Assembly: GCA_041640595.1 (NCBI GenBank)
Contig: JBEPZY010000001.1
Location: 864,001 to 928,000 of the forward strand
Origin: Gemmatales bacterium
GTDB taxonomy: Bacteria; Planctomycetota; Planctomycetia; Gemmatales; HRBIN36
Direction of reading: 5' to 3'
Length of the DNA: 64,000 nt
Below are positions 1-64,000 of the stretch, piece after piece. Below the pieces are notes generated by a model. That model worked only from the letters and a program-made list of their open reading frames with translations, made no database searches and was not told the DNA's origin. How positions within the stretch are numbered: position 1 is the first letter of the stretch; the number at the start of each line of letters is the position of its first letter. The position numbers were made by a program, and so were the translations under genes.

Positions 1-236
<236 letters not shown>

Positions 237-314
237 AGCGACACCTTTTGACACCGTTCAGGAAGATAAGTCCGTATCCCCAAAGGAAGTATAGGAGTAC
301 CTGGGATAATAAGG

Positions 315-1607
315 TCAATCGGGCCTGGTGTCGCGTTGTGTCGAAGCTGGTTTGCTGAAACAGAACAGATGCTTGCGTCCGCGAATGAAAATGCGACCAT
401 CAGCGATAGCCGGGGTCGCAAATACTTGTTCACTGACGCTGCCACGACCGAGCAATTGAAATTGCGGTGCTGCGGCGAAAACAAACACCTCTCCTTCTTC
501 ACTAACCGCATAAATCCGCTCACCAGCTAATACCGGCGAGGCCGAAAAGCTGCCGCCTCCTTCCAGCCGTTCCATCCAGACGCGCTCGCCAGTAGCAGAC
601 CGGACACACCCTGCAATTCCCGAATCATTTACGAAATATAAATGCTCGCCATGCGCCAGAATGGTCGGCACATAAGGCAGGAAACGCTTATTTTCCCAGA
701 CCAGATGGGATTCCGGCACTCGACCGCGGTCACCCGGACGGATGGCCACTGCATGTCGGGCACCGCCACCGTCACCACTCGTGGCGATGATCAGCCCGTT
801 CGCATAAATCGGCGAAGCCACCGTTCGCAGCGGCATGCCATCGAACCGCCACTCCCAGTGCCAGATTTCCTTACCGTTAGCGGGGTCGTAGGCCGTGATC
901 CCTGCCGTACTGGCTACGATCAGCTCCGGGGCATGTTGCGGTCGTTCCAGAATAAAGGGAGTAGAGTAGCAGGCACGGAATGGCTGGCGTTGCGTTTGCC
1001 AGAGCAGTTTACCCGTCCGTGCATCGTAAGCCACAATTACCGAGGTGCCATCCTGGTCGTTGGCTACGATGACTTTGCCGTCATAAACAATGGGAGAATG
1101 ACCGGCTCCGTGTTGACTGGTGTACGTTCCCAGGTTTTGCTCCCAGACGGTTTTGCCGGTGAAATCGCAGGCTACCAAAATGTAATTTTCGCCGGTCCAC
1201 AAAAGCGCGTAAACCCGTTCGCCATCAGTGGCCGGGGTGTTGGAGGCAAACGTGTTCTTGCGATGTTTGGGAGCGGCTTTGCCTTTCCATTGTCGCTGCC
1301 ATAACACCTGTCCTGTCTCTGTCCGTATGCAGAGCAAGTACCGTTGTTGCCCATCCGTGCTCGACGATTGTACAAACAGGTAACTGCCCCAGATGACGGG
1401 TGAGGAGTTCCCTTCGCCGGGCAGAGCGACTTTCCAGGCGGCATCATCAGGTCCCTTCCACTGAATCGGCAAGTTCGTGTCCGGAGCGGTACCCTGACCG
1501 TTGGGGCCGCGGAAACGCGGCCAGTGTGCGGCCTGGACGAGTGTACTCGCCAGTATTGCGCTCACGGCCAAATAGACAAGCTGACAGCGCTGGCTCCGAA
1601 TCATCAT
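315..1607 (-). CDS. Secreted PQQ-like beta-propeller repeat protein (BamB-like family expanded in planctomycetes)
   Basis: Signal peptide followed by WPRFRGPNGQG, GNSSPVIWG, and repeated 'ASP..' / 'TG..lW' propeller motifs. Confidence 0.85.
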   Translation of the reverse strand: MMIRSQRCQLVYLAVSAILASTLVQAAHWPRFRGPNGQGTAPDTNLPIQWKGPDDAAWKVALPGEGNSSPVIWGSYLFVQSSSTDGQQRYLLCIRTETGQVLWQRQWKGKAAPKHRKNTFASNTPATDGERVYALLWTGENYILVACDFTGKTVWEQNLGTYTSQHGAGHSPIVYDGKVIVANDQDGTSVIVAYDARTGKLLWQTQRQPFRACYSTPFILERPQHAPELIVASTAGITAYDPANGKEIWHWEWRFDGMPLRTVASPIYANGLIIATSGDGGGARHAVAIRPGDRGRVPESHLVWENKRFLPYVPTILAHGEHLYFVNDSGIAGCVRSATGERVWMERLEGGGSFSASPVLAGERIYAVSEEGEVFVFAAAPQFQLLGRGSVSEQVFATPAIADGRIFIRGRKHLFCFSKPASTQRDTRPD

Positions 1608-1922
1608 TTTGCTTCTCCACTAGCTGCAGGTGGGACTGAGCAGGCAGGAAGGCGGGGTTCACCGCTCGACGGCATTGTACCACTCCGCCCAGCGGTTGCC
1701 AGTACCCGTTATAAGCGAGACAGCCATCACCGGTTTTCGATTCTGCCCCGTGGACAACTCGACGAATCTTGTCCTGGTGATTATCGTAACGCTCAGCGGC
1801 ATTTGCTATCGTGAGCCAGCGGCTCCGCTTTACTGACGCAGCCGATGCACGTGAAGCCGCACGCTGAAGCTCACATGGCACACGTGGCCTGATGCCAAGC
1901 CAGCTCAGATGGGGGGCAATCC

Positions 1923-2813
1923 GTGAAAACTCTCCGTGGCATTATCCCGCCGGTAGCTACTCCGATGCAGGACAACGAAGACCTGGATTTGCCGCGATTG
2001 CGCTGGTTCCTGGACTACCTGATTGAAAATGGTGTGCATGGTGTGTTCGTGTTGGGGACGAATAGCGAGTTTTATGCACTGAGCGAAGATGAAAAACAGG
2101 CTGTCATGGCCACGGCTGTCCAGCACGTGCGTGGTCGAGTGCCCGTCGTCGCAGGAGTTGGGGCAGAAACCACCCGAGAAGTTTTACGTCTGGTGCGCCT
2201 GGCCGAACGCGAACAGGTGGACGCTTTATCCATCATTACGCCCTATTTTATCAGCCCCAATCAGCAGGAGATTTACCAGCATTATCGTCGTATCGCCGAA
2301 AGCACTTCTTTGCCCATTATGCTGTACAACAATCCAGCGACCTGCAACGGTTTGCGAATCGAACCGGATACCCTGGCACGCCTGGCCGAATTACCCAACG
2401 TGATTGGCGTGAAGGATTCTAGCGGGGATTTGCAGAACACAATGGAATACCTGAGGATGGCACCGGCACGATTTGCGGTGCTGCAGGGGCGCGACACCCT
2501 GATCTACTCCAGTCTCGACCTGGGCTGCAAGGGTGCCGTCCCGGCATCGGCCAATGTAGCGCCACGTTTGTGTGCCGAAATTTACGATACTTTTACGCGA
2601 GGAGACCGAGAAGCGAGCAAACAAGCCCAGTGGCGACTGAATCCGGTACGGTTGAGTCTTGGCCTGGCCACTGCCCCTGGCGGAGTCAAAGCCGCTCTTA
2701 TGCTTCTGGGAAAACCTATTGGCCCGTGCCGTTCTCCCGTTACTTTCCCCAGCGGCGAAAAGTTGGAACAGATGCGGCGGATTCTTGTGAGTGCCGGGTT
2801 ATTGTCCGAATAG
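1923..2813 (+). CDS. Dihydrodipicolinate synthase (DapA)-family class I aldolase/lyase
   Basis: GIIPPVATP, GTNSE, YNNP and Schiff-base lysine motif GVKDSSG; 296 aa. Confidence 0.85.
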   Translation: MKTLRGIIPPVATPMQDNEDLDLPRLRWFLDYLIENGVHGVFVLGTNSEFYALSEDEKQAVMATAVQHVRGRVPVVAGVGAETTREVLRLVRLAEREQVDALSIITPYFISPNQQEIYQHYRRIAESTSLPIMLYNNPATCNGLRIEPDTLARLAELPNVIGVKDSSGDLQNTMEYLRMAPARFAVLQGRDTLIYSSLDLGCKGAVPASANVAPRLCAEIYDTFTRGDREASKQAQWRLNPVRLSLGLATAPGGVKAALMLLGKPIGPCRSPVTFPSGEKLEQMRRILVSAGLLSE

Positions 2814-2864
2814 CGGTCAGCCAAAAGCGGGCACAATACGTTACCGTTTGACTCTTCCTGCGTG

Positions 2865-3944
2865 CTACTGGTTGGGCTTGCGGACAATTTTCAGGATGCG
2901 GTGGTTGGAAGAATCGCAGATGTAAATTTCGCCGGTTTCCGGGTGGACGGTTACTCCGTGGGGGCGATTGAGCTCCACCTGCTTCGGGTCTCCCCCGAGT
3001 CCTGATGCACCGCGTTTGCCACACCCGGCCACAAGTGTGACCTGTTCCCTGCGAGGATCGTAACGCACGATCCTGTGGTTCTCAGTATCCGCGATGAGAA
3101 TGCTGTCGTCCCGGTCCACGCACAGATGTTTGGGACCGTTGAAGCCGGCCTGCAGTGCTGGGCCCAGAGCGGCGCCTGGCTTTCCCGTCCCGGCGACGGT
3201 GCGGATAGTGCCGTCTGGCAGCACGACCCGCAAGGCATGCCCTCCACGTTCCAGAATCCAGATACGTCCTGCGCGATCCGCAACGGCCGCCCGCGGATCG
3301 ACAAGGGGTTGCTGGACTGCGGGTTGTCCGTCCTGGGGAACGCCTCGCTGACCGTTTCCGGCAATCGTGCGAATCTTGCCGGTGCTCAGATCAATTTCCC
3401 GAATGCGGCGATTGCCCAGGTCGGTAACAATCAACCGCTTGCCGGCCGGATCGAGGGCAACGCAATACATCTGGTTGAACTGTGCCTGACTGGCTGGGCC
3501 ACCATCACCTGAAAATCCAGCTTGACCGTTCCCGGCAAGCGTGGCCACTGTCTGCTTCTTCGGATCGTAAACACGAATGCAGTGATTGAATGTATCAGCG
3601 ATATAAATGGTGCCATCCGGAGCGATGGCCAGATTATGCGGGCCACGAAACAAAGCCTCGTGAGCTGGAATTACGCCGCTTTCGAAACCGGATTTGCCTT
3701 CCCTACCGGCCAGAGTGGTCACCCTGCCCTGGCTATCTATCATCCGCAAACGGTGTCCCGGTTCCATTTCCACAAAGTATGCGTTTCCTCCATGAAATTC
3801 GATGCCGAAGGGTTCGATCAGCTTAGCCTGCTTCGCAGGGCTACCGTCTCCACCAGTGCCTCCGCCTGCCACAAGGACGATTTCATCCGCCCAGATAGTG
3901 CAAACCGATACAAAGAACCCACAGGCCACAATTATCCTGCGCAC
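2865..3944 (-). CDS. Secreted NHL-repeat beta-propeller protein
   Basis: Repeated 'P.G.A...dG.iYIADT.NHRIR' and 'AG.G..G..GDGGPA' motifs. GTG start at 3944 chosen for its AGGAGG RBS and signal peptide (the ORF track starts at 4055). Confidence 0.8.
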   Translation of the reverse strand: MRRIIVACGFFVSVCTIWADEIVLVAGGGTGGDGSPAKQAKLIEPFGIEFHGGNAYFVEMEPGHRLRMIDSQGRVTTLAGREGKSGFESGVIPAHEALFRGPHNLAIAPDGTIYIADTFNHCIRVYDPKKQTVATLAGNGQAGFSGDGGPASQAQFNQMYCVALDPAGKRLIVTDLGNRRIREIDLSTGKIRTIAGNGQRGVPQDGQPAVQQPLVDPRAAVADRAGRIWILERGGHALRVVLPDGTIRTVAGTGKPGAALGPALQAGFNGPKHLCVDRDDSILIADTENHRIVRYDPRREQVTLVAGCGKRGASGLGGDPKQVELNRPHGVTVHPETGEIYICDSSNHRILKIVRKPNQ

Positions 3945-4174
3945 GGTTTCCTCCTTCAGCTGGTCAGCCACTCCACTCGCCGTGGGGCAAATTGTCGCCG
4001 GTAGTCGAGGCGATTGACCTTCGGATGCCACTTTGTAAGCGGCAGGCTTCATCATAGCAACCCACTTGCCAAAGGACTATTAGGTAGTATGATGGAACAT
4101 CCATCCGCCCACTGGCTAGCAACTCGGTCGGCTGTGTGGCAGGTTGATAATCAATCTCGGAGGGGATTCCGACG

Positions 4175-6814
4175 ATGGTAAAAGCTCTAGCAAAGGGACG
4201 GACGCTTTTTTCTCAACGCTGGCTCTGGCTGATGGTGGCGTTCACGGCTATCGGCCTGATGGGGAGCTTTTCTGAACACAGCGAAACCAAGTGGCAACCT
4301 TTCGGCTTTTTGACCGACCCCGAATATAGCACGATGGAACGCATTGCCCTGATTGCCAACGTAGTTATCGCGCTGGCTGGTTTGGGCTATGCGCTCATGC
4401 TGGTCAACGAAGTTTACAGTGCCCCGACCGGTACGACGCGGATGCAGGAAATTGCACGCGCTATCCGTGAAGGGGCAGATGCTTATTTGTTCCGGCAGTT
4501 CCGCACTATTCTGCCGCTGATCGTTGTGATCACGGCGTTGCTCATTATTACCAAATGGCCGTTCGACAAAACTCCTGGTACTGCGGATTATGTCGAGCAA
4601 CTACACATCGCTTTCGGCAGGGGCATCGCCTTCCTGATGGGTTCGTTGTTTTCGTGGACGGTCGGATTCGTCGGTATGCGTCTGGCTACCGCGGGCAATT
4701 TACGGGTGGCAGCTGCCGCTCGGGAAAGTTTCGGCAAAGCGTTGCAGATCGGTTATCGTACCGGAACAATTACCGGCATGCTCACGGACGGGCTGGGACT
4801 TTTGGGCGGCTCGCTGATCTTCCTCTACTTCGGAGAGAAGGCCTACGAGGCCCTGCTCGGTTTCGGTTTTGGCGGAACGTTGCTGGCCCTGTTCATGCGT
4901 GTCGGTGGAGGAATCTATACCAAGGCCGCGGATGTCGGAGCCGATCTGGTTGGCAAAATTGAAAAAGACATCCCCGAAGACGACCCGCGTAATGCTGCCA
5001 CGATTGCCGATAATGTGGGCGACAACGTGGGCGATTGCGCCGGTATGGCCGCCGACATTTTCGAGAGCTACGAAGTCACCATCGTTGCCGCCATGATTCT
5101 TGGTTACGCCAGTTTCGGTCATAAAGGCGTCATTTTCCCGCTGCTGGTGCGGGCCATAGGTGTCTTGGGCAGCATCATCAGCACTTACATGGTTCGGGCT
5201 GGGGACAAAGGCGATGTGCAAGCCGCCATGCGTGCTGTCAATCGGGGTTTCTGGCTCGGTTCCCTGATAAGCATTGCCGGGTTCCTGTTGCTGGGATTCT
5301 TTTATCTGCGTTTCGATCCCAGCTATCCTCATTGGGAGCGCATTCGTGAATACGAACAGAATCTGCCGGTCTGGGTGACGCTGGGAATCGCTGATCCGCA
5401 AACGGGCGTTCTGGACATGCGGCCGGCGTGGACGTGTTTGGTAGGCATTTTGCTTGCGATCGCCCTGAACTTTTGCACCGAGTACTGGACAGGAACGGAA
5501 TATGCACCGGTGAAGTCCCTGGCTAAAGCTTGCCGAACCGGGCACGCTACCAACATCATCCAGGGATTCGCGGTCGGTTATGAAAGCTCGGTGTGGGCGA
5601 TTATCATTATCGCGGCAGCCATTCTGGCGTCGGTGCTGGTGTACGCAGGAACCAACCCGATTTTCGTCGCGTTTGGCGTGGCCATGTGCGGAATCGGTAT
5701 GCTCACCTTGACCGGAAACACCATCAGCATGGATGTCTTCGGTCCGGTAGCAGACAACGCGAACGGTATCGGTGAAATGGGTTACAACCGAGACGAACAG
5801 GGACGGCCACTGCCGCCCAATCACCCCGATTACATGCCGCCGGAACAATACAAGCGTGCCCGCCAGATACTTGCCGACCTGGATGCGGTCGGCAACACGA
5901 CCAAGGCGATTACGAAGGGGATCGCCATTGGCTCGGCAGTGATCGCGGCGGTTTCCTTGTTCGCCAGTTTCATCGCGGTTATGGCCAAGGGAAGCGAAGA
6001 ACAAATCAACCAGCTGACCATGCAGGAATTTTACGACGGAGCCGCGAAGCTGACTGTCGCCGACCCGTATGTGTTCATCGGCTTGCTGATTGGTGGTGCG
6101 GTACCGTTTTTGTTCAGCAGCATGACGATCCGCGCGGTTGGCCGGGCAGCCTACCTGATCGTGCAGGAGTGTCGGCTCCAGTTCAAAGACCCCGATATCT
6201 GGGCCGGCACCAAAAAGCCGGATTATGGACGTGTAGTGGACATTTGCACGGCGACTGCGCAAAAGGAACTCGTCGGCCCGGGGTTACTGGCTATCTGTAC
6301 CCCTATCCTGGTCGGTTTTGTCCTGGGGCCAGTGGCTCTGGGAGGTTTCCTCGCTGGCATGATTCTGGCTGGTCAACTGCTAGCCGTGTTCATGGCCAAT
6401 GCAGGCGGTGCCTGGGACAATGCTAAGAAGACGATCGAAGACCAGCCTCGTACGCGTCTTACCGGCAAAGGCTCAGAGGCCCACAAGGCCAGTGTCACAG
6501 GTGATACGGTAGGCGACCCGTTGAAGGATACCGCTGGCCCGGCCATTAACCCGCTCATCAAAGTCATGAACATGGTGAGCTTACTCACGCTGCCTCTGGC
6601 GATTGCTTATAACGTGCGAACCAGCGATAAGCCGCACATAGGACTTCTGGTGAGCTTGGTGGCGGCACTGGCGATTGCCTGGGCCTGGTGGCAATCCAAA
6701 CGTGAAACAGCACAGATGCGGCAGATGGATGAAGAATTCACTCGCGCGTTAGAAGCCGATCTGGCCGCAGCCGAAAATGCTCAGCCGGAACCGGTATCCC
6801 AGATGTCGCATTAG
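4175..6814 (+). CDS. hppA: Membrane-bound ion-translocating pyrophosphatase
   Basis: GGIYTKAADVGADLVGKIE, EDDPRN, DNVGDNVGD, GNTTKA, GGAWDNAKK and GDTVGDPLKDTAGP motifs; many transmembrane helices. Confidence 0.96.
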   Translation: MVKALAKGRTLFSQRWLWLMVAFTAIGLMGSFSEHSETKWQPFGFLTDPEYSTMERIALIANVVIALAGLGYALMLVNEVYSAPTGTTRMQEIARAIREGADAYLFRQFRTILPLIVVITALLIITKWPFDKTPGTADYVEQLHIAFGRGIAFLMGSLFSWTVGFVGMRLATAGNLRVAAAARESFGKALQIGYRTGTITGMLTDGLGLLGGSLIFLYFGEKAYEALLGFGFGGTLLALFMRVGGGIYTKAADVGADLVGKIEKDIPEDDPRNAATIADNVGDNVGDCAGMAADIFESYEVTIVAAMILGYASFGHKGVIFPLLVRAIGVLGSIISTYMVRAGDKGDVQAAMRAVNRGFWLGSLISIAGFLLLGFFYLRFDPSYPHWERIREYEQNLPVWVTLGIADPQTGVLDMRPAWTCLVGILLAIALNFCTEYWTGTEYAPVKSLAKACRTGHATNIIQGFAVGYESSVWAIIIIAAAILASVLVYAGTNPIFVAFGVAMCGIGMLTLTGNTISMDVFGPVADNANGIGEMGYNRDEQGRPLPPNHPDYMPPEQYKRARQILADLDAVGNTTKAITKGIAIGSAVIAAVSLFASFIAVMAKGSEEQINQLTMQEFYDGAAKLTVADPYVFIGLLIGGAVPFLFSSMTIRAVGRAAYLIVQECRLQFKDPDIWAGTKKPDYGRVVDICTATAQKELVGPGLLAICTPILVGFVLGPVALGGFLAGMILAGQLLAVFMANAGGAWDNAKKTIEDQPRTRLTGKGSEAHKASVTGDTVGDPLKDTAGPAINPLIKVMNMVSLLTLPLAIAYNVRTSDKPHIGLLVSLVAALAIAWAWWQSKRETAQMRQMDEEFTRALEADLAAAENAQPEPVSQMSH

Positions 6815-6975
6815 CCCGGTCGGTCTTGTGGATTGTCTCGGCTATCAAGCATTCCATCGCACTCTTGTTGGAATGTTGCTTCGGAGTGGCGCCTCCTTGA
6901 AGAGGATCGCGGGAATGCAACCCTGGCTTCCCAACGTCTTGGCCCTTCCTTAGGAAGACTTGCGCAGCTGCACAC

Positions 6976-7003
6976 TTGACAATGGCGTTCCACCCGCCAC
7001 AAT
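6976..7003 (+). promoter_or_regulatory. Possible sigma70-type promoter for the BON-like gene
   Basis: TTGACA (6976-6981), 16-nt spacer, CACAAT (6998-7003), about 55 nt upstream of the ATG at 7060. Confidence 0.4.
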
Positions 7004-7059
7004 GTTCTGGTGAGGAGGTGGATGGAATCCAAAATCCCGCGGTACAGGAGGGTGCCAAG

Positions 7060-7311
7060 ATGGTTGGAGCGAGCGTCGCGGCTGTCGGGAGTGTGAGGGA
7101 GGCTCTCTTGCGAACCGGTCTGGCATCGTTGCGCGACCTGCAAGTCGAAGAAGGCGCGGAAACGGTAATTGTTACTGGCAAGGTGCCGACTTTTTACTGT
7201 AAACAAGTCGCCCAGGAAACGGTAGTTTCTGCGGCCGGGCCCCGACGGGTGGTCATCCGCATTTCCGTAGCGCCAAGCGGAAGTGCAAGCAGCGCCCTCA
7301 ACGAACCATAA
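7060..7311 (+). CDS. Small BON-like domain protein
   Basis: AGGAGG RBS before ATG 7060; 'LRDLQVE...VIVTGKVPTFYCKQVAQE' resembles planctomycete BON-like proteins. Confidence 0.65.
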   Translation: MVGASVAAVGSVREALLRTGLASLRDLQVEEGAETVIVTGKVPTFYCKQVAQETVVSAAGPRRVVIRISVAPSGSASSALNEP

Positions 7312-8296
7312 CCGGTTGGCCGGTCCTTGCAGATTCTCGCAACGCATCGAGTACCTGCATAATTTGAACGGCTTTCTCTGGGGTAGGTTCGGACGAGCGC
7401 TTTTCCAGAACCGCGAGCGAAAAGTTGTCCAGCATGGCTGCGATCTGATTGACGCCGCTAATGGCCACCTCCTGCTGCCGGCCATCTGCACGTTCAATGA
7501 CAAAGGTCGCCGGGTCCGATGGCAACCACATTTCGCGTACCCAGATTCGGCCCTCGGTTCCGACAATTTCCAGCCATTGCCGAAACGGCAACTTGAAACT
7601 GCAATCGAAAATAGCTGCCTTGCCCTGACCAAAATCCAGAACGCCCTGCATTGCCACATCCACCCCGTACATAAACTGAGCCGTGGCGAAGACGCGTTCT
7701 GGCAATCGCCCAAAAACCCACAGGGCACCGTAAACCGGATAACAACCGACGTCCATAGCGCATCCCCCAGCCAGCTCCGGTTGCAGGCGGATGTTGGTCG
7801 GTTCGAGTGGCAGCAGAAACGAAAAAGAACCACGTACCAGCTCAACCTCTCCGATCACGCCGCGATCTATTTCCTCCCGCAACCGACTGGTGCGCGGGTG
7901 ATGCGGCCAGAAAAAGCCGTCCATCAAGGCCACACCTTTTCGTCGGCACACCGCCACCATTTGCCGGGCTTCTTCGGCATTAGAGGCGATTGGCTTCTCG
8001 CACAGCACATGCTTTCCCGCTTCCGCGGCACGCATCGTCCAGGAAGCGTGCAAACTGTTGGGTAGCGGAATGTACACCGCATCAATATCCTTGTCTTCCA
8101 GCAGTGCCTCGTAGCTGGGGTAAAATCGGGGAATGCCATATCGGGCTGCCGCCTGTTCTGCCTTCTCCGAGGAACGACTGGCTATGGCCAGCAGTTCTGC
8201 GTACCTGGCTTGAGCAAAAGCCGGAATGACCCGTTCGTTTATCTTCGCCACTCCCAGAATTCCCCAGCGAATCTTGCGTGCCATGCTCATCGTCAT
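7298..8296 (-). CDS. Gfo/Idh/MocA family oxidoreductase
   Basis: RWGILG Rossmann start, YIPLPN..H, HVLCEKP, D.GCY. Exact start among nearby Mets is uncertain. Confidence 0.92.
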   Translation of the reverse strand: MTMSMARKIRWGILGVAKINERVIPAFAQARYAELLAIASRSSEKAEQAAARYGIPRFYPSYEALLEDKDIDAVYIPLPNSLHASWTMRAAEAGKHVLCEKPIASNAEEARQMVAVCRRKGVALMDGFFWPHHPRTSRLREEIDRGVIGEVELVRGSFSFLLPLEPTNIRLQPELAGGCAMDVGCYPVYGALWVFGRLPERVFATAQFMYGVDVAMQGVLDFGQGKAAIFDCSFKLPFRQWLEIVGTEGRIWVREMWLPSDPATFVIERADGRQQEVAISGVNQIAAMLDNFSLAVLEKRSSEPTPEKAVQIMQVLDALRESARTGQPVMVR

Positions 8297-8361
8297 CCTC
8301 CGCAGGAGCGTGTTTGACTGAACAATACAATACGCTTCAGCATCAGAATGGCGAGTCAGTC

Positions 8362-9573
8362 ATGCCGGAAGACAGCATACGCTTACTGGGACCCTGGGAA
8401 TGGCAACCTCTGGCCCGTACCGCACTGCGAGCCGACGGCCAGGCGGAAACCCTTCCCGGCGAATTACCACTACCACGACGAATCTGGATTCCGATTCGAT
8501 CGGCCGATGCCGAAATTACTCATTTTCGGGGGCGTGTCCTGTACCGCCGTTATTTCCACTGGGTGAGCAAACTGGATTACTGGGAGCGGATATGGATTTA
8601 TTTCGAGTCGGCGGATTATTTCGCGCGCGTTCGGCTCAACGATGTGCTGCTGGGGGAGCATGAAGGCGCCCTGGATCCGTTCACGTTTCCCATCACAGCG
8701 TTATTGCAAAAACGCAACTGTCTGGAAGTCGAACTCGAGGTACCGGACACCCCCATCGCGCTTCAGCATGCCAAATGGATGCTCCGTGAGACCCCGGCTT
8801 GTATGAACGGCCCGGCTATTCTTGGCGAAGTAAGGCTGGAGGTATTCCATCCGGTTCGTTTTGGGGAAGTTTCGGTGTGGACAGAATGGTCACCCGCACG
8901 GGCTCTGCTGCACGTACAAGGCCAAATCCTTGCCGAGGCTGCAAGCGACTGTGAGCTGTACGTCGTTTACGACAATCACACGTTGCATTATCAGCGATTG
9001 ACCGTGAATGCCGGTCAGACTCCTTTTTCCATCGAGGTGCCCTGCCCGCGAATTTACGTGTGGGACATTCAGGAAGGCCAACCGGCCGCGCGACATTATG
9101 TGCAACTGGAACTGGCTGACCGTTCCGTTCTCCTGGACGCTCGCTGTTGTTACGTAGGCTTTCGCTCTTGCAGTTGGGAAGAAACTCGGCAGGCTATCCG
9201 CCTCAATAAGCATCTGTTGCCGGTGGGCACTGCCCTGCCGATCGTGGATATTCAGACCCCGGTTGCTGAAGGGAAACCATTTGAGTCGGCCGACGAAATT
9301 GGGCAGCCCGTTTTGTGCCGTTTGCCATTGCGCGGCGGATATGCTACCGAGCACGCGTTCATCCAACGGGCCCAGCAGCAGGTGTGCCGACTGGTGCAGT
9401 TGCTACAACATCATCCGTCTATTCTGGGCTGGGTGGTGCATACCGAGCCACAATTGCACGATGCCCCGCTGGACACCGCGTTGGCGGGAGCTATCCGCCA
9501 GCTTGACCCGAAACGGCCTATCTTTATCCAGCTGAACGCGGAGTCACCAGAGCTCATCCACGTAGGAGCGTGA
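8362..9573 (+). CDS. Glycoside hydrolase family 2-like protein (sugar-binding N-domain plus abbreviated barrel)
   Basis: F.SADYFARVRLN..LGEHEG...PF.F.IT (GH2 N-domain), VGFR and HHPSILGW...EP; only about 403 aa. Confidence 0.6.
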   Translation: MPEDSIRLLGPWEWQPLARTALRADGQAETLPGELPLPRRIWIPIRSADAEITHFRGRVLYRRYFHWVSKLDYWERIWIYFESADYFARVRLNDVLLGEHEGALDPFTFPITALLQKRNCLEVELEVPDTPIALQHAKWMLRETPACMNGPAILGEVRLEVFHPVRFGEVSVWTEWSPARALLHVQGQILAEAASDCELYVVYDNHTLHYQRLTVNAGQTPFSIEVPCPRIYVWDIQEGQPAARHYVQLELADRSVLLDARCCYVGFRSCSWEETRQAIRLNKHLLPVGTALPIVDIQTPVAEGKPFESADEIGQPVLCRLPLRGGYATEHAFIQRAQQQVCRLVQLLQHHPSILGWVVHTEPQLHDAPLDTALAGAIRQLDPKRPIFIQLNAESPELIHVGA

Positions 9574-9668
9574 ACCGATCACGTGCAGGTCATTTTGCCG
9601 CCCGTGTCCAAAAGGCCTGACATGCTGGCTGGCGCCTCAGTGAAGTTCGCGCTCGGAACTCGGCTGAG

Positions 9669-11042
9669 CTAGAGCGTTTTCAGGTACTCGATAATGGCAA
9701 AGCGCTCGGCATCGGTCAGCTGGTCGCCGTAAGTGTGCCCGGTGTTGCTGCGACCGGGCTGGGACGTGTCGTAAACTTTGCGGCGTTCCAGAGCAGGAAC
9801 TTCAGGCCCAGGTGCACGGTCCAGCTCACGAAATTTCCAGCCCAATCGAACCGGATCGTAATCCTCGACATTCGTGCGAAAACTGCGTGTGAAGATTTTT
9901 GGCCGGGCCTTGCTGTTCAAAACGTGGTACACTGTTGGCACCGAACCATTGTGAAAATACGGCGCAGTGGCCCAGACACCATCCAGAGGCGGAGCCTGGT
10001 ATCCAATCTCGTCGCGGAGAATCATGGGTTGACCCGATGCGTCGCGCTCCCGGCCAAACCAGCTACGAACGTAGTGGCGTTTGGCGGCGTCGGGGATGCC
10101 TTTTGCACGCAAGGGATCCGTGCCGATTTCCTCTAAAGGAATCACCCGGTTTGGGTACACGCCTCGCGGCCCATAAGTTCCGTGACAGCGTGCGCAGTGC
10201 TTCTCGAAAAGGGCTTGCCCCTTGGCTGCCAACGCACGATCAATCTCAAAAGGATACCTGGGTGGCTCCAGGCTGAGGATAAAGGCCTGAATATCCGCGA
10301 AGGTGCTTTCGAGTGATTGGATATATTCCGGCCCGTTGAGTGGGTTGAGTACGAACTGCATCAAAGACCGGACGGAGCGCGCGTCGGTGCTGCCGGTGTG
10401 GTACATGGTTTTCTTCTTTTTCAGCAGCCACCAGGCAGGCGCATCTTCGCACATGCTCGGCGTGATGGGAAAATCCTGAGGCGGGACAATCCGCAATTCC
10501 TCATCGCGGAAACGGAGCAGATACACGGCCATGCTGGCTCCTTCTGTAGTGCCACGCACCTGCGTAAACGGAAAGGGTACGATACGCCGAATTCCCTCGG
10601 CCGCGAAGAGTTCCTCGTAAAGGGCCTGCATGTCCAGCGAAGCATTCCCCAGGCCGATGATGCTTTGCCCGAACAGCGAACTGGCATGACACAGCAAACA
10701 ATCGTTGGTAATCCCACGCCCCAGTAACCCGCGAGTGTAGCGCAAGCCCATGGGCAAGCCATCGTTCGGATAAGGAGCGGGATGCAGACCGTATCGTTCG
10801 CGGAACAGCGCCTCGAAATTGGCTGGTTTTTCTTTCAGACCCCAGATTTTCCACACGTTTTGGTAAGCCTGCTCGGACCAGGCAACCGGCAAATAAGCTC
10901 GCTCCAGTAGCGCTGCTCGGCCACGCTGGGGATCACCTCGTCGTTCGTCGCCAGCCAAGACGCTGGCTTCATAAACCAGCCCCCCCGCTACACACACAGC
11001 AGCATTTACGGCAATTATCCATCGTTTACCGACCATCTCCAT
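9669..11042 (-). CDS. Exported di-heme c-type cytochrome, RoxA/MauG-like
   Basis: Two CxxCH motifs (CLLCH, CARCH), [21 protein letters not shown]-terminal N.GH...IIEYLKTL, N-terminal hydrophobic leader. Confidence 0.85.
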
Positions 11043-11201
11043 CGCTGCTTACCCTCTGCCATTGCCCAGAACCGGACTCGTTGCCCACAGCAGTCGTTTA
11101 TTTTACCGACTGCCAGGTACGGGGCGATTCTATGTGCAAATTCGCGGCAGGTTGCAATAATAATCAAAATGACTCAGGAACCGGAAAAGTGCGGTTGCTC
11201 C

Positions 11202-12758
11202 ATGCATGCTCCCGACCTGGCCACTTTCAGTGAACTGGCGCGGCAGTACACGCTGGTACCGGTGTATCGCCAGCTTCTGGGTGATACTCTCACGCCAGTT
11301 ACGGCATTCCAACGGCTTGGAAAAAGCGCCTGGTCGTTCCTGTTTGAAAGCGTAGTGGGTGGCGAGCGCGTGGGGAGGTACAGTTTTGTTGGCGGTGAAC
11401 CATTCCTGCATTTTCAAGCCTGGGACCGCCGCGTTCGCATCGAAACAGCGGGCACCGTCTGCGAACAAGAGCATCCCGACCCCCTGCGTTTGCTGGAAGA
11501 ATACGTACACCGCTACCGGGCACCGCACCTGCCTGGATTGCCCCGCTTCTGTGGCGGTGCGGTAGGATATGCGGCCTACGATGCGGTGCGTTATACGGAA
11601 CGTCTGCCCCATCCGCCTGCTGACGATCGCGGTCTGCCGGATCTTTGCTTCGCCTTCTACGACCGCATGGTCATCTTCGACCACATTAACAAAACCCTGG
11701 CCGTGGTGGCATTAGCTCATGTGGACCGCCAGCGACTCCAGGAGTGTTACCGTGACGCCTGCCGGCGAGTGGACGAATTAGTGGAGCAACTGCGCAGGCG
11801 CACCGAGGAGCCACCCCTGGCAGACATTCAGCTGAACGACGTTGCACACGCAGGTGTCGCGGTGGGGGCGAACCTTACGCCGCTGGCAATCCTGGAAAAA
11901 TCGGGGCGGCGTATCGAGTCCAATTTCACACGCGACCAATTCTGCGCTGCCGTTCGTCGCTGCCAGGAGTACATCCGTGCCGGCGATGTGTTTCAGGTGG
12001 TGATCAGCCAACGCTTGCAAACTCAGACGCAGGCAGATCCATTCGACCTGTATCGCATCCTGCGGGTGGTCAACCCCAGTCCGTTTATGTTCTATCTGCG
12101 ATGCGGTGAACTGACGCTCGTAGGAAGCAGCCCCGAGATCATGGTGCGCGTGGAGGGGGACAAAATTACCATTCGCCCCCTGGCTGGTACACGCCGACGT
12201 GGTCGCACGGAAGAAGAGGATAAACGCCTGGCCGAAGAATTACTCGCCGATCCCAAAGAGCGAGCTGAGCACATCATGCTCGTGGATTTGGGCCGCAACG
12301 ATGTGGGACGCGTAGCCATTCCCGGCACGGTGGAATTGAGTGACTTGATGGTGGTAGAGCGTTACAGCCATGTGATGCATATCACCTCGAACGTGAGCGG
12401 GCGATTGCAGCCGGGCAAAACTGCCTTCGATGCGTTGCGAGCGTGCTTGCCTGCCGGAACGGTCAGCGGTGCCCCGAAAGTGCGTGCGATGGAGATCATT
12501 GACGAACTCGAGCCGCATCGTCGCGGACCCTACGCCGGAGCAGTCGGTTACATAGATTTCAGCGGTAATATGGACACGTGCATTGCCCTGCGCACCATGG
12601 TCATCCTCGGTCAAACCGTATATATCCAGGCTGGGGCTGGCATTGTGTATGACAGCGTCCCCGAGCGTGAGTATGAGGAGACACTCAATAAGGCTCTGGC
12701 ATTGCTCCGCACCATTGAGCTGGCTGAGCGGCAGTTGTCGCGGCAGCAAGTGAGGTAG
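11202..12758 (+). CDS. trpE: Anthranilate synthase component I
   Basis: [61 protein letters not shown]. Start could be 11169. Confidence 0.95.
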
Positions 12759-12763
12759 CCTTT

Positions 12764-14188
12764 ATGCAGTCGGGCACAGTTTGGTGGTGGTCGGGGCTGG
12801 TGTGTACGCTGCTGGTGCGCCTCGCGTGGCTGGCAACGTTACAAATACCGCAACCTCTGGACAAGCTCGGCCATTCTCTGTTCCACCAGACTCTATCCGC
12901 TTCCGCTGATGGCCAGCCAACCACTGACGAAACCCTGCCAACCAATAGTGCCCCAGGCGAACAGCAGCTAGCCTCACTGCCGTTGGGGAGCCGCTATGTG
13001 ATTTATCCGGTGGTGCGGAACATTTGTGCCAGCGGCAAGGAACTGGGAGTGCCGTGGTACTGGGTGCTGGGCGGACTCCAGGCGTTATTCCAAAGCGCTG
13101 CGATCGGGGGATTGGCCGTGGTAACCTGGCGAGTTTTTGGCAATCGGCTTCTCGTCACGCTGACGGTGCTGGTCGCGGCCATGTATCCGCCTGGTTTATT
13201 GCATCTGGTTTCGCTGAGCGACCTGCCGCTGACGAGCTGCCTGGTAACCAACTGGCTGGCCCTGACGCTGATCAGTGCTGCAACAGGCGGGGTGTTGGCC
13301 TCTGCACTGGTCGGACTCCTTGGAGGGTGCCTGATGGTCATGCGGCCGGGTTGGGGTCTAGCGGTCGTGCTGGTTACTGTTTGGCACCTGTGGCAGCTGC
13401 GACGAGTCCGGTACGGCTGGCTGGCCAGTCTGGTGGTCGTACTTGCGCTGGCCAATGTTTGCGGCACGTGGTTTGTCCGGCACTGGCTGCAAACCGGCGA
13501 ACCAGTCCCGTTCGCTACCGGCCTCTGGCAATCCGTCGCCGATGGCTTTCCGCACAACCTGAGAAGCAGCGAGGACAAAACAGTCCAGGACTGGCGTGAA
13601 CTGGCGCACCGGACGCTACGCATCTGGCGACAGCATCCCCGTTCGTGGCTGCAATACCGGCTCATGGTGTGGGGCGCTGTTCTGGTCGGAGAGCCTGCCT
13701 ACGATTTTGGCTGGCCAGCCACAGGGTCTTCCGCGGTTGCTCCCGACCCTCGCCTTGTTCAAAGCAGTGAGCAAACGCCCGAACTGTTCCCGCACCGAAT
13801 ACCGACGCCCCGCCCGTCCGAGGTGCCGATTAGCGAAATCCCGATCCCAGCGTGGATACGACCGGCTTTCGTGAGCGGTCTATTGCCCGCCACGCGCTGG
13901 CTGTTCTGGCTGGGCGTCCTTTTGGGGTGGCGGTGGTCCTTTGCACATCCCGAGAGACAGTGGCCGCTGAGTGCCATTCTGGGCTCGGTGTTGCTTGTTT
14001 ATGGCCTTGGCCCGTTTGCATCGCTTCACTGGGGCCTGGCTGCGGTCGAACCGATATTGCTGCTCTACGCTCTCGTCGCATTCACCGCTTTCATTCCAGG
14101 GGCCTGGCCCAAGACCGTTGCCAGCAGTTCGTCCGACATGGATAACGGTGATGAATCGCCGACAGGCTCGCCCGCAGAGCAAAGTTAG
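12764..14188 (+). CDS. Polytopic membrane protein, possibly GT-C (ArnT/PMT-like) fold
   Basis: About 10 hydrophobic segments; starts 5 nt after the trpE stop. The family call is weak. Confidence 0.55.
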   Translation: MQSGTVWWWSGLVCTLLVRLAWLATLQIPQPLDKLGHSLFHQTLSASADGQPTTDETLPTNSAPGEQQLASLPLGSRYVIYPVVRNICASGKELGVPWYWVLGGLQALFQSAAIGGLAVVTWRVFGNRLLVTLTVLVAAMYPPGLLHLVSLSDLPLTSCLVTNWLALTLISAATGGVLASALVGLLGGCLMVMRPGWGLAVVLVTVWHLWQLRRVRYGWLASLVVVLALANVCGTWFVRHWLQTGEPVPFATGLWQSVADGFPHNLRSSEDKTVQDWRELAHRTLRIWRQHPRSWLQYRLMVWGAVLVGEPAYDFGWPATGSSAVAPDPRLVQSSEQTPELFPHRIPTPRPSEVPISEIPIPAWIRPAFVSGLLPATRWLFWLGVLLGWRWSFAHPERQWPLSAILGSVLLVYGLGPFASLHWGLAAVEPILLLYALVAFTAFIPGAWPKTVASSSSDMDNGDESPTGSPAEQS

Positions 14189-14350
14189 CGTGGTCGCACT
14201 GTTCAAAAATCGATACACGATAACGGGTGGCTACCGTTGCGTAAATCGCGGAAAGCCTCACGCCTACGGGCTCAACCATTTCCATGTTTGTGCAAAAACC
14301 AACGGCATTCACGAGCACACGCCCAATTCCTTGCGAGACTACCGAAACGC

Positions 14351-15256
14351 TCAGGGTTCCTGGCCGGGCATTACGAAGTAGAAGTCGCTGTCACCATCAC
14401 TGAGTCGGCGTAGCTGCATGGTACGAAGAATTTTTGCCATCTCCCGCACGTAGTATGCCTGTACGGCCCGTTGTGGATCGCTGGATTCGGCCAGGCTAAG
14501 CCACAACGCACGGTGTCGGTAAGCCTGTGAGCGTGCCTGGGCAATCTTCTCCCGCTGCTGATTCTGAGCCTGAGTGATGACCAGATTGGCCTCCTGCAAG
14601 GCCCGCGAACGAGCTAACTCCGCTTCCATGTGAGTCGTTTCCTGCAACCGTGCCGCCTGCGACATCGCTACTGTCGTGGCCTGGAAATCCTCAGCGACTT
14701 CTTCCGGTGGTTGTGGCGTGGCCAGCGTTACTGCCTCGATCACCACGCCCAGGCGATAGGATTTTAGATACTGCGAAACGCGCTGATGAATTTCCGGTTC
14801 CAGATGGCGGGCACGGTTAAGCAGAATTTCCTGGATCGGTTGCCGGGCAAACACATGGGCAAGTGCTGCTTCTCCGGCCCGGCTAATCAGAGGCACCAGG
14901 CGATCCTGATGCAACACATAATCGGGAACACGGTCCGGGTCGGGGCGGAAGAATATCGTAGCCTGGACGTTAACCAGATTATCGTCTCCGGTAAGTAACT
15001 GGCCGGGTGGAGCCACTTCCAGCACACGCTCCTCTCCAGCTTCAAAGCCGACACGGATTTGCTGTTGTTGCAGCGGTACGAAAGTAACCCGATCGAATCC
15101 CCAGGGTAAACCAAAATGCAAGCCGGGGCCGCAAACCCGGTACACTTTCCCGAACCGCTGAACCAGCGCCAGCTCGCCAGCGTTCACCTGGAAAATTCCC
15201 GTGGCCAGATACGCTAGCCCTGCCAGTGTTATGCATCCCAGTGCCAGACGCTGCAT
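14351..15256 (-). CDS. HflK-like SPFH (band 7) protein
   Basis: N-terminal TM, VQRFG...GPGLHFGLPW, LLTGDDNLV, PPEEV..DF, then a coiled-coil. Confidence 0.85.
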   Translation of the reverse strand: MQRLALGCITLAGLAYLATGIFQVNAGELALVQRFGKVYRVCGPGLHFGLPWGFDRVTFVPLQQQQIRVGFEAGEERVLEVAPPGQLLTGDDNLVNVQATIFFRPDPDRVPDYVLHQDRLVPLISRAGEAALAHVFARQPIQEILLNRARHLEPEIHQRVSQYLKSYRLGVVIEAVTLATPQPPEEVAEDFQATTVAMSQAARLQETTHMEAELARSRALQEANLVITQAQNQQREKIAQARSQAYRHRALWLSLAESSDPQRAVQAYYVREMAKILRTMQLRRLSDGDSDFYFVMPGQEP

Positions 15257-15335
15257 GTTTCCCAGCTCCTTGTTGCCAAGGCGTTTTTATTGCTCGCCAG
15301 TTGCGGTTGAGCAGTAGCCCGCTGTGCCATTGTGG

Positions 15336-16445
15336 CTAGCGATTTGGGCTGCTGTTGTTCGGCTTGACCACCGACCGGTGTTCTTTATCGCTGGCCAGGT
15401 TCGGCAAGTCACGTAGCCACTTCAACAACGGGTGATCCAGCGACAGAATCATCTGCGTGCGACCATCGCCGAGCCATTCGCGGTAAAAGTCGAGGTACAG
15501 GAGCAACTCGTAGGCTAGCGGTGCTTCACGATAAACAGCGTTGAGAATACGGTTGGCTTCGCTCTGGGCCTCGCTTTCCAGAGCGCGCTTCCGGGTCTCG
15601 GCCTCGGTGCGAATCTTGCTGACCTCCTTGAGACTGGCGGCGCGAATTTCCTGAGCCTTTTCCTCACCCTGATTGCGAAAGCGCTGAGCCAGGCGTCGCT
15701 GCTGTTCGGCAATCTGCTCAAAAATCTGCTTCCGCACTTGCACCGGGTGATTGAAACGCCGTAGCTGCGCGTCCACGATTTCGATCCCATGCTGCAATGC
15801 CCGTTGCCTCAGGCTAAGCTTTTCCGGATCACCCGGCTCGCGTTCGTAAGGCCTGTCGAGCAAGTTACGCAGCATTTCTGCGACGGTACGCTGACGGGGG
15901 TCGGTGTTGACAAGGTCGCTATAGCTCAATTCGGCCATTTCCACCTTAAGCCGGCTGATTAGCTGATTGCGAAGCCAGGCCTGGGCCCGGTCGAGTGTTC
16001 CGAAACTGCGGAGAAATGCGTTGACGGGATCGCGCCGGTAACTTTCCACGGCATCGGTATCCCGCGAGGCGATTCGCCATACCAGGTACACATCGAAGGT
16101 CAGCCGTAACGGCGTTTCCCGCTGGACCTCGGGAACACGGTCATCAGCCGAGACGAACTGTGTATCACCGGGGCTGGACATGCCGGTGTGGCCACCGGTA
16201 CGAATGAGCAATTCTTGCGTGGGAATATCGAGCACCTGAATGCGGCGATCCATGCGCAGGATGCTCTCAATCGGCCAGGGCCATTTCCAGTGCAGTCCGG
16301 CTTCTACCTCGCCGTCGAACGTCGCGCGGTGCTCGCCGAAGCGGGTAACATACACCACCTCTCCCAGGTCCACAAAAATAATCGCACTGTAAACACACCA
16401 GGCAGCCACGCCCAGAATGAGCAATCCCCACAAGAAGCGACGCAT
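15336..16445 (-). CDS. HflC-like SPFH (band 7) protein
   Basis: N-terminal TM, VTRFG...AGLHWKWPWPI, D.Y.VWRI, GIEIVD..LRRFN.P, R.QGEE.A..IRA; AGGAG RBS before ATG 16445. Confidence 0.85.
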   Translation of the reverse strand: MRRFLWGLLILGVAAWCVYSAIIFVDLGEVVYVTRFGEHRATFDGEVEAGLHWKWPWPIESILRMDRRIQVLDIPTQELLIRTGGHTGMSSPGDTQFVSADDRVPEVQRETPLRLTFDVYLVWRIASRDTDAVESYRRDPVNAFLRSFGTLDRAQAWLRNQLISRLKVEMAELSYSDLVNTDPRQRTVAEMLRNLLDRPYEREPGDPEKLSLRQRALQHGIEIVDAQLRRFNHPVQVRKQIFEQIAEQQRRLAQRFRNQGEEKAQEIRAASLKEVSKIRTEAETRKRALESEAQSEANRILNAVYREAPLAYELLLYLDFYREWLGDGRTQMILSLDHPLLKWLRDLPNLASDKEHRSVVKPNNSSPNR

Positions 16446-16589
16446 CGCTAGCACTCCTGGCTAATCGGACAAATAGTTGTCAGATTCGAGCCGAGGCACG
16501 ATTGTCCCGTGCCTTTATCACTCCGCCTCGCAGCGACAGCGAAGAAAAATGTTCCGCCGACGGAAAACGAGGCGGTTGCATTCGTGGCA

Positions 16590-19500
16590 TCATTTTTCCT
16601 CTTGAATAGGCCGACGCGGTGGGAAAGTTTCGCCCGGCACGACAATGCGTGGCCGAAAAGCATCTGGCAACACATGCAGACGTCCCTTGAGTTGCGGATC
16701 ACGAATCAGGCGCGGTTTGCCAGCCAGTGCCTGACCCACCAGTTCGAGTGTCCACCGCAGCCGCGTCAAGGCCCAATCAGTCTCAGCGTGATTGTGATTA
16801 TGGTTGCTGGCCCAATGGAGATTGACAGCCAAATTGAGTGGCTGCGTGCCATCTGCAACAGGCCAGGTCGGCCAATTCAATTGATGCACGCTGGGCCGAC
16901 GTAGCGAATTCTCCAGCTCCCGAATGGCCTGAGCTTCAGCTCTGGCACGAGCAACGGTCTGGAAATGATCGGCTTCCGCCTGGGCTACGATTTTGCTCGC
17001 CTCCACCCGGGCCGAAGAAATGGCTGCTGCCGCTTCGCGGTTGGCCTCGATGATGCGGCGGTTGCGTTCCAACAGTGCCCGCGTGACGTCGTAATAGGCA
17101 TCCACAATTTCCGGCGGCGGATGCAAATCCTGCACCGCCACGGTTTCCAGCGTTATCCCCAGCTGCAGGTGGCTGATACGGGAATGCAATCGCTGGAATG
17201 CTTCCTGCTGCAACTTTTCCCGTGCGGTCAACAACAGGCTCAGAAAATCGCTACCAGCCACCACTTCTCGCAAGGCAGTCTCGGCCTCGGCACGGAGCAC
17301 GGCTTCCGGGTCTGCCACCGCGAAATAATACTGGTGCGGCTCGGATATGCGATACTGAACCACGGCCTGAAGCTCGACCAGAACGCGATCCCCCGTGATC
17401 ATCAACCCTTCTTCCCGATCGGAACCCGGACCATCTCCGTGCGGACTGCTCCAGGTCATTGGCGCTGTGCCGCCTATGGCCATGCGCATGCCTATCGGGA
17501 CAATGCGGACACGCTGAGGCTGCACGCGCAAAATTCGTTCCCATGGCCAGGGCCAGCGTAGATGCAGGCCCGGTGATAAAGGCGTTTCCAACACCCGACC
17601 GCAGCGGTTGACCAGGCCAATTTCATCCGGGCCGATCACCACTAGGCACGTGCTCCAGTAAAGTACCACCAAAGCTATCAGGCCGGAGATAGCCAGAGCG
17701 CGGCGGTGATGCTCCGCCCAATGCATGGCTTCGTGCCAGCTGAGTCGTTCCAGCCAGCGATCCATCGCCTGAGAAGTTTCCCGCAGCCATTGCCACCATC
17801 GCCAGTGTTGGACTCGTTCAAACCACAACAGCCGCATGGCGTTGAGCAATACCGCAACCGAGCCAATCTGGTGATAAATAGCAGCCCAGAGAGGCGCTCG
17901 ATGCCGGGCCGTCTCTGACCAGGCTGGCATGAGCCACGCGGTCAGGACAATCCCTACAGCGTTTACTCCAAACGCAAACCACAGGATGTTCTGCCGGATG
18001 ATCCGCTCCGTCTGTCGGGCCAGGCGGACCAGCAAGGGCAGAGGCTTGAGCGGATCGCCCATCAGCACAATATCGCCCACTTCCGCGGCAACGTCGGAAC
18101 CAATGCTCCCCAGCGCGATTCCAACGTCGGCACGAGCCAGTGCTGGTGCATCGTTGATCCCGTCACCGACCATGGCGACACGCCAGCCGCGCTGTCTCCA
18201 GCTATCGAGCCATTCGGCTTTCTGGGCCGGTAACAGCTCTGCCACCACTTCCGTGATACCAACCTGCTCAGCCACTCGCACGGCGGCTGCTTGCCTGTCA
18301 CCTGTGAGCAAGGCGATCGGCTCCAGCCCAAGCTCTCGCAATTGCCGGACTACCACCGGAGCTTCGGCACGTATCACGTCGCTGGCTCCCAGCACACCAA
18401 CCACGCGCCCATCCACCGCACAGACCAGAACTGTCCCACCTTCCTGGTCGAGAACCGCAATAGCTTGTTCGACTTCCGGCCCGAACGAAATCCCCTGGGC
18501 AAGCAGAAAACGCTGATTTCCGACGAGCACGACCCTGCCCGCAATGCGAGCGCTGACACCGGCTCCCGGATGAGCCTGGAAGTCTTCGACCGATGGTAAT
18601 TCCAGTTGCCGCTGACGAGCTGCCGCCACTATCGCCTGGGCAAGCGGATGCTCGCTACGCTGTTCCGCGGCAGCTGCCCATAAAAGCACGTCGTCGGCGC
18701 TCATGTCGGCAACCAGTGGAATAACTCGCTGCAATTGCAGACGCCCCTGCGTCAACGTGCCGGTCTTGTCAAAAGCAATCGCCTGCACCTGAGCCAGGCG
18801 TTCCAGGGCCGCCCCACCTTTGACCAGAACACCAGTTCCGGCCAGGCGACCCAGGGCCGCGATGATCGCCGCTGGTGTTGCCAGAATCAACGCGCATGGA
18901 CAAGCGACTACCAGCACCGAAAGCGCTGGATACACCGCTTCGTATGCTCCTACGCGACCTCCGCCGTACCACCACCAGCCTGCCAGAAACGTAAGCAGCG
19001 ACAGCGTCAGAACCACGGGGAGAAAATAGCGAGCCAGTCGGTCTGCCGTGCGTTCCAGCGGTGCTTTTTCCCGCAGCGCCTGGGCAGTCAGTTCCAGCAC
19101 CCGCGCCAGTACGGTATGTTCCGCCGCACGACGCACCTCGACTACCAGGGCGCCATGTTGATTCAGAGTGCCGGCGAAGACCTCGTCCCCCGGCCCTTTA
19201 TCCACGGGAACGCTCTCGCCCGTAAGCGTGCTTTGATCCACCGCCGAGCGACCTTCGACGACGATGCCGTCCACGGGGACACGTTTGCCTGGCCGTACCA
19301 GCACCCGCTCGCCTACCCGCACATCTTCGACCCGCACACGTTCTTCCCGGCCATCCCGCAACACCAGGCACATGGTGGGACAAATTTCAGCTAACCGTTG
19401 CAGGGCGTATTGCGTTCGCTGGAACGTGATAGCCTCCAGGCATTCGCCCACCAGTCCGATGAACACCACTTCTGCCGCAACCAGAGGTTGATTAATCAGA

Positions 19501-19829
19501 ATTGCCGCTACTACCGCCAAAGCCAGAGCCAGATCAGCACCGAACCGCCCCGCCATTAAACTTTCCAACGCACTGTAAAGAATTCTTGCCCCACCGAAAA
19601 CGGCTGCCACCAGTGCCCAATCGAAATGGCGACCGAGGATGGTTAAGCCGCTCGGCAAGCGTGGTAACGCAATATTCCACCAGCTGCTCAACCATCCAGC
19701 CAATTCCGGCCAGATCGCCAGCGCTAATAGCGCCCCAATCAGCGCCGTGAACAGGTAGAGTCCGGCGTGGCTTTCACGCCGAAACATGCTGTCCAGGTAG
19801 GAAATCTCCCGGTGCATCGCTGCGGTCAC
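16590..19829 (-). CDS. P1B-type (heavy-metal) P-type ATPase fused to a C-terminal HflK-like SPFH domain
   Basis: TGES, CPC, DKTGT, SEHP, TGD and GDGINDAP motifs, followed by an extra TM, PGLHLRWPWPW, MITGD..LV, QDLHPPPEIVDAY and a coiled-coil; one 1079-aa frame. Confidence 0.92.
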   Translation of the reverse strand: MTAAMHREISYLDSMFRRESHAGLYLFTALIGALLALAIWPELAGWLSSWWNIALPRLPSGLTILGRHFDWALVAAVFGGARILYSALESLMAGRFGADLALALAVVAAILINQPLVAAEVVFIGLVGECLEAITFQRTQYALQRLAEICPTMCLVLRDGREERVRVEDVRVGERVLVRPGKRVPVDGIVVEGRSAVDQSTLTGESVPVDKGPGDEVFAGTLNQHGALVVEVRRAAEHTVLARVLELTAQALREKAPLERTADRLARYFLPVVLTLSLLTFLAGWWWYGGGRVGAYEAVYPALSVLVVACPCALILATPAAIIAALGRLAGTGVLVKGGAALERLAQVQAIAFDKTGTLTQGRLQLQRVIPLVADMSADDVLLWAAAAEQRSEHPLAQAIVAAARQRQLELPSVEDFQAHPGAGVSARIAGRVVLVGNQRFLLAQGISFGPEVEQAIAVLDQEGGTVLVCAVDGRVVGVLGASDVIRAEAPVVVRQLRELGLEPIALLTGDRQAAAVRVAEQVGITEVVAELLPAQKAEWLDSWRQRGWRVAMVGDGINDAPALARADVGIALGSIGSDVAAEVGDIVLMGDPLKPLPLLVRLARQTERIIRQNILWFAFGVNAVGIVLTAWLMPAWSETARHRAPLWAAIYHQIGSVAVLLNAMRLLWFERVQHWRWWQWLRETSQAMDRWLERLSWHEAMHWAEHHRRALAISGLIALVVLYWSTCLVVIGPDEIGLVNRCGRVLETPLSPGLHLRWPWPWERILRVQPQRVRIVPIGMRMAIGGTAPMTWSSPHGDGPGSDREEGLMITGDRVLVELQAVVQYRISEPHQYYFAVADPEAVLRAEAETALREVVAGSDFLSLLLTAREKLQQEAFQRLHSRISHLQLGITLETVAVQDLHPPPEIVDAYYDVTRALLERNRRIIEANREAAAAISSARVEASKIVAQAEADHFQTVARARAEAQAIRELENSLRRPSVHQLNWPTWPVADGTQPLNLAVNLHWASNHNHNHAETDWALTRLRWTLELVGQALAGKPRLIRDPQLKGRLHVLPDAFRPRIVVPGETFPPRRPIQEEK

Positions 19830-20088
19830 CTCCTCCAGTGATATTTCATTTTAGTTTGACCATTCTTTGTTTGCCGCTCCGGCAGCCCGGAATACATGTG
19901 CAAAGCGGCCAACCCTGGCGGTTTATCCCCGCCCCACGATCGATCCTGGTGTTGTCCTTACGAGAAACCGCGCCACATAGGGGTACTGAGGAAAACTTTT
20001 TTGGCTGGCGTTCGTCTTACCAATGGGTCAAGCAGAATATCCACGGCGAGGTGGATTCGAAGCCTTTTCAACAAAGGGAGGTACACAC

Positions 20089-22278
20089 ATGCGAGTACGG
20101 GGTAAACTCCTGCTTTTAGGCGTCCTGGCCAGTGCCGGGCTGGGAACTTTTGGTGCCTGGCTATGGCACGGACATCGGGAACAAGCCCATGCTCAACAGG
20201 CTGCAACGGCTACACCAGCGGTTCAGCTGAAAGAACCTGCGGTTCCTTTGCCGCTCACGCGCGTAACTTTGTTCAGTGCCGGTGTCGGTCACTTTATACG
20301 TGAAGGTGAAGTCGAAGGCACGGTTCGCGCGGACTTCAATTTCCGCCCCGAACACATCAACGACGTGCTGAAAAGTCTCGTCGCCAACGATCTCGGCGGC
20401 GGAACCGTCTCCACGGTCACCTACGACAGTCAGGACCCGGTCGAAAAGACCCTGCGTAGCTTCGCCATCAACCTCCACGGCAATCCGAGCCTGGCACAAA
20501 TTCTCATCCAGGCCCGTGGCGAACGCGTCGAAGTAGTCTTGCAACAGACGGCCATTACCCAGCCGGGAACCCTTACCGGCTCCATTCTCGGTGTGGAAAA
20601 ACAGAAACAACCCGCTGGCAACACTAGCATAGATGTAGATGTCCTGAACCTGTGGTGTGCGGAGGGCGTGCGTTCGATTAAGTTGGCCGACATTCAGCGC
20701 ATCCGTTTCCTGAATCCCAACATTGAATCGGAGTTTCGCCGGGCCCTCGAGACTCTCGCCTATGCTCACGACACGCAAAAGAAGACCGTGTCCGTCATCT
20801 TCAGTGGCGAGGGAAAACGGCCGGTGCGCGTGAGTTATCTCCAGGAAAATCCCATCTGGAAGATGAGTTATCGGCTTGTGCTCCATAAGGAAGGCAAACC
20901 GTATTTGCAGGGCTGGGCGATTGTCGAAAATCAAACCGATGAAGATTGGCAAGGCGTGCGCGTGGGTCTGGTGAGCGGTCGGCCCATCTCGTTCATCATG
21001 GATTTGTACCAGCCCCTTTATGTGCCCCGCCCGGTTGTGGACCTGGAGCTATTGGCGAACCTGCGGCCGGTAACTTATACTGGGGCAATGCAATTGATGG
21101 AACAGGGGGGCCTTGGAGCAGCGTTGCCACCGGGAGCTCCGCAGGGGGGCTTGCAGTCAGCCAATCGCGAAAAACAAGCAGGTCACGCCGCCGTAGCCGA
21201 TGCGGCCAAACGTGACCGAGGCGAAGCGAACGAACTCGAACTCCGGCGAGCTGCTGCCGCGCGACAGTTCGGCCAGAACCTGGCTCGCGGCATCGAATCG
21301 GTGGCTTCCGCTCAAGACCTGGGCGATTTCTTCGAGTATAGCATCGAACATCCTGTCACGCTCCCGCGGCAAAAGTCGGCTTTGCTGCCGGTCATCACTC
21401 AGCGAGTCGAAGGCCGACGGGTTAGCATCTACAACGAACGCCATCTGGCTAAACATCCCCTCCTGGGCTTCTATTTGAAGAACACCACCGGTTTGCATCT
21501 ACTTCAAGGCCCGATCACGGTGTTTGATGATTCGACTTACGCCGGTGAGGCCAAGATCGGCGACATTCAACGCGGCGAGGAACGCTTGCTCAGCTACGCC
21601 GTTGATTTAGGCACGGAAGTCGAGCCTCAGGCTAAACGTCAACCGGATCGGCTGGTGGCCGTGCGTGTGCAGCGCGGTGTCCTATATGCCACGAACAAAG
21701 TACGCGAAGAAAAGACCTATGTCATTCGCAATCGTTCCGAACAGGATCGCGTAGTCCTGATAGAACATCCCTATCGCGGTCCCGATTTCAAACTCATCGC
21801 CCCGGAGAAACCGCTCGAGCGTGCTCGCGATGTTTATCGCTTTGAAGTAACGGTGCCTAAAGGCGAAACCAAGAAGCTGGAAGTCATCGAGGAACGCGAT
21901 GTTGTGAGCACGGTGGCACTAAGCAACGCGGACGACCAGACTATCCGCATTTTCCTGCAAAGCCCGATCACCAGCCAGAAAGTCAAGGATGCCCTGAGTG
22001 AAATCGTGCAAAGGAAGCACCGTCTGGCCCAGTTGCAGCAGGAACTGACGCAAACACAGGCCGAGCTAAAGATACTGGTGGACGATCAGGCACGCCTGCG
22101 AGCCAACATGCAGGCTCTGCCGCCTAGCAGCGAAACTTACAAACGCTACCTGAAAAAACTCGATGAGCAGGAACCCTTGATTGATAAGTATCAGGAACGT
22201 ATCAAGGCCCTGCAACAGGATATCTTGAAACAGCGGCAGGCCCTGGACAATTACCTGGTCAATCTCAATCTCGATTAG
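20089..22278 (+). CDS. Exported DUF4139-like protein with C-terminal coiled-coil
   Basis: GGAGG RBS before ATG 20089, signal peptide, VTLFSAGVGHF, INDVLKSL, LQGWAIVEN.TDEDW. Confidence 0.75.
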   Translation: MRVRGKLLLLGVLASAGLGTFGAWLWHGHREQAHAQQAATATPAVQLKEPAVPLPLTRVTLFSAGVGHFIREGEVEGTVRADFNFRPEHINDVLKSLVANDLGGGTVSTVTYDSQDPVEKTLRSFAINLHGNPSLAQILIQARGERVEVVLQQTAITQPGTLTGSILGVEKQKQPAGNTSIDVDVLNLWCAEGVRSIKLADIQRIRFLNPNIESEFRRALETLAYAHDTQKKTVSVIFSGEGKRPVRVSYLQENPIWKMSYRLVLHKEGKPYLQGWAIVENQTDEDWQGVRVGLVSGRPISFIMDLYQPLYVPRPVVDLELLANLRPVTYTGAMQLMEQGGLGAALPPGAPQGGLQSANREKQAGHAAVADAAKRDRGEANELELRRAAAARQFGQNLARGIESVASAQDLGDFFEYSIEHPVTLPRQKSALLPVITQRVEGRRVSIYNERHLAKHPLLGFYLKNTTGLHLLQGPITVFDDSTYAGEAKIGDIQRGEERLLSYAVDLGTEVEPQAKRQPDRLVAVRVQRGVLYATNKVREEKTYVIRNRSEQDRVVLIEHPYRGPDFKLIAPEKPLERARDVYRFEVTVPKGETKKLEVIEERDVVSTVALSNADDQTIRIFLQSPITSQKVKDALSEIVQRKHRLAQLQQELTQTQAELKILVDDQARLRANMQALPPSSETYKRYLKKLDEQEPLIDKYQERIKALQQDILKQRQALDNYLVNLNLD

Positions 22279-22339
22279 GCTCCCACTTGCCAGCTAAATC
22301 CAAAGAAGCGGGAGCGTTCCAAGGTATGCCTTTGGTCAC

Positions 22340-22369
22340 GCGGGCGGGTATCCCCCGCCCGCATTCTTT
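22340..22369 (+). terminator. Probable intrinsic terminator after the DUF4139-like gene
   Basis: GCGGGCGGG-TATCC-CCCGCCCGC 9-bp stem followed by ATTCTTT. Confidence 0.55.
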
Positions 22370-22905
22370 GCGCGAACGTGCTAATTCGCTCCTACCGGCA
22401 GAGTTTGCCCAACCGGAATCTACACCGTTGGGGACTAAGGTCGCCCGTTTGCAACAATCAGCCTGAATCACAAAGGGCAAGCAGGAAACGCCAATAACCT
22501 CATGCTCCGAATCCAGTGCATTGCGGTTGCCAGGTGGAGCGAGGTAATCCACTAATGTGAGCGACTGAACCACGGACAAAAAGGTCGCAAACCATGTCGA
22601 GCCGAGGCGATCCACGGCTAATTTGGCGTGCCATCGGCAAACGAATCGAATATGCGTTCGCATGAAAACGGAGGTGAACGATAGCTTATCTGGTAGGCCA
22701 ACCTGGCGGTTCTTCGTCGGCGAATGGCAAGGTTTTTCTGGCAGCGGTCTTCTTCGCTCGTTCATTTCAATCATTCCATTACGGTTACCACGACAGTCTC
22801 GCGGTACACACTTGACGCAACCTCTCGATTCACTGACCCGCGGCTGGCGATACTATAAATCAAAGATTGCCACCGAGCGCCCCTTGCGGTCAACGGGGAG
22901 TGAAT

Positions 22906-23868
22906 GTGAATTTGCGGATTCGACCATTCCGTAACACCGATCCGCCCGCGCTGGTGCGGCTGTGGAATGTGGCCCTGACTGGTCGCGGGGCTGCTATTCT
23001 CCCCAACGTCAATTGTCTGGAATTGGCGGTGCTCGCACGACCTTACTTCGAATCCAAAGGTTTGCTCCTTGCCGAATGTGACGGTCAGATCGTCGGGTTT
23101 GTTCATGCTGGTTTTGGTCCGGACTCCACAGGTCAGCGAATCAGTTACGAGCGTGGCGTGATTTGTGTGCTCGCGGTTCATCCGGAATGGCGACGCCAAG
23201 GAGTTGGAACGCAGCTGCTTCGTCAGGCTGAGACATACCTTCGCCAGCATGAAGCGCGAGAGATTTATTTCGGCTGCCACAGACCCTTGTGCCCGTTTTA
23301 CTGGGGACTTTACGGCGGTAGTGAACCTTCAGGAGTCCTGGAATCCGATGCCCTTGCCAAACCTTTTCTTCAGCGGCATGGTTATGCGGTGCAGGCCACA
23401 CACATCGTGTACCAAAGAATCCTCGACGGCACCCCCTGGAGAATAAGCCCGCAAGCTGCTGTCTGGAAAGCGAAATGTGAACTTGAAGTCATCCCACGTC
23501 CGGTTCACACAAACTGGTTCGAGGCCTGCGTTACCTCGCCGCTGGAAATGTTTCGTCTTCAGGCCCTACTGGAAGGTCGCACCGTTGCTCAGGTGGACAT
23601 GTGGGAAATGGAACTGTTCGGCTGGCGATGGAAGCAACCTTCGGTTGGGCTATTGGATTTGCAAGTTGCCGCAGAGTTCAAAGGCCAGGGGCTCGAATTC
23701 TTCTTGCTGGCTTCCAGCTTACAATGGTTAGAGGAACAATACTACACCCTGGTCGAAATGCATGTACCTGAATCCGACCAGGAATTGCGGAAAAACCTCC
23801 GCGATTTGGGATTCGAAATGGTAGATCGCGGCCTGGTCTATCGGCTGGACCGACCGGGCGCCAGCTAA
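22906..23868 (+). CDS. GNAT family N-acetyltransferase (tandem GNAT-like)
   Basis: LAVHPEWRRQGVGTQLL acetyl-CoA motif A, plus a degenerate second copy (LQVAAEFKGQGLE); GGGGAG RBS. Confidence 0.85.
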   Translation: MNLRIRPFRNTDPPALVRLWNVALTGRGAAILPNVNCLELAVLARPYFESKGLLLAECDGQIVGFVHAGFGPDSTGQRISYERGVICVLAVHPEWRRQGVGTQLLRQAETYLRQHEAREIYFGCHRPLCPFYWGLYGGSEPSGVLESDALAKPFLQRHGYAVQATHIVYQRILDGTPWRISPQAAVWKAKCELEVIPRPVHTNWFEACVTSPLEMFRLQALLEGRTVAQVDMWEMELFGWRWKQPSVGLLDLQVAAEFKGQGLEFFLLASSLQWLEEQYYTLVEMHVPESDQELRKNLRDLGFEMVDRGLVYRLDRPGAS

Positions 23869-23969
23869 AAACAGCAAGAGCGCACGCCCCAGCGTGACCG
23901 GTCGGCACGGCCAGATGCCAGACGCGAAAGCCAGCCGGTTTTCTCAAAGCCATCGGCGATGAGGTAACA

Positions 23970-25232
23970 ATGCCAGAAAAAAAAGGACACCATCCAGGCG
24001 AATTTTGCACTGTCGAGGAAGCTCTCGAGGAGCTTCGCTCGGGAAAGATGATTGTGCTGGTGGACGATGAATTTCGAGAAAACGAGGGCGACCTTGTTCT
24101 GGCCGCCGAGAAGGTTACGCCCGAAGCGATCAATTTCATGCTGCGTGAAGCCCGAGGCCTGCTCTGTCTGGCCATGTCCGCGGAAATCTGCGACCGGCTG
24201 GAGCTTGGCCTGCAGGTCCCGCTGAGTAACCCGATGGGGACTGCCTTCACCGTTTCTTTCGACGCCCGCCGGGGCATCACCACTGGCACTTCCGCCTACG
24301 ACCGTGCCCACACCATCCGCGTGGCCATTGACCCCCGTGCCCAGCCAGGCGACCTGGTACGTCCCGGGCATGTCCACGGTCTCCGGGCTCATCCTGGCGG
24401 TGTCCTGGTGCGAGCCGGACATACCGAGGGCAGCGTGGATTTATGCCGGCTAGCCGGTTTACGAGAAGCGGCCGTCATTTGCGAAATCCTCCGCCCCGAT
24501 GGCCACATGGCCCGGCTCCCTGAACTCCGCGAATTCTGTCGGCAGCACGATCTGAAAATGTGCACCATCGAGGAAATCATCAAATACCGTCGGCAACGTG
24601 AAAAACTGGTCCGACGCGAACTCGCTTTGACCCTGCCGACCGAATTCGGCGAATTCCGGCTCTTCGCTTACACGTCGGTAGTGGATCCCGAACCGCATCT
24701 GGCCCTCTGCCTGGGAGGAATTGGCGACGATAGCGGCGGTGTTGTTCCCGTGCAGGAAGAACCGGTGCTGGTGCGGATTCACTCCCAGTGCCTGACCGGC
24801 GATATTTTCCGCAGCCGTCTTTGTGATTGCGGTGCTCAGCTGCACCAGGCCCTAAGGCAAATTGCTGAGGCTGGCAAAGGGTGCCTGCTATACATGCGCC
24901 AGGAAGGCCGCGGGATTGGACTGCTCCCCAAGTTGCACGCCTATCGGTTGCAGCAAGAAAAACACCTGGACACCGTCGAAGCCAACCGCGAACTTGGTTA
25001 CGCGGCCGATCTGCGGCATTACGGCATCGGCGCACAGATTTTGTACGACCTCGGTATTCGGCAGATTCGCTTGCTAACCAATAATCCGAAAAAAGTCGTC
25101 GGGCTGGACGGTTACGGCCTCAAGATCGTAGAGCGAGTTCCCATCCTGGTGCCGCCTACCGAACAAAATCGCGGATACCTTCAGGCTAAGAAAACTAAGC
25201 TCGGCCATCTGCTCGACGAAATCCTCCGCTGA
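23970..25232 (+). CDS. ribBA: Bifunctional DHBP synthase / GTP cyclohydrolase II
   Basis: DDEFRENEGDL, RAGHTEG, RIHSQCLTGD..CDCG, QEGRGIGL, LLTNNP.K. Confidence 0.96.
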   Translation: MPEKKGHHPGEFCTVEEALEELRSGKMIVLVDDEFRENEGDLVLAAEKVTPEAINFMLREARGLLCLAMSAEICDRLELGLQVPLSNPMGTAFTVSFDARRGITTGTSAYDRAHTIRVAIDPRAQPGDLVRPGHVHGLRAHPGGVLVRAGHTEGSVDLCRLAGLREAAVICEILRPDGHMARLPELREFCRQHDLKMCTIEEIIKYRRQREKLVRRELALTLPTEFGEFRLFAYTSVVDPEPHLALCLGGIGDDSGGVVPVQEEPVLVRIHSQCLTGDIFRSRLCDCGAQLHQALRQIAEAGKGCLLYMRQEGRGIGLLPKLHAYRLQQEKHLDTVEANRELGYAADLRHYGIGAQILYDLGIRQIRLLTNNPKKVVGLDGYGLKIVERVPILVPPTEQNRGYLQAKKTKLGHLLDEILR

Positions 25233-25342
25233 CAGCTGCGCCTCGGTAAGCGTTCGCGGTTTCTGGAAACCTAACATGTTTGGGAAACGTCTGGCCTATT
25301 TCCTACAATGCCTCCCAAAGGGAATTGCTGGAGACTTATCTT

Positions 25343-28300
25343 ATGGACAAGCCATTCGTCCATTTGCACTGCCATAGCCACTATAGTTTGCTCGATGGCG
25401 CTAGCCGGATTCCAGAACTGGTCGCCCGGGTCCGCGATCTGGGAATGCCGGCTATTGCCCTTACCGACCACGGCAATCTCTACGGAGCCATCGAGTTCTA
25501 CCAGCATTGCGTCGCTAATGGCATCAAACCCATTATCGGTTACGAAGCTTACGTGGCACCGGGTAGCCGACACGACCACGACACGCGCGGCATGAGTGAA
25601 GCGGCGTATCATCTGACCTTGCTGGCCTATAACGAGCAAGGCTTTCGCAATCTTATTCGGCTTTCTTCACTGGCTTTCCTGGAAGGCTTTTACTATCGCC
25701 CGCGTATAGATAAAGAACTCCTTGAACGCTATAATCAAGGCTTGATTTGTCTGAGCGGATGTGCTTCCAGCGAATTTAGCACCTTGATTTTACAAGATCG
25801 CTTAGAGGAAGCAATTGAACTGGCACGCTGGTTTGCTAATCTATTTGGCCCTGACCGTTTTTACGTCGAAATCCAGAATAACGGTTTGGACATCCAGCGG
25901 CGGTGCTTAGAAGGTGCCGTGTATGTAGCAGAGCGGCTCGGCCTACCGCTCGTTGCAACGGCGGACGCCCACTATCTTACTCAAGCAGATGCCGAGGCCC
26001 ACGATATTCTTTTGTGTATCAATACCGGCAAACAACGCCACGAAGCTAATCGGCTTCGCTATGGGAGTGACCTGTTCTATGTTCGGGCACCGAACGAAAT
26101 GTATGAGGCCTTTCCTGATTTCCCGGATGCCGTGGCTCGCAGCAAGGAAATTGCTGACCGCTGCAACTTAGAGCTTGATTTCAAGAAACGCCACTATCCC
26201 GTTTTTCAACCACCCCCCGGCCTAACGCCCGAACAATATTTGCGTCAACTTTGCGAAGAGGGTTTGAAACTACGCTACGGTAATCCGCCGCCTTCAGAAG
26301 CTCGCAACCGTTTAGAACATGAACTGGAAATTATCTGTCGCTTAGGTTTTGCCGGTTATTTTCTTATCGTTCACGATTTCGTCCGCTTTGCCCGTGAGCA
26401 AGGTATTCCCTATGGTGCCCGAGGCTCAGCATGCGGGTCCCTTGTCAGCTATGTGCTGCAACTTAGTCACGTGGATCCGCTGGAGTACGATTTACTGTTT
26501 GAGCGTTTCCTAGACCCGAAACGTACCGAGGCACCTGACATAGATATTGACTTTTGTCAACTCCGCCGCGAGGAAGTGCTTGACTATGTTCGACAACGTT
26601 ATGGCCAGGAAAGCGTGGCTCAGATAGGCACGTTTGGAACACTTGCAGCGCGCGCTGCGGTTCGGGATGTCGGTCGCGCTCTCGGACTACCCCGTGCTCG
26701 CATTGACCAAATCGCTCGACTCATTCCCCGCACTCCCGGTGTCACCCTCGCTGAAGCACTGGAAACTAATTTCGATTTGCGCCACGAATACGAAACCGAT
26801 CCACAAATTCGTGAATGTATAAATATCGCCCTGAAACTGGAAGGCACGAATCGGACAGTTAGCACACACGCCGCCGGTGTGGTTATTGCTAACGGACCCT
26901 TGATTGACTATGTACCCGTTCAGCGCGTTGTTCCGCAACGCGCGGACTCGGGTGAGGACAGTGAATGGGATGAAGACAGCCAAAAAAACCGGCCGGCGGT
27001 GCGCGAAGGCGTCGTTACTACTCAGTGGACGATGGAAGATTTAGAAAAAGTTGGCATGCTGAAAATGGATTTCCTGGGCCTGCGCACCTTGACTCTACTC
27101 GACCAGGCCGTTCGTCTAATCAAGCAACACCATCAGATTGATATAGACCTGCATCGGCTTCCGCTGGACGATGCTAAAACTTATCAGATGCTACAACGCG
27201 GTGAATCCGTCGGTGTGTTCCAATTCGAGGGAGAAGGTATTCGCAACTTGCTGCAACGTCTCAAGCCAGATAATATCCGCGACCTTATCGCCTGCAATGC
27301 TCTTTACCGTCCTGGCCCTCTCGGTGGTGGTATGGTAGATGCTTATGTTAACCGCAAGCACGGTCTTGAAAAGCCAATCTATCAACACCCAGTTATGGAA
27401 GAAATTCTCGCGGAAACTTATGGCATCATGGTGTATCAAGAGCAGGTAATGCGCATCTTGAACAAACTGGGCGGCATTGATCTTTCCAGTGCCTATGCCT
27501 GCATCAAGGCGATCAGTAAGAAAAAACACGACGTTATAGCGCAGCGCAGGGAAGAATTCGTGGCCGGGGCGATAGCTCGAGGTGTTGACCCTCGTACTGC
27601 CGAGGAGATTTTCGACCAGATTGTTCACTTCGGTGGTTATGGATTCAATAAATCGCACGCCGCCGCATACGCACTCGTGGCTTATCAGACGGCCTACCTG
27701 AAGGCTCACTTCCCAACCGAATTTATGGCCGCGTTGTTAACCAGCGAAATCGGTAAGTCCGAAAAACTCGCCCAATACGTGGCTCATGCGCGCCAGATAA
27801 ACGTAGCGATCTTGCCACCCGATGTCAATCGGAGTGACGTAGAGTTTAGCGTGGAAAATGGCAAGGTTCGTTATGCTCTCGCAGCACTCAGAGGTGTGGG
27901 TTACAGTGCTGCTCGAGCTATTGTTGACGAAAGGAAACAGCGCGGGCCCTATCTAGACCTTTACGACTTATGCAGCCGCGTCGATCCGCGTATAGTCACC
28001 CGAAGCACGCTGGAAACGCTTATTAATGCCGGTGCCTTAGATGAGTTTGGCAAGCGACCTGCGCTATTAGCAGCACTTCCCGAAGCATTAGGTGCCGGGG
28101 CACGATTGCAAGAAGATCGCAAGATGGGTCAGCGCAGTTTTCTGGACAGCCTGGATACTAACGTTACTAATGTTCCTACCCGGCGGGTGCTCTCTCACGT
28201 GCAAGACTGGTCCTACGAAGAACGACTACGCCGGGAAAAAGAGGCGTTCGGATTCTATTTTTCAGTCCACCCGCTTGCGGGATGGATGGATCGCATTCGC

Positions 28301-28906
28301 TCACTGGCTCCAGCCACTATCAAGCAAGTGCTTGATCGGGCTGCGACTACGGATCCTTCACACGAAGTACTCCTGGGCGGAATGATTAGCGACGTCAGAA
28401 TCACACATGCTCGCAAAAGCCGGTCCGGCAATACCAAGATGGCCCGTTTCACCCTTAGTGACCTAGAGCAGAGCATCGAATGCCTGATTTTTCCTGACGA
28501 TTACCTTCGTTGCCAGGAATACATTGTTGAGGAAGCCGTCGTGTTTATACGAGGTACTTTAGATCGTACACGGGAATCGCCGGTGCTGATTGTAACCAAG
28601 GTACTCACCTATGAACAACTCGCGCGAGAAAGTACTCGAGCGGTCCTATTGAGATTATCACTTAGCCAACATTCACCGTATCTAATTGAAGAAATTCAGA
28701 ACATTCTGCAACGGAGTCCTGGCCGATGCCCAGTTTATATAGAAATCCGCGATCGATTAAATCGGCGTGCTTTGTTTGCCCTGGATAAGTCCCTGAGCGT
28801 GGATGTTCCCACCCTCGATTGCGAAGCTTTAGAACAACTGCTCGGCAAGGATGGCGTGTATTTCCAGCGGACTAATGGCCTGACGCAGGCGGGCCTTGTA
28901 CGATAG
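25343..28906 (+). CDS. dnaE: DNA polymerase III alpha subunit
   Basis: FVHLHCHSHYSLLDG PHP domain, RGSA, PDIDIDF, KMDFLGL, YGFNKSH and C-terminal OB fold; GGAG RBS before ATG 25343. Confidence 0.97.
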   Translation: MDKPFVHLHCHSHYSLLDGASRIPELVARVRDLGMPAIALTDHGNLYGAIEFYQHCVANGIKPIIGYEAYVAPGSRHDHDTRGMSEAAYHLTLLAYNEQGFRNLIRLSSLAFLEGFYYRPRIDKELLERYNQGLICLSGCASSEFSTLILQDRLEEAIELARWFANLFGPDRFYVEIQNNGLDIQRRCLEGAVYVAERLGLPLVATADAHYLTQADAEAHDILLCINTGKQRHEANRLRYGSDLFYVRAPNEMYEAFPDFPDAVARSKEIADRCNLELDFKKRHYPVFQPPPGLTPEQYLRQLCEEGLKLRYGNPPPSEARNRLEHELEIICRLGFAGYFLIVHDFVRFAREQGIPYGARGSACGSLVSYVLQLSHVDPLEYDLLFERFLDPKRTEAPDIDIDFCQLRREEVLDYVRQRYGQESVAQIGTFGTLAARAAVRDVGRALGLPRARIDQIARLIPRTPGVTLAEALETNFDLRHEYETDPQIRECINIALKLEGTNRTVSTHAAGVVIANGPLIDYVPVQRVVPQRADSGEDSEWDEDSQKNRPAVREGVVTTQWTMEDLEKVGMLKMDFLGLRTLTLLDQAVRLIKQHHQIDIDLHRLPLDDAKTYQMLQRGESVGVFQFEGEGIRNLLQRLKPDNIRDLIACNALYRPGPLGGGMVDAYVNRKHGLEKPIYQHPVMEEILAETYGIMVYQEQVMRILNKLGGIDLSSAYACIKAISKKKHDVIAQRREEFVAGAIARGVDPRTAEEIFDQIVHFGGYGFNKSHAAAYALVAYQTAYLKAHFPTEFMAALLTSEIGKSEKLAQYVAHARQINVAILPPDVNRSDVEFSVENGKVRYALAALRGVGYSAARAIVDERKQRGPYLDLYDLCSRVDPRIVTRSTLETLINAGALDEFGKRPALLAALPEALGAGARLQEDRKMGQRSFLDSLDTNVTNVPTRRVLSHVQDWSYEERLRREKEAFGFYFSVHPLAGWMDRIRSLAPATIKQVLDRAATTDPSHEVLLGGMISDVRITHARKSRSGNTKMARFTLSDLEQSIECLIFPDDYLRCQEYIVEEAVVFIRGTLDRTRESPVLIVTKVLTYEQLARESTRAVLLRLSLSQHSPYLIEEIQNILQRSPGRCPVYIEIRDRLNRRALFALDKSLSVDVPTLDCEALEQLLGKDGVYFQRTNGLTQAGLVR

Positions 28907-28938
28907 CCTGGTGCCCCAGGATTTATCAGGAGATAAAT

Positions 28939-29805
28939 ATGCGACTGGTAACTATGCAAACGTCGCAGGGATTGCGAGCCGGTTTATTGACAAACGGAAA
29001 ATATCTGGACATTTGTGCAACGCGACCGGATTTACCGCCGTCCGTTAGACAGCTGCTGGAAATGGGCGAGAGAGCACTCCTGGAATTGCGACAACTCCCG
29101 ACTTTGCCGAATGCGTTCTATTACGAGCCTGATCAAGTACGCTTGGCGGCACCAATCCCTGACCCGCCCAAGGTTATCTGTATAGGTCTAAACTATCGCG
29201 ATCATGCCGCAGAGAGTGGCGCACCTATTCCCGCCGAACCGGTACTCTTCAGCAAGTTTAGCAGTGCGATCATCGGCCCGGAAGAGCCTATCCGCCTGCC
29301 CCGCGTCAGCCATGAGGTAGATTATGAGGCGGAGCTAGTCGTAGTCATTGGTAAACGTGGGCGGTACATCGCGGAAGACCAGGCTCGGAATTACGTGGCC
29401 GGTTATACGATAGGGCATGACGTCTCTGCTCGGGATTGGCAGTTGCGCAAACCGGGCGGACAATGGCTAGCCGGTAAGACTTTCGATACGTTTGCTCCTA
29501 TCGGCCCTGCTCTGGTAACCGCTGACGAGATTCGTGATCCTCACCGGCTGAGTATTGAGTTGCGTCTCAACGGCCAAGTCATGCAGCGAAGCAATACCGA
29601 GCAGATGATTTTCACTGTGGATAAATTAGTCGCCTACATTTCCCAGGTGGTCACTCTACAACCCGGCGACCTCATTTTCACGGGCACGCCTCCGGGAGTC
29701 GGTTTTGCCAGAAAACCACCTGTCTTTCTCAAGCCCGGAGATATAGTGGAAATCGAAATTGAGAACTTAGGCATTCTTCGCAACCCCGTCACTGCTGAAG
29801 ATTGA
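28939..29805 (+). CDS. Fumarylacetoacetate hydrolase family protein
   Basis: KVICIGLNYRDH, DYEAEL, DVSARDWQ, GKTFDTF, TGTP.GVG. Confidence 0.93.
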   Translation: MRLVTMQTSQGLRAGLLTNGKYLDICATRPDLPPSVRQLLEMGERALLELRQLPTLPNAFYYEPDQVRLAAPIPDPPKVICIGLNYRDHAAESGAPIPAEPVLFSKFSSAIIGPEEPIRLPRVSHEVDYEAELVVVIGKRGRYIAEDQARNYVAGYTIGHDVSARDWQLRKPGGQWLAGKTFDTFAPIGPALVTADEIRDPHRLSIELRLNGQVMQRSNTEQMIFTVDKLVAYISQVVTLQPGDLIFTGTPPGVGFARKPPVFLKPGDIVEIEIENLGILRNPVTAED

Positions 29806-29915
29806 TTGGGAACATGGCTCAATGATCCTGGAATGAGAATACGTAAATCCGCAAATGTTTATGAAATTTGCTTGATATTGCCAGCACTTAGGAGGCTGAT
29901 TGCGGAGGATTTCAC

Positions 29916-30941
29916 ATGGTGAAGATTGGGATTGTGGGCATCGGTTTCATGGGGATGATTCATTACCTGGCTGCACAGCGTTTGCAAAATGCTCAGGTCG
30001 CGGCCATCGTTAGCCGTGATCCTAAGAAAAGAGCTGGCGATTGGCGCGGCATTCGTGGCAATTTTGGACCGCCAGGTCAACTTATGGATTTGCGCGGAAT
30101 CAAGGCCTATACTACGTTGAGTGAACTATTAGCCGATCCGGAAATTGAGTTGGTGGATATTTGTTTACCGACACACCTTCATGCCCAAGCTAGCATAGAG
30201 GCACTAAAGTCCGGCAAGCATGTTATCGTAGAAAAGCCCATCGCCTTGAGTTTAGAGGATGCCGATCGTATGCTTGACGTTTGCCGGCAATCTGGCAAGT
30301 TCCTCATGGTAGCCCAGGTATTGCCTTTTGTGCCGGAATTTCATTATGCCTTGCAGTTGGCGCGATCAGGGCAAGCCGGCAAGCTGCTCGGCGGACATAT
30401 AGAGCGTATTATTAGTAAACCAGACTGGTCTGCAGAAATTGCCGATCCTGCAAAGACAGGCGGGCCGGCTATTGATTTGCACATCCATGACACCCATTAC
30501 ATTCTGCTGATGGCGGGCTTGCCGAGTGCTGTTTATGCTCGTGGCGTAGTAGAAAACGGAACAGTGGTGCACCTTACTTCGCAATATGTATATGACCGCG
30601 AAGGGCCCTCCTGTTTGAGCTGTTCGAGTGGTGCCTTGTGCCAGAAGGGACGGGAGTTTACGCACGGTTTCGAGCTTTATTTTGAAAAAGCCACGACTAG
30701 TTATCGGCTCGGTTCTCCCCTTACGGTGTACTGGGCGGACGGTCGCACGGAACAGCCGGCCTTGAGTGATGGCGGCGACCCTACAGCAGCATTTACCGCT
30801 GAATTGCAGGCAGCAGTGAACGCGGTAAGGACTGGTCACGAAGCTCCGGAGCTTAGTGGTCAGCAGGCGCGGGACGCGTTGATGATCTGCTATCGCGAAA
30901 TCGAGTCTGTTTTATCGAACAAAATCGTTGCCGTGCCTTGA
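29916..30941 (+). CDS. Gfo/Idh/MocA family oxidoreductase
   Basis: GIVGIGFMG, DICLPTHLH, EKP, DLHIHD. Confidence 0.92.
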   Translation: MVKIGIVGIGFMGMIHYLAAQRLQNAQVAAIVSRDPKKRAGDWRGIRGNFGPPGQLMDLRGIKAYTTLSELLADPEIELVDICLPTHLHAQASIEALKSGKHVIVEKPIALSLEDADRMLDVCRQSGKFLMVAQVLPFVPEFHYALQLARSGQAGKLLGGHIERIISKPDWSAEIADPAKTGGPAIDLHIHDTHYILLMAGLPSAVYARGVVENGTVVHLTSQYVYDREGPSCLSCSSGALCQKGREFTHGFELYFEKATTSYRLGSPLTVYWADGRTEQPALSDGGDPTAAFTAELQAAVNAVRTGHEAPELSGQQARDALMICYREIESVLSNKIVAVP

Positions 30942-31068
30942 ATTGGCTCTGTTGTGCGGGCATAAAAGTCATTTGGCTAATTGATTGTCAGGCCATTGAA
31001 GCGGTTCGCTAAATCTAAGCCGCCGCCAGAAACGGTAGCTCCGTTTGCTTTTTTTGCGAGAGTAATTT

Positions 31069-32526
31069 ATGTTTTCAGGAGAGAAATTGCGCAAAGCCCA
31101 ACGCGCTAAGGCGAGCGAACTTTGTAACTCCAAGACTGGCCTGATGGACAAGGTAGCGCCGAATATGAGTGCCACTTTAGCTGTCGCCACGAACGAAAGT
31201 GTGCCGCTTGCCAATTACGATGACCTGTTGTGGAAATTCCGCGCGGTGTTCTGGGAAGCCGATCCGGTCACCTGGAAGTTTTATTATGTGAGCGAATATG
31301 CAGAGTTGCTGTTCGGTTATCCCCGGCGGCGCTGGCTGGAGGAAAAGGATTTTTGGGTTCGGGTTTTGCATCCGGAAGACCGAGAATACGCGGTGCATTA
31401 TTGCCGAGAGGCAACCAGCCAGGGTTGCGATCACTGCTTTGATTATCGTATTGTGGCTGCCGATGGCCGGGCCGTCTGGGTGCGGGACATTGTTCGCGTG
31501 GAATGCGACGGCTTCAGCAAGGTCCCAAGGCGTCTCTATGGCCTGTTTATTGACATTACCGAGCAAAAAGAACTGGAATTGCAACATCAGCGCGAACGGC
31601 TGAAACTTGAGTGCATTCTGGATCAGTTTCCCGGCGTCGTTTGGACAACAAATACGGAGTTACGCTTCACCTCCTCGCGGGGCAGATACTTAGCGAAGCT
31701 ACATTTGCAACCAGACCAGGTGGTTGGGCACACGCTATATGAGTACTTTGCCACCGCTGACGATGATTTTTTTCCAATTGCGATGCACCAGCGAGCGCTG
31801 AAGGGAGAAACCGTCTCGCACGACTTTTCCTGGCAAGGCCGCCTTTATCACGTTGTTTTACAACCGGAGCGAGAACGGGAGCAGATCGTGGGAGTATTAG
31901 GGTTCGCCCTGGACATAACCGAGCAGCATGCCGAAAGCCGGATGCTACGCGAAAAAATATCCGGGGAAAAACGGTTAACGATTCTCGTCAAGTGCTGCGA
32001 ACGGTTGTTGCGCGAGATTGGCCGAGCTACCACCAACGCTGACCGATATTCGCTGGCGGTTCAGGGCCTAGTGCAGATTTTCGGCTGCGAGTCCGCTGCG
32101 ATTATTCAATACCGGCGCGGCGAAGTTCACGTATGTTCGGAGGCGGGTACTCCAGTGCGATGGAATCCGGACTGGCTGGAACGGACTTATCAAAACAGGC
32201 GAAAACGCTTCCTGACCATTCGCTGGCCTCCGAGCAGCGAAGGCCGGTTGACAATCATTGGCTTACGCCGAACTGAGCAACTTTTCTTAGTCCTGGTACA
32301 TCCAACCTGGTCGCGGGTGCATCCGTGCATACGCCGATTGGTTTGTATGCTGGCCAATTTCCTTTCCATTTTTCCACAAGACCACTCGCTTCCGTTACCA
32401 CTAATTAGCCCCACTGAGCAGGAACGGAGCGAAGAGGACGTAAGCCAGCACTGCCACCCCGACCACGAAAACAAGCACGGCGAGGCTTCCAGCAACCCAG
32501 GAACTCAGGTAATTTGTTCTGGCTAA
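31069..32526 (+). CDS. PAS/PAC sensor-domain protein with no recognisable output domain
   Basis: Two PAS domains (YVSEYAELLFGY...LHPEDRE...DYRIVAADGRAVWVRD...DITEQK; second ends in ALDITE). Start uncertain. Confidence 0.75.
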   Translation: MFSGEKLRKAQRAKASELCNSKTGLMDKVAPNMSATLAVATNESVPLANYDDLLWKFRAVFWEADPVTWKFYYVSEYAELLFGYPRRRWLEEKDFWVRVLHPEDREYAVHYCREATSQGCDHCFDYRIVAADGRAVWVRDIVRVECDGFSKVPRRLYGLFIDITEQKELELQHQRERLKLECILDQFPGVVWTTNTELRFTSSRGRYLAKLHLQPDQVVGHTLYEYFATADDDFFPIAMHQRALKGETVSHDFSWQGRLYHVVLQPEREREQIVGVLGFALDITEQHAESRMLREKISGEKRLTILVKCCERLLREIGRATTNADRYSLAVQGLVQIFGCESAAIIQYRRGEVHVCSEAGTPVRWNPDWLERTYQNRRKRFLTIRWPPSSEGRLTIIGLRRTEQLFLVLVHPTWSRVHPCIRRLVCMLANFLSIFPQDHSLPLPLISPTEQERSEEDVSQHCHPDHENKHGEASSNPGTQVICSG

Positions 32527-33165
32527 GTCCGATTCGGAACCACGAACTGTGCCGACCTGTTCACCTGATGCGATATCTTGCTCCGCATTGCCCAGCGGAG
32601 TGTTTCTCAACTTCGGGCCACCATGCAGCGTAAAAAAAGCCGTGGCATTTCTGATTGGGTTCGCCCGTTGCTTAGCATCGGTTCCAGACGGTATCGCCTC
32701 ACGCTCTCTGAATGTGCCAGCCGATACGGAACAAGTTCCCTGGGAGCTCGTAGCAGCCGTTGAATTCGCGTCGTGCATAAGCGAGGTCTGCAAGGGGAGC
32801 AACAATTCCCCCGCAGTCGTGCCAACATTTTTAGAAACGGGTGAAGAATGGCTGGCGTTTGTTTCGCCTGGTGGTTTCGTTTCCGAGAGCAACGTAGGCG
32901 TAGTCCTCGCGTGAACCAGGTACTGTTGAATTACAGGATTCTCCAGGGCTTGTTGCAACGAAGCGAAACCAACGAGCACGTGGTGGGGATTGACTGCTCG
33001 CAGCCGTTGCCAGATTTGCTCGGCATCGGAAACCTTCCCCGCTTGCCAGGCGATGTCGAGAGCCAGTACCAGAAAGCGGTCGCGCTGGCGTAGCTGACCT
33101 GATTGTTCGCAGGCACGCGCCTGGTTCAGGTAATGCTGTAACAACTCCTGCGCCGCCATAATCAC
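32401..33165 (-). CDS. Hypothetical protein with C-terminal transmembrane helix
   Basis: AGGAG RBS, helical N-terminal domain (RDRFLVLA...NPHH), low-complexity linker, hydrophobic C-terminus. Confidence 0.6.
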   Translation of the reverse strand: MIMAAQELLQHYLNQARACEQSGQLRQRDRFLVLALDIAWQAGKVSDAEQIWQRLRAVNPHHVLVGFASLQQALENPVIQQYLVHARTTPTLLSETKPPGETNASHSSPVSKNVGTTAGELLLPLQTSLMHDANSTAATSSQGTCSVSAGTFREREAIPSGTDAKQRANPIRNATAFFTLHGGPKLRNTPLGNAEQDIASGEQVGTVRGSESDLARTNYLSSWVAGSLAVLVFVVGVAVLAYVLFAPFLLSGAN

Positions 33166-33237
33166 GCTCCTGCCCTACTGCCCCATTGTACCGAATGTAA
33201 CACCGAGAGGGAAATCGTAATCACCGGCGAAACCATC

Positions 33238-36200
33238 TTACCCAGCCGATCCGGCAGCGGTATCGTCGCGGCGAAGCAAACCGTATTTTTCCAGCTTGCT
33301 AAGAAAGGTGCTGCGTGGCATGCGAAGCATGCGCGCAGCGCGTGACTTATTACCGCCAGCCGCACGCAGCGCCCGCAGCAAACGTTCCCGCTCCTGAACA
33401 GCCTGAAGCGCCTGCCATTCTGAGTAAGGCAATTCCCGGTGACGCTGCGTTTGCAGCTCCGCTGCTGATGAGGTTTTTAGAAGCGTATGGCTATTGGTCG
33501 CGTTGCCTGCCAATGCAGACTCCGCCGCGAACACAAGCTCAGGGGGCAGTTCACGGACGGTCAGGCTCGGCCCTTCGGCAAGGACGACAGCCCGTTCGAT
33601 GACATGTTCGAGTTCGCGCACGTTCCCTGGCCAATCGTAAGCCTTAAACAGCTCCAGGACCTCGTCTTCGATGTGGGTGATGGCTTTGCCGCAACGGGCG
33701 TTGTACAGGTGCAGGAAATGGATCGCCAGTTCGTAAATGTCTTCGCGGTGTTCCCGCAAAGCCGGTGTGCGGACGGTGATGACGTTGAGGCGATAAAACA
33801 AGTCCTCGCGGAATCGTCCTTCCTGCATCAATCGCTCCAGGTCCTGATTAGTGGCAGCCACGACGCGCACATCCACCCGGACCGGCTCGCTGGAACCGAC
33901 CCGTTCAAAAGTCATCTCCTGCAGCACCCGCAGCAATTTCGTCTGAACTTCCAGAGAGATGTCGCCAATTTCGTCGAGGAAAAGTGTACCACCGTCGGCC
34001 AGCTCGAAACGCCCTACTTTGTCACGATGAGCGCCAGTGAAGGCCCCTTTGACGTGACCGAACAGTTCACTCTCCAGAAGCGTCGGCGACAGGGCAGCGC
34101 AATGCACCTTTACAAACGGTTTATCCCGACGTGGACTCAATTGGTGCAACGCGCGAGCCACCAGTTCTTTGCCGGTTCCGCTCTCGCCACGAATCAACAC
34201 GGCGGCAGGACTGGGAGCTACTTTGCGAATCAGTTCGTTGAGTTCCTGGATGCAACGGCTCGAGCCGACTAACAGGGCATTCGGCTGAGCGGATGTTCGG
34301 GACGGCACGGGTGTATTTGCCGGCTCACCTTCCTGGGTTTGGGCTGGCGCTAGTTCGGCCTGTCGCAAAAGTTGATTCTGCAAAACATGGATTCGCCGCT
34401 GTTGCTCGGAAATCTTCTCTACCTTTTGTTGCAATTCGCGGTTAAGCACCTCAAGCCGCTGATGCGTCTGGGCACTGTGCAGTGCTAAGGCTGCCATTTG
34501 TGCAAATGCGCGAAGCAGGTGTCCTTCCTCCTGGTCGTAAAATGGTTCCACACGGCCAAGCAGAATCACGGCCTGAATGATACCTTCGTAAGCAAGTGGA
34601 ACAGCCAGGTGAGCCTGCCACTGCTCTAATTGCCGCTGCGCAGGCGTGAGCACTCGGAAGGGGCCCCACGGCACATAAAGCGGACATTCTTGCTCGGCAG
34701 CGCGAACGATATGGCTTTCTGCGGATAGGGAATCCGGTAGTTGCCAGTCGCCATGTTTGACCGTGAGGCGAAACTCCTCGCCGTTTCGTAGATAGAGAGC
34801 TGCGCGACGCGCATCCAGTGCTTCGACCAGCACCTGCAACAGCTGGGGGCACAGGGTGGGTACATCGAGAAGCTGCCCCACCGTCTGGCTCATCCGCTGC
34901 AGGGTGCGATCCAGCTGTGATTTTTCCCGGTGCAACCGCAAATAGATGACGGTACGTAATCGCCAGCGCACCAGGTCCATTACGACCAGCAACAGCCAGG
35001 ACGTCATGCTGACGAAAACTGCCTGTCGGAACGGCGAATGGCTCTCGATACGGGTGCCGATCGTCAAGGTTACCACGAAGAGCAGACCGGTGTAAACCAG
35101 TCCGGCTAATGCGCTGAGCACAAATGTAGCCAGGCCCCAGTGCAAAACCTGGCCGACCTCCATCATGCCATAGCGAGAAATGCTCACTCCGTAAGCCACG
35201 GTGAAGCACAGCGATGCCAGAAACATGGGCCAGGTTGCACCACCGAGACTGAAACGTTCCGCATCGGTAACCGCCAGCAGGACGGTATAAGCTACCAGGG
35301 CCAGAGCTACCAGCGCCCCCGCGAGTATCCACTGCAACTGTTTGCGTTCGCGGCTGTTGGGCTGCGCTCGCCAGAAACTGTGGGCAAGGCTAACCACGCA
35401 ACCGACAAATAATGCAGCCGAAACGAACACGCTTGCGTACACCTCCCGCATCAGCCACAACAAAATGGTTTGCACGCGGTCTGTTTTGTCGGGCAGCGCA
35501 GCAAAGCGATAGGTCCAGACGAGCAGCAAATAGGTCGCCACTTTGGCCACCAGCAGCAACACCGGCACGCTGTAAAGAGCGGTCAAGGTCAACCAGGGTC
35601 GGCGTTCCAACCACTTTTTCGGTCTGGGAAAGACGAGGTAAAAATGCAAACTAACCACGGGTAACAGCCCAGCACAGATCATAAAGACGAGCACCAGGGG
35701 CGGACTGCTCGCTATACGATACCAGTGGTAACCGCCCATAAACGCGCCGATGGTCACCACGCACAGCAGGTAAAATCGGCGAACCGCGTCGTCATTGGGT
35801 CGTCGCCACCACACCAGCGCCACCAGCCCGAACAATCCCAGCTTGACCACAAACCATAACAGCGAATGGGTAAACTCCTCCGGCGGAGTCGTTCCTACCA
35901 GACACCACACCGCGGCTTCGCGTCCATCTTCTTTGCGGAAACGAACCCGCACCCATTCTTCGTCACCATACACCAGTACATGCGTGTCCTTTTCCGGCAG
36001 CGTTTCCAGAGCTTCACGGGGAAATTTTTCCGGCGAAACTGCCAGCCGGGGAAATTCGCGCCAGTTCCGTAGCTCCGCTACAGTGCGAATCACATCGGAA
36101 AACGTCTGAATGCGGTGAGGCCCCACACTGAACAGATCATCGCCCACTTCCGGAGGTGGCCCAGGCTCATACCGCAAATAAGTGTAGTTGATTTTTTGAA

Positions 36201-36321
36201 TGTCCGTACCAAACGCAGCTTGCAGACCAATCTCGGGAGCCTGAGCAGCATACCAGACAACTGCAATGCCGTACAGGCATACCGCAATACCACAAGCGAG
36301 CAGTCCAGCACGCCACCACAC
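33238..36321 (-). CDS. Membrane-integral sigma54-dependent enhancer-binding protein (TM domain - GAF - AAA+ - Fis HTH)
   Basis: [48 protein letters not shown], preceded by about 8-9 TM helices and a GAF-like region. Confidence 0.92.
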
Positions 36322-36352
36322 GGTGCCACCCCCCTGCCCCGATTGTATGGTT

Positions 36353-37576
36353 TTATGCCACCGCTACCACACGCGAGCCGACCTCCTGAGCGAGTAAACC
36401 AGCCTTGTCCGTGCGTTCCCACGTAAATTCCGGCAACTCCCGTCCGAAATGACCATGTACCGCCGTTAGCCTGTATATAGGCCGGCGCAATTGCAACGCC
36501 TCGATGATCCCCCGCGGAGTCAGCGCAAAATGCTTACGAATCAACTCAATCAGCTGGTCTTCACTGAGGCCTGCGCGAATAGTTCCGAAGGTGCTCACCC
36601 AGATGCTCAACGGTTCTGCTTTGCCGATAGCATACGACAGTTGCACTTCACACTGGTCGGCAAGACCAGCAGCGACAATGTTTTTGGCGATGTAACGTGC
36701 CATATACGCGGCGGAGCGGTCCACCTTTGTCGGGTCTTTACCGCTGAAAGCACCGCCTCCATGCCGTCCTCTCCCCCCGTAAGTGTCCACGATGATTTTC
36801 CGGCCAGTCAGTCCTGTGTCGGCAGCTGGGCCTCCTTCCAGAAAGCATCCTGTCGGATTGATGTGGTAAATGATATCCTCGTCCACCAGGTCGGGGCGCT
36901 CAGCCTGAAGTGTTGGCAAAATAAGCCGTTCGATGATCGCTTTTTTCGCTCGTTCGGAAAAATACGGCCGCCCTTCTCGGTGCTCTACCACGCTGGTGTC
37001 GTGCTGGGTCGAGAGCACCACGGTATGGATGCGAGCCGGAGTCCCGTCGGGATGATATTCCACCGTGACCTGACTTTTGGCATCGGGGCGCAGAAAAGGC
37101 AGCTCCCCACTGCGGCGAAGCTGTGCCTGTTTTTCGACCAAGCGATGGGCGAGATAGATAGGCAGCGGCATCAGCGATTTCGTCTCACGGCAGGCGTAGC
37201 CAAACATCATCCCCTGATCCCCGGCACCACCGCTATCCACTCCCAGAGCAATGTCGGGCGATTGCTTATGAAGGCAGATGTCCACCTGCACGGTATCGCA
37301 AGAAAATCCGACCGCCGGGTCTGTGTAACCGATCTCACGAATGGTGTCGCGGACCAGGCGATCCACGACCGATCGAGTCAACGTTGCCTTGGTTGTGATT
37401 TCTCCAGCTACGACTACCAGGTCGGTTGTCACCAAAACTTCGCAAGCAACCCGACTTTGTGGGTCGTGCTGTAAGCAATAATCGAGAATGGTGTCGCTGA
37501 TCTGATCGGCCACCTTGTCCGGGTGGCCCATACTTACGGACTCACTGGTGAAAAGGTAATTGCGACCGAGAGCCAT
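36353..37576 (-). CDS. metK: S-adenosylmethionine synthetase
   Basis: [56 protein letters not shown] before ATG 37576. Confidence 0.97.
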
Positions 37577-37847
37577 AGGTTTCCTCCGCGGCGCCAGACG
37601 TGCATCCTCACAGTCAAGCGCTCCGTCTGCTACCGAATACCTCGAGGCCAAGCTGGATAACCACTTACCCTACCCTAGCCTGGCTGGCCAAGTGGCCATT
37701 ATAGTTACCCAGATAACGCAACTCAAGCATGCGGGATTGTCAGCGAACCGTTTCTGGCCTCGCATGCCGGCAAAGCTGGCTCCAGCCGCGTGGGAAGGGA
37801 AATCCGGAAGTCCTCAGCGAGTTCCACGTTAATTTTTGCCCGTACCG

Positions 37848-39188
37848 CTAGCTGGAGAGCGTAACCCGGCGATATTCGACCTTGTCCGCGGCAAAGATAC
37901 CAAGCCCTTTCTCTCCGGCCAGCTGCACATGCTCCGGCTGGCGTCGGCGGAATTGTTCGTCCTTTTGCGGGTTGCTTTTTTCCGTTCCCATCTCAGCCAC
38001 CGGTGGCCAACCTCGGCTGGCACGATACTGGTCGAGAATATGCCAGCCGACATGGTCCAGCGCTACCGGATCGGTGGCAAAAAACAGCGACTTTTTCTCC
38101 CACACATCCCAGGTGTTGTTCCAGGTACCTGGCCCACCTTCATAACAAGCAATCAGGGCGTCCATGACCAGCAGCACCACTTTTTGCCGCAGCGGTTCGA
38201 GAGATACCATTTCCGGAATAAAGGTACCGCAGGTATTATCCAGTTCCGGCGATGGTGCATATTTGCCCATGTGCGAACGGGCCACGTTGTTTACGAAACC
38301 GTGCGACAGGTCCTTCAAAGACATGGTGATGCCACCGGAACGGTGATCCTTAAGCACCGTGGCAACAATGATTTTGTTCACCAGATCGGTTGTTACCAGC
38401 CGACTGAGATGGGAATTTTCGCTGGGCCGATCATGCGGACTGAGCTTCGGCATGGCATACGGCAACCGGCGGAACACATCCGGGTCGTATCCGACTACAT
38501 GCGGGTCAGGTTCGGGCCGCTTTCCAGTTTTCTCATCCGGGTCACGCCCTTCCAGATCGGTTTGCTGACCATGGTACTGCGCGTGGGAAGCATACCAGCC
38601 GACTGACGGATAACGGCTTTGCAGAAACTTTTCGTACCCGGCCCGGCAAAATTGGTCGGCGTAGCGCTCATAGAGGACAATGTCGCGCTCGGTCAGGCCC
38701 GCGCTTTTCAGTCCCTCGATCAGAGCCGCGACCAGCTCGATATTGGTAATCGCGCTTCGCTTTTTGCCATCGGTCAGGCCGACAGGGTTGACCTTGATGG
38801 CCACGCGGTCTCCTTTTTGGAACAGCGTTTTCCAGGCCGAAACCGGGTCGTCGGCTCCGGTCAGGGTTTGCATGCCGCGGCTGACCATCTGCTGGACTGC
38901 CTCGAGCTGAACCCGACCATTAATTACGGAAGCAGGATGATGAACTTCGACGACCTTTCCCGGCCAGCGTCCCGGCAAACCAAACGCCGGTTTTGCCACC
39001 TCGACACATCGTCCCGTGAAACGCTCCTCGGGCGACAGAAGGTAAACAGGTCGCGTGTCTCCATCCGACTCCAGGCCGTTTTGATCCGATTGAGACGAGC
39101 AACCCAGCAAACCGGTCAGTCCACAGCTTGCCAAACCGACTCCCGTACGCTGCAAAAACTGGCGACGGCTCCAGGTATGTTCCTGCAT
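37848..39188 (-). CDS. Tat-exported DUF362-domain protein
   Basis: SRRQFL twin-arginine leader, VAIKVN, LKDH...TMSLK, DPVALD. Confidence 0.8.
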   Translation of the reverse strand: MQEHTWSRRQFLQRTGVGLASCGLTGLLGCSSQSDQNGLESDGDTRPVYLLSPEERFTGRCVEVAKPAFGLPGRWPGKVVEVHHPASVINGRVQLEAVQQMVSRGMQTLTGADDPVSAWKTLFQKGDRVAIKVNPVGLTDGKKRSAITNIELVAALIEGLKSAGLTERDIVLYERYADQFCRAGYEKFLQSRYPSVGWYASHAQYHGQQTDLEGRDPDEKTGKRPEPDPHVVGYDPDVFRRLPYAMPKLSPHDRPSENSHLSRLVTTDLVNKIIVATVLKDHRSGGITMSLKDLSHGFVNNVARSHMGKYAPSPELDNTCGTFIPEMVSLEPLRQKVVLLVMDALIACYEGGPGTWNNTWDVWEKKSLFFATDPVALDHVGWHILDQYRASRGWPPVAEMGTEKSNPQKDEQFRRRQPEHVQLAGEKGLGIFAADKVEYRRVTLSS

Positions 39189-39393
39189 GATAACCCCCTT
39201 TCTCGCGGGCGACAATTGTCGAGCCACGCTGTCCTTTTGCCCTCCGAACGTTATGCTACGACTTTCGAGCTATTACCACAAGACGTCGCACAAACGCGAA
39301 ACTTATCAAGGCGCCAGGTGTTTAACCGCATAGGGAAGCTGCTCGTGGGCTGAGCGGCTTGTGGAACCTGCCACACTATACGGGGAGAAAGCC

Positions 39394-39834
39394 ATGCGTC
39401 GAACACCTCAACTGGCCGTGCTATCGCTAGCCATCCTTGCCCTGACCGGTCTGGCTTACGCTGACCGGGAAGGTGAACCTCGCAAGCCCAGGCCTCAGAC
39501 GAGAATTGCGGAGTTCCGCAAAGTAGATGGCTCCAAACTCGTTTTCCTGGTTCGCGGTGATTCTGGCGAACGCGAATTTGCTTGCGAATACGATTCCGAC
39601 ACCAAATTTCTGGCCGAAACCGATCAGGACGTAAAGGTAAAAGTCCGCGGCGAAGGTGGTGTGGAGCGGGAAGTGACAAAACCGCAAACCAAGCCGATTC
39701 AGCTCAAGGACCTCGTCTCGGGTCAGCGCGTGGTCGTCACCATGCTGGTCGGCGATGAAAAGACCACTCCGCGTTGTGTGGAAGTCCGCGTGCTTCGGCC
39801 ACAAAAGCCTCGCCGTGAAGGCAGCGATGGCTAA
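39394..39834 (+). CDS. Small secreted hypothetical protein
   Basis: GGGGAG RBS, signal peptide ending AYA, charged beta-rich mature part. Confidence 0.65.
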   Translation: MRRTPQLAVLSLAILALTGLAYADREGEPRKPRPQTRIAEFRKVDGSKLVFLVRGDSGEREFACEYDSDTKFLAETDQDVKVKVRGEGGVEREVTKPQTKPIQLKDLVSGQRVVVTMLVGDEKTTPRCVEVRVLRPQKPRREGSDG

Positions 39835-39993
39835 CGCTTTGTGGAAACTTTGGCGGGCGTCCGAAAACCTTTACCGCAGCCGACCGGGTTTGGGATACGG
39901 GCAAGGGATCGGAGCAGCCCTGCGGATGGACCGTAACCACTTCGCTAACCTGCCCGCTTGAATGCTGCGTTTGGCCTGTAACCGAGTGGTAAG

Positions 39994-40020
39994 GGGCACG
40001 GTTGAACCGTGCCCTTTTTT
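39994..40020 (+). terminator. Intrinsic terminator
   Basis: GGGCACGGT-TGA-ACCGTGCCC followed by TTTTTT. Confidence 0.85.
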
Positions 40021-40161
40021 CGTGAAACGCGTCAGCCCATTTTTGATTATTGCCATGCTTACCAACCGGAGCCTCCAGGCATTCCCTTGGAGTGTCAGCA
40101 GGGCTACTGAAGAGGGGTTTTCGGGGTGATCGTGGCATTCAGGCTTGGCTTTGTACAATAA

Positions 40162-41529
<1,368 letters not shown>

Positions 41530-41550
41530 GGCGAGGCGGGATGTGCCAAA

Positions 41551-42327
41551 ATGAGCCGCACCTTGACGTTTCTGGGCACCGGAACCTCAACCGGGGTGCC
41601 GCTGTTGGGCTGTGATTGCGAAACTTGCCGCTCTCCCGATCCTCGTAATCAGCGTTGCCGCTGCTCTGTCGTGATCTGTACCACGCAGGGCAATCTGCTG
41701 ATTGACACACCCCCGGAGATTCGTTTGCAACTGTTGCGTGCCGGTGTCCACCGCGTCCATGCGGTCGTTTATACGCATCACCATGCCGACCACATTTTCG
41801 GTTTCGATGACGTTCGCCATTTTGCCCGACAGCTCGGTGGTCCTGTTCCCATTTACTGCAACCAGGCCACTGCGCAATTCCTGCGTCGCACGTTTGACTA
41901 TGCGTTCCATGCCGAACCGGTTTTATGGCAGCAAGGGCGCGTACCCTATGTCCGGTTGCATCAGATTGACACGGAACCTTTTGAAGTGCTGGGACAGCGA
42001 ATGATTCCCGTTCCGCTGGAACACAGTATTCCGGTCACGGGTTTTCGACTCGACGGGCTGGCATACTGCCCCGATGTGGGAGCGATTCCGGAGGGGAGCT
42101 GGAAATTACTGGAAGGCGTGGAAATTTTGGTGCTCAACGCACTGCGTCCGCAAAAGCCTTTATCCGGACATTTGACCCTGGAACAAGCGCTGGCCATCAT
42201 CGAACGTCTGAAACCGCGGCAGAGCTATTTGACCCATTTAGGACACGAAATGGAGTATAATCGTATCCAGAAGCAATTGCCCGCAGGTGTTGAATTGGCT
42301 TATGATGGACTGAGCTTCTCGTTTTGA
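41551..42327 (+). CDS. MBL-fold metallo-hydrolase, PhnP-like phosphodiesterase
   Basis: LGTGTSTGVP..GCDC..C, THHHADH, THLGH, LAYDG. Confidence 0.9.
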   Translation: MSRTLTFLGTGTSTGVPLLGCDCETCRSPDPRNQRCRCSVVICTTQGNLLIDTPPEIRLQLLRAGVHRVHAVVYTHHHADHIFGFDDVRHFARQLGGPVPIYCNQATAQFLRRTFDYAFHAEPVLWQQGRVPYVRLHQIDTEPFEVLGQRMIPVPLEHSIPVTGFRLDGLAYCPDVGAIPEGSWKLLEGVEILVLNALRPQKPLSGHLTLEQALAIIERLKPRQSYLTHLGHEMEYNRIQKQLPAGVELAYDGLSFSF

Positions 42328-42345
42328 GTGAAGCAGGAGGTGCTC

Positions 42346-43443
42346 ATGGCCGGTGCAATTGAAGTGCATGTCGTCATGCTGGCTGGCGGCTCGGGGACGC
42401 GGTTCTGGCCCTGGAGCCGACACACCCGACCCAAGCAGCTTCTGGCACTGGTTGGGCAGCAAAGTTTGCTTCGGCAGTGTGCGGAGCGGTTTCGCGGTTG
42501 CATTCCTGCTGAGCACTTCTGGGCGGTAACCACGGCCGAGCTTTTGCCCCAGGTTCGTGAGCACTTGAACGACCTGGTACCGGAAAGCCAGCTCATCGGC
42601 GAACCGATGGGCCGAGACACCGCCCCTTGTATTGGCCTGGCAGCAGCGCTCATCGCCCAGCGCCACCCTGAAGCGGTGATGATCGCTGCCCCAGCCGACC
42701 ATCTCATTGAGCCGGTCGGAGCTTTTCACCGATCCATTCAGGCAGCGGTGACGCTAACCCAGGAGTTCCTGGATGCGCTGATCACGCTCGGCATTGTCCC
42801 TACTCGTCCGGCCACCGGTTACGGTTATATCCGGCGAGGCGCATGGATTGGCGAGCGGCAGGGCATAGCTGTTTATCGTGTCGCCGAATTCCGCGAAAAG
42901 CCGGATTTGCAAACCGCCGAACAGTACCTGGCCAGCGGCGAGTTTTACTGGAACAGCGGTATTTTCGTCTGGCGTGTGCAAACCATCCTGCGTGAACTTG
43001 CCCGGCAGCAACCGCGTATTGAAAATGCCGTGCGCCGACTGGCGGAGAACTGGCATTCGCCTCAGCGAGACGCTCTGCTTCGCCAGGAATACGCGGCCCT
43101 GCCCAAAATCAGCATTGATTACGCTGTCATGGAAGGCTGTCGAACTGCCCTGGTGCTGGCAGCGCCATTCCGCTGGGACGATCTCGGTAGCTGGAGCGCA
43201 CTGGAACGCCTTCATCCGCAGGATGCAGACTACAATACGATATTGGCGCGACACGTAGGGCTGAAGACGCGCCGCTGCATCATCGTCGGTGAGTCCAACC
43301 GGCTCATTGCTACGCTCGGTGTCGAAGATTTGCTCATTGTTCAGGCTGACGATGCCGTGCTCGTCGCCCAAAAACAGCAAGAAAACGATATTCGCCAGCT
43401 GGTCGAGCTCCTGCGAGACACAGGACAGGAGGCTTTTCTGTGA
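42346..43443 (+). CDS. manC: Mannose-1-phosphate guanylyltransferase (monofunctional)
   Basis: LAGGSGTRFWP.SR..PKQ, EP.GRDTAP, F.EKP, WNSGIF, SIDYAVME, WDDLGSW. Confidence 0.92.
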   Translation: MAGAIEVHVVMLAGGSGTRFWPWSRHTRPKQLLALVGQQSLLRQCAERFRGCIPAEHFWAVTTAELLPQVREHLNDLVPESQLIGEPMGRDTAPCIGLAAALIAQRHPEAVMIAAPADHLIEPVGAFHRSIQAAVTLTQEFLDALITLGIVPTRPATGYGYIRRGAWIGERQGIAVYRVAEFREKPDLQTAEQYLASGEFYWNSGIFVWRVQTILRELARQQPRIENAVRRLAENWHSPQRDALLRQEYAALPKISIDYAVMEGCRTALVLAAPFRWDDLGSWSALERLHPQDADYNTILARHVGLKTRRCIIVGESNRLIATLGVEDLLIVQADDAVLVAQKQQENDIRQLVELLRDTGQEAFL

Positions 43444-43916
43444 TGAGCACCCATTCCCGATCGACGGGTAGGCTTCTGGGTCTGGATTACGGCGAAGTGC
43501 GGATCGGGCTGGCTATCAGCGATGTGGAACGCCGCGTCGCTTCGCCCATCGGCGTCTATCAACGGCGCTCGACCCACGAAGATGCTGACTATTTTCGCAG
43601 GCTCGTTTACGAGAAAAACGTATCCGCGATCGTGGTCGGCTTACCCCGCCAGACCGGAGGCGAAGAAGGATACGCTGCTGAGGCTGCCCGCCAATTCGGG
43701 CAATGGCTGGCAGAAGTAACAGGCTTGCGCGTGATTTACTGGGACGAGCGATTCACCACGCAGCAGGCGGATCGGCTTATGCGCGAAGCTGGACTGAGCG
43801 GAAAGGCCCGCAAACAGAAACTCGATACCGTTTCGGCTCAAATCCTGCTGCAAGGTTATCTCGACGCCGGCTGCCCTGCCCCGCCCGTCTCGGATACAAC
43901 TACGTCGCAGACGTAA
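43443..43916 (+). CDS. ruvX: YqgF/RuvX family nuclease (pre-16S rRNA maturation)
   Basis: LGLDYGEVRIGLAISD, VVGLP, WDERFTT, D.VSAQILLQ.YLD; TGATG overlap with manC. Confidence 0.93.
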   Translation: MSTHSRSTGRLLGLDYGEVRIGLAISDVERRVASPIGVYQRRSTHEDADYFRRLVYEKNVSAIVVGLPRQTGGEEGYAAEAARQFGQWLAEVTGLRVIYWDERFTTQQADRLMREAGLSGKARKQKLDTVSAQILLQGYLDAGCPAPPVSDTTTSQT

Positions 43917-44050
43917 CCGTCTGTGTCCTTACCTGGCCTGCGCTGCCTTCGATGCTGGCGGGACTGGCTAAGCTTTGGCGGCCGGTGTATTTTTATTATG
44001 GTGATTGGCGTACTCACCTGCTAAGCCCACATGGAAAGCATCGCAATGAC

Positions 44051-44133
<83 letters not shown>

Positions 44134-44191
44134 ATAGTCTGGGCGAATAGACAGACCCGGCCTGGAACGGCGTGAATCGTTTGCCCGGCTT

Positions 44192-44422
44192 TTACGAACT
44201 CGGCGCAGCCGGGGCACGTTCGCTGGCCTGGAATCCGCTGGTACGATGGGAACCGTCGCAGAACGGCTTGTTTTGGGAATGTCCACAGCGACACAAGGCG
44301 ATGGCGGGTTTGCCAGAAGGAAGCGGGAATGGCTTTCCTTCCGCGTCGAGCACCTGCACCGGGCCTTCGACGACATAAGGTCCGTTATCGCGCACACGGA
44401 TAGTTACCACCGCATCAGCCAT
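44192..44422 (-). CDS. CDGSH iron-sulfur (NEET) domain protein
   Basis: NGPY...ALCRCGHSQNKPFCDGSH; GGAGG RBS before ATG 44422 (the ORF track over-extends to 44854). Confidence 0.93.
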   Translation of the reverse strand: MADAVVTIRVRDNGPYVVEGPVQVLDAEGKPFPLPSGKPAIALCRCGHSQNKPFCDGSHRTSGFQASERAPAAPSS

Positions 44423-44732
44423 GACTCTACCTCCATTAGCTGAAGTGCATCTCCCTCGTATCAGCGTGATGCCAGAGCGCTGAATTCGTTTCGTTTCCCC
44501 CCACAATCGTTCGATTTTGCTCCAGATGATGCGCGTTCCGACTCCGATAATTTTTCCATTAGTCGCATCGTGTCCGAAACCTGTTACGCGAGTCGAAATT
44601 GATCTCCTTCGTTCCGCCAGCGTTCCGATGCTACACAATGGTCGGCAGCGGAACAATAGTTGGGGCGACCGGATAGTTGCACTCCGGTAGTCTTTTATTA
44701 TGCAGGGGGCAGGCGAACTCACAAAGGCAGGT

Positions 44733-45524
44733 TCAGAATTTTTGCGAGGCAAACTCTTCTTTTGGATCGTGTGGCACAAAGAGCCACGATATTTGCTGGG
44801 CCAGGTAAACGACGAACGCTCGTCGAAAGCGTTCCGGGGGCAAGTCGGGGTCAACGGATGCCGGCCCGCTGCCGCGAGGAAACTCCACGTGCAAATGTTC
44901 CTTGATCACCAAATCGCTCAGGACATCCTCAGCATCGGGCATGCGCGCCGGTGCTACTGTGACTGTTACGTCTGCCCGAGCCCGGTACAGCGTTCGATTG
45001 GAGCCATTCTCATAGAGCGAAGGATTGTTGAGCTCGACGAAAATGACCAAGTCGGCGCGCAATTGTCGGGCCATTTCGGAAGGTTCGAGGGCCTGCCACT
45101 GGTCGTTGCGATCTTGCCAGCGATGCACCACGCTGGGTGCCAGCACAACCAGGCGTTCCTTCTCCTGTTCGAACCCCTTAGCCAGAGCCTTGGACAGAGC
45201 ATCATCCAGTTCGCGGGCTAAAGGGCCCAGGTGAATTTGCGTCCCTACGTCCGTGTAAGTTACCACTGCGACGCGAAGAGGCTCCTTGCGTGGCTTGTTC
45301 AACTTTTCCCGATAACTGAGCAGATCAACTGGCGGCGGTGGACGCATGTCTTTGCCGAGCATGACTGCCGTGAAGTATATCAACGTCGGCAAGGTACAAC
45401 CGCTCATGACTGTCGAAAAAATGGCCACGCATACAATGCCAGATACACAAACGCGAACCCGACTTTTCCACCCGCCAGTGCCCATTCGCCCCATCATACC
45501 CCGTTCCTCGCTTCCATGCCCCAA
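44733..45524 (-). CDS. Hypothetical lipoprotein
   Basis: Hydrophobic stretch ending MSGC (lipobox-like) and a globular alpha/beta body; the true start is probably a later Met. Confidence 0.6.
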   Translation of the reverse strand: MGHGSEERGMMGRMGTGGWKSRVRVCVSGIVCVAIFSTVMSGCTLPTLIYFTAVMLGKDMRPPPPVDLLSYREKLNKPRKEPLRVAVVTYTDVGTQIHLGPLARELDDALSKALAKGFEQEKERLVVLAPSVVHRWQDRNDQWQALEPSEMARQLRADLVIFVELNNPSLYENGSNRTLYRARADVTVTVAPARMPDAEDVLSDLVIKEHLHVEFPRGSGPASVDPDLPPERFRRAFVVYLAQQISWLFVPHDPKEEFASQKF

Positions 45525-45619
45525 TCCCCAAGGCTTCTCTTTTCCCCGCTTCGTTCACCCGGACGAAAAATATCGCGGTATTTCAGGCCGTCGGCGCGAT
45601 GGTTCGGCGGTGCCCACTG

Positions 45620-46387
45620 TTACCAGGATCCATTGCGGAGGTAAAGCAAGGCACGAATCAGCCAGCACCCCAAGACGAGCCAGAGCATAGTCCAGGCGGC
45701 CAGAGAACTGAGCCAGTGCCAGTCAGGAAGTCCTAGCGTTCGGCCGCTTATCCCCGCGACCGCGAACCAGACTGCCATGGTGACGGCTAGCAATACCATC
45801 ACCGGGCCGGCCGGGTTGACAGCCAGAGCAGCTCGCCAGTCTCCATGCATGAGCAGGCTGAAGCTCGTGGTCAACCCGCAGCTCGGACATGGCCAGCCGG
45901 TCAATCGCTGAAAGCTGCACGGTGGCAATCCTAACTGCTGATGCGTCCCCCAGCGGCGCGGCTGACCATTCTCGTCATAAGGATTCAGGCTGCGGGCTAT
46001 TCCCAGCACGGTACCAATCAGCAGAGCGATAAGTATCAGGCTGATACGTTGCCACCAGGCCAGTTTTTGCTCAGCCTCGACAGGAATCACTACCGGCATG
46101 ACTTCTGCCGAATCGGTGCTTGCTGTAGCTGGGAGCTCGGGTCGGCCTTCGTTTTGTGGTGTCGGTGCGCTGCCAGTAGCTTCCAGGCGTCCGGGGAGCG
46201 CTGCCATTTCGCTGCGAGCCTTATCTACTTCATCACCTGCCTGGTGTGATTCCGCTGCCGGCACACTATCCGTTGCCAGTGGCCGTGCCGGGGCAGCAGG
46301 GATAGCCGTTTCGGCGGCCCGATGGCAATCGGCAAGCTCATCGGGATGGTGCCCTGCCACAGTCTTCGTGTTTGGGTCGCGCACCAT
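45620..46387 (-). CDS. DUF2752-domain membrane protein
   Basis: GTHQQLGLPPCSF..LTGWPCPSCGLTTSF...HG....NP plus TM helices; disordered N-terminus, start uncertain. Confidence 0.8.
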   Translation of the reverse strand: MVRDPNTKTVAGHHPDELADCHRAAETAIPAAPARPLATDSVPAAESHQAGDEVDKARSEMAALPGRLEATGSAPTPQNEGRPELPATASTDSAEVMPVVIPVEAEQKLAWWQRISLILIALLIGTVLGIARSLNPYDENGQPRRWGTHQQLGLPPCSFQRLTGWPCPSCGLTTSFSLLMHGDWRAALAVNPAGPVMVLLAVTMAVWFAVAGISGRTLGLPDWHWLSSLAAWTMLWLVLGCWLIRALLYLRNGSW

Positions 46388-46538
46388 AACGTCCTCGCCA
46401 AGCCACGACAAGACCAGATCGTATGCAGGACGCGAGATTCTTCCAGAATGGCGCCACGTAGCCGTGGCCAGAAACTATGCCAAAACAATCAGCGGCATGC
46501 ACAGGCTGGACGTCGGAATTCAGCACCCTTGGAGCTGC

Positions 46539-49500
46539 CTATGGGCGGAACCGCCGGGTGAATTCCTCGTAAGCGTCGCGCAGCTCAGGAGGTAGAACCG
46601 GCCGGTCACTCGCATCCACGTCAGCGGATTGCCCTTCACGAGTAGCAGCGCGATTCGGACCTATTGCTCGCCGTCTCCCCTGAGACAGTTCCGCCTGCAC
46701 GACCTGGGGCTTATCGCGAAGCAGGCGCTGGAGTTCTTCGGGCGTTTTAACACCCAGGCGCTGCATTAGCTCACGGGTTGGCTTGTCAATTTCGCCTCGC
46801 TCCATTTTCTTCCGCAAACTGTCCAAAGTCAGGTCGCCCGGAGCTTCTGAGAATTCAGGGTTCGGCTTCATAGGTTTCGTGGCCAGCGGGCTGTCCTGCG
46901 CTGGGCCTTGCCGATCTACACCGGAAGTGTTCCCACCGCTGGTCGGCCCTGCCTGGCTCCCCGGCTTGTCTAGCGGCTGCTGAGAGCTGGCATTTCCGCT
47001 GTTACTACCACCTCCCTGGCCGGGCTCGGAACCCTGCCCTGAATCAGGCTTTCCGCCCGACTGCCCACCAGCATTCGCCTGCCCGGATTGACCGCTGCCG
47101 GCTTGTTGACCGCCGGCTTGCTGATTACCCCCACTTTGATTGCCATTTTGCGGCGATTCCCCTGGCTTTTGGCCTGCACTCGCCTCACCAGGCTGGCCCT
47201 GACCAGGTTTTTGTTGCCCACCTGCCTGCTGGTTACCGCCGCTCTGATTGCTCCCGGCCTGTCCAGGTTGACCGGACTGACCCTGACCGGGCTGCTGTTG
47301 GTTACCTGCCTGGCCACTCGAATTGGACTGGCTAGCACCGCTCGAACCACTAGGTTTTTGACCCGATCCCGACTGCCCAGCCTGGGCAGAGTTGCAACCG
47401 TCTCACCCACCTCCAGGTTTCTGCGGGCCACCTGCCTGCGGCGTGTTATTGCCCTGTGGGCGATTCGCCTGCTGTCCGGCGTTCGGCTGGCCCGGTTGGT
47501 TCCCCTGCGGCTTTTGCGGACCGCCTGCCTGGGCATCACCCTGCCCCTGCTCGCCGCCCATCGGCTTATTCGCCTGCTGTCCGGCGTTCGGCTGGCCGGG
47601 CTGATTCCCCTGCGGCTTTTGCGGACCGCCTGCCTGGGCATCACCCTGCCCCTGCTCGCCGCCCATCGGCTTATTCGCCTGCTGTCCCGCATTCGGCTGG
47701 CCGGGCTGGTTCCCCTGCGGCTTTTGCGGACCGCCGGCCTGGGCATCGCCTTGCCCCTGCTCGCCGCCCATCGGCTTATTCGCCTGCTGCCCCGCGTTCG
47801 GTTGGCCCGGTTGGTTCCCCTGCGGCTTTTGCGGACCGCTGGCCTGGGCGCCACCCTGCCCCTGCTCGCCGCCCATCGGCTTATTCGCCTGCTGTCCGGC
47901 GTTCGGTTGGCCGGGCTGGTTCCCCTGCGGCTTTTGCGGACCGCCTGCCTGAGCACCACCCTGCCCCTGTTCGCCGCCCATCGGCTTATTCGCCTGCTGT
48001 CCGGCGTTCGGCTGGCCGGGCTGATTCTGGGCAGGCTTTTGCTGTGCGTTTACATCGCTTCCACCGCCCTGGTTGGTCGTTTGCGGCTTATCTTCGGGCT
48101 TCCCGGCCGCTGAACCGCCAGCTTGATTTCCAGGCCCCGGCTTCTGGGGTTTATCAGAGGACTGCGAACCCGAGACCGTGCCAGGTTCGCTTTTATCAGG
48201 CGAACGGGAGTTTTGACCTGAACCGCGTTGCTCCGGATTACCGGAACCGCTTTTGTCGGGGGATGGCTTTTCCTCGCCGGAGCCGCTCGGCTTAGCCGCG
48301 TTGTCTTCCGGCTTGGAAGCTGGCTTATCTGCGGTCTCAGGCTTATTGTCCGGGCTGGGTTTCTGCTCATTCGCTCCGCGTTCTTGGGCACCTGGCTTGT
48401 CTGGTTTTCCGGGATTCGGTTTTTCCGGCTCAGACGGCGGGCGTTGCGGTTCGGTCAATTCCAGCAACACCTCCCGCGACTTCCCCGTATTCGGCTCCGG
48501 TCGTTTACAGTCCGTACCCTCTACCCACAGAAGCAGCTTCGTTCCCGCAGCCAATCGCACGGGCTCAGCCGGTCCAGGAGACTTCTGACTATCGCTGACG
48601 ACCACCGCCCGAGTCAGGTCAAGAGTAAGTTGGTACGCTGCTGGCACAATAGGCGTAAACCCATTGGGCTTCTGCAACGGGCCTATTTCCGCAGCCTCAT
48701 GAGCGATGCGAAGAAGCCGTTTTTGACCTTCTACCTCTTGCAACACCAACCAGACGAGGTCGGCCGCAAAATCATCGTTCGCCGTACCTATCACGGCCAC
48801 GGTAGCATCTACCGGGAGTTTGACCACCGGCCGGCCAGATTCGTTTGCGTTGGCCGGAGGCAGTTTTTCCTGGCCGACCTGATCCAGCGTAATCACTGGC
48901 CGCTGGTCCTCAATGACGCGGATGTTGAACCATTGCAACGTGCTGTACTGGTTCGACTTGTTCTTGAGCACCACACTGTAACGCTGCCACCCTTGTTTCA
49001 GAGTCAGCCGGTCGGGCAAAAATACCCGATTGGGCTGGTGATTGGGGTCGCTGTCGGGTTTTTGCACCAACTGGAAAACTTCCTGCCGGGGTGGCTGACC
49101 AGATTCCACCGTCAATTCGCCACTAACAATCGGCTGGTCGGCGAACACGGCTATTTCCACCTGGCTTCCGACCAGCGCCTCGATTTCGCCCACGGTTTGC
49201 GTCTTGGCCTCCCGCCGCGTGTACTCAGGGTAGTGAATTGTGATCTCAAACTGCCGCAGCTCCGGAGGATTGGTCAACCGCTCGACCAGGCGATACACTC
49301 GCGATTGCCCATCTCCGCCTGTTACGCGGAAAAACAATCCGCTGGCAGGAACACTACTGGCTCCCAGCTCCAGCTGCCATTCGGTGCGATACTGGTCAAT
49401 CGCCGTCATGGAGCGGCGAACGGGTTGTTCTCCGGGTTGCGTCCAGGTTTCGAGCCAGGCCTCGGGGGGCACCAGACCGTGTACTTTGACGCGAACCGTG

Positions 49501-50216
49501 ACCGGCTGACCACGCCGCACGGGAATTTCCAGAACTTCCTGTTTGTGCGGTTCAACATAAGGCCCGTCTTTCTCCGGCGCCAAGAGCTCAAACCGCGTAT
49601 CTGGCGGGATGGCCGTATCAGTAAACGGCACCAATGCTCTGGCCACCAGCGACAAAAATTGCTCCGGCACGAACAATGCGAACACGCCCATCACAATGAG
49701 CAGAGTCACCAGAACAAAGAACCAGCGCAAACATTGACCCGGCTGTGCAGCTGCCTCCGGATCGGTGTAACGGAAATCCTCCTGGGCTTCTCGCCGCAAC
49801 GCCTCCTTCACTAGATTCGGGATCGGCCGTTCGCGCAAGTCCAGATAAGCTGTTAGCGCATGGCGTGTAACTTGCGCCGATTTCTCCAGACGCCAGGCAG
49901 CATAGAGCAAGCTCACTTTCCGGCCCAGCGGCACAATGAGACGAAACCAGGCAAAAATCCCGCAGCCCACCAAAAACCCCGCGAACAACACCTTCCGTAG
50001 CCAGCCCGGCAACCCCTCTGGTCGCAACGCCTGGTCCGCCAGTGCCACCACCAACACGTAAACTGCGCAGGCCACCGCCAGAATGAAAACCGCGGTCGTG
50101 ATCTCCGTCCAGCGAATGCGCTCTGCGGTGCGTTGCAACTCGCGTAGCAACCGCTCATCTCGGGGTCGGCCAGCAGATGGTTGCTGCCTTTTCGTCAGCC
50201 CCGCGACTGTGCTCAT
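46539..50216 (-). CDS. Large DUF4175-like membrane-anchored protein with an in-frame TGA at codon 938 (47403-47405); candidate selenoprotein (UxxC)
   Basis: Three N-terminal TMs, Ig-like region with YPEYT, Q/G/P/S-rich tail. The frame stays open for 287 codons after the TGA and joins ORF 46539..46871; GAGGAG RBS before ATG 50216. Confidence 0.75.
47373..47389 (-). promoter_or_regulatory. Candidate bacterial SECIS hairpin
   Basis: mRNA CUGCCCA-GGC-UGGGCAG: a perfect 7-bp stem at +14..+30 after the UGA, with a loop starting GG at +21. Confidence 0.6.
47463..48026. repeat. Coding tandem repeat, 105-bp unit (35 aa), 5 full copies plus a 39-bp partial
   Basis: TCGGCTTATTCGCCTGCTG recurs at 47561, 47666, 47771, 47876 and 47981; encodes NQPGQPNAGQQANKPMGGEQGQGxAQAGGPQKPQG. 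Confidence 0.97.
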
Positions 50217-50426
50217 GGCTAGTCTCCTCGGTGGCCTCGCCCGGGCCGGTCCTGCAACAAAATGGTTCTCCCGTTCACCCAACGAACCGCTCTATCGCAG
50301 ATGGAATTCCCCTCCCTCTACTGTTCAATTGTAGCAGAAACGGTCGCGGAAAGGTAGCCTTTTCCACACGCATATCCGACGACGTTCCACCAGTCATTGA
50401 GAAAGTCTTGGCTCGGAAGTTTTCGT

Positions 50427-52604
50427 TTATCGGAGCAATGCAGCGACCAGTCGCTCCAGATTGGCCGATTCCCGAACCAACTCAACACCACTGGCCAGCT
50501 TCAGCCGTTGTAACCGACTCTCCGCCGCCGGGTGGAATAAAACTGTACGGCCCTCGGTGCACAGGGGCACAAATCCGAATAGCCCCCCGTACTTCATCCC
50601 CCCAGGCAGCAACATTTCGTCCTGAACAGACTTCACCAGGTGAAAGTCGAAACCGGCTAAATCAATGGCGCTGCGGGCTACGGCACCATCGGCCAGGCAG
50701 CGAGCCAGTAACGCACACGGGCCCAGCTTGCTGTAAGCGACCAGCCACACTCCCTGTCCATCTTTCTTGAGCTGATGCGCTGCTGCCAGCAGAGTCAGCA
50801 CATCTTGAACACGGCAAGCGAACACGCTCGGATTATAGCCGAAATAATAACCGGCGTAGGTCGGGTTCACGGTCGGCAGTGGGGTAGGTTTGTCGGGCAA
50901 ATGGTACTCACCCGTCAAAAACACGTCCGCACTAATCACAAGCACCCCCGCGTTCAGCAGCTTCTGCACCTCCGGTACGGGCTTGCCTTGCTCATCGAGC
51001 AAACTGGCCTTGCCGTCAGGGTGAATCCAGACGCAAACAGTACCGTTCCAGTTTTTCGGTTCCAAACCCAGTGCGGGCAGCTGTACATCCGGCCGCGCAG
51101 TGCGTGCTATCAGGCCTTTGTGCAGCGTGAAATCCTTTTCTTCATGCTTTTGTAAAGTGCCCTCCACGATCTCAACAACCGATCGGCCCGGTTCATCAGC
51201 GGCGGGGATCGGCCAGCGGTCTTGAACCATGACACGCAGAGCCGTTCCGACTACCTCGCGATAGCGCTTGACATCCTTGCTCAACGCCTCCATCTGCTGG
51301 TCCGAAGTCTCGCTCAAATAGCGACGCAGCGCCGCCGCATCTTTGGCGTTCGATGGTCGTGGATGTTGTTCGTCGAACACGCTAAGCTGCTTAGGCGGGA
51401 TCGGTTGGAATGGCCTTTCGCTGATCGGTTCCGGGAAACCCAGCTGCAAATGGCGATTGAACCAGTGGTACATCATCTCCCGGCTGACCTGATTGTAATT
51501 GTGCGGAAACGGGAAATACTTAGCCAGGACGCGATCCTCAGCCCCGTAAAGCCCGTAGATGCGCCGCAGTTCGGGCAACCCCACCTGCTCAATGTCTTTC
51601 GTCCAATCGTTGGCACCAGTCATGGCCAGCGGTTTGGGGGCAAACAAAGCCGCGACTTCCACGTTGTTAGTACCGATACGCAGCAGCGAAGCGTTTTCGC
51701 ATTCGCAACCGCCCTGCATGTTCATGGATACCATCACTGCCGGGAATGCGACCTGCACCCGGTCATCCACTGCCGACAGAATGAATGTCTGCGTTCCGCC
51801 GCCGCTGGCTCCGGTTACTCCGATGCGTTGGGTGTCCACTTCCGGTGCCAGACTGAACAGAAAATCCAGAGCGCGAATACTGTTCCAGGTTTGCAAACCC
51901 ATTAAACTTTGCAAGCGCAATTGTGTCTCCACCTCCGCCCCTTGCGCAAAGCCGCCCCGATGAGCGATACCCTGAGAATCAGCGTAACCGACCATGTCAT
52001 AATGAAAAACCACACACCCCATCCGTGCCAGCATGGCACAGCGTGCCTGCAACGGATACCGTGCCCCGTTTTCCGTTTTTTCTGCACCACTGGCCAGTTG
52101 CTGTTTAACTTCCGCGTCGCTGGCCTCGTAAAACCGACCATTTCTCCAGTGTCCGTGAGGACAAAGCACGCCGGCAAATCGCTGTCGCACGTTGGGCTTC
52201 GGTTTGGGCCGATACAGGTTCCCGGTTACATAATGCCCTGGCAAACTCTCAAAATATACCTTCCAGACCGTGTATTCGTCGCGGTCAATGGGGCTATGGA
52301 CGACGGCGTTTAACGGCGTTCGTTCCGGCATGGGCCACAATCCCAGCGCCACCAGAATCTGCTCGCGCAATTCCCGAGCACGGATTTCCCAGGCTTCTCG
52401 CGTCTGGGGTACCTGGATGCGAGTCGTGGTGTTATAATCCCGCGGTTTGCCCAGACGGCTATCTTTCGGCAACGTTTTTCCGTCCAGCACTCGCGTGAGC
52501 GCTTTGCCATTCGGGACCTGCACCTGCTGGGTCTGGCCCGAATCAAGAGCCAACGCCAGGACGGCCGAACACGCAACCGCTGTCAGCAAAGCCTGCCGCG
52601 CCAT
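50427..52604 (-). CDS. Secreted alpha/beta-hydrolase, acetylxylan-esterase-like (two-domain)
   Basis: Signal peptide, LCPHGHW, GVTGASGGGTQT nucleophile elbow, MQGGC.CEN, HNYN. Confidence 0.8.
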   Translation of the reverse strand: MARQALLTAVACSAVLALALDSGQTQQVQVPNGKALTRVLDGKTLPKDSRLGKPRDYNTTTRIQVPQTREAWEIRARELREQILVALGLWPMPERTPLNAVVHSPIDRDEYTVWKVYFESLPGHYVTGNLYRPKPKPNVRQRFAGVLCPHGHWRNGRFYEASDAEVKQQLASGAEKTENGARYPLQARCAMLARMGCVVFHYDMVGYADSQGIAHRGGFAQGAEVETQLRLQSLMGLQTWNSIRALDFLFSLAPEVDTQRIGVTGASGGGTQTFILSAVDDRVQVAFPAVMVSMNMQGGCECENASLLRIGTNNVEVAALFAPKPLAMTGANDWTKDIEQVGLPELRRIYGLYGAEDRVLAKYFPFPHNYNQVSREMMYHWFNRHLQLGFPEPISERPFQPIPPKQLSVFDEQHPRPSNAKDAAALRRYLSETSDQQMEALSKDVKRYREVVGTALRVMVQDRWPIPAADEPGRSVVEIVEGTLQKHEEKDFTLHKGLIARTARPDVQLPALGLEPKNWNGTVCVWIHPDGKASLLDEQGKPVPEVQKLLNAGVLVISADVFLTGEYHLPDKPTPLPTVNPTYAGYYFGYNPSVFACRVQDVLTLLAAAHQLKKDGQGVWLVAYSKLGPCALLARCLADGAVARSAIDLAGFDFHLVKSVQDEMLLPGGMKYGGLFGFVPLCTEGRTVLFHPAAESRLQRLKLASGVELVRESANLERLVAALLR

Positions 52605-52747
52605 AATCGTTCTCCTCTGCATTGGCGACATGTTTGCTTTAGCCACTGCTACCACGCTTCGTCAAGGGACTAAGAGACGTTCGCTCTGCGGTTGCTAACA
52701 TAAACAACCGAGCGCACTGCCGTTTTCTCGGACTAAGGAGGCTTCTC

Positions 52748-53929
52748 ATGCCACGCAAAAAACGAGTAGCCGCAGTGGTTACCGAATACCGGCTCAATTC
52801 GCACGCGGATGTTATTGTCGGCAAGATACTCGAAGGATTCGATCACAAGGGCGGCGGGTTTCCGGATTTGGAATTGGTCTCCATGTATGTGGACCAATTT
52901 CCCGACAACGATATGAGCCGGGCGCTGGCGAAAAAGCATGGGTTTCGGTTGTGCCAGACCATTGACGAGGCCCTGACTTTGGGCGGTAACAAACTGGTGG
53001 TGGATGGCGTGCTCCTGATTGGTGAGCACGGCAAATATCCGTTCAACGAAAAGGGGCAGCACCTGTATCCGCGTCGCCGATTTTTTGAAGGCACGATCGC
53101 TGCATTCGACCGCTGCAAGCAGGTGGTACCAGTCTTCAATGACAAACACCTGTCTGCGACCTGGGAAGACGCACACTGGATGTATGAGCAAGCGCGACGG
53201 CGGATGATCCCGTTCCTGGCAGGGTCATCCTTGCCGCTTACCTGGCGCAAACCCCCGTTGACACTCCCGCGAGGTTGCGAAATCGAAGCGGCAGTAGCTC
53301 TGGGTTACGGCCCGTTTGAATCCTACGGATTCCACGCTTTAGAAACGCTGCAATGCATGGTCGAACGCCGTAAGGGTTTCGAGACCGGCGTGCGTGCGGT
53401 GCAATGCCTGACCGGCGAGGCTATTTGGCAGGCCATGGATCGCGGCGAGTGGTCGCAGGAACTGCTCGAGGCAGGCATCGCACTTATTCCCAGTAAAGGC
53501 AAAGGCGACTACCGCAAAGCCGTGGCGGGTAACGGGCAAGGGGGCGTTTTTCTCATTGATTACCGCGACGGTTTGCGTGCCGCCGTGGCTATGCTCAACG
53601 GCTATGTGTACGAAGGTTTTTCCGGAGCCTTCGCGTTTGCCTGTAAACTCCGTGGCCAGGCTAAACCGCTGGCAACGCATTTCTATCTCGAAAACCGGCG
53701 CCCCTTTGGCCATTTCGCCTATCTGGTGAAAGCCATCGAGAGCATGATCCACACCGGTCATCCGCCTTACCCTGTCGAGCGCACCCTTTTGACCACCGGC
53801 ATTCTCGACGCTGTCATGACCAGTCGGTTTGAGAAAAACAAACGCATCGAAACGCCACACCTCGATATTCGCTACACGCCCACCGATTGGCCTTTTGCTC
53901 CGGAACCGGCTCCTGAGCCGCATGATTGA
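52748..53929 (+). CDS. Conserved hypothetical protein, possibly a distant oxidoreductase-like fold
   Basis: AAGGAGG RBS, 393 aa; SHADVI, VDGVLLIGEHG.YP, FNDKHLS, AGSSLP, YGFHALE, PYPVERTLL. Confidence 0.7.
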   Translation: MPRKKRVAAVVTEYRLNSHADVIVGKILEGFDHKGGGFPDLELVSMYVDQFPDNDMSRALAKKHGFRLCQTIDEALTLGGNKLVVDGVLLIGEHGKYPFNEKGQHLYPRRRFFEGTIAAFDRCKQVVPVFNDKHLSATWEDAHWMYEQARRRMIPFLAGSSLPLTWRKPPLTLPRGCEIEAAVALGYGPFESYGFHALETLQCMVERRKGFETGVRAVQCLTGEAIWQAMDRGEWSQELLEAGIALIPSKGKGDYRKAVAGNGQGGVFLIDYRDGLRAAVAMLNGYVYEGFSGAFAFACKLRGQAKPLATHFYLENRRPFGHFAYLVKAIESMIHTGHPPYPVERTLLTTGILDAVMTSRFEKNKRIETPHLDIRYTPTDWPFAPEPAPEPHD

Positions 53930-53999
53930 CACGAAACGCTCGCCGCATGATCCCAGGCAATTCGGCCACAGGCGATAAAATTGCCGGCCGGGCGCTTGG

Positions 54000-54113
54000 T
54001 CTGACAGGACAGTTGCGCATAGGATTCGGAAGAGTCTGACCGGTGCAAGATGGTTGAAGAGGCGGTAGGCATTCTGACAAGACAGTTGCGCATAGGATTC
54101 GGAAGAGCCAGAC
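54000..54113. repeat. Intergenic direct repeat: two 41-bp copies (38/41 identical) separated by 32 bp
   Basis: TCTGACA[G/A]GACAGTTGCGCATAGGATTCGGAAGAG[TCT/CCA]GAC at 54000-54040 and 54073-54113. Confidence 0.9.
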
Positions 54114-54254
54114 TGCTCGATTTCGGGATATTAACACACAAGTCGGGCCAGTGCTTGCGCCGCCAGCCGCGTGGCCAGGGGCTTGCGATCGAACTCAATG
54201 CTTGAGACTTCGGCACATTCTCGGCAAGATACCGCACAATGTAGCAGGTCAGCG

Positions 54255-54530
54255 ATGAGCGAAGGGGAAAAAGTCGTTGTCGAGTTTCTCGGAGTGCCGC
54301 GCTTTCGCACCGGCGTGGATGAAGCGCGCGTGCCCTCCGGAACACTGCGCGAGATTCTCAAGCACCTGCAGCAACAGTTTGTCGGTTTGTCAGACCTGGT
54401 CGGTGCGGATGGGGAACTGGCTCCCTGGTTTCGCGTTGCGTTGGCAGATGGCCGATTGGTCGCGGATGGCGACACTGTAATTCCGCCGGGCAGCCGGTTA
54501 CTTCTACTTTCGGCTGATGTGGGCGGTTAG
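54255..54530 (+). CDS. MoaD/ThiS family ubiquitin-like sulfur carrier
   Basis: 91 aa, V.VEFLG..R, beta-grasp pattern, C-terminal ADVGG. Confidence 0.85.
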   Translation: MSEGEKVVVEFLGVPRFRTGVDEARVPSGTLREILKHLQQQFVGLSDLVGADGELAPWFRVALADGRLVADGDTVIPPGSRLLLLSADVGG

Positions 54531-54703
54531 GTTGAATCGCCACCCTCGCCGGTGTTAGTGCCACCCATCAATAATCACGTGGCAAACGGCCGCGAAGAGT
54601 GCTACGTGATAGCCGCATCCGCTTCCCAATCGCCAACTGCCAGCCGCCGCTGGCTACTCATATTGTTCCCGAAAAACTGCGGACTCGTTCGGCTGATGAG
54701 CAG

Positions 54704-55045
54704 CTATTGATACTCGGATCGCGGCGGGTGAAACACATCCAGAGCACGCAGCCCCTCTGAGGACGCGATAACCTCGTGTGGCACGTTGGAAGGAATGATG
54801 TAGCGGTCGCCCGCGACCAGTTCCTTCTCTGTCTCGCCGACGCGAAACAGCGCCTTCCCGGCCAGCACCAGGCCGATCTGCTCATGGGGATGGTGATGGC
54901 GTGGCACCACTGCTCCCGGACGCATCTCCACCAGCGAGCACATCAGGTTCGTACCCCACCAGGTGCTGATAAACACGCCCGGAAAAATCTCGTGGCGGGG
55001 ACACTCCTGTTCGAGAGGGAATGGGACAGAAAGCTTCCGGCTCAT
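54704..55045 (-). CDS. Cupin domain protein
   Basis: HHHPHEQ...G, IPSNVPH, DVFHPPR. Confidence 0.88.
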   Translation of the reverse strand: MSRKLSVPFPLEQECPRHEIFPGVFISTWWGTNLMCSLVEMRPGAVVPRHHHPHEQIGLVLAGKALFRVGETEKELVAGDRYIIPSNVPHEVIASSEGLRALDVFHPPRSEYQ

Positions 55046-56349
55046 GGATATTGCTGCAAGCCCCCTCCCAGGGCGTTAATGACCTCCGCCCGGTTACGAA
55101 CAATGAGCACCTTACGAACCGGGTCGTAAACAATTGTTCCTGGTCCGCCACTGCCATCAGGCTGACGCCAGCTTTCGGGGGCTACGGTGGTGGTGATGAT
55201 TTGAATGAGTTGGGCTGCCTGAAATGCCTCCTGCTGTGCCTGCAACCATTGCCCTAACGGCGTGAAGGAGAAGGCTCCAAACCAGCCATTTGCTCCTACC
55301 AAATCGCCGATCGGGTAGTACCGGGTAACCAATTGCTGAGCGGCCTTTGCCGGAGTCATCACCTGAATTACTTCGTTCTTGACCACGTATTCCAGGCCGA
55401 CTCGCGATAGCACTGTCCGAAGCACTGTGCGTTTGGTCACGCCCTTTGGCAACCGGACACTGATGGGCGTGTTCTTATCCACGTTGGCTTCTTTCAACTC
55501 GTTCTCGTCCACCACGATAGGCTGACCCAGCAACTTTTCCAGCTGGTCCAGAACTTTCTCGAAAGAGACGCCATCCCAGTTAATCGGCTCGGTAATGGTT
55601 TCGCTGAGCGAGCGGAGGATCGCTTTTTCCTTCTCGGTAAAAGGCACCATGCCGTTCCGGTATTTTTCCGCCCGTTTATTGATGCGTGCCCATTGTTCGG
55701 CCGGTGGGTAAGTGATGTCGCCGGTAATCGGTGTCGCTGAGGCAATCAGGTCGCGCATCACTTTGGCCGCTGCTTCCTCGCGCTGACGCTGGATGTCACG
55801 GACTTCCCGCAGTTCGACCGCCATCCCCGTCTGGCGTCGCAGCACTGTCGCTACTCGCTGAAGCTCGGGATCGTTGGGATAACGCTTTTCCAGGTCGGCC
55901 AGCAGCTTTTGCGCAGCCGAATACTCGCGCAACTCTACCAGTCGGCGGATAGTGCTTAGTTCCTGCTTAACATCCGTGCGTGGCTCGGCAACATTTGCAG
56001 CGGGCGGTGCATGTGGTTTAGCCGGTGCCTGAGCGGCGTGATTCTCCAGCTCGCGTAACCGCTGAGCCACCAGCCCCCGCAATTCTGTTCGCCGACCCGG
56101 TGGCAATGCCCGGTCCTGCTCGAGCATTCGCCGGGCCGCTTGCAATAGTTCTATTGCCCGTGCTGGATCGTTGTGGCGCAACCTCTGAGCCTCGGCCAGG
56201 AAAGCTTGAATGTCGGCTTCGACACGCTGGGCTTCGATTTGCTGACGCTTGTAAAAGTCATCCGCCAGGCCGCCGGGCTTGTTCTGACCCAACGCCGGTC
56301 CGGCAAATGCGACGATCCCCGCCAGCACAACCGCGATCCGCTGCAACAT
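55042..56349 (-). CDS. Secreted hypothetical protein with secretin-N-like domains
   Basis: AAAGGAG RBS, signal peptide, helical region, then 'TRYYPIGDLV...LIQIITTTVAPESW...GGPGTI'. Confidence 0.6.
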   Translation of the reverse strand: MLQRIAVVLAGIVAFAGPALGQNKPGGLADDFYKRQQIEAQRVEADIQAFLAEAQRLRHNDPARAIELLQAARRMLEQDRALPPGRRTELRGLVAQRLRELENHAAQAPAKPHAPPAANVAEPRTDVKQELSTIRRLVELREYSAAQKLLADLEKRYPNDPELQRVATVLRRQTGMAVELREVRDIQRQREEAAAKVMRDLIASATPITGDITYPPAEQWARINKRAEKYRNGMVPFTEKEKAILRSLSETITEPINWDGVSFEKVLDQLEKLLGQPIVVDENELKEANVDKNTPISVRLPKGVTKRTVLRTVLSRVGLEYVVKNEVIQVMTPAKAAQQLVTRYYPIGDLVGANGWFGAFSFTPLGQWLQAQQEAFQAAQLIQIITTTVAPESWRQPDGSGGPGTIVYDPVRKVLIVRNRAEVINALGGGLQQYP

Positions 56350-56541
56350 GGCTCGCTCCTTTCGTGTCCCCCGGTGCTTTGGGAATTTGCCAGGCTTTTG
56401 CCCTTTATGCTACCCTGGAGTTAACATAGTCCCTGAGAAGCCTTGCGCCAACCTAAAAATTTTCGGCTATCACTGGACGCCGTGGCGTTTCCCTCACTGT
56501 TCCACCCAGTATTGCGTTCCTTGCAGCCGACAAGCTCTGGC

Positions 56542-57240
56542 CTAATCGTCACGGTTCGAGCCGCCCAATAATCCGGCGCGGAACAGGAAGTACAAAATGA
56601 CCAGCAAGGTGCTGACAACGGCAGCGACGTATGTCCATGCTGCCGCGTTCAAAACCCGGTCCACGCCTTCGCGTTCTTCCGGAGCAATGATTCCACTCTC
56701 CAGCAACAGCCGCTTCGCACGGGCGCTGGCGTCAAACTCCACCGGCAGGGTCACCAGCTGGAACAGCAACACCGCAGAGAAAATTCCCACCCCGACCAGC
56801 ACGACGAACGGGTGAATGAACAGCCCAATAGCCATCACCAGGTAACCGATAGTCGAACCGATATGCGCCGTCGGTACCAGAGCCGAGCGAATCCACAATG
56901 GGGCATAGTGGGTGGCGTGCTGCAAAGCGTGCCCGGCTTCGTGTGCCGCTACGCCAACGGCCGCTACGGACCGGCTGTGATACGTTTGCGGCGACAGAGC
57001 CAGCCGTTTGTGTATCGGGTCGTAATGGTCGCTGAGGAAACCCTCCGTTAGCGTAACCTCAACGTCGTGGATGCCGGCTTGTTCGAGGATAAATTCGGCA
57101 GCTTCCGCGCCCGACAGACCACTGGAAGTCGGGACGCGGCTGTAATAATCGAAGTTCGCCTTCACCCGCCAGCTTGCCCACAGAGAAAGCAACAAGCCCG
57201 GCAGGATGAAGAGCAAATAAATCGGGTCAAAGTAGAACAT
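56542..57240 (-). CDS. Membrane zinc metallopeptidase, YugP family
   Basis: LSDHYDP, VAAHEAGHALQH, VTLPVEFDASARA, VLNAAAWTYVAA; AAGGAG RBS. Confidence 0.92.
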   Translation of the reverse strand: MFYFDPIYLLFILPGLLLSLWASWRVKANFDYYSRVPTSSGLSGAEAAEFILEQAGIHDVEVTLTEGFLSDHYDPIHKRLALSPQTYHSRSVAAVGVAAHEAGHALQHATHYAPLWIRSALVPTAHIGSTIGYLVMAIGLFIHPFVVLVGVGIFSAVLLFQLVTLPVEFDASARAKRLLLESGIIAPEEREGVDRVLNAAAWTYVAAVVSTLLVILYFLFRAGLLGGSNRDD

Positions 57241-57827
57241 GGCTCGTTCTCCTTCCCAGTGATCTGGTCGGGGTAATAGACGGCAATCAGGCAATTGGCA
57301 AGTCGCCAGGCGCCCTATGAAGTCGCTTCAATCCGGCGGCCAGCGAAAGCCTTGTTTCCTTGTATGGCCAATCGCGGCTTGCGGTAAGCAGTTCGCCAAT
57401 CTTTACCAGCAGGAGCCAATGCTCGCGGTCGGTCGCGGAAGCCGCGACGCTTCCAGCCTTCACCATCCATCTGCCTCTCACGTTCGCTTCTCGCGCAGTC
57501 GCGGAAGCAGGGTCGCGCTAAGCCCTTTCCATTGTACGCTGCGTGTTACGCTAATCTGGCAAACCGCTCCAGACTTGTCCGATACAATAGGCGATAGCCA
57601 CAGACTTCTGTGCAGGATAGTCGCCAGCAACCTTATCTGGCGAAGCTTATAGTAGACCGCATCCGACCGCATCCAACTGGAAATTCGGCGATAATGCTAT
57701 TCGGTCCAGGGGCCATGGTCGGAACAGCCAAATCACTGCCAGCAGGGCCAAAAAGAGGGCTATGATAGCCCTCCCTCTCGGCGCGCTATGGGACGAATAA
57801 TCAAATCATTGCCAGCAGGAGTCAGGT

Positions 57828-58118
57828 ATGCCGTCCAGCGATCCCCGCGATGTCGTGCGTCTGGTTGCCGTTGAAGATACCCAGGAAGCCTTTGCGATCA
57901 AGGCGGCTCTGGAAAGTGAAGGAATCGAATGCCAGGTGGTCGGAGATTATCTCGATGCCAGTCTGGGAACGCTGAAAGTAATCCCGGCCGAAGTATGGGT
58001 ACATCGGCGAGACCTCGAACGTGCCCAGCAGCTCCTGGAAGAATTACGCCGCCAGCAGATGGAGAACACGGGCGACGCACAGGAAAGCAGCAACGCAACC
58101 GACGAGGAGCAGGAGTGA
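57828..58118 (+). CDS. DUF2007-like small protein
   Basis: EAFAIKAALESEGIEC.V...EVWV...DLERA; AGGAG RBS. Confidence 0.8.
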   Translation: MPSSDPRDVVRLVAVEDTQEAFAIKAALESEGIECQVVGDYLDASLGTLKVIPAEVWVHRRDLERAQQLLEELRRQQMENTGDAQESSNATDEEQE

Positions 58119-59263
58119 ATTGGCAGCTACCTGAGTTGTTAGCCGAGTTAGTACGGCGACCGAGCCAGAATCCCATGGGGTTGCCGCTGAGCGGACCGGG
58201 TTTTGGCGAGGCGGCGGTGACGGATTTTCTGGAAGCGTTATTTCGGGAATGGAATTTGCGCTATCTCCGCCAGCCGGTTCTGCCGGGTCGGGAAAATATC
58301 ATCGCGTTCTGTCCGGGCCGAGAAGGTGCCCCTGTGTTTTTATGGGAAGCGCATCAGGACACGGTGCCCGCCGGCGATATGGTGGAGGCTTTTCGGCCCC
58401 GGATCGAGAACGGTCGGCTTTACGGTCGCGGTGCCTGCGATGTCAAAGGTGCGCTAGCGGCGATGCTCGCGGCTCTGCGCCGGCTCATGGCTGAGCCGAA
58501 GGAACGCCGATACGGGATCGTCCTGGCGTGTGTCGTGGATGAGGAGTACACCTTTCGGGGCGTTCGGGAACTGGTGAAACTACCGCTGGAGGTGCACGGA
58601 GCCATTGTCGCGGAACCGACACGGCTGCAAATTATCGTGGCCCACAAAAGAATCGTGCGCTGGCGCATCCATACTCAAGGACGCAGCTGCCACAGTTCCC
58701 AGCCTGAACTTGGCGTCAACGCTATTTACCGCATGGCTGGTGTGGTGCAGGCTGTGGAGCAGTACGCAGAATGGTTGCGCAGTTACCGACGCGACCCCTG
58801 TCTGGGGCCAGCTACTCTGAGCGTAGGACGAATTGAAGGCGGCATCAGCGCGAATATCGTGCCGGAGCGTTGCACCATTGACCTCGACCGCCGCGTCTTG
58901 CCCGGTGAAGAACTCGACCAGGTACCGAAAGAATTGGCCGATTTCCTGGGCCGAACCATTGGCCCGAACGGTTGGCATCAGGAAGAACCCTGGATGGCTT
59001 TGCCGCCGCTGTCACCCGAAGGCAAGGAAGCGCTGGTGGCGCGACTGCGGGAAGCCGTTTATGAGGTTCGGGGCCGGGCTGACATCGGTACCGTCGCTTA
59101 CGGAACCGATGCTTCGACGCTGCAAGAGGCAGGTATCCCCTGTGTGGTTTTCGGCCCGGGCGACATTGCCCAGGCCCACACGGCTGAAGAGTGGATCGCT
59201 CTGGACGAATTGGAACAGGCCGCTGAAATTCTTTATCGCTTCGGAATCTGGCGGAGTGGCTAA
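58115..59263 (+). CDS. M20 family metallopeptidase / ArgE-like deacylase
   Basis: AHQDTV, GRGACDVKG, DEE, EPT, HSS.P..GVNAI, AHT..E; GTG start overlaps the upstream stop (GTGA). Confidence 0.9.
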   Translation: MNWQLPELLAELVRRPSQNPMGLPLSGPGFGEAAVTDFLEALFREWNLRYLRQPVLPGRENIIAFCPGREGAPVFLWEAHQDTVPAGDMVEAFRPRIENGRLYGRGACDVKGALAAMLAALRRLMAEPKERRYGIVLACVVDEEYTFRGVRELVKLPLEVHGAIVAEPTRLQIIVAHKRIVRWRIHTQGRSCHSSQPELGVNAIYRMAGVVQAVEQYAEWLRSYRRDPCLGPATLSVGRIEGGISANIVPERCTIDLDRRVLPGEELDQVPKELADFLGRTIGPNGWHQEEPWMALPPLSPEGKEALVARLREAVYEVRGRADIGTVAYGTDASTLQEAGIPCVVFGPGDIAQAHTAEEWIALDELEQAAEILYRFGIWRSG

Positions 59264-60255
59264 TGCGTGCACTGGTATTTGACCGCTTCGGCGAGCCGGC
59301 AGAAGTGTTGCAACTGCGCGACCTCCCCGTCCCGAGACCGGCCCCCGGTCAGGTTCGCGTGCGCATGATCGCCAGCCCGATCAATCCGTCGGATTTGCTG
59401 TTGATTCGCGGGACTTACGGTCGTCGCGCTGAGCCACCCGCTGTGCCGGGATTTGAAGGCGTGGGCATTGTGGAAGAAAGCGGCGGCGGTTTGCTGGGCT
59501 GGCGGGTGTTAGGACGTCGCGTCGCTGTGCTGAACGGTCGTGGCGGCAACTGGCAGGAACAAGTCGTTGTCCCTGCACGACAAGCGGTACCAGTCCCCGA
59601 TGATTTGCCCGACGAACAGGTAGCCTCTTTCTTCGTGAACCCGGCGACGGCACTGGTTATGGTAACCCACGTCCTTCGGGTGCCTAAAGGCGAATGGCTG
59701 TTGCAGACGGCAGCCAATTCCGCGCTCGGAAAAATGGTGATTCGCCTCGGCCAGGCCCTGGGTTTTCACACCGTGAATGTCGTGCGGCGAGAAGCAGCAC
59801 GCCAGGAGCTTGCTTCCCTGCAGCCCGATGCTGTTTTGGTCTGGCAGCAGGACGATGATTTGAGCCAACTCCTGCGTGATCAGTTGCCGCACGTTTCGCT
59901 GCGCTATGCTCTGGATTGCGTGGGCGGCAAACTCGGTTCGCAGGTGATTTCCTGCCTCGGCCCGAGAGGACATTTGCTCGTTTATGGCACTTTGTCCGGG
60001 GAGCCGTTAGTCTTTAGCCCCCGCGACCTGATGGTCAATTCCCGCAAAATCGAGGGTTTCTGGCTGTCGGAATGGGTGCAGCGGCAAAGCGCCTGGACGA
60101 TGCTGCGACTGTTTCGACAAATCATTCGGTTGATGCGGCGTGGTGTGCTGACCACCGAGGTTGCAGCGCAATACCCGATCGAGCAGTATCAGGAGGCTCT
60201 AAAGCACGCTCAGGCTTCCGGACGTTCGGGAAAAGTGCTGCTTCGTTTCGGGTAA
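59263..60255 (+). CDS. MDR superfamily NAD(P)H oxidoreductase (2-enoyl-thioester reductase-like, zinc-independent)
   Basis: PINPSDL, PGFEGVG, VNPATA, AANSALG, GKVLL; TAATG coupling to the upstream gene. Confidence 0.88.
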   Translation: MRALVFDRFGEPAEVLQLRDLPVPRPAPGQVRVRMIASPINPSDLLLIRGTYGRRAEPPAVPGFEGVGIVEESGGGLLGWRVLGRRVAVLNGRGGNWQEQVVVPARQAVPVPDDLPDEQVASFFVNPATALVMVTHVLRVPKGEWLLQTAANSALGKMVIRLGQALGFHTVNVVRREAARQELASLQPDAVLVWQQDDDLSQLLRDQLPHVSLRYALDCVGGKLGSQVISCLGPRGHLLVYGTLSGEPLVFSPRDLMVNSRKIEGFWLSEWVQRQSAWTMLRLFRQIIRLMRRGVLTTEVAAQYPIEQYQEALKHAQASGRSGKVLLRFG

Positions 60256-60260
60256 CACTC

Positions 60261-60983
60261 ATGCCGGAACGCATGCCAACCACCCGCGGGTCAAGGCGAT
60301 GGATCCTGGGAGGCCTGTTTGTGCTCCTGGGACTGGTGTCGTTGATTATCAGCGCGCTATTTGTGGACTGGCGAAACTGGATTTCGGTATTTCGGTCGCA
60401 AGCCGAGGACTGGCGCAATTACGTAGCCGAGCGCTGGTGGGTAAGCAGCGCCGCGTATTTCGGCGTGTATGTGCTGTTTGCAGGACTGGCCCTGCCGGGA
60501 GCGATGGTACTGACCCTGGTTGGCGGCGCTCTGTTCGGATGGCTATGGGGCGTGGTGCTGGTGAGTTTCGCTTCCACGGCAGGGGCAACACTGGCCATGC
60601 TCCTGAGCCGCTGGCTGCTCCGCGATTGGGTGCGACAGCGTTACGGCCACTATTTGCCCACTTTGCAGGCGGAGTTGCATCGCGCTGGGGGCTGGTATTT
60701 ACTGAGCCTGCGCCTGAATCCGGTAGTCCCGTTCTTCATGATAAACGTGGCGTTTGGTTTGACAGATATTCCGGTGTGGCGATTCTGGTTGCTGAGTCAA
60801 CTGGGAATGCTACCGGCGACGGTGCTGTATGTATGGGCCGGCACCGAATTGGAAACCGCGATTGTAACCGGCCAAATCGTCCCTGCCCGCATTATCCTGG
60901 CGCTGCTGGTAATCAGTTTCTTGCCAATTTTGGGGCGCTGGCTGGCGACACGCTGGCTGACAACCCCGCGCACGACAAATTAG
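60261..60983 (+). CDS. TVP38/TMEM64 (VTT/DedA) family membrane protein
   Basis: LPGA.VLTLVGGALFG, ST.GAT, LRLNPVVPFFMIN, SQLGMLP. Confidence 0.9.
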   Translation: MPERMPTTRGSRRWILGGLFVLLGLVSLIISALFVDWRNWISVFRSQAEDWRNYVAERWWVSSAAYFGVYVLFAGLALPGAMVLTLVGGALFGWLWGVVLVSFASTAGATLAMLLSRWLLRDWVRQRYGHYLPTLQAELHRAGGWYLLSLRLNPVVPFFMINVAFGLTDIPVWRFWLLSQLGMLPATVLYVWAGTELETAIVTGQIVPARIILALLVISFLPILGRWLATRWLTTPRTTN

Positions 60984-61061
60984 TTCGTATGATATGTGCG
61001 TGCGCGCGGGTAGCAGCACGACCATAGTTACCCCGATGAATTGGCAACCGGAGAAGATGAC

Positions 61062-62300
61062 ATGGAGATTCTGCGACAACAAGACCCAGCGGTCTGGGAA
61101 GCGATTGAGGGCGAGCGCCGCCGTCAGCAGGAAGGTCTGGAAATGATTGCCTCCGAAAATTACACCAGTCCGGCAGTGCTGGCGGCTCAGGGTTCGGTGC
61201 TGACCAACAAGTATGCCGAAGGGTACCCGGGGCGGCGTTATTACGGTGGCTGTGAATTTGTGGATCAGGTAGAGCGGCTGGCGATCGAGCGCGCCAAGCA
61301 GTTGTTTGGAGCCGAATTCGCCAACGTCCAACCCCATTCCGGTGCTCAGGCGAACATGGCGGTTTATTTCGCCTGTCTGCAGCCCGGCGACACGATTCTG
61401 GCGATGGATCTGGCTCACGGCGGACATCTGACTCACGGCATGCGCTTGAATTTCTCGGGCAAACTGTATCGTGTGGTCGGCTATACCGTACATCCGGAGA
61501 CGGAGCGAATTGACTTTGACCAGGTAGCGCGGCTGGCACGGGAACATCGCCCCAAGTTGATCGTCGCTGGTGCCAGTGCTTATCCGCGACAAATAGATTT
61601 CGGACGTTTCGCAGAAATTGCGCGACAAGTTGGGGCATTGCTGATGGTGGATATGGCGCATATTGCCGGTCTGGTGGCAGCCCGATTACATCCCGATCCG
61701 GTGCCGGTGGCCGATTTCGTTACCTCAACGACCCACAAAACTTTGCGCGGGCCCCGCAGCGGTTTCATTCTTGGCAAGGAAGAATGGGGCCAGAAGATTA
61801 ACCAGGCGGTTTTTCCTGGCATTCAGGGCGGACCTCTGATGCATGTGATCGCAGCAAAAGCAGTGGCGTTCGGCGAGGCCCTGCGACCGGAATTTCGCCA
61901 GTATGCCCGCCAGATTATCCTCAATGCCCAAACGCTGGCCGAGGAACTGCTTCGCGCGGGTTTTCGGCTTGTTACTGGTGGAACCGATAATCATCTCATC
62001 CTGGTGGATGTGACGCCGCGCGGATTGACCGGTAAACTGGCCGAGAAAGCTCTCGAACGGGCCGGAATCACCGTCAACAAGAACCTTATACCGTTCGACA
62101 AACGGCCCCCGTTGGATCCGTCGGGCCTGCGCATTGGCACCCCGGCGTTGACCACTCGCGGCATGAAAGAGGCGGAGATGCGGCAAATCGCGCGCTGGAT
62201 TGATGAAGTGCTGCGTGAACCGGACAACGAGACCGTGTTGTCGCGGGTGCGCGAACAAGTGCGTGAATTGTGCCGGCAGTTCCCCGCTCCCAGCAACTAG
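61062..62300 (+). CDS. glyA: Serine hydroxymethyltransferase
   Basis: [37 protein letters not shown] (PLP lysine), QGGPLMH, GLRIGTP. Confidence 0.97.
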
Positions 62301-62650
62301 GGGCACGCTCTCGTCGTAATGCCCGCAACATGCTGAGCCGCTCCGCTCGGATCACCAGTGACTGGCCGCCGGTGGATCACCGACTCCCGGTCTGAAAGAG
62401 CGTTCCCAAACGCATTGGCTGAATCCTTCGCCAAGTGTTACCAGCAAGCCAGCAGTATCGTCTCAGGCCGGCAGACTTCCGCTTGACCGGCATCGGCGTT
62501 AGCGGTATGGACGACCAAAATGGGGCGACTCGCCAAGAACTTAAACCGCATCAGATGTCCTCACAACCGGGCGGCTTTCGGATGGGTCAGCCGTAGAGAA
62601 CCTATTGGGTATCAGATGTCCCGAAGAGAAGTTCTACGGAGGCAGGAATT

Positions 62651-63106
62651 ATGTCGCGAAGTTGCTGGGCGATCTGGGCGGCAACGGTGATGATATGCAC
62701 AGCCGTCTCTTCAGGGTGTTTGGCCGTCGTTGCCGGTGGCACTGCGGGGCTTGTTGGCGCTGCAGCTTATGAGTACTGGAAAGGCGCGGTGCGAGAAACG
62801 ATCCCTGCCAGCAGCGATAGTGTCTGGCAAGCGGCTCACGCTGCCCTGGCCGACCTCGGTTTGCCTGTCCTTTACTCCGGCAACGAGGGCACGAAACTTA
62901 TCCTCGAAAGTCGCTCGCCAAAAGATGAGGACATCAAGGTTGAAATTGAGCCGGAAAAATCGAGCGTACCGCAAGCTCCACCGAGAACCCAGGTGTCTAT
63001 CCGCGTGGGCACCTGGGGAGATGAGTACCTGAGTCGCCGCATCCTGGAACAGATTTACGTGCGGCTGGGACACGGCGATCCTCTGATTCAGGCCGCCGGG
63101 CGTTGA
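62651..63106 (+). CDS. DUF3568-like lipoprotein
   Basis: Lipobox SSGC followed by a Gly/Ala-rich segment, AL.DLGL, T.VSIRVG.WGDE..SR.ILEQI. Confidence 0.7.
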   Translation: MSRSCWAIWAATVMICTAVSSGCLAVVAGGTAGLVGAAAYEYWKGAVRETIPASSDSVWQAAHAALADLGLPVLYSGNEGTKLILESRSPKDEDIKVEIEPEKSSVPQAPPRTQVSIRVGTWGDEYLSRRILEQIYVRLGHGDPLIQAAGR

Positions 63107-63656
63107 TGACGGGAAGTAAATCGCAACCAGGCTATTGCCGGATCACCAAAATGCTTATACGCTATAGCAGTGGTGTGGCAGTGCGTGGTGCAGTGGATAA
63201 ACGAACCAACAACTAGCCCGCAAATGCTGAGCTGAATGTTACTGCGCGAACTGCCACGATACTTTTCAAAGCACCAGGCGGTCGGTAACTGAAACGCCCA
63301 TTGTCTGAATCCGATGGCCATACGCTTCTGGTCGCCTGGTTTTCGAACGCAAGTCGGCCCATGCCGGCGCAAGGTAGCAAGCATCGCTTAGCCCTTTCGC
63401 AATCAACCTTCCACTGGTGATTCATCGCGCGGGTTCTGTGCGACGTGGATACCTTCAGCGTCGTTGGAACCGGATGCTATATCTGGTGACTGGAACCCGC
63501 CGAGGCTCCTGGCAGTGTTAGTAACCCACTGCGTGACCTTTCCCAAAAGAGCAAACACTCGGATTGTGGCGATTTCCCGCGATACTGCATCGTAGATCGC
63601 GACACTCTCATTTGCACCTTTGAGCCAATTTCTCTGCCTTTTGCGAGACGTCCGCC

Positions 63657-64000
63657 ATGAAGACTTCCGGCAAGAAAACTCGTAGCAGCACGGCTACCGT
63701 AGAAACATCCGGTCGCGCGGATAACGCGCCCGTTGAACAGGTCCAGGTTCAACCGAATCTCGCGCCGGGAGAAACCGCCCCGCAGCAAACCGACATCGGC
63801 ATTTTGCAGCGCATGCCGGTGCAGCAGCTGATCAAGGTAGCCCGTGCCGAAGGTGTTACCCAAACCGCCGGCATGACGCGACAGCAGCTCGTTGTGGAAA
63901 TCGTTCGCCGACGGAGTGAACGCGGACATACCATTTACGGCACCGGTACGCTGGAGGTGCTACCAGAACGGTTTGGCTTTTTGCGTCTGCCGGAGCGCAA
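63657..64000 (+). CDS. rho: Transcription termination factor Rho, 5' part; runs off the window edge
   Basis: Not in the ORF track. Manual translation gives MKTSGK...LQRMPVQQLIKVARAEGV...MTRQQLVVEI...GTGTLEVLPERFGFLR, i.e. the Rho N-domain and start of the RNA-binding domain. Confidence 0.85.
   Translation, partial: MKTSGKKTRSSTATVETSGRADNAPVEQVQVQPNLAPGETAPQQTDIGILQRMPVQQLIKVARAEGVTQTAGMTRQQLVVEIVRRRSERGHTIYGTGTLEVLPERFGFLRLPER

Follow-up and report, generated by a model that had tools for sequence, protein, structure and literature searches.

What bacterial SPFH cages do beyond FtsH is an open question, and SPFH clients are hard to identify because their binding is weak and conditional. In the E. 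coli HflK/HflC-FtsH complex (7vhp, 7vhq, 7wi3, 9cz1, 9cz2), 24 HflK and HflC subunits alternate and the SPFH domain of HflK holds FtsH, a membrane-protein client being thus held via the K-type subunit (PMC12048511). Among eukaryotic SPFH-channel pairs, another SPFH oligomer combined with a membrane transport protein is, by its entry title, the stomatin cage with aquaporin 1 (9zd2); the two associate non-covalently, the SPFH part is a homo-oligomer, and metals play no role. For Pseudomonas aeruginosa, published annotation places three HflK/HflC-family genes (PaFlo5/6/7) and the P1B ATPase HmtA in one cluster, PA2439-PA2435 (PMC4542158, PMC11761036, PMC13086221). In a znuA mutant, PA2435 and PA2437-2439 were up 5.6- to 14.4-fold, and a weak Zur site was noted (Table 2, PMC4542158); proteins of the cluster were also higher in zinc-depleted samples (PMC11761036). 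Deletion of the SPFH trio caused only subtle phenotypes in the assays described, and the word HmtA is absent from the text of the PaFlo paper (PMC13086221). In a review, HmtA is described as a Cu/Zn importer.

The locus presented here lies in a window of 64,000 nucleotides from a Gemmatales genome and likewise combines an SPFH trio with a P1B ATPase in one unit, but whereas the Pseudomonas pump is unfused, it is here part of the first SPFH gene. The three co-oriented open reading frames reported in the first-pass annotation are all present on the minus strand:

16590..19829, minus strand: fusion gene K1 (P1B-ATPase::SPFH), open reading frame from GTG 19829, likely start ATG 19817
16455..16589, no strand: K1-C spacer of 135 nt with a weak hairpin and a T-run at 16552-16565 (minus strand)
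15336..16454, minus strand: HflC-like SPFH protein C (P0002), 372 aa, with one N-terminal transmembrane helix and Band_7
14351..15256, minus strand: HflK-like SPFH protein K2 (P0003), 301 aa, cargo-free, with one N-terminal transmembrane helix and Band_7

The K1 frame comprises 1079 aa from the GTG and 1075 aa from ATG 19817. Homologues of 1075 aa also begin with MHREIS, as K1 does from ATG 19817, and this codon, which is preceded by GGAGGAGG, is the likely start. The Pfam domains E1-E2_ATPase (151-330, 5e-57), Hydrolase (349-568, 1e-32) and Band_7 (731-933, 3.4e-23) follow one another in the chain. That the fusion is encoded in a single 1079-aa frame, as had been claimed, agrees with the conserved architecture and with contigs from other samples that bridge the ATPase/SPFH junction: a DNA contig spans 17350-18402, and an RNA-library contig, which also crosses the K1-C spacer, spans 15709-17864. 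RNA-library contigs cover the operon but may stem from DNA carry-over, and expression level, strand or a single transcript are not readable from them. An artefact or frameshift as origin of the fusion is ruled out by the junction-bridging contigs and the conserved fused architecture.

Hydrolase and Band_7 were found in 27/27 clusters and all three domains in 32/32 long representatives, and the best 120 of 7372 profile matches were all fused. Within the same order, 179 of 201 genomes contain the fusion (136 of 142 among high-quality genomes), and of the 80 best loci in records named as Gemmatales, 74 carry it in frame. The survey for the E1-E2 ATPase plus Band_7 architecture that the first-pass annotation had proposed thus shows it to be widespread in the order rather than absent in relatives. 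A length-restricted search returned fusions, fragments and a few forms lacking Band_7, none with a functional name. Literature searches turned up no description of the fusion, in line with the earlier statement that no system like this has been characterised; this statement needs amendment for the unfused PA2439-PA2435 unit (PaFlo5-7/HmtA), which is the nearest published design and was published without a mechanism.

The pump module and its metal site comprise the following features:

17829..19817, minus strand: P1B-type ATPase module, residues ~5-667, with 8 transmembrane helices and A, P and N domains
18894..18902, minus strand: CPC motif in helix M4 (C310-P311-C312), invariant in 16/16 aligned fusions
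18756..18770, minus strand: DKTGT phosphorylation motif (D354-T358), invariant in 16/16 aligned fusions
17859..17873, minus strand: M6 motif H653-Q654-I-G-S657, with H, Q and S invariant, aligning with H657-E658 of sCoaT (7qbz)

With 587 bits on TIGR01525 (NCBIfam cut-off 346.25) and with both DKTGT and CPx in M4, K1 belongs to the P1B-type heavy-metal ATPases. The PDB entries nearest to the module were 3rfu, 7qbz and 4umv; over the whole length of K1, CopA (3rfu, 380.7 bits) scored slightly above sCoaT (7qbz, 363.9 bits), and for the M5-M6 region no PDB entry matched better than sCoaT (9.4e-17). P1B-1 Cu(I) pumps such as CopA carry YN in M5 and MxxSS in M6. A CopA paralogue in the same genome (L005) shows these motifs as FYN and MAFSS, whereas K1 has FGVN and YHQIGS in their place. 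Like K1, in which Pfam detected no HMA domain, the P1B-4 pump sCoaT is devoid of this domain, and the essential His of the P1B-4 motif HEGxT aligns with H653. However, P1B-4 pumps have SPC in M4 and HEGxT in M6 (PMC8880997), while K1 has CPC in M4 and Q in place of E in M6, so that for HQIGS the agreement is limited to the His and the Gly/Ser pattern. Judged by sequence, the metal signature of K1 (CPC plus HQxGS) is a hybrid that is nearest to sCoaT and matches no described P1B subgroup; it marks an undescribed P1B subtype. Because of this mismatch we can only infer substrate and direction of transport. The metal site, and the fact that all named cargoes of K1-type proteins are exporters (see below), point to export of divalent transition metals (Zn/Co/Cd-type), and K1 is likely a divalent-metal exporter. 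The genome contains one canonical CopA, and neither a CDF nor a ZIP was found in it. Since no CDF was found, K1 appears to be the main divalent-metal exporter of the organism.

Downstream of the pump, K1 continues with the following parts:

17694..17828, minus strand: cytoplasmic linker, residues 668-712, two W/R/H-rich helices, containing SWHEAMHWAEHH
17634..17690, minus strand: ninth transmembrane helix, residues 714-732, hydropathy 2.36, helix 709-726 in the model
17031..17639, minus strand: SPFH/Band_7 domain, residues 731-933, HflK-like by Pfam Band_7, TIGR01933 and Foldseek
17439..17453, minus strand: K1-specific loop motif W793-x-x-x-H797, corresponding to the invariant W114 and H118 of alignment A4
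16593..17030, minus strand: long helix of coiled-coil type (about 906-976), additional helices, and a disordered tail that includes the His-rich insert NHNHNH

In the fusion alignment, conservation of the linker is restricted to closer relatives. The 8 ATPase helices and the ninth helix are visible in the predicted model of K1, in which the ninth helix would carry the chain to the periplasmic side, and the SPFH part, sitting behind these helices, should accordingly face the periplasm. The W-x-x-x-H loop is conserved in K1 and missing from K2, and it lies in a region of low model confidence. The HflK-like nature of the SPFH part, which had been proposed from the letters alone, is supported by the predicted model, for which the HflK chains 7vhq_E and 9cz2_XA were the top Foldseek matches; HflK, stomatin, erlin and prohibitin chains were all matched with a Foldseek probability of 1.00.

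By sequence and fold, P0002, P0003 and the C-terminal part of K1 are matched best by the E. coli HflK/HflC-FtsH structures, and that complex likewise has single-pass K-type and C-type subunits, whose SPFH domains are periplasmic and whose coiled coils are long. E. coli uses two paralogues with a non-covalently bound protease, whereas here there are three and a metal transporter is covalently fused to the K-type subunit. Membership in the SPFH superfamily is clear from Band_7 scores (PF01145) of 83, 58.4 and 90.9 bits for the three proteins (threshold 23.6). In NCBIfam, hflK was the best match of the C-terminal part of K1 and of P0003 and hflC that of P0002; the scores remained below the equivalog cut-offs for HflK (TIGR01933, 159.4; K1 137.9 bits, P0003 105.7 bits) and HflC (TIGR01932, 134.4; P0002 84.1 bits), which we count against a ring of the HflK/HflC type. 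The genome has no SPFH genes besides K1, C and K2, and the trio is retained even in relatives whose SPFH genes are far more numerous.

Conservation of the triad, another expectation of the first-pass annotation, was observed in the majority of loci: the HflC-like/HflK-like pair directly follows K1 in 15/20 loci of one set and 35/57 of another, and partner genes directly follow it in 16/20 phylum loci, which were chosen with bias. The remaining 5/20 and 22/57 loci, in which the pair is not adjacent, count against a common ring and would fit an SPFH part that acts in cis only, as a self-association or membrane-targeting tail that perhaps supports K1 homo-oligomers, with C and K2 being independent. 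A lone fusion (L045) and two loci with two fusions in tandem and no C gene (L054, L056) point in the same direction, as do the homo-oligomeric rings of some SPFH proteins and the stomatin entries among the fold matches. We nevertheless regard action in cis alone as highly improbable, given that K1-C-K2 is a recurrent gene order, seen with four kinds of cargo, that an HflC-like gene was present elsewhere in 5/5 lone-fusion genomes, that the SPFH genes of this genome are these three and no others, and that K1, C and K2 form parallel sub-clades by cargo type and lineage, as expected if they were inherited together. In a tree with the middle genes of all loci, the C proteins formed one clade (support 100), and the 54 K1 domains formed one set (support 84). 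A free quick tree required 3 changes to unite K1 as one group, with moderate support, whereas a tree constrained to hold K1 together was not rejected and had the better likelihood. By sequence comparison, K1, C and K2 thus represent three separate groups of paralogues, which occur in company with one another.

The moderate tree support for K1 is one of several observations that we count against a ring, together with the surroundings of the operon. No metal gene was found near it, the window neighbours are unrelated to metals, and none of the 5 flanking proteins was matched at 1e-8 when 100 related loci were compared, so the flanks are not conserved. Seven aligned upstream regions contained no conserved motif and no Zur-like site. 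Sigma-70-like promoters were not found (0 vs 2.1 expected), and the hairpin in the spacer is weak, as 8 terminator-like sites were found where 5.3 were expected. A reading of the trio as a defence system was dropped after PADLOC returned 0 matches for the three proteins.

On balance, we lean towards a reading in which the trio makes up a single SPFH assembly of the HflK/HflC type that has its client tethered to it. By analogy with the E. coli complex, the three proteins may build a single ring with the pump within it. In this ring, which would face the periplasm, C and K-type subunits would alternate; pumps would be anchored at the transmembrane palisade by K1, and K2, which has no cargo, would occupy further K-positions and thereby keep the number of bulky pumps to be accommodated below twelve. 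The pump would export a divalent transition metal (Zn/Co/Cd-type) out of the cytoplasm, fixed by the scaffold in a delimited membrane patch beneath a periplasmic dome, and the scaffold might govern the surroundings or stability of the exporter or the fate of the exported ion.

Alternatively, the trio could be the HflK/C equivalent that works with the single FtsH, and fusion would place the pump in the FtsH chamber, where its turnover is regulated or it is shielded from degradation; the purpose would then be proteolytic control and not metal handling. In Salmonella, the P-type ATPase MgtA is a substrate of FtsH; among solved structures, HflC and HflK are closest to C and K2; and with three SPFH genes and one FtsH in the genome, FtsH has no other partner of the HflK/C type. 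In E. coli, the HflK SPFH domain holds FtsH in the chamber, and HflK/C shifts proteolysis up and down (PMC12048511). However, the low equivalog scores and the retention of the trio in relatives rich in SPFH genes speak against this function, and, in contrast to E. coli, the trio is unlinked to hflX and ftsH. The absence of both genes from the window had been noted before and holds: the only Peptidase_M41 match lies on contig C9 and the only HflX-type match on C3, the window being on C1. Recruitment of three exporter families to K1 further indicates something specific to metal export, and we consider FtsH-coupled control unlikely.

As cargo, members of the K1 paralogue group carry a P1B-ATPase, a CDF, a Cu/Zn efflux permease of the SO_0444 type or an unknown module of 290 aa, and those cargo families that have a name all serve efflux. 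Among 65 proteins, 21 had CDF and 2 had ArsP_1 cargoes, and the loci with other cargo comprised 8 with ArsP_1 and 3 with CDF; the ArsP_1 cargo scored 388 bits on NF033936, 'SO_0444 family Cu/Zn efflux transporter' (cut-off 300). The CDF and SO_0444-type fusions are accompanied by the same partner genes as the P1B fusion. Because these families join the same paralogue, this SPFH clade is tied to metal export more strongly than was known to the first-pass annotation. A bolder extension of the tethered-client ring, which we deem quite unlikely, is that K1, C and K2 form a periplasmic 'metalation chamber', with three unrelated exporter families discharging under an SPFH dome. The ion would be taken up by the K1-specific W-x-x-x-H loop and the His-rich inserts and either handed on to apo-proteins, periplasmic or exported, or kept from re-entering. 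If true, this would be an SPFH-cage function unrelated to proteolysis.

In the tethered-client reading, the covalent bond names the client, a metal exporter joined to a K-type subunit. Such a fusion, kept in about nine of ten genomes of the order and repeated with two other exporter families, makes the effect of a scaffold on its client concretely testable, and the fixed attachment suits structure work. It further offers a way to interpret the zinc-regulated, hitherto unexplained SPFH trio next to HmtA in P. aeruginosa. Among the matches listed, profile and plasmid searches gave no sequence link to HmtA or PaFlo5-7, and the 19 records of a plasmid search with P0002 contained canonical HflC only, at 22-25% identity.

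HmtA is the one studied pump in a comparable cluster, and its description as importer counts against the exporter reading of K1. The zinc-starvation induction of the PA2439-PA2435 cluster would likewise suit a role in metal supply instead of detoxification, in which the pump imports metal or feeds periplasmic or exported metalloproteins under the dome. ZIP importer genes just upstream of permease::SPFH trios in L048 and L049, and the conserved W-x-x-x-H loop of K1 that K2 lacks, are consistent with such a role. It is nonetheless very unlikely in view of the efflux nature of all named cargo families, the lack of a Zur-like site or metal gene near the operon and of a ZIP among the genes found in this genome, and the deviating M4 and M6 motifs of unfused pumps beside SPFH trios. 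The comparison with HmtA draws on published annotation of the latter. Three planctomycete loci (L047, L050, L052) show by sequence the unfused layout known from PA2439-PA2435, with the pump beside the SPFH trio, and these unfused pumps differ from the fused type both in M4, which reads GCPG or SCPC, and in M6.

The first-pass annotation described a metal ATPase and an HflK-like SPFH domain in a single 1079-aa frame, accompanied by two co-oriented SPFH genes, and ORF calling as well as Pfam and NCBIfam searches bear this out. The three ORFs share one orientation within 14351-19829 on the minus strand:

16590-19829, minus strand: K1, P1B-ATPase::SPFH fusion, 1079 aa when read from GTG
15336-16454, minus strand: C, HflC-like SPFH protein, 372 aa
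14351-15256, minus strand: K2, HflK-like SPFH protein without a transport module, 301 aa

Starting instead from the ATG at 19817, which has GGAGGAGG upstream, yields a K1 protein of 1075 aa that begins with MHREIS like its homologues. Within the one frame of K1, Pfam recognized E1-E2_ATPase (151-330), Hydrolase (349-568) and Band_7 (731-933), and Band_7 was also found in the 372-aa and 301-aa proteins encoded downstream. The N-terminal two thirds of K1 belong to the heavy-metal P-type ATPases (TIGR01525, 587 bits with a cut-off of 346), with Legionella CopA, sCoaT and ZntA as the closest solved chains of the pump part. The best NCBIfam matches were hflK for the C-terminal third of K1, hflC for C and hflK for K2, all of them under the equivalog cut-off, and the closest solved chains of C and K2 were E. 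coli HflC and HflK. In the whole assembly (4.45 Mb, 95% complete, with the window on contig C1), Band_7 matches were confined to the trio genes. The reported lack of ftsH and hflX in the window was confirmed, as the single Peptidase_M41 (FtsH) match of the assembly lies on contig C9 and the single HflX-type match on contig C3.

The ATPase::SPFH fusion is real and represents a conserved architecture, so that the expectation that it should recur in relatives and be supported by sequence data held up. The region 16400-18400 was present in 20 public runs belonging to 16 studies, with hot-spring or microbial-mat metagenome as label, and contigs from four of these runs were aligned to the locus. A 2155-nt contig from an RNA library covers 15709-17864 and runs from the HflC-like gene through the spacer and the SPFH part across the junction into helix M6, although such contigs are no proof of a single transcript and RNA libraries may contain DNA. 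A DNA contig of 1053 nt, originating from a different sample, covers 17350-18402 without gaps. In a search with the last 400 aa of K1, Hydrolase and Band_7 were found together in 27 of 27 clusters (624-1134 aa), 25 of which also contained E1-E2_ATPase. Of the best 150 representatives at 50% identity, 97 were scanned for domains, and all 32 with at least 987 aa carried the three domains. A profile built from 16 fusions matched 7372 sequences, the best 120 of which were all fused. Across the order to which the window belongs, the K1 domain was detected at E <= 1e-25 in 179 of 201 sampled genomes and in 136 of 142 high-quality genomes, nearly always inside open frames of about 1050-1200 aa. The best 80 loci from named records, including Bacterium HR36, Gemmata algarum, Gemmata sp. 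IIL30 and MAGs of Frigoriglobus, Fimbriiglobus, Limnoglobus and Urbifossiella, had ATPase and SPFH domain in a shared open frame in 74 cases; of the other six, three were cut by contig ends and three were broken or in two frames. Loci L119, L126 and L145, in which a frame change or a stop separates the pump from the SPFH part, may represent decay, an unfused state or mis-assembly. Proteins of 700-830 aa that belong to the fused-pump subfamily and lack Band_7 also exist on long contigs. For 14200-20000, contigs matching the operon at 90% identity or more were present in hot-spring and microbial-mat metagenomes from several studies and differed from it at many synonymous-looking positions; close relatives are therefore widespread at such sites.

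The complete triad is conserved too, in most of the loci compared. The arrangement K1-C-K2 was present in 15 of 20 loci drawn from different genera of the order and in 35 of the 57 named loci for which 2.6 kb or more of downstream sequence existed, whereas in the remaining 5 and 22 loci the fusion had no partner genes alongside. In the wider phylum, 16 of 20 loci had this order, a biased count because they were chosen for long frames or paired matches. Each of five lone-fusion genomes that were checked has 6-12 SPFH genes, including an HflC-like gene elsewhere in the genome. The genes flanking the trio (9669-14188 and 20023-25232) have no relation to metals and encode a RoxA-like cytochrome c, TrpE, a 474-aa ORF without family, a 751-aa DUF4139 protein and RibBA. 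TrpE, the 474-aa ORF, the DUF4139 protein and two 169-aa ORFs had no match in 100 related loci, those of the same genus included; therefore, the trio moves as a self-contained unit. In a tree of 120 SPFH domains, every middle gene (C) fell into one clade (support 100), and the 54 domains bearing a fused module, hereafter cargo, at their N-terminal side formed one set (support 84) separate from the K2 groups. IQ-TREE with 69 rows again united C (100); its free search split K1 (3 changes), and a tree constrained to a united K1 had a likelihood 19.8 units higher than the free search and was not rejected (p-AU 0.77). These trees suggest three paralogue groups, among which C is well supported and the distinction of K1 from K2 moderately supported.

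The cargo of K1-type proteins is not restricted to ATPases. Among 65 representatives of 508-845 aa, 27 were ATPase fusions in truncated form, 21 combined Cation_efflux (CDF) with Band_7, 2 combined ArsP_1 with Band_7, and 15 had Band_7 alone. In the fetched loci, the cargo was an ArsP_1 permease in eight cases, a P1B ATPase in six, a CDF transporter in three and an unrecognized module of about 290 aa in three. ArsP_1 cargo scored 388 and 389 bits on the NCBI equivalog 'SO_0444 family Cu/Zn efflux transporter' and thus passed its cut-off of 300, and one CDF cargo passed TIGR01297. In all three loci with the unrecognized module (L047, L050 and L052), K2 is immediately followed by an unfused P1B ATPase with GCPG (L047, L052) or SCPC (L050) in M4 and an M6 unlike that of the fused type. 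A distant ArsP_1-like gene is located upstream of the trio in L047 and L052, as is a MoxR-type AAA gene in L047. A two-gene variant without an HflC-like gene in between and the neighbors of two permease::SPFH trios are as follows:

L054 4267-8130 and L056 3706-7540: CDF::SPFH, followed by a protein of about 610 aa with an unrecognized N-terminal part and an SPFH domain
L048 7867-8808 and L049 2940-4100: ZIP zinc-importer genes directly upstream of the trio
L048 1655-3838 and L049 7858-10404: STT3/AglB-like oligosaccharyltransferase genes downstream of the trio

No HMA domain was detected in K1 by Pfam. The N-terminal motif MHRE(I/Y)(S/T)xxD (19791-19817) is kept in most fusions, and the distant homologues P0025, P0026 and P0030 have a His-rich N-terminal stretch where an HMA domain would stand. 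Invariant in 16 of 16 fusions were C310-P-C312, DKTGT, F618-A-F-x-x-N623, P646, A649, H653-Q654 and S657. The M5-M6 stretch was closest to the P1B-4 pump sCoaT (7qbz, 9.4e-17), and H653-Q654 aligns opposite H657-E658 of its HEGxT motif. PMC8880997 gives SPC and HEGxT as the P1B-4 binding site, with H657 being crucial. With CPC in M4 and an HEGxT-like M6, the metal site of K1 is therefore a hybrid that matches the signature of neither P1B-1 nor P1B-4 pumps. Together with the cargo families, this site points to export of a divalent transition metal. The other P1B pump of the genome is a canonical CopA with HMA, YN and MxxSS, and one unfused ArsP_1 permease is encoded at C1:798719-799765. Neither CDF (PF01545) nor ZIP (PF02535) proteins were found in the assembly, an absence that is unproven because the assembly is 95% complete; CDF was found in all 14 control genomes. 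With long proteins left out, the nearest relatives of the pump were mostly fusions or fragments, none with a functional name.

The full-length model of K1 (mean pLDDT 71.6) contains MA, MB and M1-M6 as expected of a P1B pump, with a kink at CPC. Two linker helices (677-707) come next, and a ninth hydrophobic helix (709-726) leads to the strands and helices of the SPFH domain; helices were also judged by hydropathy. C-terminal of the SPFH domain, a 71-residue helix (906-976), shorter helices and a disordered tail were predicted. Both termini of P1B pumps are cytoplasmic, so that the modelled ninth helix would place the SPFH part in the periplasm. HflK has the same orientation as that deduced for K1 from the ninth helix; according to the abstract of PMC12048511, the HflK complex 'extends into the periplasm'. 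A model of residues 680-1079 (pLDDT 73.1) had the HflK chains 7vhq_E (4e-18) and 9cz2_XA as best fold matches, followed by stomatin, erlin and prohibitin. Trp, Arg and His are abundant in the linker between pump and membrane anchor (17694-17828, residues 668-712), which contains SWHEAMHWAEHH, with His pairs at i, i+4 (HExxH-like); H(E/D)xxH is kept in the closer Gemmatales fusions and absent from those labelled Isosphaeraceae or Acidobacteria. The linker may be a cytoplasmic metal-sensing site. A loop motif W-x-x-x-H (17439-17453) occurs in the examined K1 domains with ATPase (9/9), CDF (5/5) and unrecognized cargo (3/3), whereas 4 of 5 K1 domains with permease cargo and 6 of 6 K2 domains lack it. 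K1 also has a Gemmatales-specific NHNHNH insert (16590-16740, about residues 1030-1079, and at about 985-1010), modelled with low confidence, close to its C-terminus; in HflK, the C-terminus makes up the top of the dome.

In the solved E. coli complex (PMC12048511), 24 alternating HflK and HflC subunits form a closed cage or an open nautilus-like shell, in which the transmembrane helices ring FtsH hexamers that are held by the SPFH domain of HflK. By analogy, C could alternate with K-type subunits in a ring to which the cytoplasmic linker of K1 would bring the pump. K2 would occupy K-positions without cargo since, by a rough geometric argument, twelve pumps would hardly fit. The dome might define a lipid patch, shield the pump from FtsH or deliver it there, or handle the ion once it has been exported. 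The trio extends the SPFH scaffold-client theme to a metal exporter as covalently attached client, for which we infer assembly, substrate and purpose.

Our literature searches, judged mostly by titles and abstract openings, yielded no published description of an SPFH domain fused to a P-type/P1B ATPase or CDF transporter, and as far as they show, the architecture is undescribed. The nearest published case is PA2439-PA2435 of Pseudomonas aeruginosa. Its SPFH trio, named PaFlo5-7, belongs to one predicted operon and has subtle deletion phenotypes; the retrieved text of that paper makes no mention of HmtA (PMC13086221). A review lists HmtA as a Cu/Zn importer (PMC8456098). According to Table 2 of PMC4542158, loss of znuA raised PA2439 (HflK family), PA2438 (HflC), PA2437 (HflC family) and PA2435 (HmtA) by factors of 9.0, 10.6, 14.4 and 5.6, and a weak Zur site (E-value 0.11) is given for PA2434. 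In PMC11761036, the PA2439-PA2435 proteins were elevated in zinc-depleted samples.

Follow-up and report, generated by a model that had tools for sequence, protein, structure and literature searches.

A candidate selenoprotein with a UGA-encoded UxxC motif in the disordered tail of a membrane-anchored planctomycete protein

Bacterial selenoproteins have mostly been discovered by homology to thioredoxin-like enzymes. Among eukaryotic selenoproteins, selenoprotein K is membrane anchored and carries its selenocysteine (Sec, U) on a disordered segment. Selenoprotein S (SELENOS) is likewise described as a membrane enzyme that is intrinsically disordered and shows reductase and peroxidase activities in vitro (PMC10298544). 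For bacteria, a 2026 review tabulates 119 selenoprotein families and subfamilies (PMC13188914, Table 1), including thioredoxin-fold UxxC proteins (Trx, Prx-like, DsbA/DsbG-like, and TlpA-like), which have a UGA-encoded U-x-x-C motif, Cys homologues, and a bSECIS hairpin directly downstream of the UGA.

We analyzed a gene that appears to share these three properties with the thioredoxin-fold UxxC proteins but differs from them in its setting. Its motif lies in a Gly/Gln/Pro-rich tail with no detectable thioredoxin domain, its host is a 1225-residue membrane-anchored Ig-domain protein, and the motif varies among U, C, and G or is missing, both between close species and within them. All coordinates refer to the window, the whole stretch of 64,000 nucleotides that was analyzed; the organism is a hot-spring planctomycete. 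X2, X3, X5, and X6 denote sequencing runs, G003 a second species of the genus, and P0053 a database protein. The features of the gene are as follows.

46539..50216, minus strand: whole gene, from ATG 50216 to TAG 46541-46539, 1225 codons with TGA as Sec
50224..50229, minus strand: GAGGAG resembling a Shine-Dalgarno sequence, 8 nt before ATG 50216, from direct reading of the sequence
49647..50102, minus strand: N-terminal membrane region, three hydrophobic helices (aa ~39-61, 76-98, and 163-190) around an Arg/Lys-rich loop, from a hydropathy scan
48453..49595, minus strand: approximately four tandem Ig-like beta-sandwich domains, aa 208-588 (AlphaFold2 mean pLDDT 82.6)
46947..48419, minus strand: low-complexity tail, aa ~600-1090 (roughly 500 residues; G 24%, Q 20%, P 13%, A 10%, S 9%, N 8%)
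47463..48027, minus strand: tandem repeat of 35-aa units (5.4 copies of 105 nt), with a copy number that differs by strain
47403..47405, minus strand: in-frame TGA, proposed Sec codon U938, intact in X2, X3, X5, and most X6 contigs, with a homologous TGA in G003
47394..47396, minus strand: TGC, Cys941, the UxxC partner; +3 Cys also in G003 (UPDC) and P0053 (GPDC)
47364..47400, minus strand: SECIS-like stem-loop (upper stem 47389-47383/47379-47373, loop GGC 47382-47380, lower stem 47400-47396/47368-47364)
46542..46946, minus strand: conserved C-terminal helical domain (DLTLDSLRKK.ERGEID ... PPELRDAYEEFTRRFRP), which closes the long frames of relatives

The minus-strand frame 50282..46539 contains a single internal stop, the TGA at 47405-47403, which ends a run of 937 codons from ATG 50216. 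Past the TGA, the sequence continues with GAC GGT TGC (D-G-C, completing UxxC) and stays open for 287 sense codons in total up to TAG 46541-46539. With U counted as residue 938, the read-through product has Cys at positions 50, 85, 162, 570, and 941, and Cys941 is therefore the sole Cys of the final 655 residues. The earliest in-frame ATG, GTG, or TTG past the TGA is ATG 46871, 178 codons on, with none in the first 177 codons; we looked for a Shine-Dalgarno-like sequence before ATG 46871 and found none. A preliminary description of this DNA had placed two separate pieces of the open reading frame (ORF) track in one frame, read U-D-G-C followed by 287 sense codons, taken the +3 Cys as the only one in the last ~640 residues, and seen no ribosome-binding site at ATG 46871, and our reading agrees with it on all of these points. 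Public records annotate the locus as two pieces: a truncated protein of 867-937 aa, labelled 'collagen type III alpha' or hypothetical, and a separate orphan ORF of 110 aa. The genes on either side, one with a weak esterase-like match (upstream) and one with DUF2752 (downstream), hint at no common pathway.

Two readings of the TGA deserve the most weight. Under the first, it is a Sec codon. Under the second, it is a conserved programmed stop, such that the 937-residue product is functional, the downstream stretch is translated by occasional non-Sec read-through or never, and the hairpin acts on termination instead of recruiting SelB. An open stretch of this size is not unusual: 44 of 947 ORFs (at least 300 aa, ending in TGA) have at least 287 open codons past the stop, and we discarded frame length as stand-alone evidence. 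Twelve of the 19 variant places past the TGA fall at codon position 3 (P = 0.007), with 11 synonymous and 8 non-synonymous changes overall, and all three places within 46700-46946 are synonymous. A 98.4% identical strain (L040) differs over 577 nt by 11 synonymous and 3 non-synonymous changes and no indel; it is mute on the TGA codon itself because its sequence begins 288 nt short of it. A read-through variant, P0011, aligns without gaps and matches 277 of the 287 positions. By these computations, purifying selection acts on the frame downstream of the TGA, which speaks against a programmed stop, as does the lack of a start codon for 177 codons. In relatives, the frame is unbroken over 1078-1329 aa and encodes the same architecture, and the in-frame UGA is flanked on both sides by conserved coding frame, as expected of a selenoprotein gene.

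We then compared the site among orthologues. G003 (approximately 55-58% identity; identical to P0015) reads PGGPG-TGA-CCA-GAC-TGC at the same spot. The contig ends 105 codons past this TGA, and every one of them is open. In the G003 genome, which is 78% complete, we found no C-terminal domain. Among G001 to G004, the degenerate DNA pattern GGPG-TGA-xx-TGY occurs in G003 only, and a search of G001 to G003 with the 152 aa after the UGA gave nothing meaningful. In the P0017 lineage, six of nine cluster members end in ...PSPGGPG, presumably at a TGA, and the read-through member P0053 has G-P-D-C there, with Gly for U. P0014 ends in ...PQPGGPG. On a tree, the stop/U state is found in four of five lineages of the genus, where P0014 and P0017 are scored from their protein ends alone. 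Two further genomes have Cys pairs and no other Cys in their tails: G004 has SGECAECK (CxxC) and G002 has GGGDCQCN (CxC), the latter aligned to U with an offset of one residue inside low-complexity sequence. Homologues with Cys or TGA at the same position thus comprise the TGC of an X6 contig, the TGA of G003, the CxxC of G004, and the CxC of G002, and the frame downstream is conserved. The retention of the +3 Cys in three TGA lineages, the Cys pairs in G002 and G004, and the existence of a TGC allele are not what a programmed stop predicts.

Other variants fit a programmed stop better. Database proteins of several lineages end at this site, and in P0011 both motif positions are Gly (GGGGDGGN), with no Cys beyond residue 620 in any of the four members of its cluster. 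The motif segment is absent from P0010 and P0012, and the P0013 cluster (four members) has no Cys. These Gly-substituted and motif-deleted natural variants, of which the preliminary description was unaware, indicate that the motif is dispensable in nature, and they suggest that the chemistry of the residue is not essential.

The hairpin bears on both readings. In the present gene (genome G000), CUGCCCA-GGC-UGGGCAG at 47389-47373 forms a 7-bp stem; the stem-loop begins 13 nt and its loop 20 nt past the UGA, and the energy is -10.4 kcal/mol for the 17-nt hairpin and -17.4 kcal/mol with the lower stem. G003 has a hairpin of unlike sequence in the same place (6-bp stem, loop GGUC 22 nt past the UGA, -9.2 kcal/mol), present in the centroid structure and absent from the minimum-free-energy structure. 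In the Cys forms G002 and G004, no hairpin was found at the site, even at 5 bp or more. Perfect hairpins of at least 7 bp seldom occur at that distance: 4 of 947 ordinary TGA stops have one, as do 33 of 11,075 random codons; for at least 6 bp, the counts are 12 and 107, respectively. Published bSECIS constraints are a loop of 3-9 nt, G in the first two loop positions, a stem of 4-16 bp, 16-37 nt spacing, and an MFE of at most -7.5 kcal/mol (PMC13188914, Fig. 2 legend), and both hairpins satisfy them as applied by an in-house script rather than bSECISearch. This geometry, like that at the other Sec genes of the genome, argues against a programmed stop, whereas the folding z-scores of the 69-nt stretches (G000 -1.04, G003 +0.64) are unremarkable and lend that reading some support. 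An Rfam scan of 46400-50400 with E up to 10 gave two chance snoRNA-like matches and no SECIS family.

The genome has selA (568 bits), selB (387 bits), selC (tRNA-Sec 75.7 bits; called tRNA-SeC by ARAGORN), and selD (390 bits, Sec-type, with its own in-frame TGA), all over curated cutoffs; G001 to G004 also have selB and tRNA-Sec. It carries two more UxxC selenoprotein genes with similar hairpins, one thioredoxin-like (TlpA-type, L056) and one DsbD-like (L058). A genome-wide scan for TGA with a nearby Cys and a hairpin gave 90 raw matches, mostly in non-coding frames; among the six compared with Pfam were these two thioredoxin-type selenoprotein genes, one with a TadE domain (irrelevant to Sec), and three without a family.

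Considering the conserved TGA, the Cys exchange, the hairpin, the sel genes, and the downstream frame together, we put the probability at roughly 80% that the TGA is a Sec codon and that the gene encodes a genuine selenoprotein missing from current lists. The proposal of an approximately 1225-aa membrane-anchored selenoprotein with a SECIS-like hairpin after the UGA is thereby supported. Given also the conservation of the C-terminal domain throughout the order, we regard a programmed stop as quite unlikely.

That this strain carries a recent nonsense mutation, its gene now split or decaying, is far less probable. TGC and GGA are each one base from TGA, and close strains do have GGA (P0011) and TGC: in one X6 contig, at depth 26.6 of 129, 47403 is T>G on the plus strand, which changes TGA to TGC (Cys). 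However, the TGA is seen beyond the window in contigs from four sequencing runs, each of a different study, diverged strains included. The X2, X3, and X5 contigs have it intact, and those of X3 and X5 differ from the window elsewhere. A 99.98% identical assembly (L039) has the same TGA; L039 and X2 possibly come from the same sample as the window. RNA-library contigs among the runs may contain DNA and are no witness of translation. In two near-identical clusters, 17 of 23 proteins end in ...PQKPGGG at this stop, despite upstream variants and unequal repeat numbers, and other species of the genus share the stop. No indels in 46700-47500 and no variant letters in the hairpin (47373-47389) are listed in the four runs, and the downstream differences are skewed to synonymous ones. 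A scan for related loci with the three-sequence alignment A2 gave three loci. A sequencing or assembly error has a negligible chance: the site adjoins the 105-nt tandem repeat, where assemblies break, and 6 of the 23 cluster members have mis-framed or cut ends, yet the TGA lies 58 nt beyond the edge of the repeat, contigs of X2, X3, X5, and X6 span it with another letter in one X6 contig only, and G003 has a TGA in a different sequence context. Judged from these assemblies and contigs, the TGA is neither an error nor a private nonsense mutation.

AlphaFold2 places helices across aa 19-195, and the positive-inside rule would put the tail outside, in the periplasm. Foldseek relates the Ig region to tandem Ig domains (titin, LILRB, and an ice-binding adhesin) at E ~1e-9 with low global TM-scores. 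Strain differences in repeat number give truncated products of 867, 902, and 937 aa. Searches of Pfam and NCBIfam with either half of the protein found no family (NCBIfam: none at E up to 0.1, including the selenoprotein families NF04xxxx of PMC13188914, Table 1), and a Pfam search with the C-terminal domain alignment gave weak, scattered matches only. When the last 135 aa were compared by phmmer with 1.84 billion representative sequences, seven matches resulted, with Cys in none of the six inspected. A search with the G004 protein recovered its own cluster alone. G024 gave a weak match to the C-terminal domain, and the one frame inspected there held nothing interpretable.

Judged from Pfam and NCBIfam, the motif does not appear to sit at the N terminus of a helix in a thioredoxin-like domain, and its surroundings have 24% Gly and 20% Gln; the folded model covers the protein outside the tail. 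None of the 119 families (PMC13188914, Table 1) resembles the present protein or has Sec in a disordered low-complexity region. This agrees with the preliminary description, which did not recognize the context from described families, and it lowers the prior for a selenoprotein of this kind. The description had also called the protein DUF4175-like. The shared layout (an N-terminal TM region followed by a long extracytoplasmic part with low-complexity sequence), the matches of two of nine homologues to PF13779 (best E 6.5e-9), and the presence of PF13779 on 12% of the members of an Atlas cluster of look-alikes favor that label, but the window protein itself stays below the gathering score (E = 0.17; 10.3 bits against a cutoff of 27.3); any relation to DUF4175 appears at most distant. 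DUF4175 is absent from the 119 families (PMC13188914), and a full-text literature search on it gave nothing on selenium in titles and the opening lines of abstracts. SELENOS, the disordered membrane enzyme of PMC10298544, may be a functional analogue for a flexible redox arm, being membrane anchored with Sec on a disordered segment outside a folded active site. At 189 aa, it is a small protein of the eukaryotic ER that relies on a 3'-UTR SECIS, whereas the present protein is bacterial, 1225 aa long, and periplasmic by prediction, has Ig-like domains, and has its SECIS-like hairpin within the coding sequence; homology between the two is not expected.

For the function of the 1225-residue protein, we can only infer a scheme. 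With the TGA as a Sec codon, the stem-loop 13 nt downstream of the UGA would recruit SelB with Sec-tRNA, and translation would go on. The product would be anchored in the inner membrane by three TM helices, followed by approximately four Ig-like domains, the disordered G/Q/P/S-rich tail with UxxC, and the C-terminal helical domain. In the periplasm, the U/C pair could form a reversible selenylsulfide, giving the flexible arm a site that is redox active or binds metals or metalloids and that is possibly serviced by the Sec-containing DsbD-like and thioredoxin-like (TlpA-type) proteins of the genome. Stopping at the UGA would yield a 937-residue form without the C-terminal domain. Because there would be two forms, of 937 and 1225 residues, selenium supply could set their ratio, and a selenium-dependent switch between these isoforms, as suggested earlier, is plausible. 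A more ambitious picture joins these elements: a selenol on a periplasm-spanning disordered tether rather than a buried catalytic residue would serve as a switchable selenylsulfide or a metal/metalloid clamp, kept reduced by a dedicated relay of the Sec-containing DsbD-like and TlpA-like proteins; the UGA would act as a selenium gauge for the 937/1225 ratio; and the coexisting U, C, G, and deletion alleles in hot-spring populations would be a standing polymorphism tuned to local selenium. We offer this picture as speculation that is unlikely to hold in full.

If the TGA does encode Sec, it would add a family of large envelope proteins whose Sec lies in a low-complexity, intrinsically disordered segment, the conceptual counterpart in prokaryotes of eukaryotic selenoprotein S. 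A systematic mis-annotation (867-937 aa truncated records plus an orphan 110-aa ORF) would be put right. Wild populations would also offer a series of natural alleles at a single codon (U, C, G, and deletion), with which one could ask what advantage selenium has over sulfur away from the active site of an enzyme, and whether isoform ratios are set by recoding of UGA.

On the minus strand, the reading frame from 50282 to 46539 contains one stop codon only, TGA 47405-47403, which is followed by GAC GGT TGC and by 287 sense codons in all until TAG 46541-46539. The single frame split by a TGA, the UxxC (Sec-x-x-Cys) pair and the 287 codons noted in the preliminary description are all present in the sequence, as are the SECIS-like hairpin that it placed past the UGA and the internal ATG that it described as lacking a ribosome-binding site. 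Public database records annotate the gene as the truncated protein.

Features of the gene and its neighbors
50427-52655, minus strand: upstream gene, 742 aa, with weak esterase-like matches only (GCE_fung, 2.5e-6; AXE1, 8.7e-5)
50216, minus strand: likely start ATG, with GAGGAG upstream at 50229-50224; 937 codons precede the TGA
47463-48027: 105-nt (35-aa) tandem repeat, 5.4 copies, copy number variable among strains
47405-47403, minus strand: in-frame TGA, the proposed Sec codon
47389-47373, minus strand: hairpin CUGCCCA-GGC-UGGGCAG, with a possible lower stem (47400-47396 with 47368-47364)
46871, minus strand: ATG, the first in-frame start past the TGA, not preceded by a Shine-Dalgarno-like sequence
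45620-46411, minus strand: downstream gene for a DUF2752 protein (E = 3.4e-17), with no established link to the gene under study
44192-44854, minus strand: downstream gene whose product has a CDGSH iron-sulfur domain (E = 1.8e-21), likewise with no established link

The TGA recurs in other data. A metagenome contig (L039), which may share the window's sample, has the same TGA and one mismatch in 6037 nt relative to the window. At least part of the stretch 46900-47560 also occurs in metagenomes from hot springs, microbial mats and freshwater, with 20 runs from 18 studies listed. We compared strains over 46700-47500 using the Logan contigs of four runs. X2, a possible source, is identical to the window across this stretch; X3 (record 11, 47293-47474) and X5 (record 18, 47274-47477) each keep the TGA with three differences from the window; and X6, an RNA library, has the TGA in most contigs, with one contig (depth 26.6 of 129) carrying T>G at 47403 on the plus strand, which changes TGA to TGC (Cys). 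No insertions or deletions in 46700-47500 are listed for the contigs of the four runs. Using the 937-aa part as a query of protein collections, we read 23 members of two near-identical clusters, 17 of which terminate at ...PQKPGGG despite variation just upstream (QGNNTPQ, QGDSTPQ, QGDNTPQ, QASGPQ) and unequal numbers of repeats (lengths 832 to 937); the ends of the other 6 are mis-framed or cut. The TGA common to L039 and the four runs, with the shared end of these 17 proteins, therefore excludes both a sequencing error and a nonsense mutation private to this assembly. Variation in repeat number yields truncated products of 832, 867, 902 and 937 aa, and assemblies often break or are mis-framed here.

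The sequence past the TGA varies as coding sequence does. In the four runs, third codon positions account for 12 of the 19 variant places (binomial P = 0.007), and 11 of the changes are synonymous and 8 nonsynonymous, a larger synonymous share than the 34% that random transitions would produce (P = 0.028). Strain L040 (98.4% identical), in which the TGA site is unassembled, has 14 changes, 11 synonymous and 3 nonsynonymous, and no indels across 577 post-TGA bases, and the database protein P0011 matches the post-TGA translation without gaps at 277 of 287 positions. The 177 codons that follow the TGA include no in-frame ATG, GTG or TTG. Together with the synonymous bias, this argues that translation of the stretch, as read from sequence variation, must come from read-through of the TGA, which would give a product of 1225 residues, U included, with U938 and Cys at 50, 85, 162, 570 and 941.

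A search of 40 relatives' genomes located the C-terminal 133 aa in 11 of them; contig permitting, these residues close uninterrupted frames of 1078 to 1329 aa, which argues that the single-gene architecture is ancestral; conservation of the C-terminal 115 to 135 residues is order-wide. At the motif site, a genome of the same genus (G002) has GGGDCQCN and one of a sister genus (G004) has SGECAECK, in each case the sole Cys residues of the tail, and the tails of five more distant relatives (G006, G008, G009, G010 and G039) lack Cys. A second genome of the same genus (G003, identical to P0015; about 55 to 58% identity) reads CCT GGC GGG CCT GGG TGA CCA GAC TGC, or PGGPG-U-P-D-C, and all 105 codons remaining to its contig end are open and of the same composition. 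In the P0017 lineage, 6 of 9 cluster members terminate at ...PSPGGPG and another, P0053, whose N-terminal 620 aa are identical, continues past this point as ...PGGLG-G-P-D-C. P0014 ends at ...PQPGGPG, and its sister P0013 reads through without Cys. Close to the window's genome, P0011 has Gly at both motif positions (GGG-G-DG-G-N), and the motif segment is missing from P0010 and P0012. The N-terminal 620 aa yield a maximum-likelihood tree (19 rows, all chosen rows kept) that resolves five lineages within the genus, with the stop/U state in four. Because the tree is rooted at the midpoint only, the order of motif changes is inferred; in the simplest history, the genus ancestor would have had U-x-x-C, derived from a Cys pair, with later changes to Cys, Gly or deletion.

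According to the bSECIS consensus in the Fig. 2 legend of the 2026 review PMC13188914, the hairpin has a loop of 3 to 9 nt with G within its first two positions, a stem of 4 to 16 bp, a UGA-to-loop distance of 16 to 37 nt and MFE of -7.5 kcal/mol or lower. The candidate here has 7 bp and loop GGC, 20 nt from the UGA (-10.4 kcal/mol isolated, -17.4 with the lower stem); that of G003 has 6 bp and loop GGUC, 22 nt from the UGA (-9.2 kcal/mol isolated). Position and shape are common to the two and the sequence is different. Among ordinary TGA stops, 12 of 947 are followed by a hairpin of at least 6 bp, as are 107 of 11075 random codons (at least 7 bp, 4 and 33, respectively), and no comparable hairpin, even at 5 bp or more, follows either Cys codon of G002 or G004. 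Counting against a SECIS are the weak folding z-scores of the 69-nt stretches (-1.04 for the window's genome, +0.64 for G003) and the G003 hairpin being the centroid rather than the minimum-free-energy structure. Rfam returned no match for the candidate hairpin.

The genome (4.45 Mb, 95% complete) encodes tRNA-Sec (75.7 bits; called tRNA-SeC by ARAGORN, anticodon tca), selB (387 bits), selA (568 bits) and selD (390 bits). selD (C1:725715-726641, minus strand) carries its own in-frame TGA (…CAG-U-AGK…), and manual reading of the fold places a stem of 7 bp, one of them G-U, with loop GUG about 33 nt past it. selB and tRNA-Sec also occur in G001 to G004, so the Cys forms are not due to loss of the Sec trait. 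G002 additionally has a translation-factor GTPase paralogue (C82:133027-134286, plus strand; 177 bits against the selB model, under the cut-off) with one in-frame TGA inside a 513-aa open frame. A crude genome scan gave 90 matches, mostly noise, from which Pfam recovered two further UxxC selenoprotein genes, both outside the window. One, a thioredoxin-like/Redoxin gene (C3:187750-188322, minus strand; DFWADY-U-ASC-K) with an N-terminal hydrophobic segment and downstream hairpin GCAUCU-GGUUC-AGAUGC, is probably a periplasmic TlpA-type selenoprotein. The other, a DsbD-like gene (C2:317957-320341, plus strand; FTGDT-U-TNC-K) with DsbD_TM, C-terminal Thioredoxin_7 and hairpin CGAGAAC-AGUGU-GUUCUCG, is a predicted Sec-containing transmembrane reductant conveyor. 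Both hairpins are of the same simple 6- to 7-bp type as that past U938.

The UGA is conserved and exchangeable with Cys, has Cys at +3 and then a SECIS-like hairpin, and lies in a Sec-competent organism. Sec at this codon, the central proposal of the preliminary description, is supported by every computational test suggested there (the TGA in other data, TGA or Cys in orthologues, and selA, selB, selC and selD in the genome, all of which were found). We predict that the TGA is a true Sec codon, with a probability of roughly 0.8; the main residual doubts are that the hairpins are thermodynamically little distinct and that the motif is demonstrably dispensable.

No Pfam or NCBIfam family matches the protein at threshold. 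Any kinship behind the earlier label "DUF4175-like" is at most distant: the protein itself gives E = 0.17, and the family is matched by 2 of 9 homologues (best E = 6.5e-9). Similar entries in the Atlas are Planctomycetota hypothetical proteins, the source names of database relatives point to a group within Gemmatales, and the JGI name is "collagen type III alpha." An AlphaFold2 model of residues 1 to 620 (9-row alignment, mean pLDDT 82.6, pTM 0.46) has helices at 19-195, followed by about four beta-sandwich domains (208-588). Foldseek matches these to tandem Ig-like domains (titin, LILRB, ice-binding adhesin) at E about 1e-9; global TM-scores are low, as a beads-on-a-string arrangement would predict. 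Hydropathy indicates three membrane helices, and the N-terminus and loop 99-160 are Arg/Lys-rich; by the positive-inside rule, everything past residue 190 should be extracytoplasmic, including the tail (residues about 600-1090; 24% G, 20% Q, 13% P), within which the 105-nt repeat lies.

SelB-dependent Sec insertion would yield the 1225-residue protein, and termination at the UGA would leave a 937-residue form that stops short of the C-terminal domain. Tentatively, the U/C pair, carried on a flexible arm in the periplasm, might form a reversible selenylsulfide or bind metals or metalloids, and the genome's Sec-containing proteins of DsbD-like and thioredoxin-like type would keep it reduced. As the natural Gly and deletion alleles show, the protein's core role can do without the motif, and an accessory or conditional function fits better than an essential catalytic one.

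Among the 119 prokaryotic selenoprotein families and subfamilies in Table 1 of PMC13188914, none is DUF4175-like, and no entry is characterized as a large membrane protein with Ig domains and Sec in a low-complexity region. Among the entries inspected from full-text literature searches, nothing concerned the present family, and the DUF4175 papers found are without selenium as judged from titles and the beginnings of abstracts. Planctomycete selenoproteins named in passages of PMC4807772 are fdhA and fmdB. Selenoprotein S is presented in PMC10298544 as a membrane enzyme that is intrinsically disordered and acts as reductase and peroxidase in vitro. This eukaryotic protein is the nearest functional analogue. 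Selenoprotein K is a similar case. The decoding is ordinary Sec decoding; the family is new, and so is the structural context in which Sec stands.
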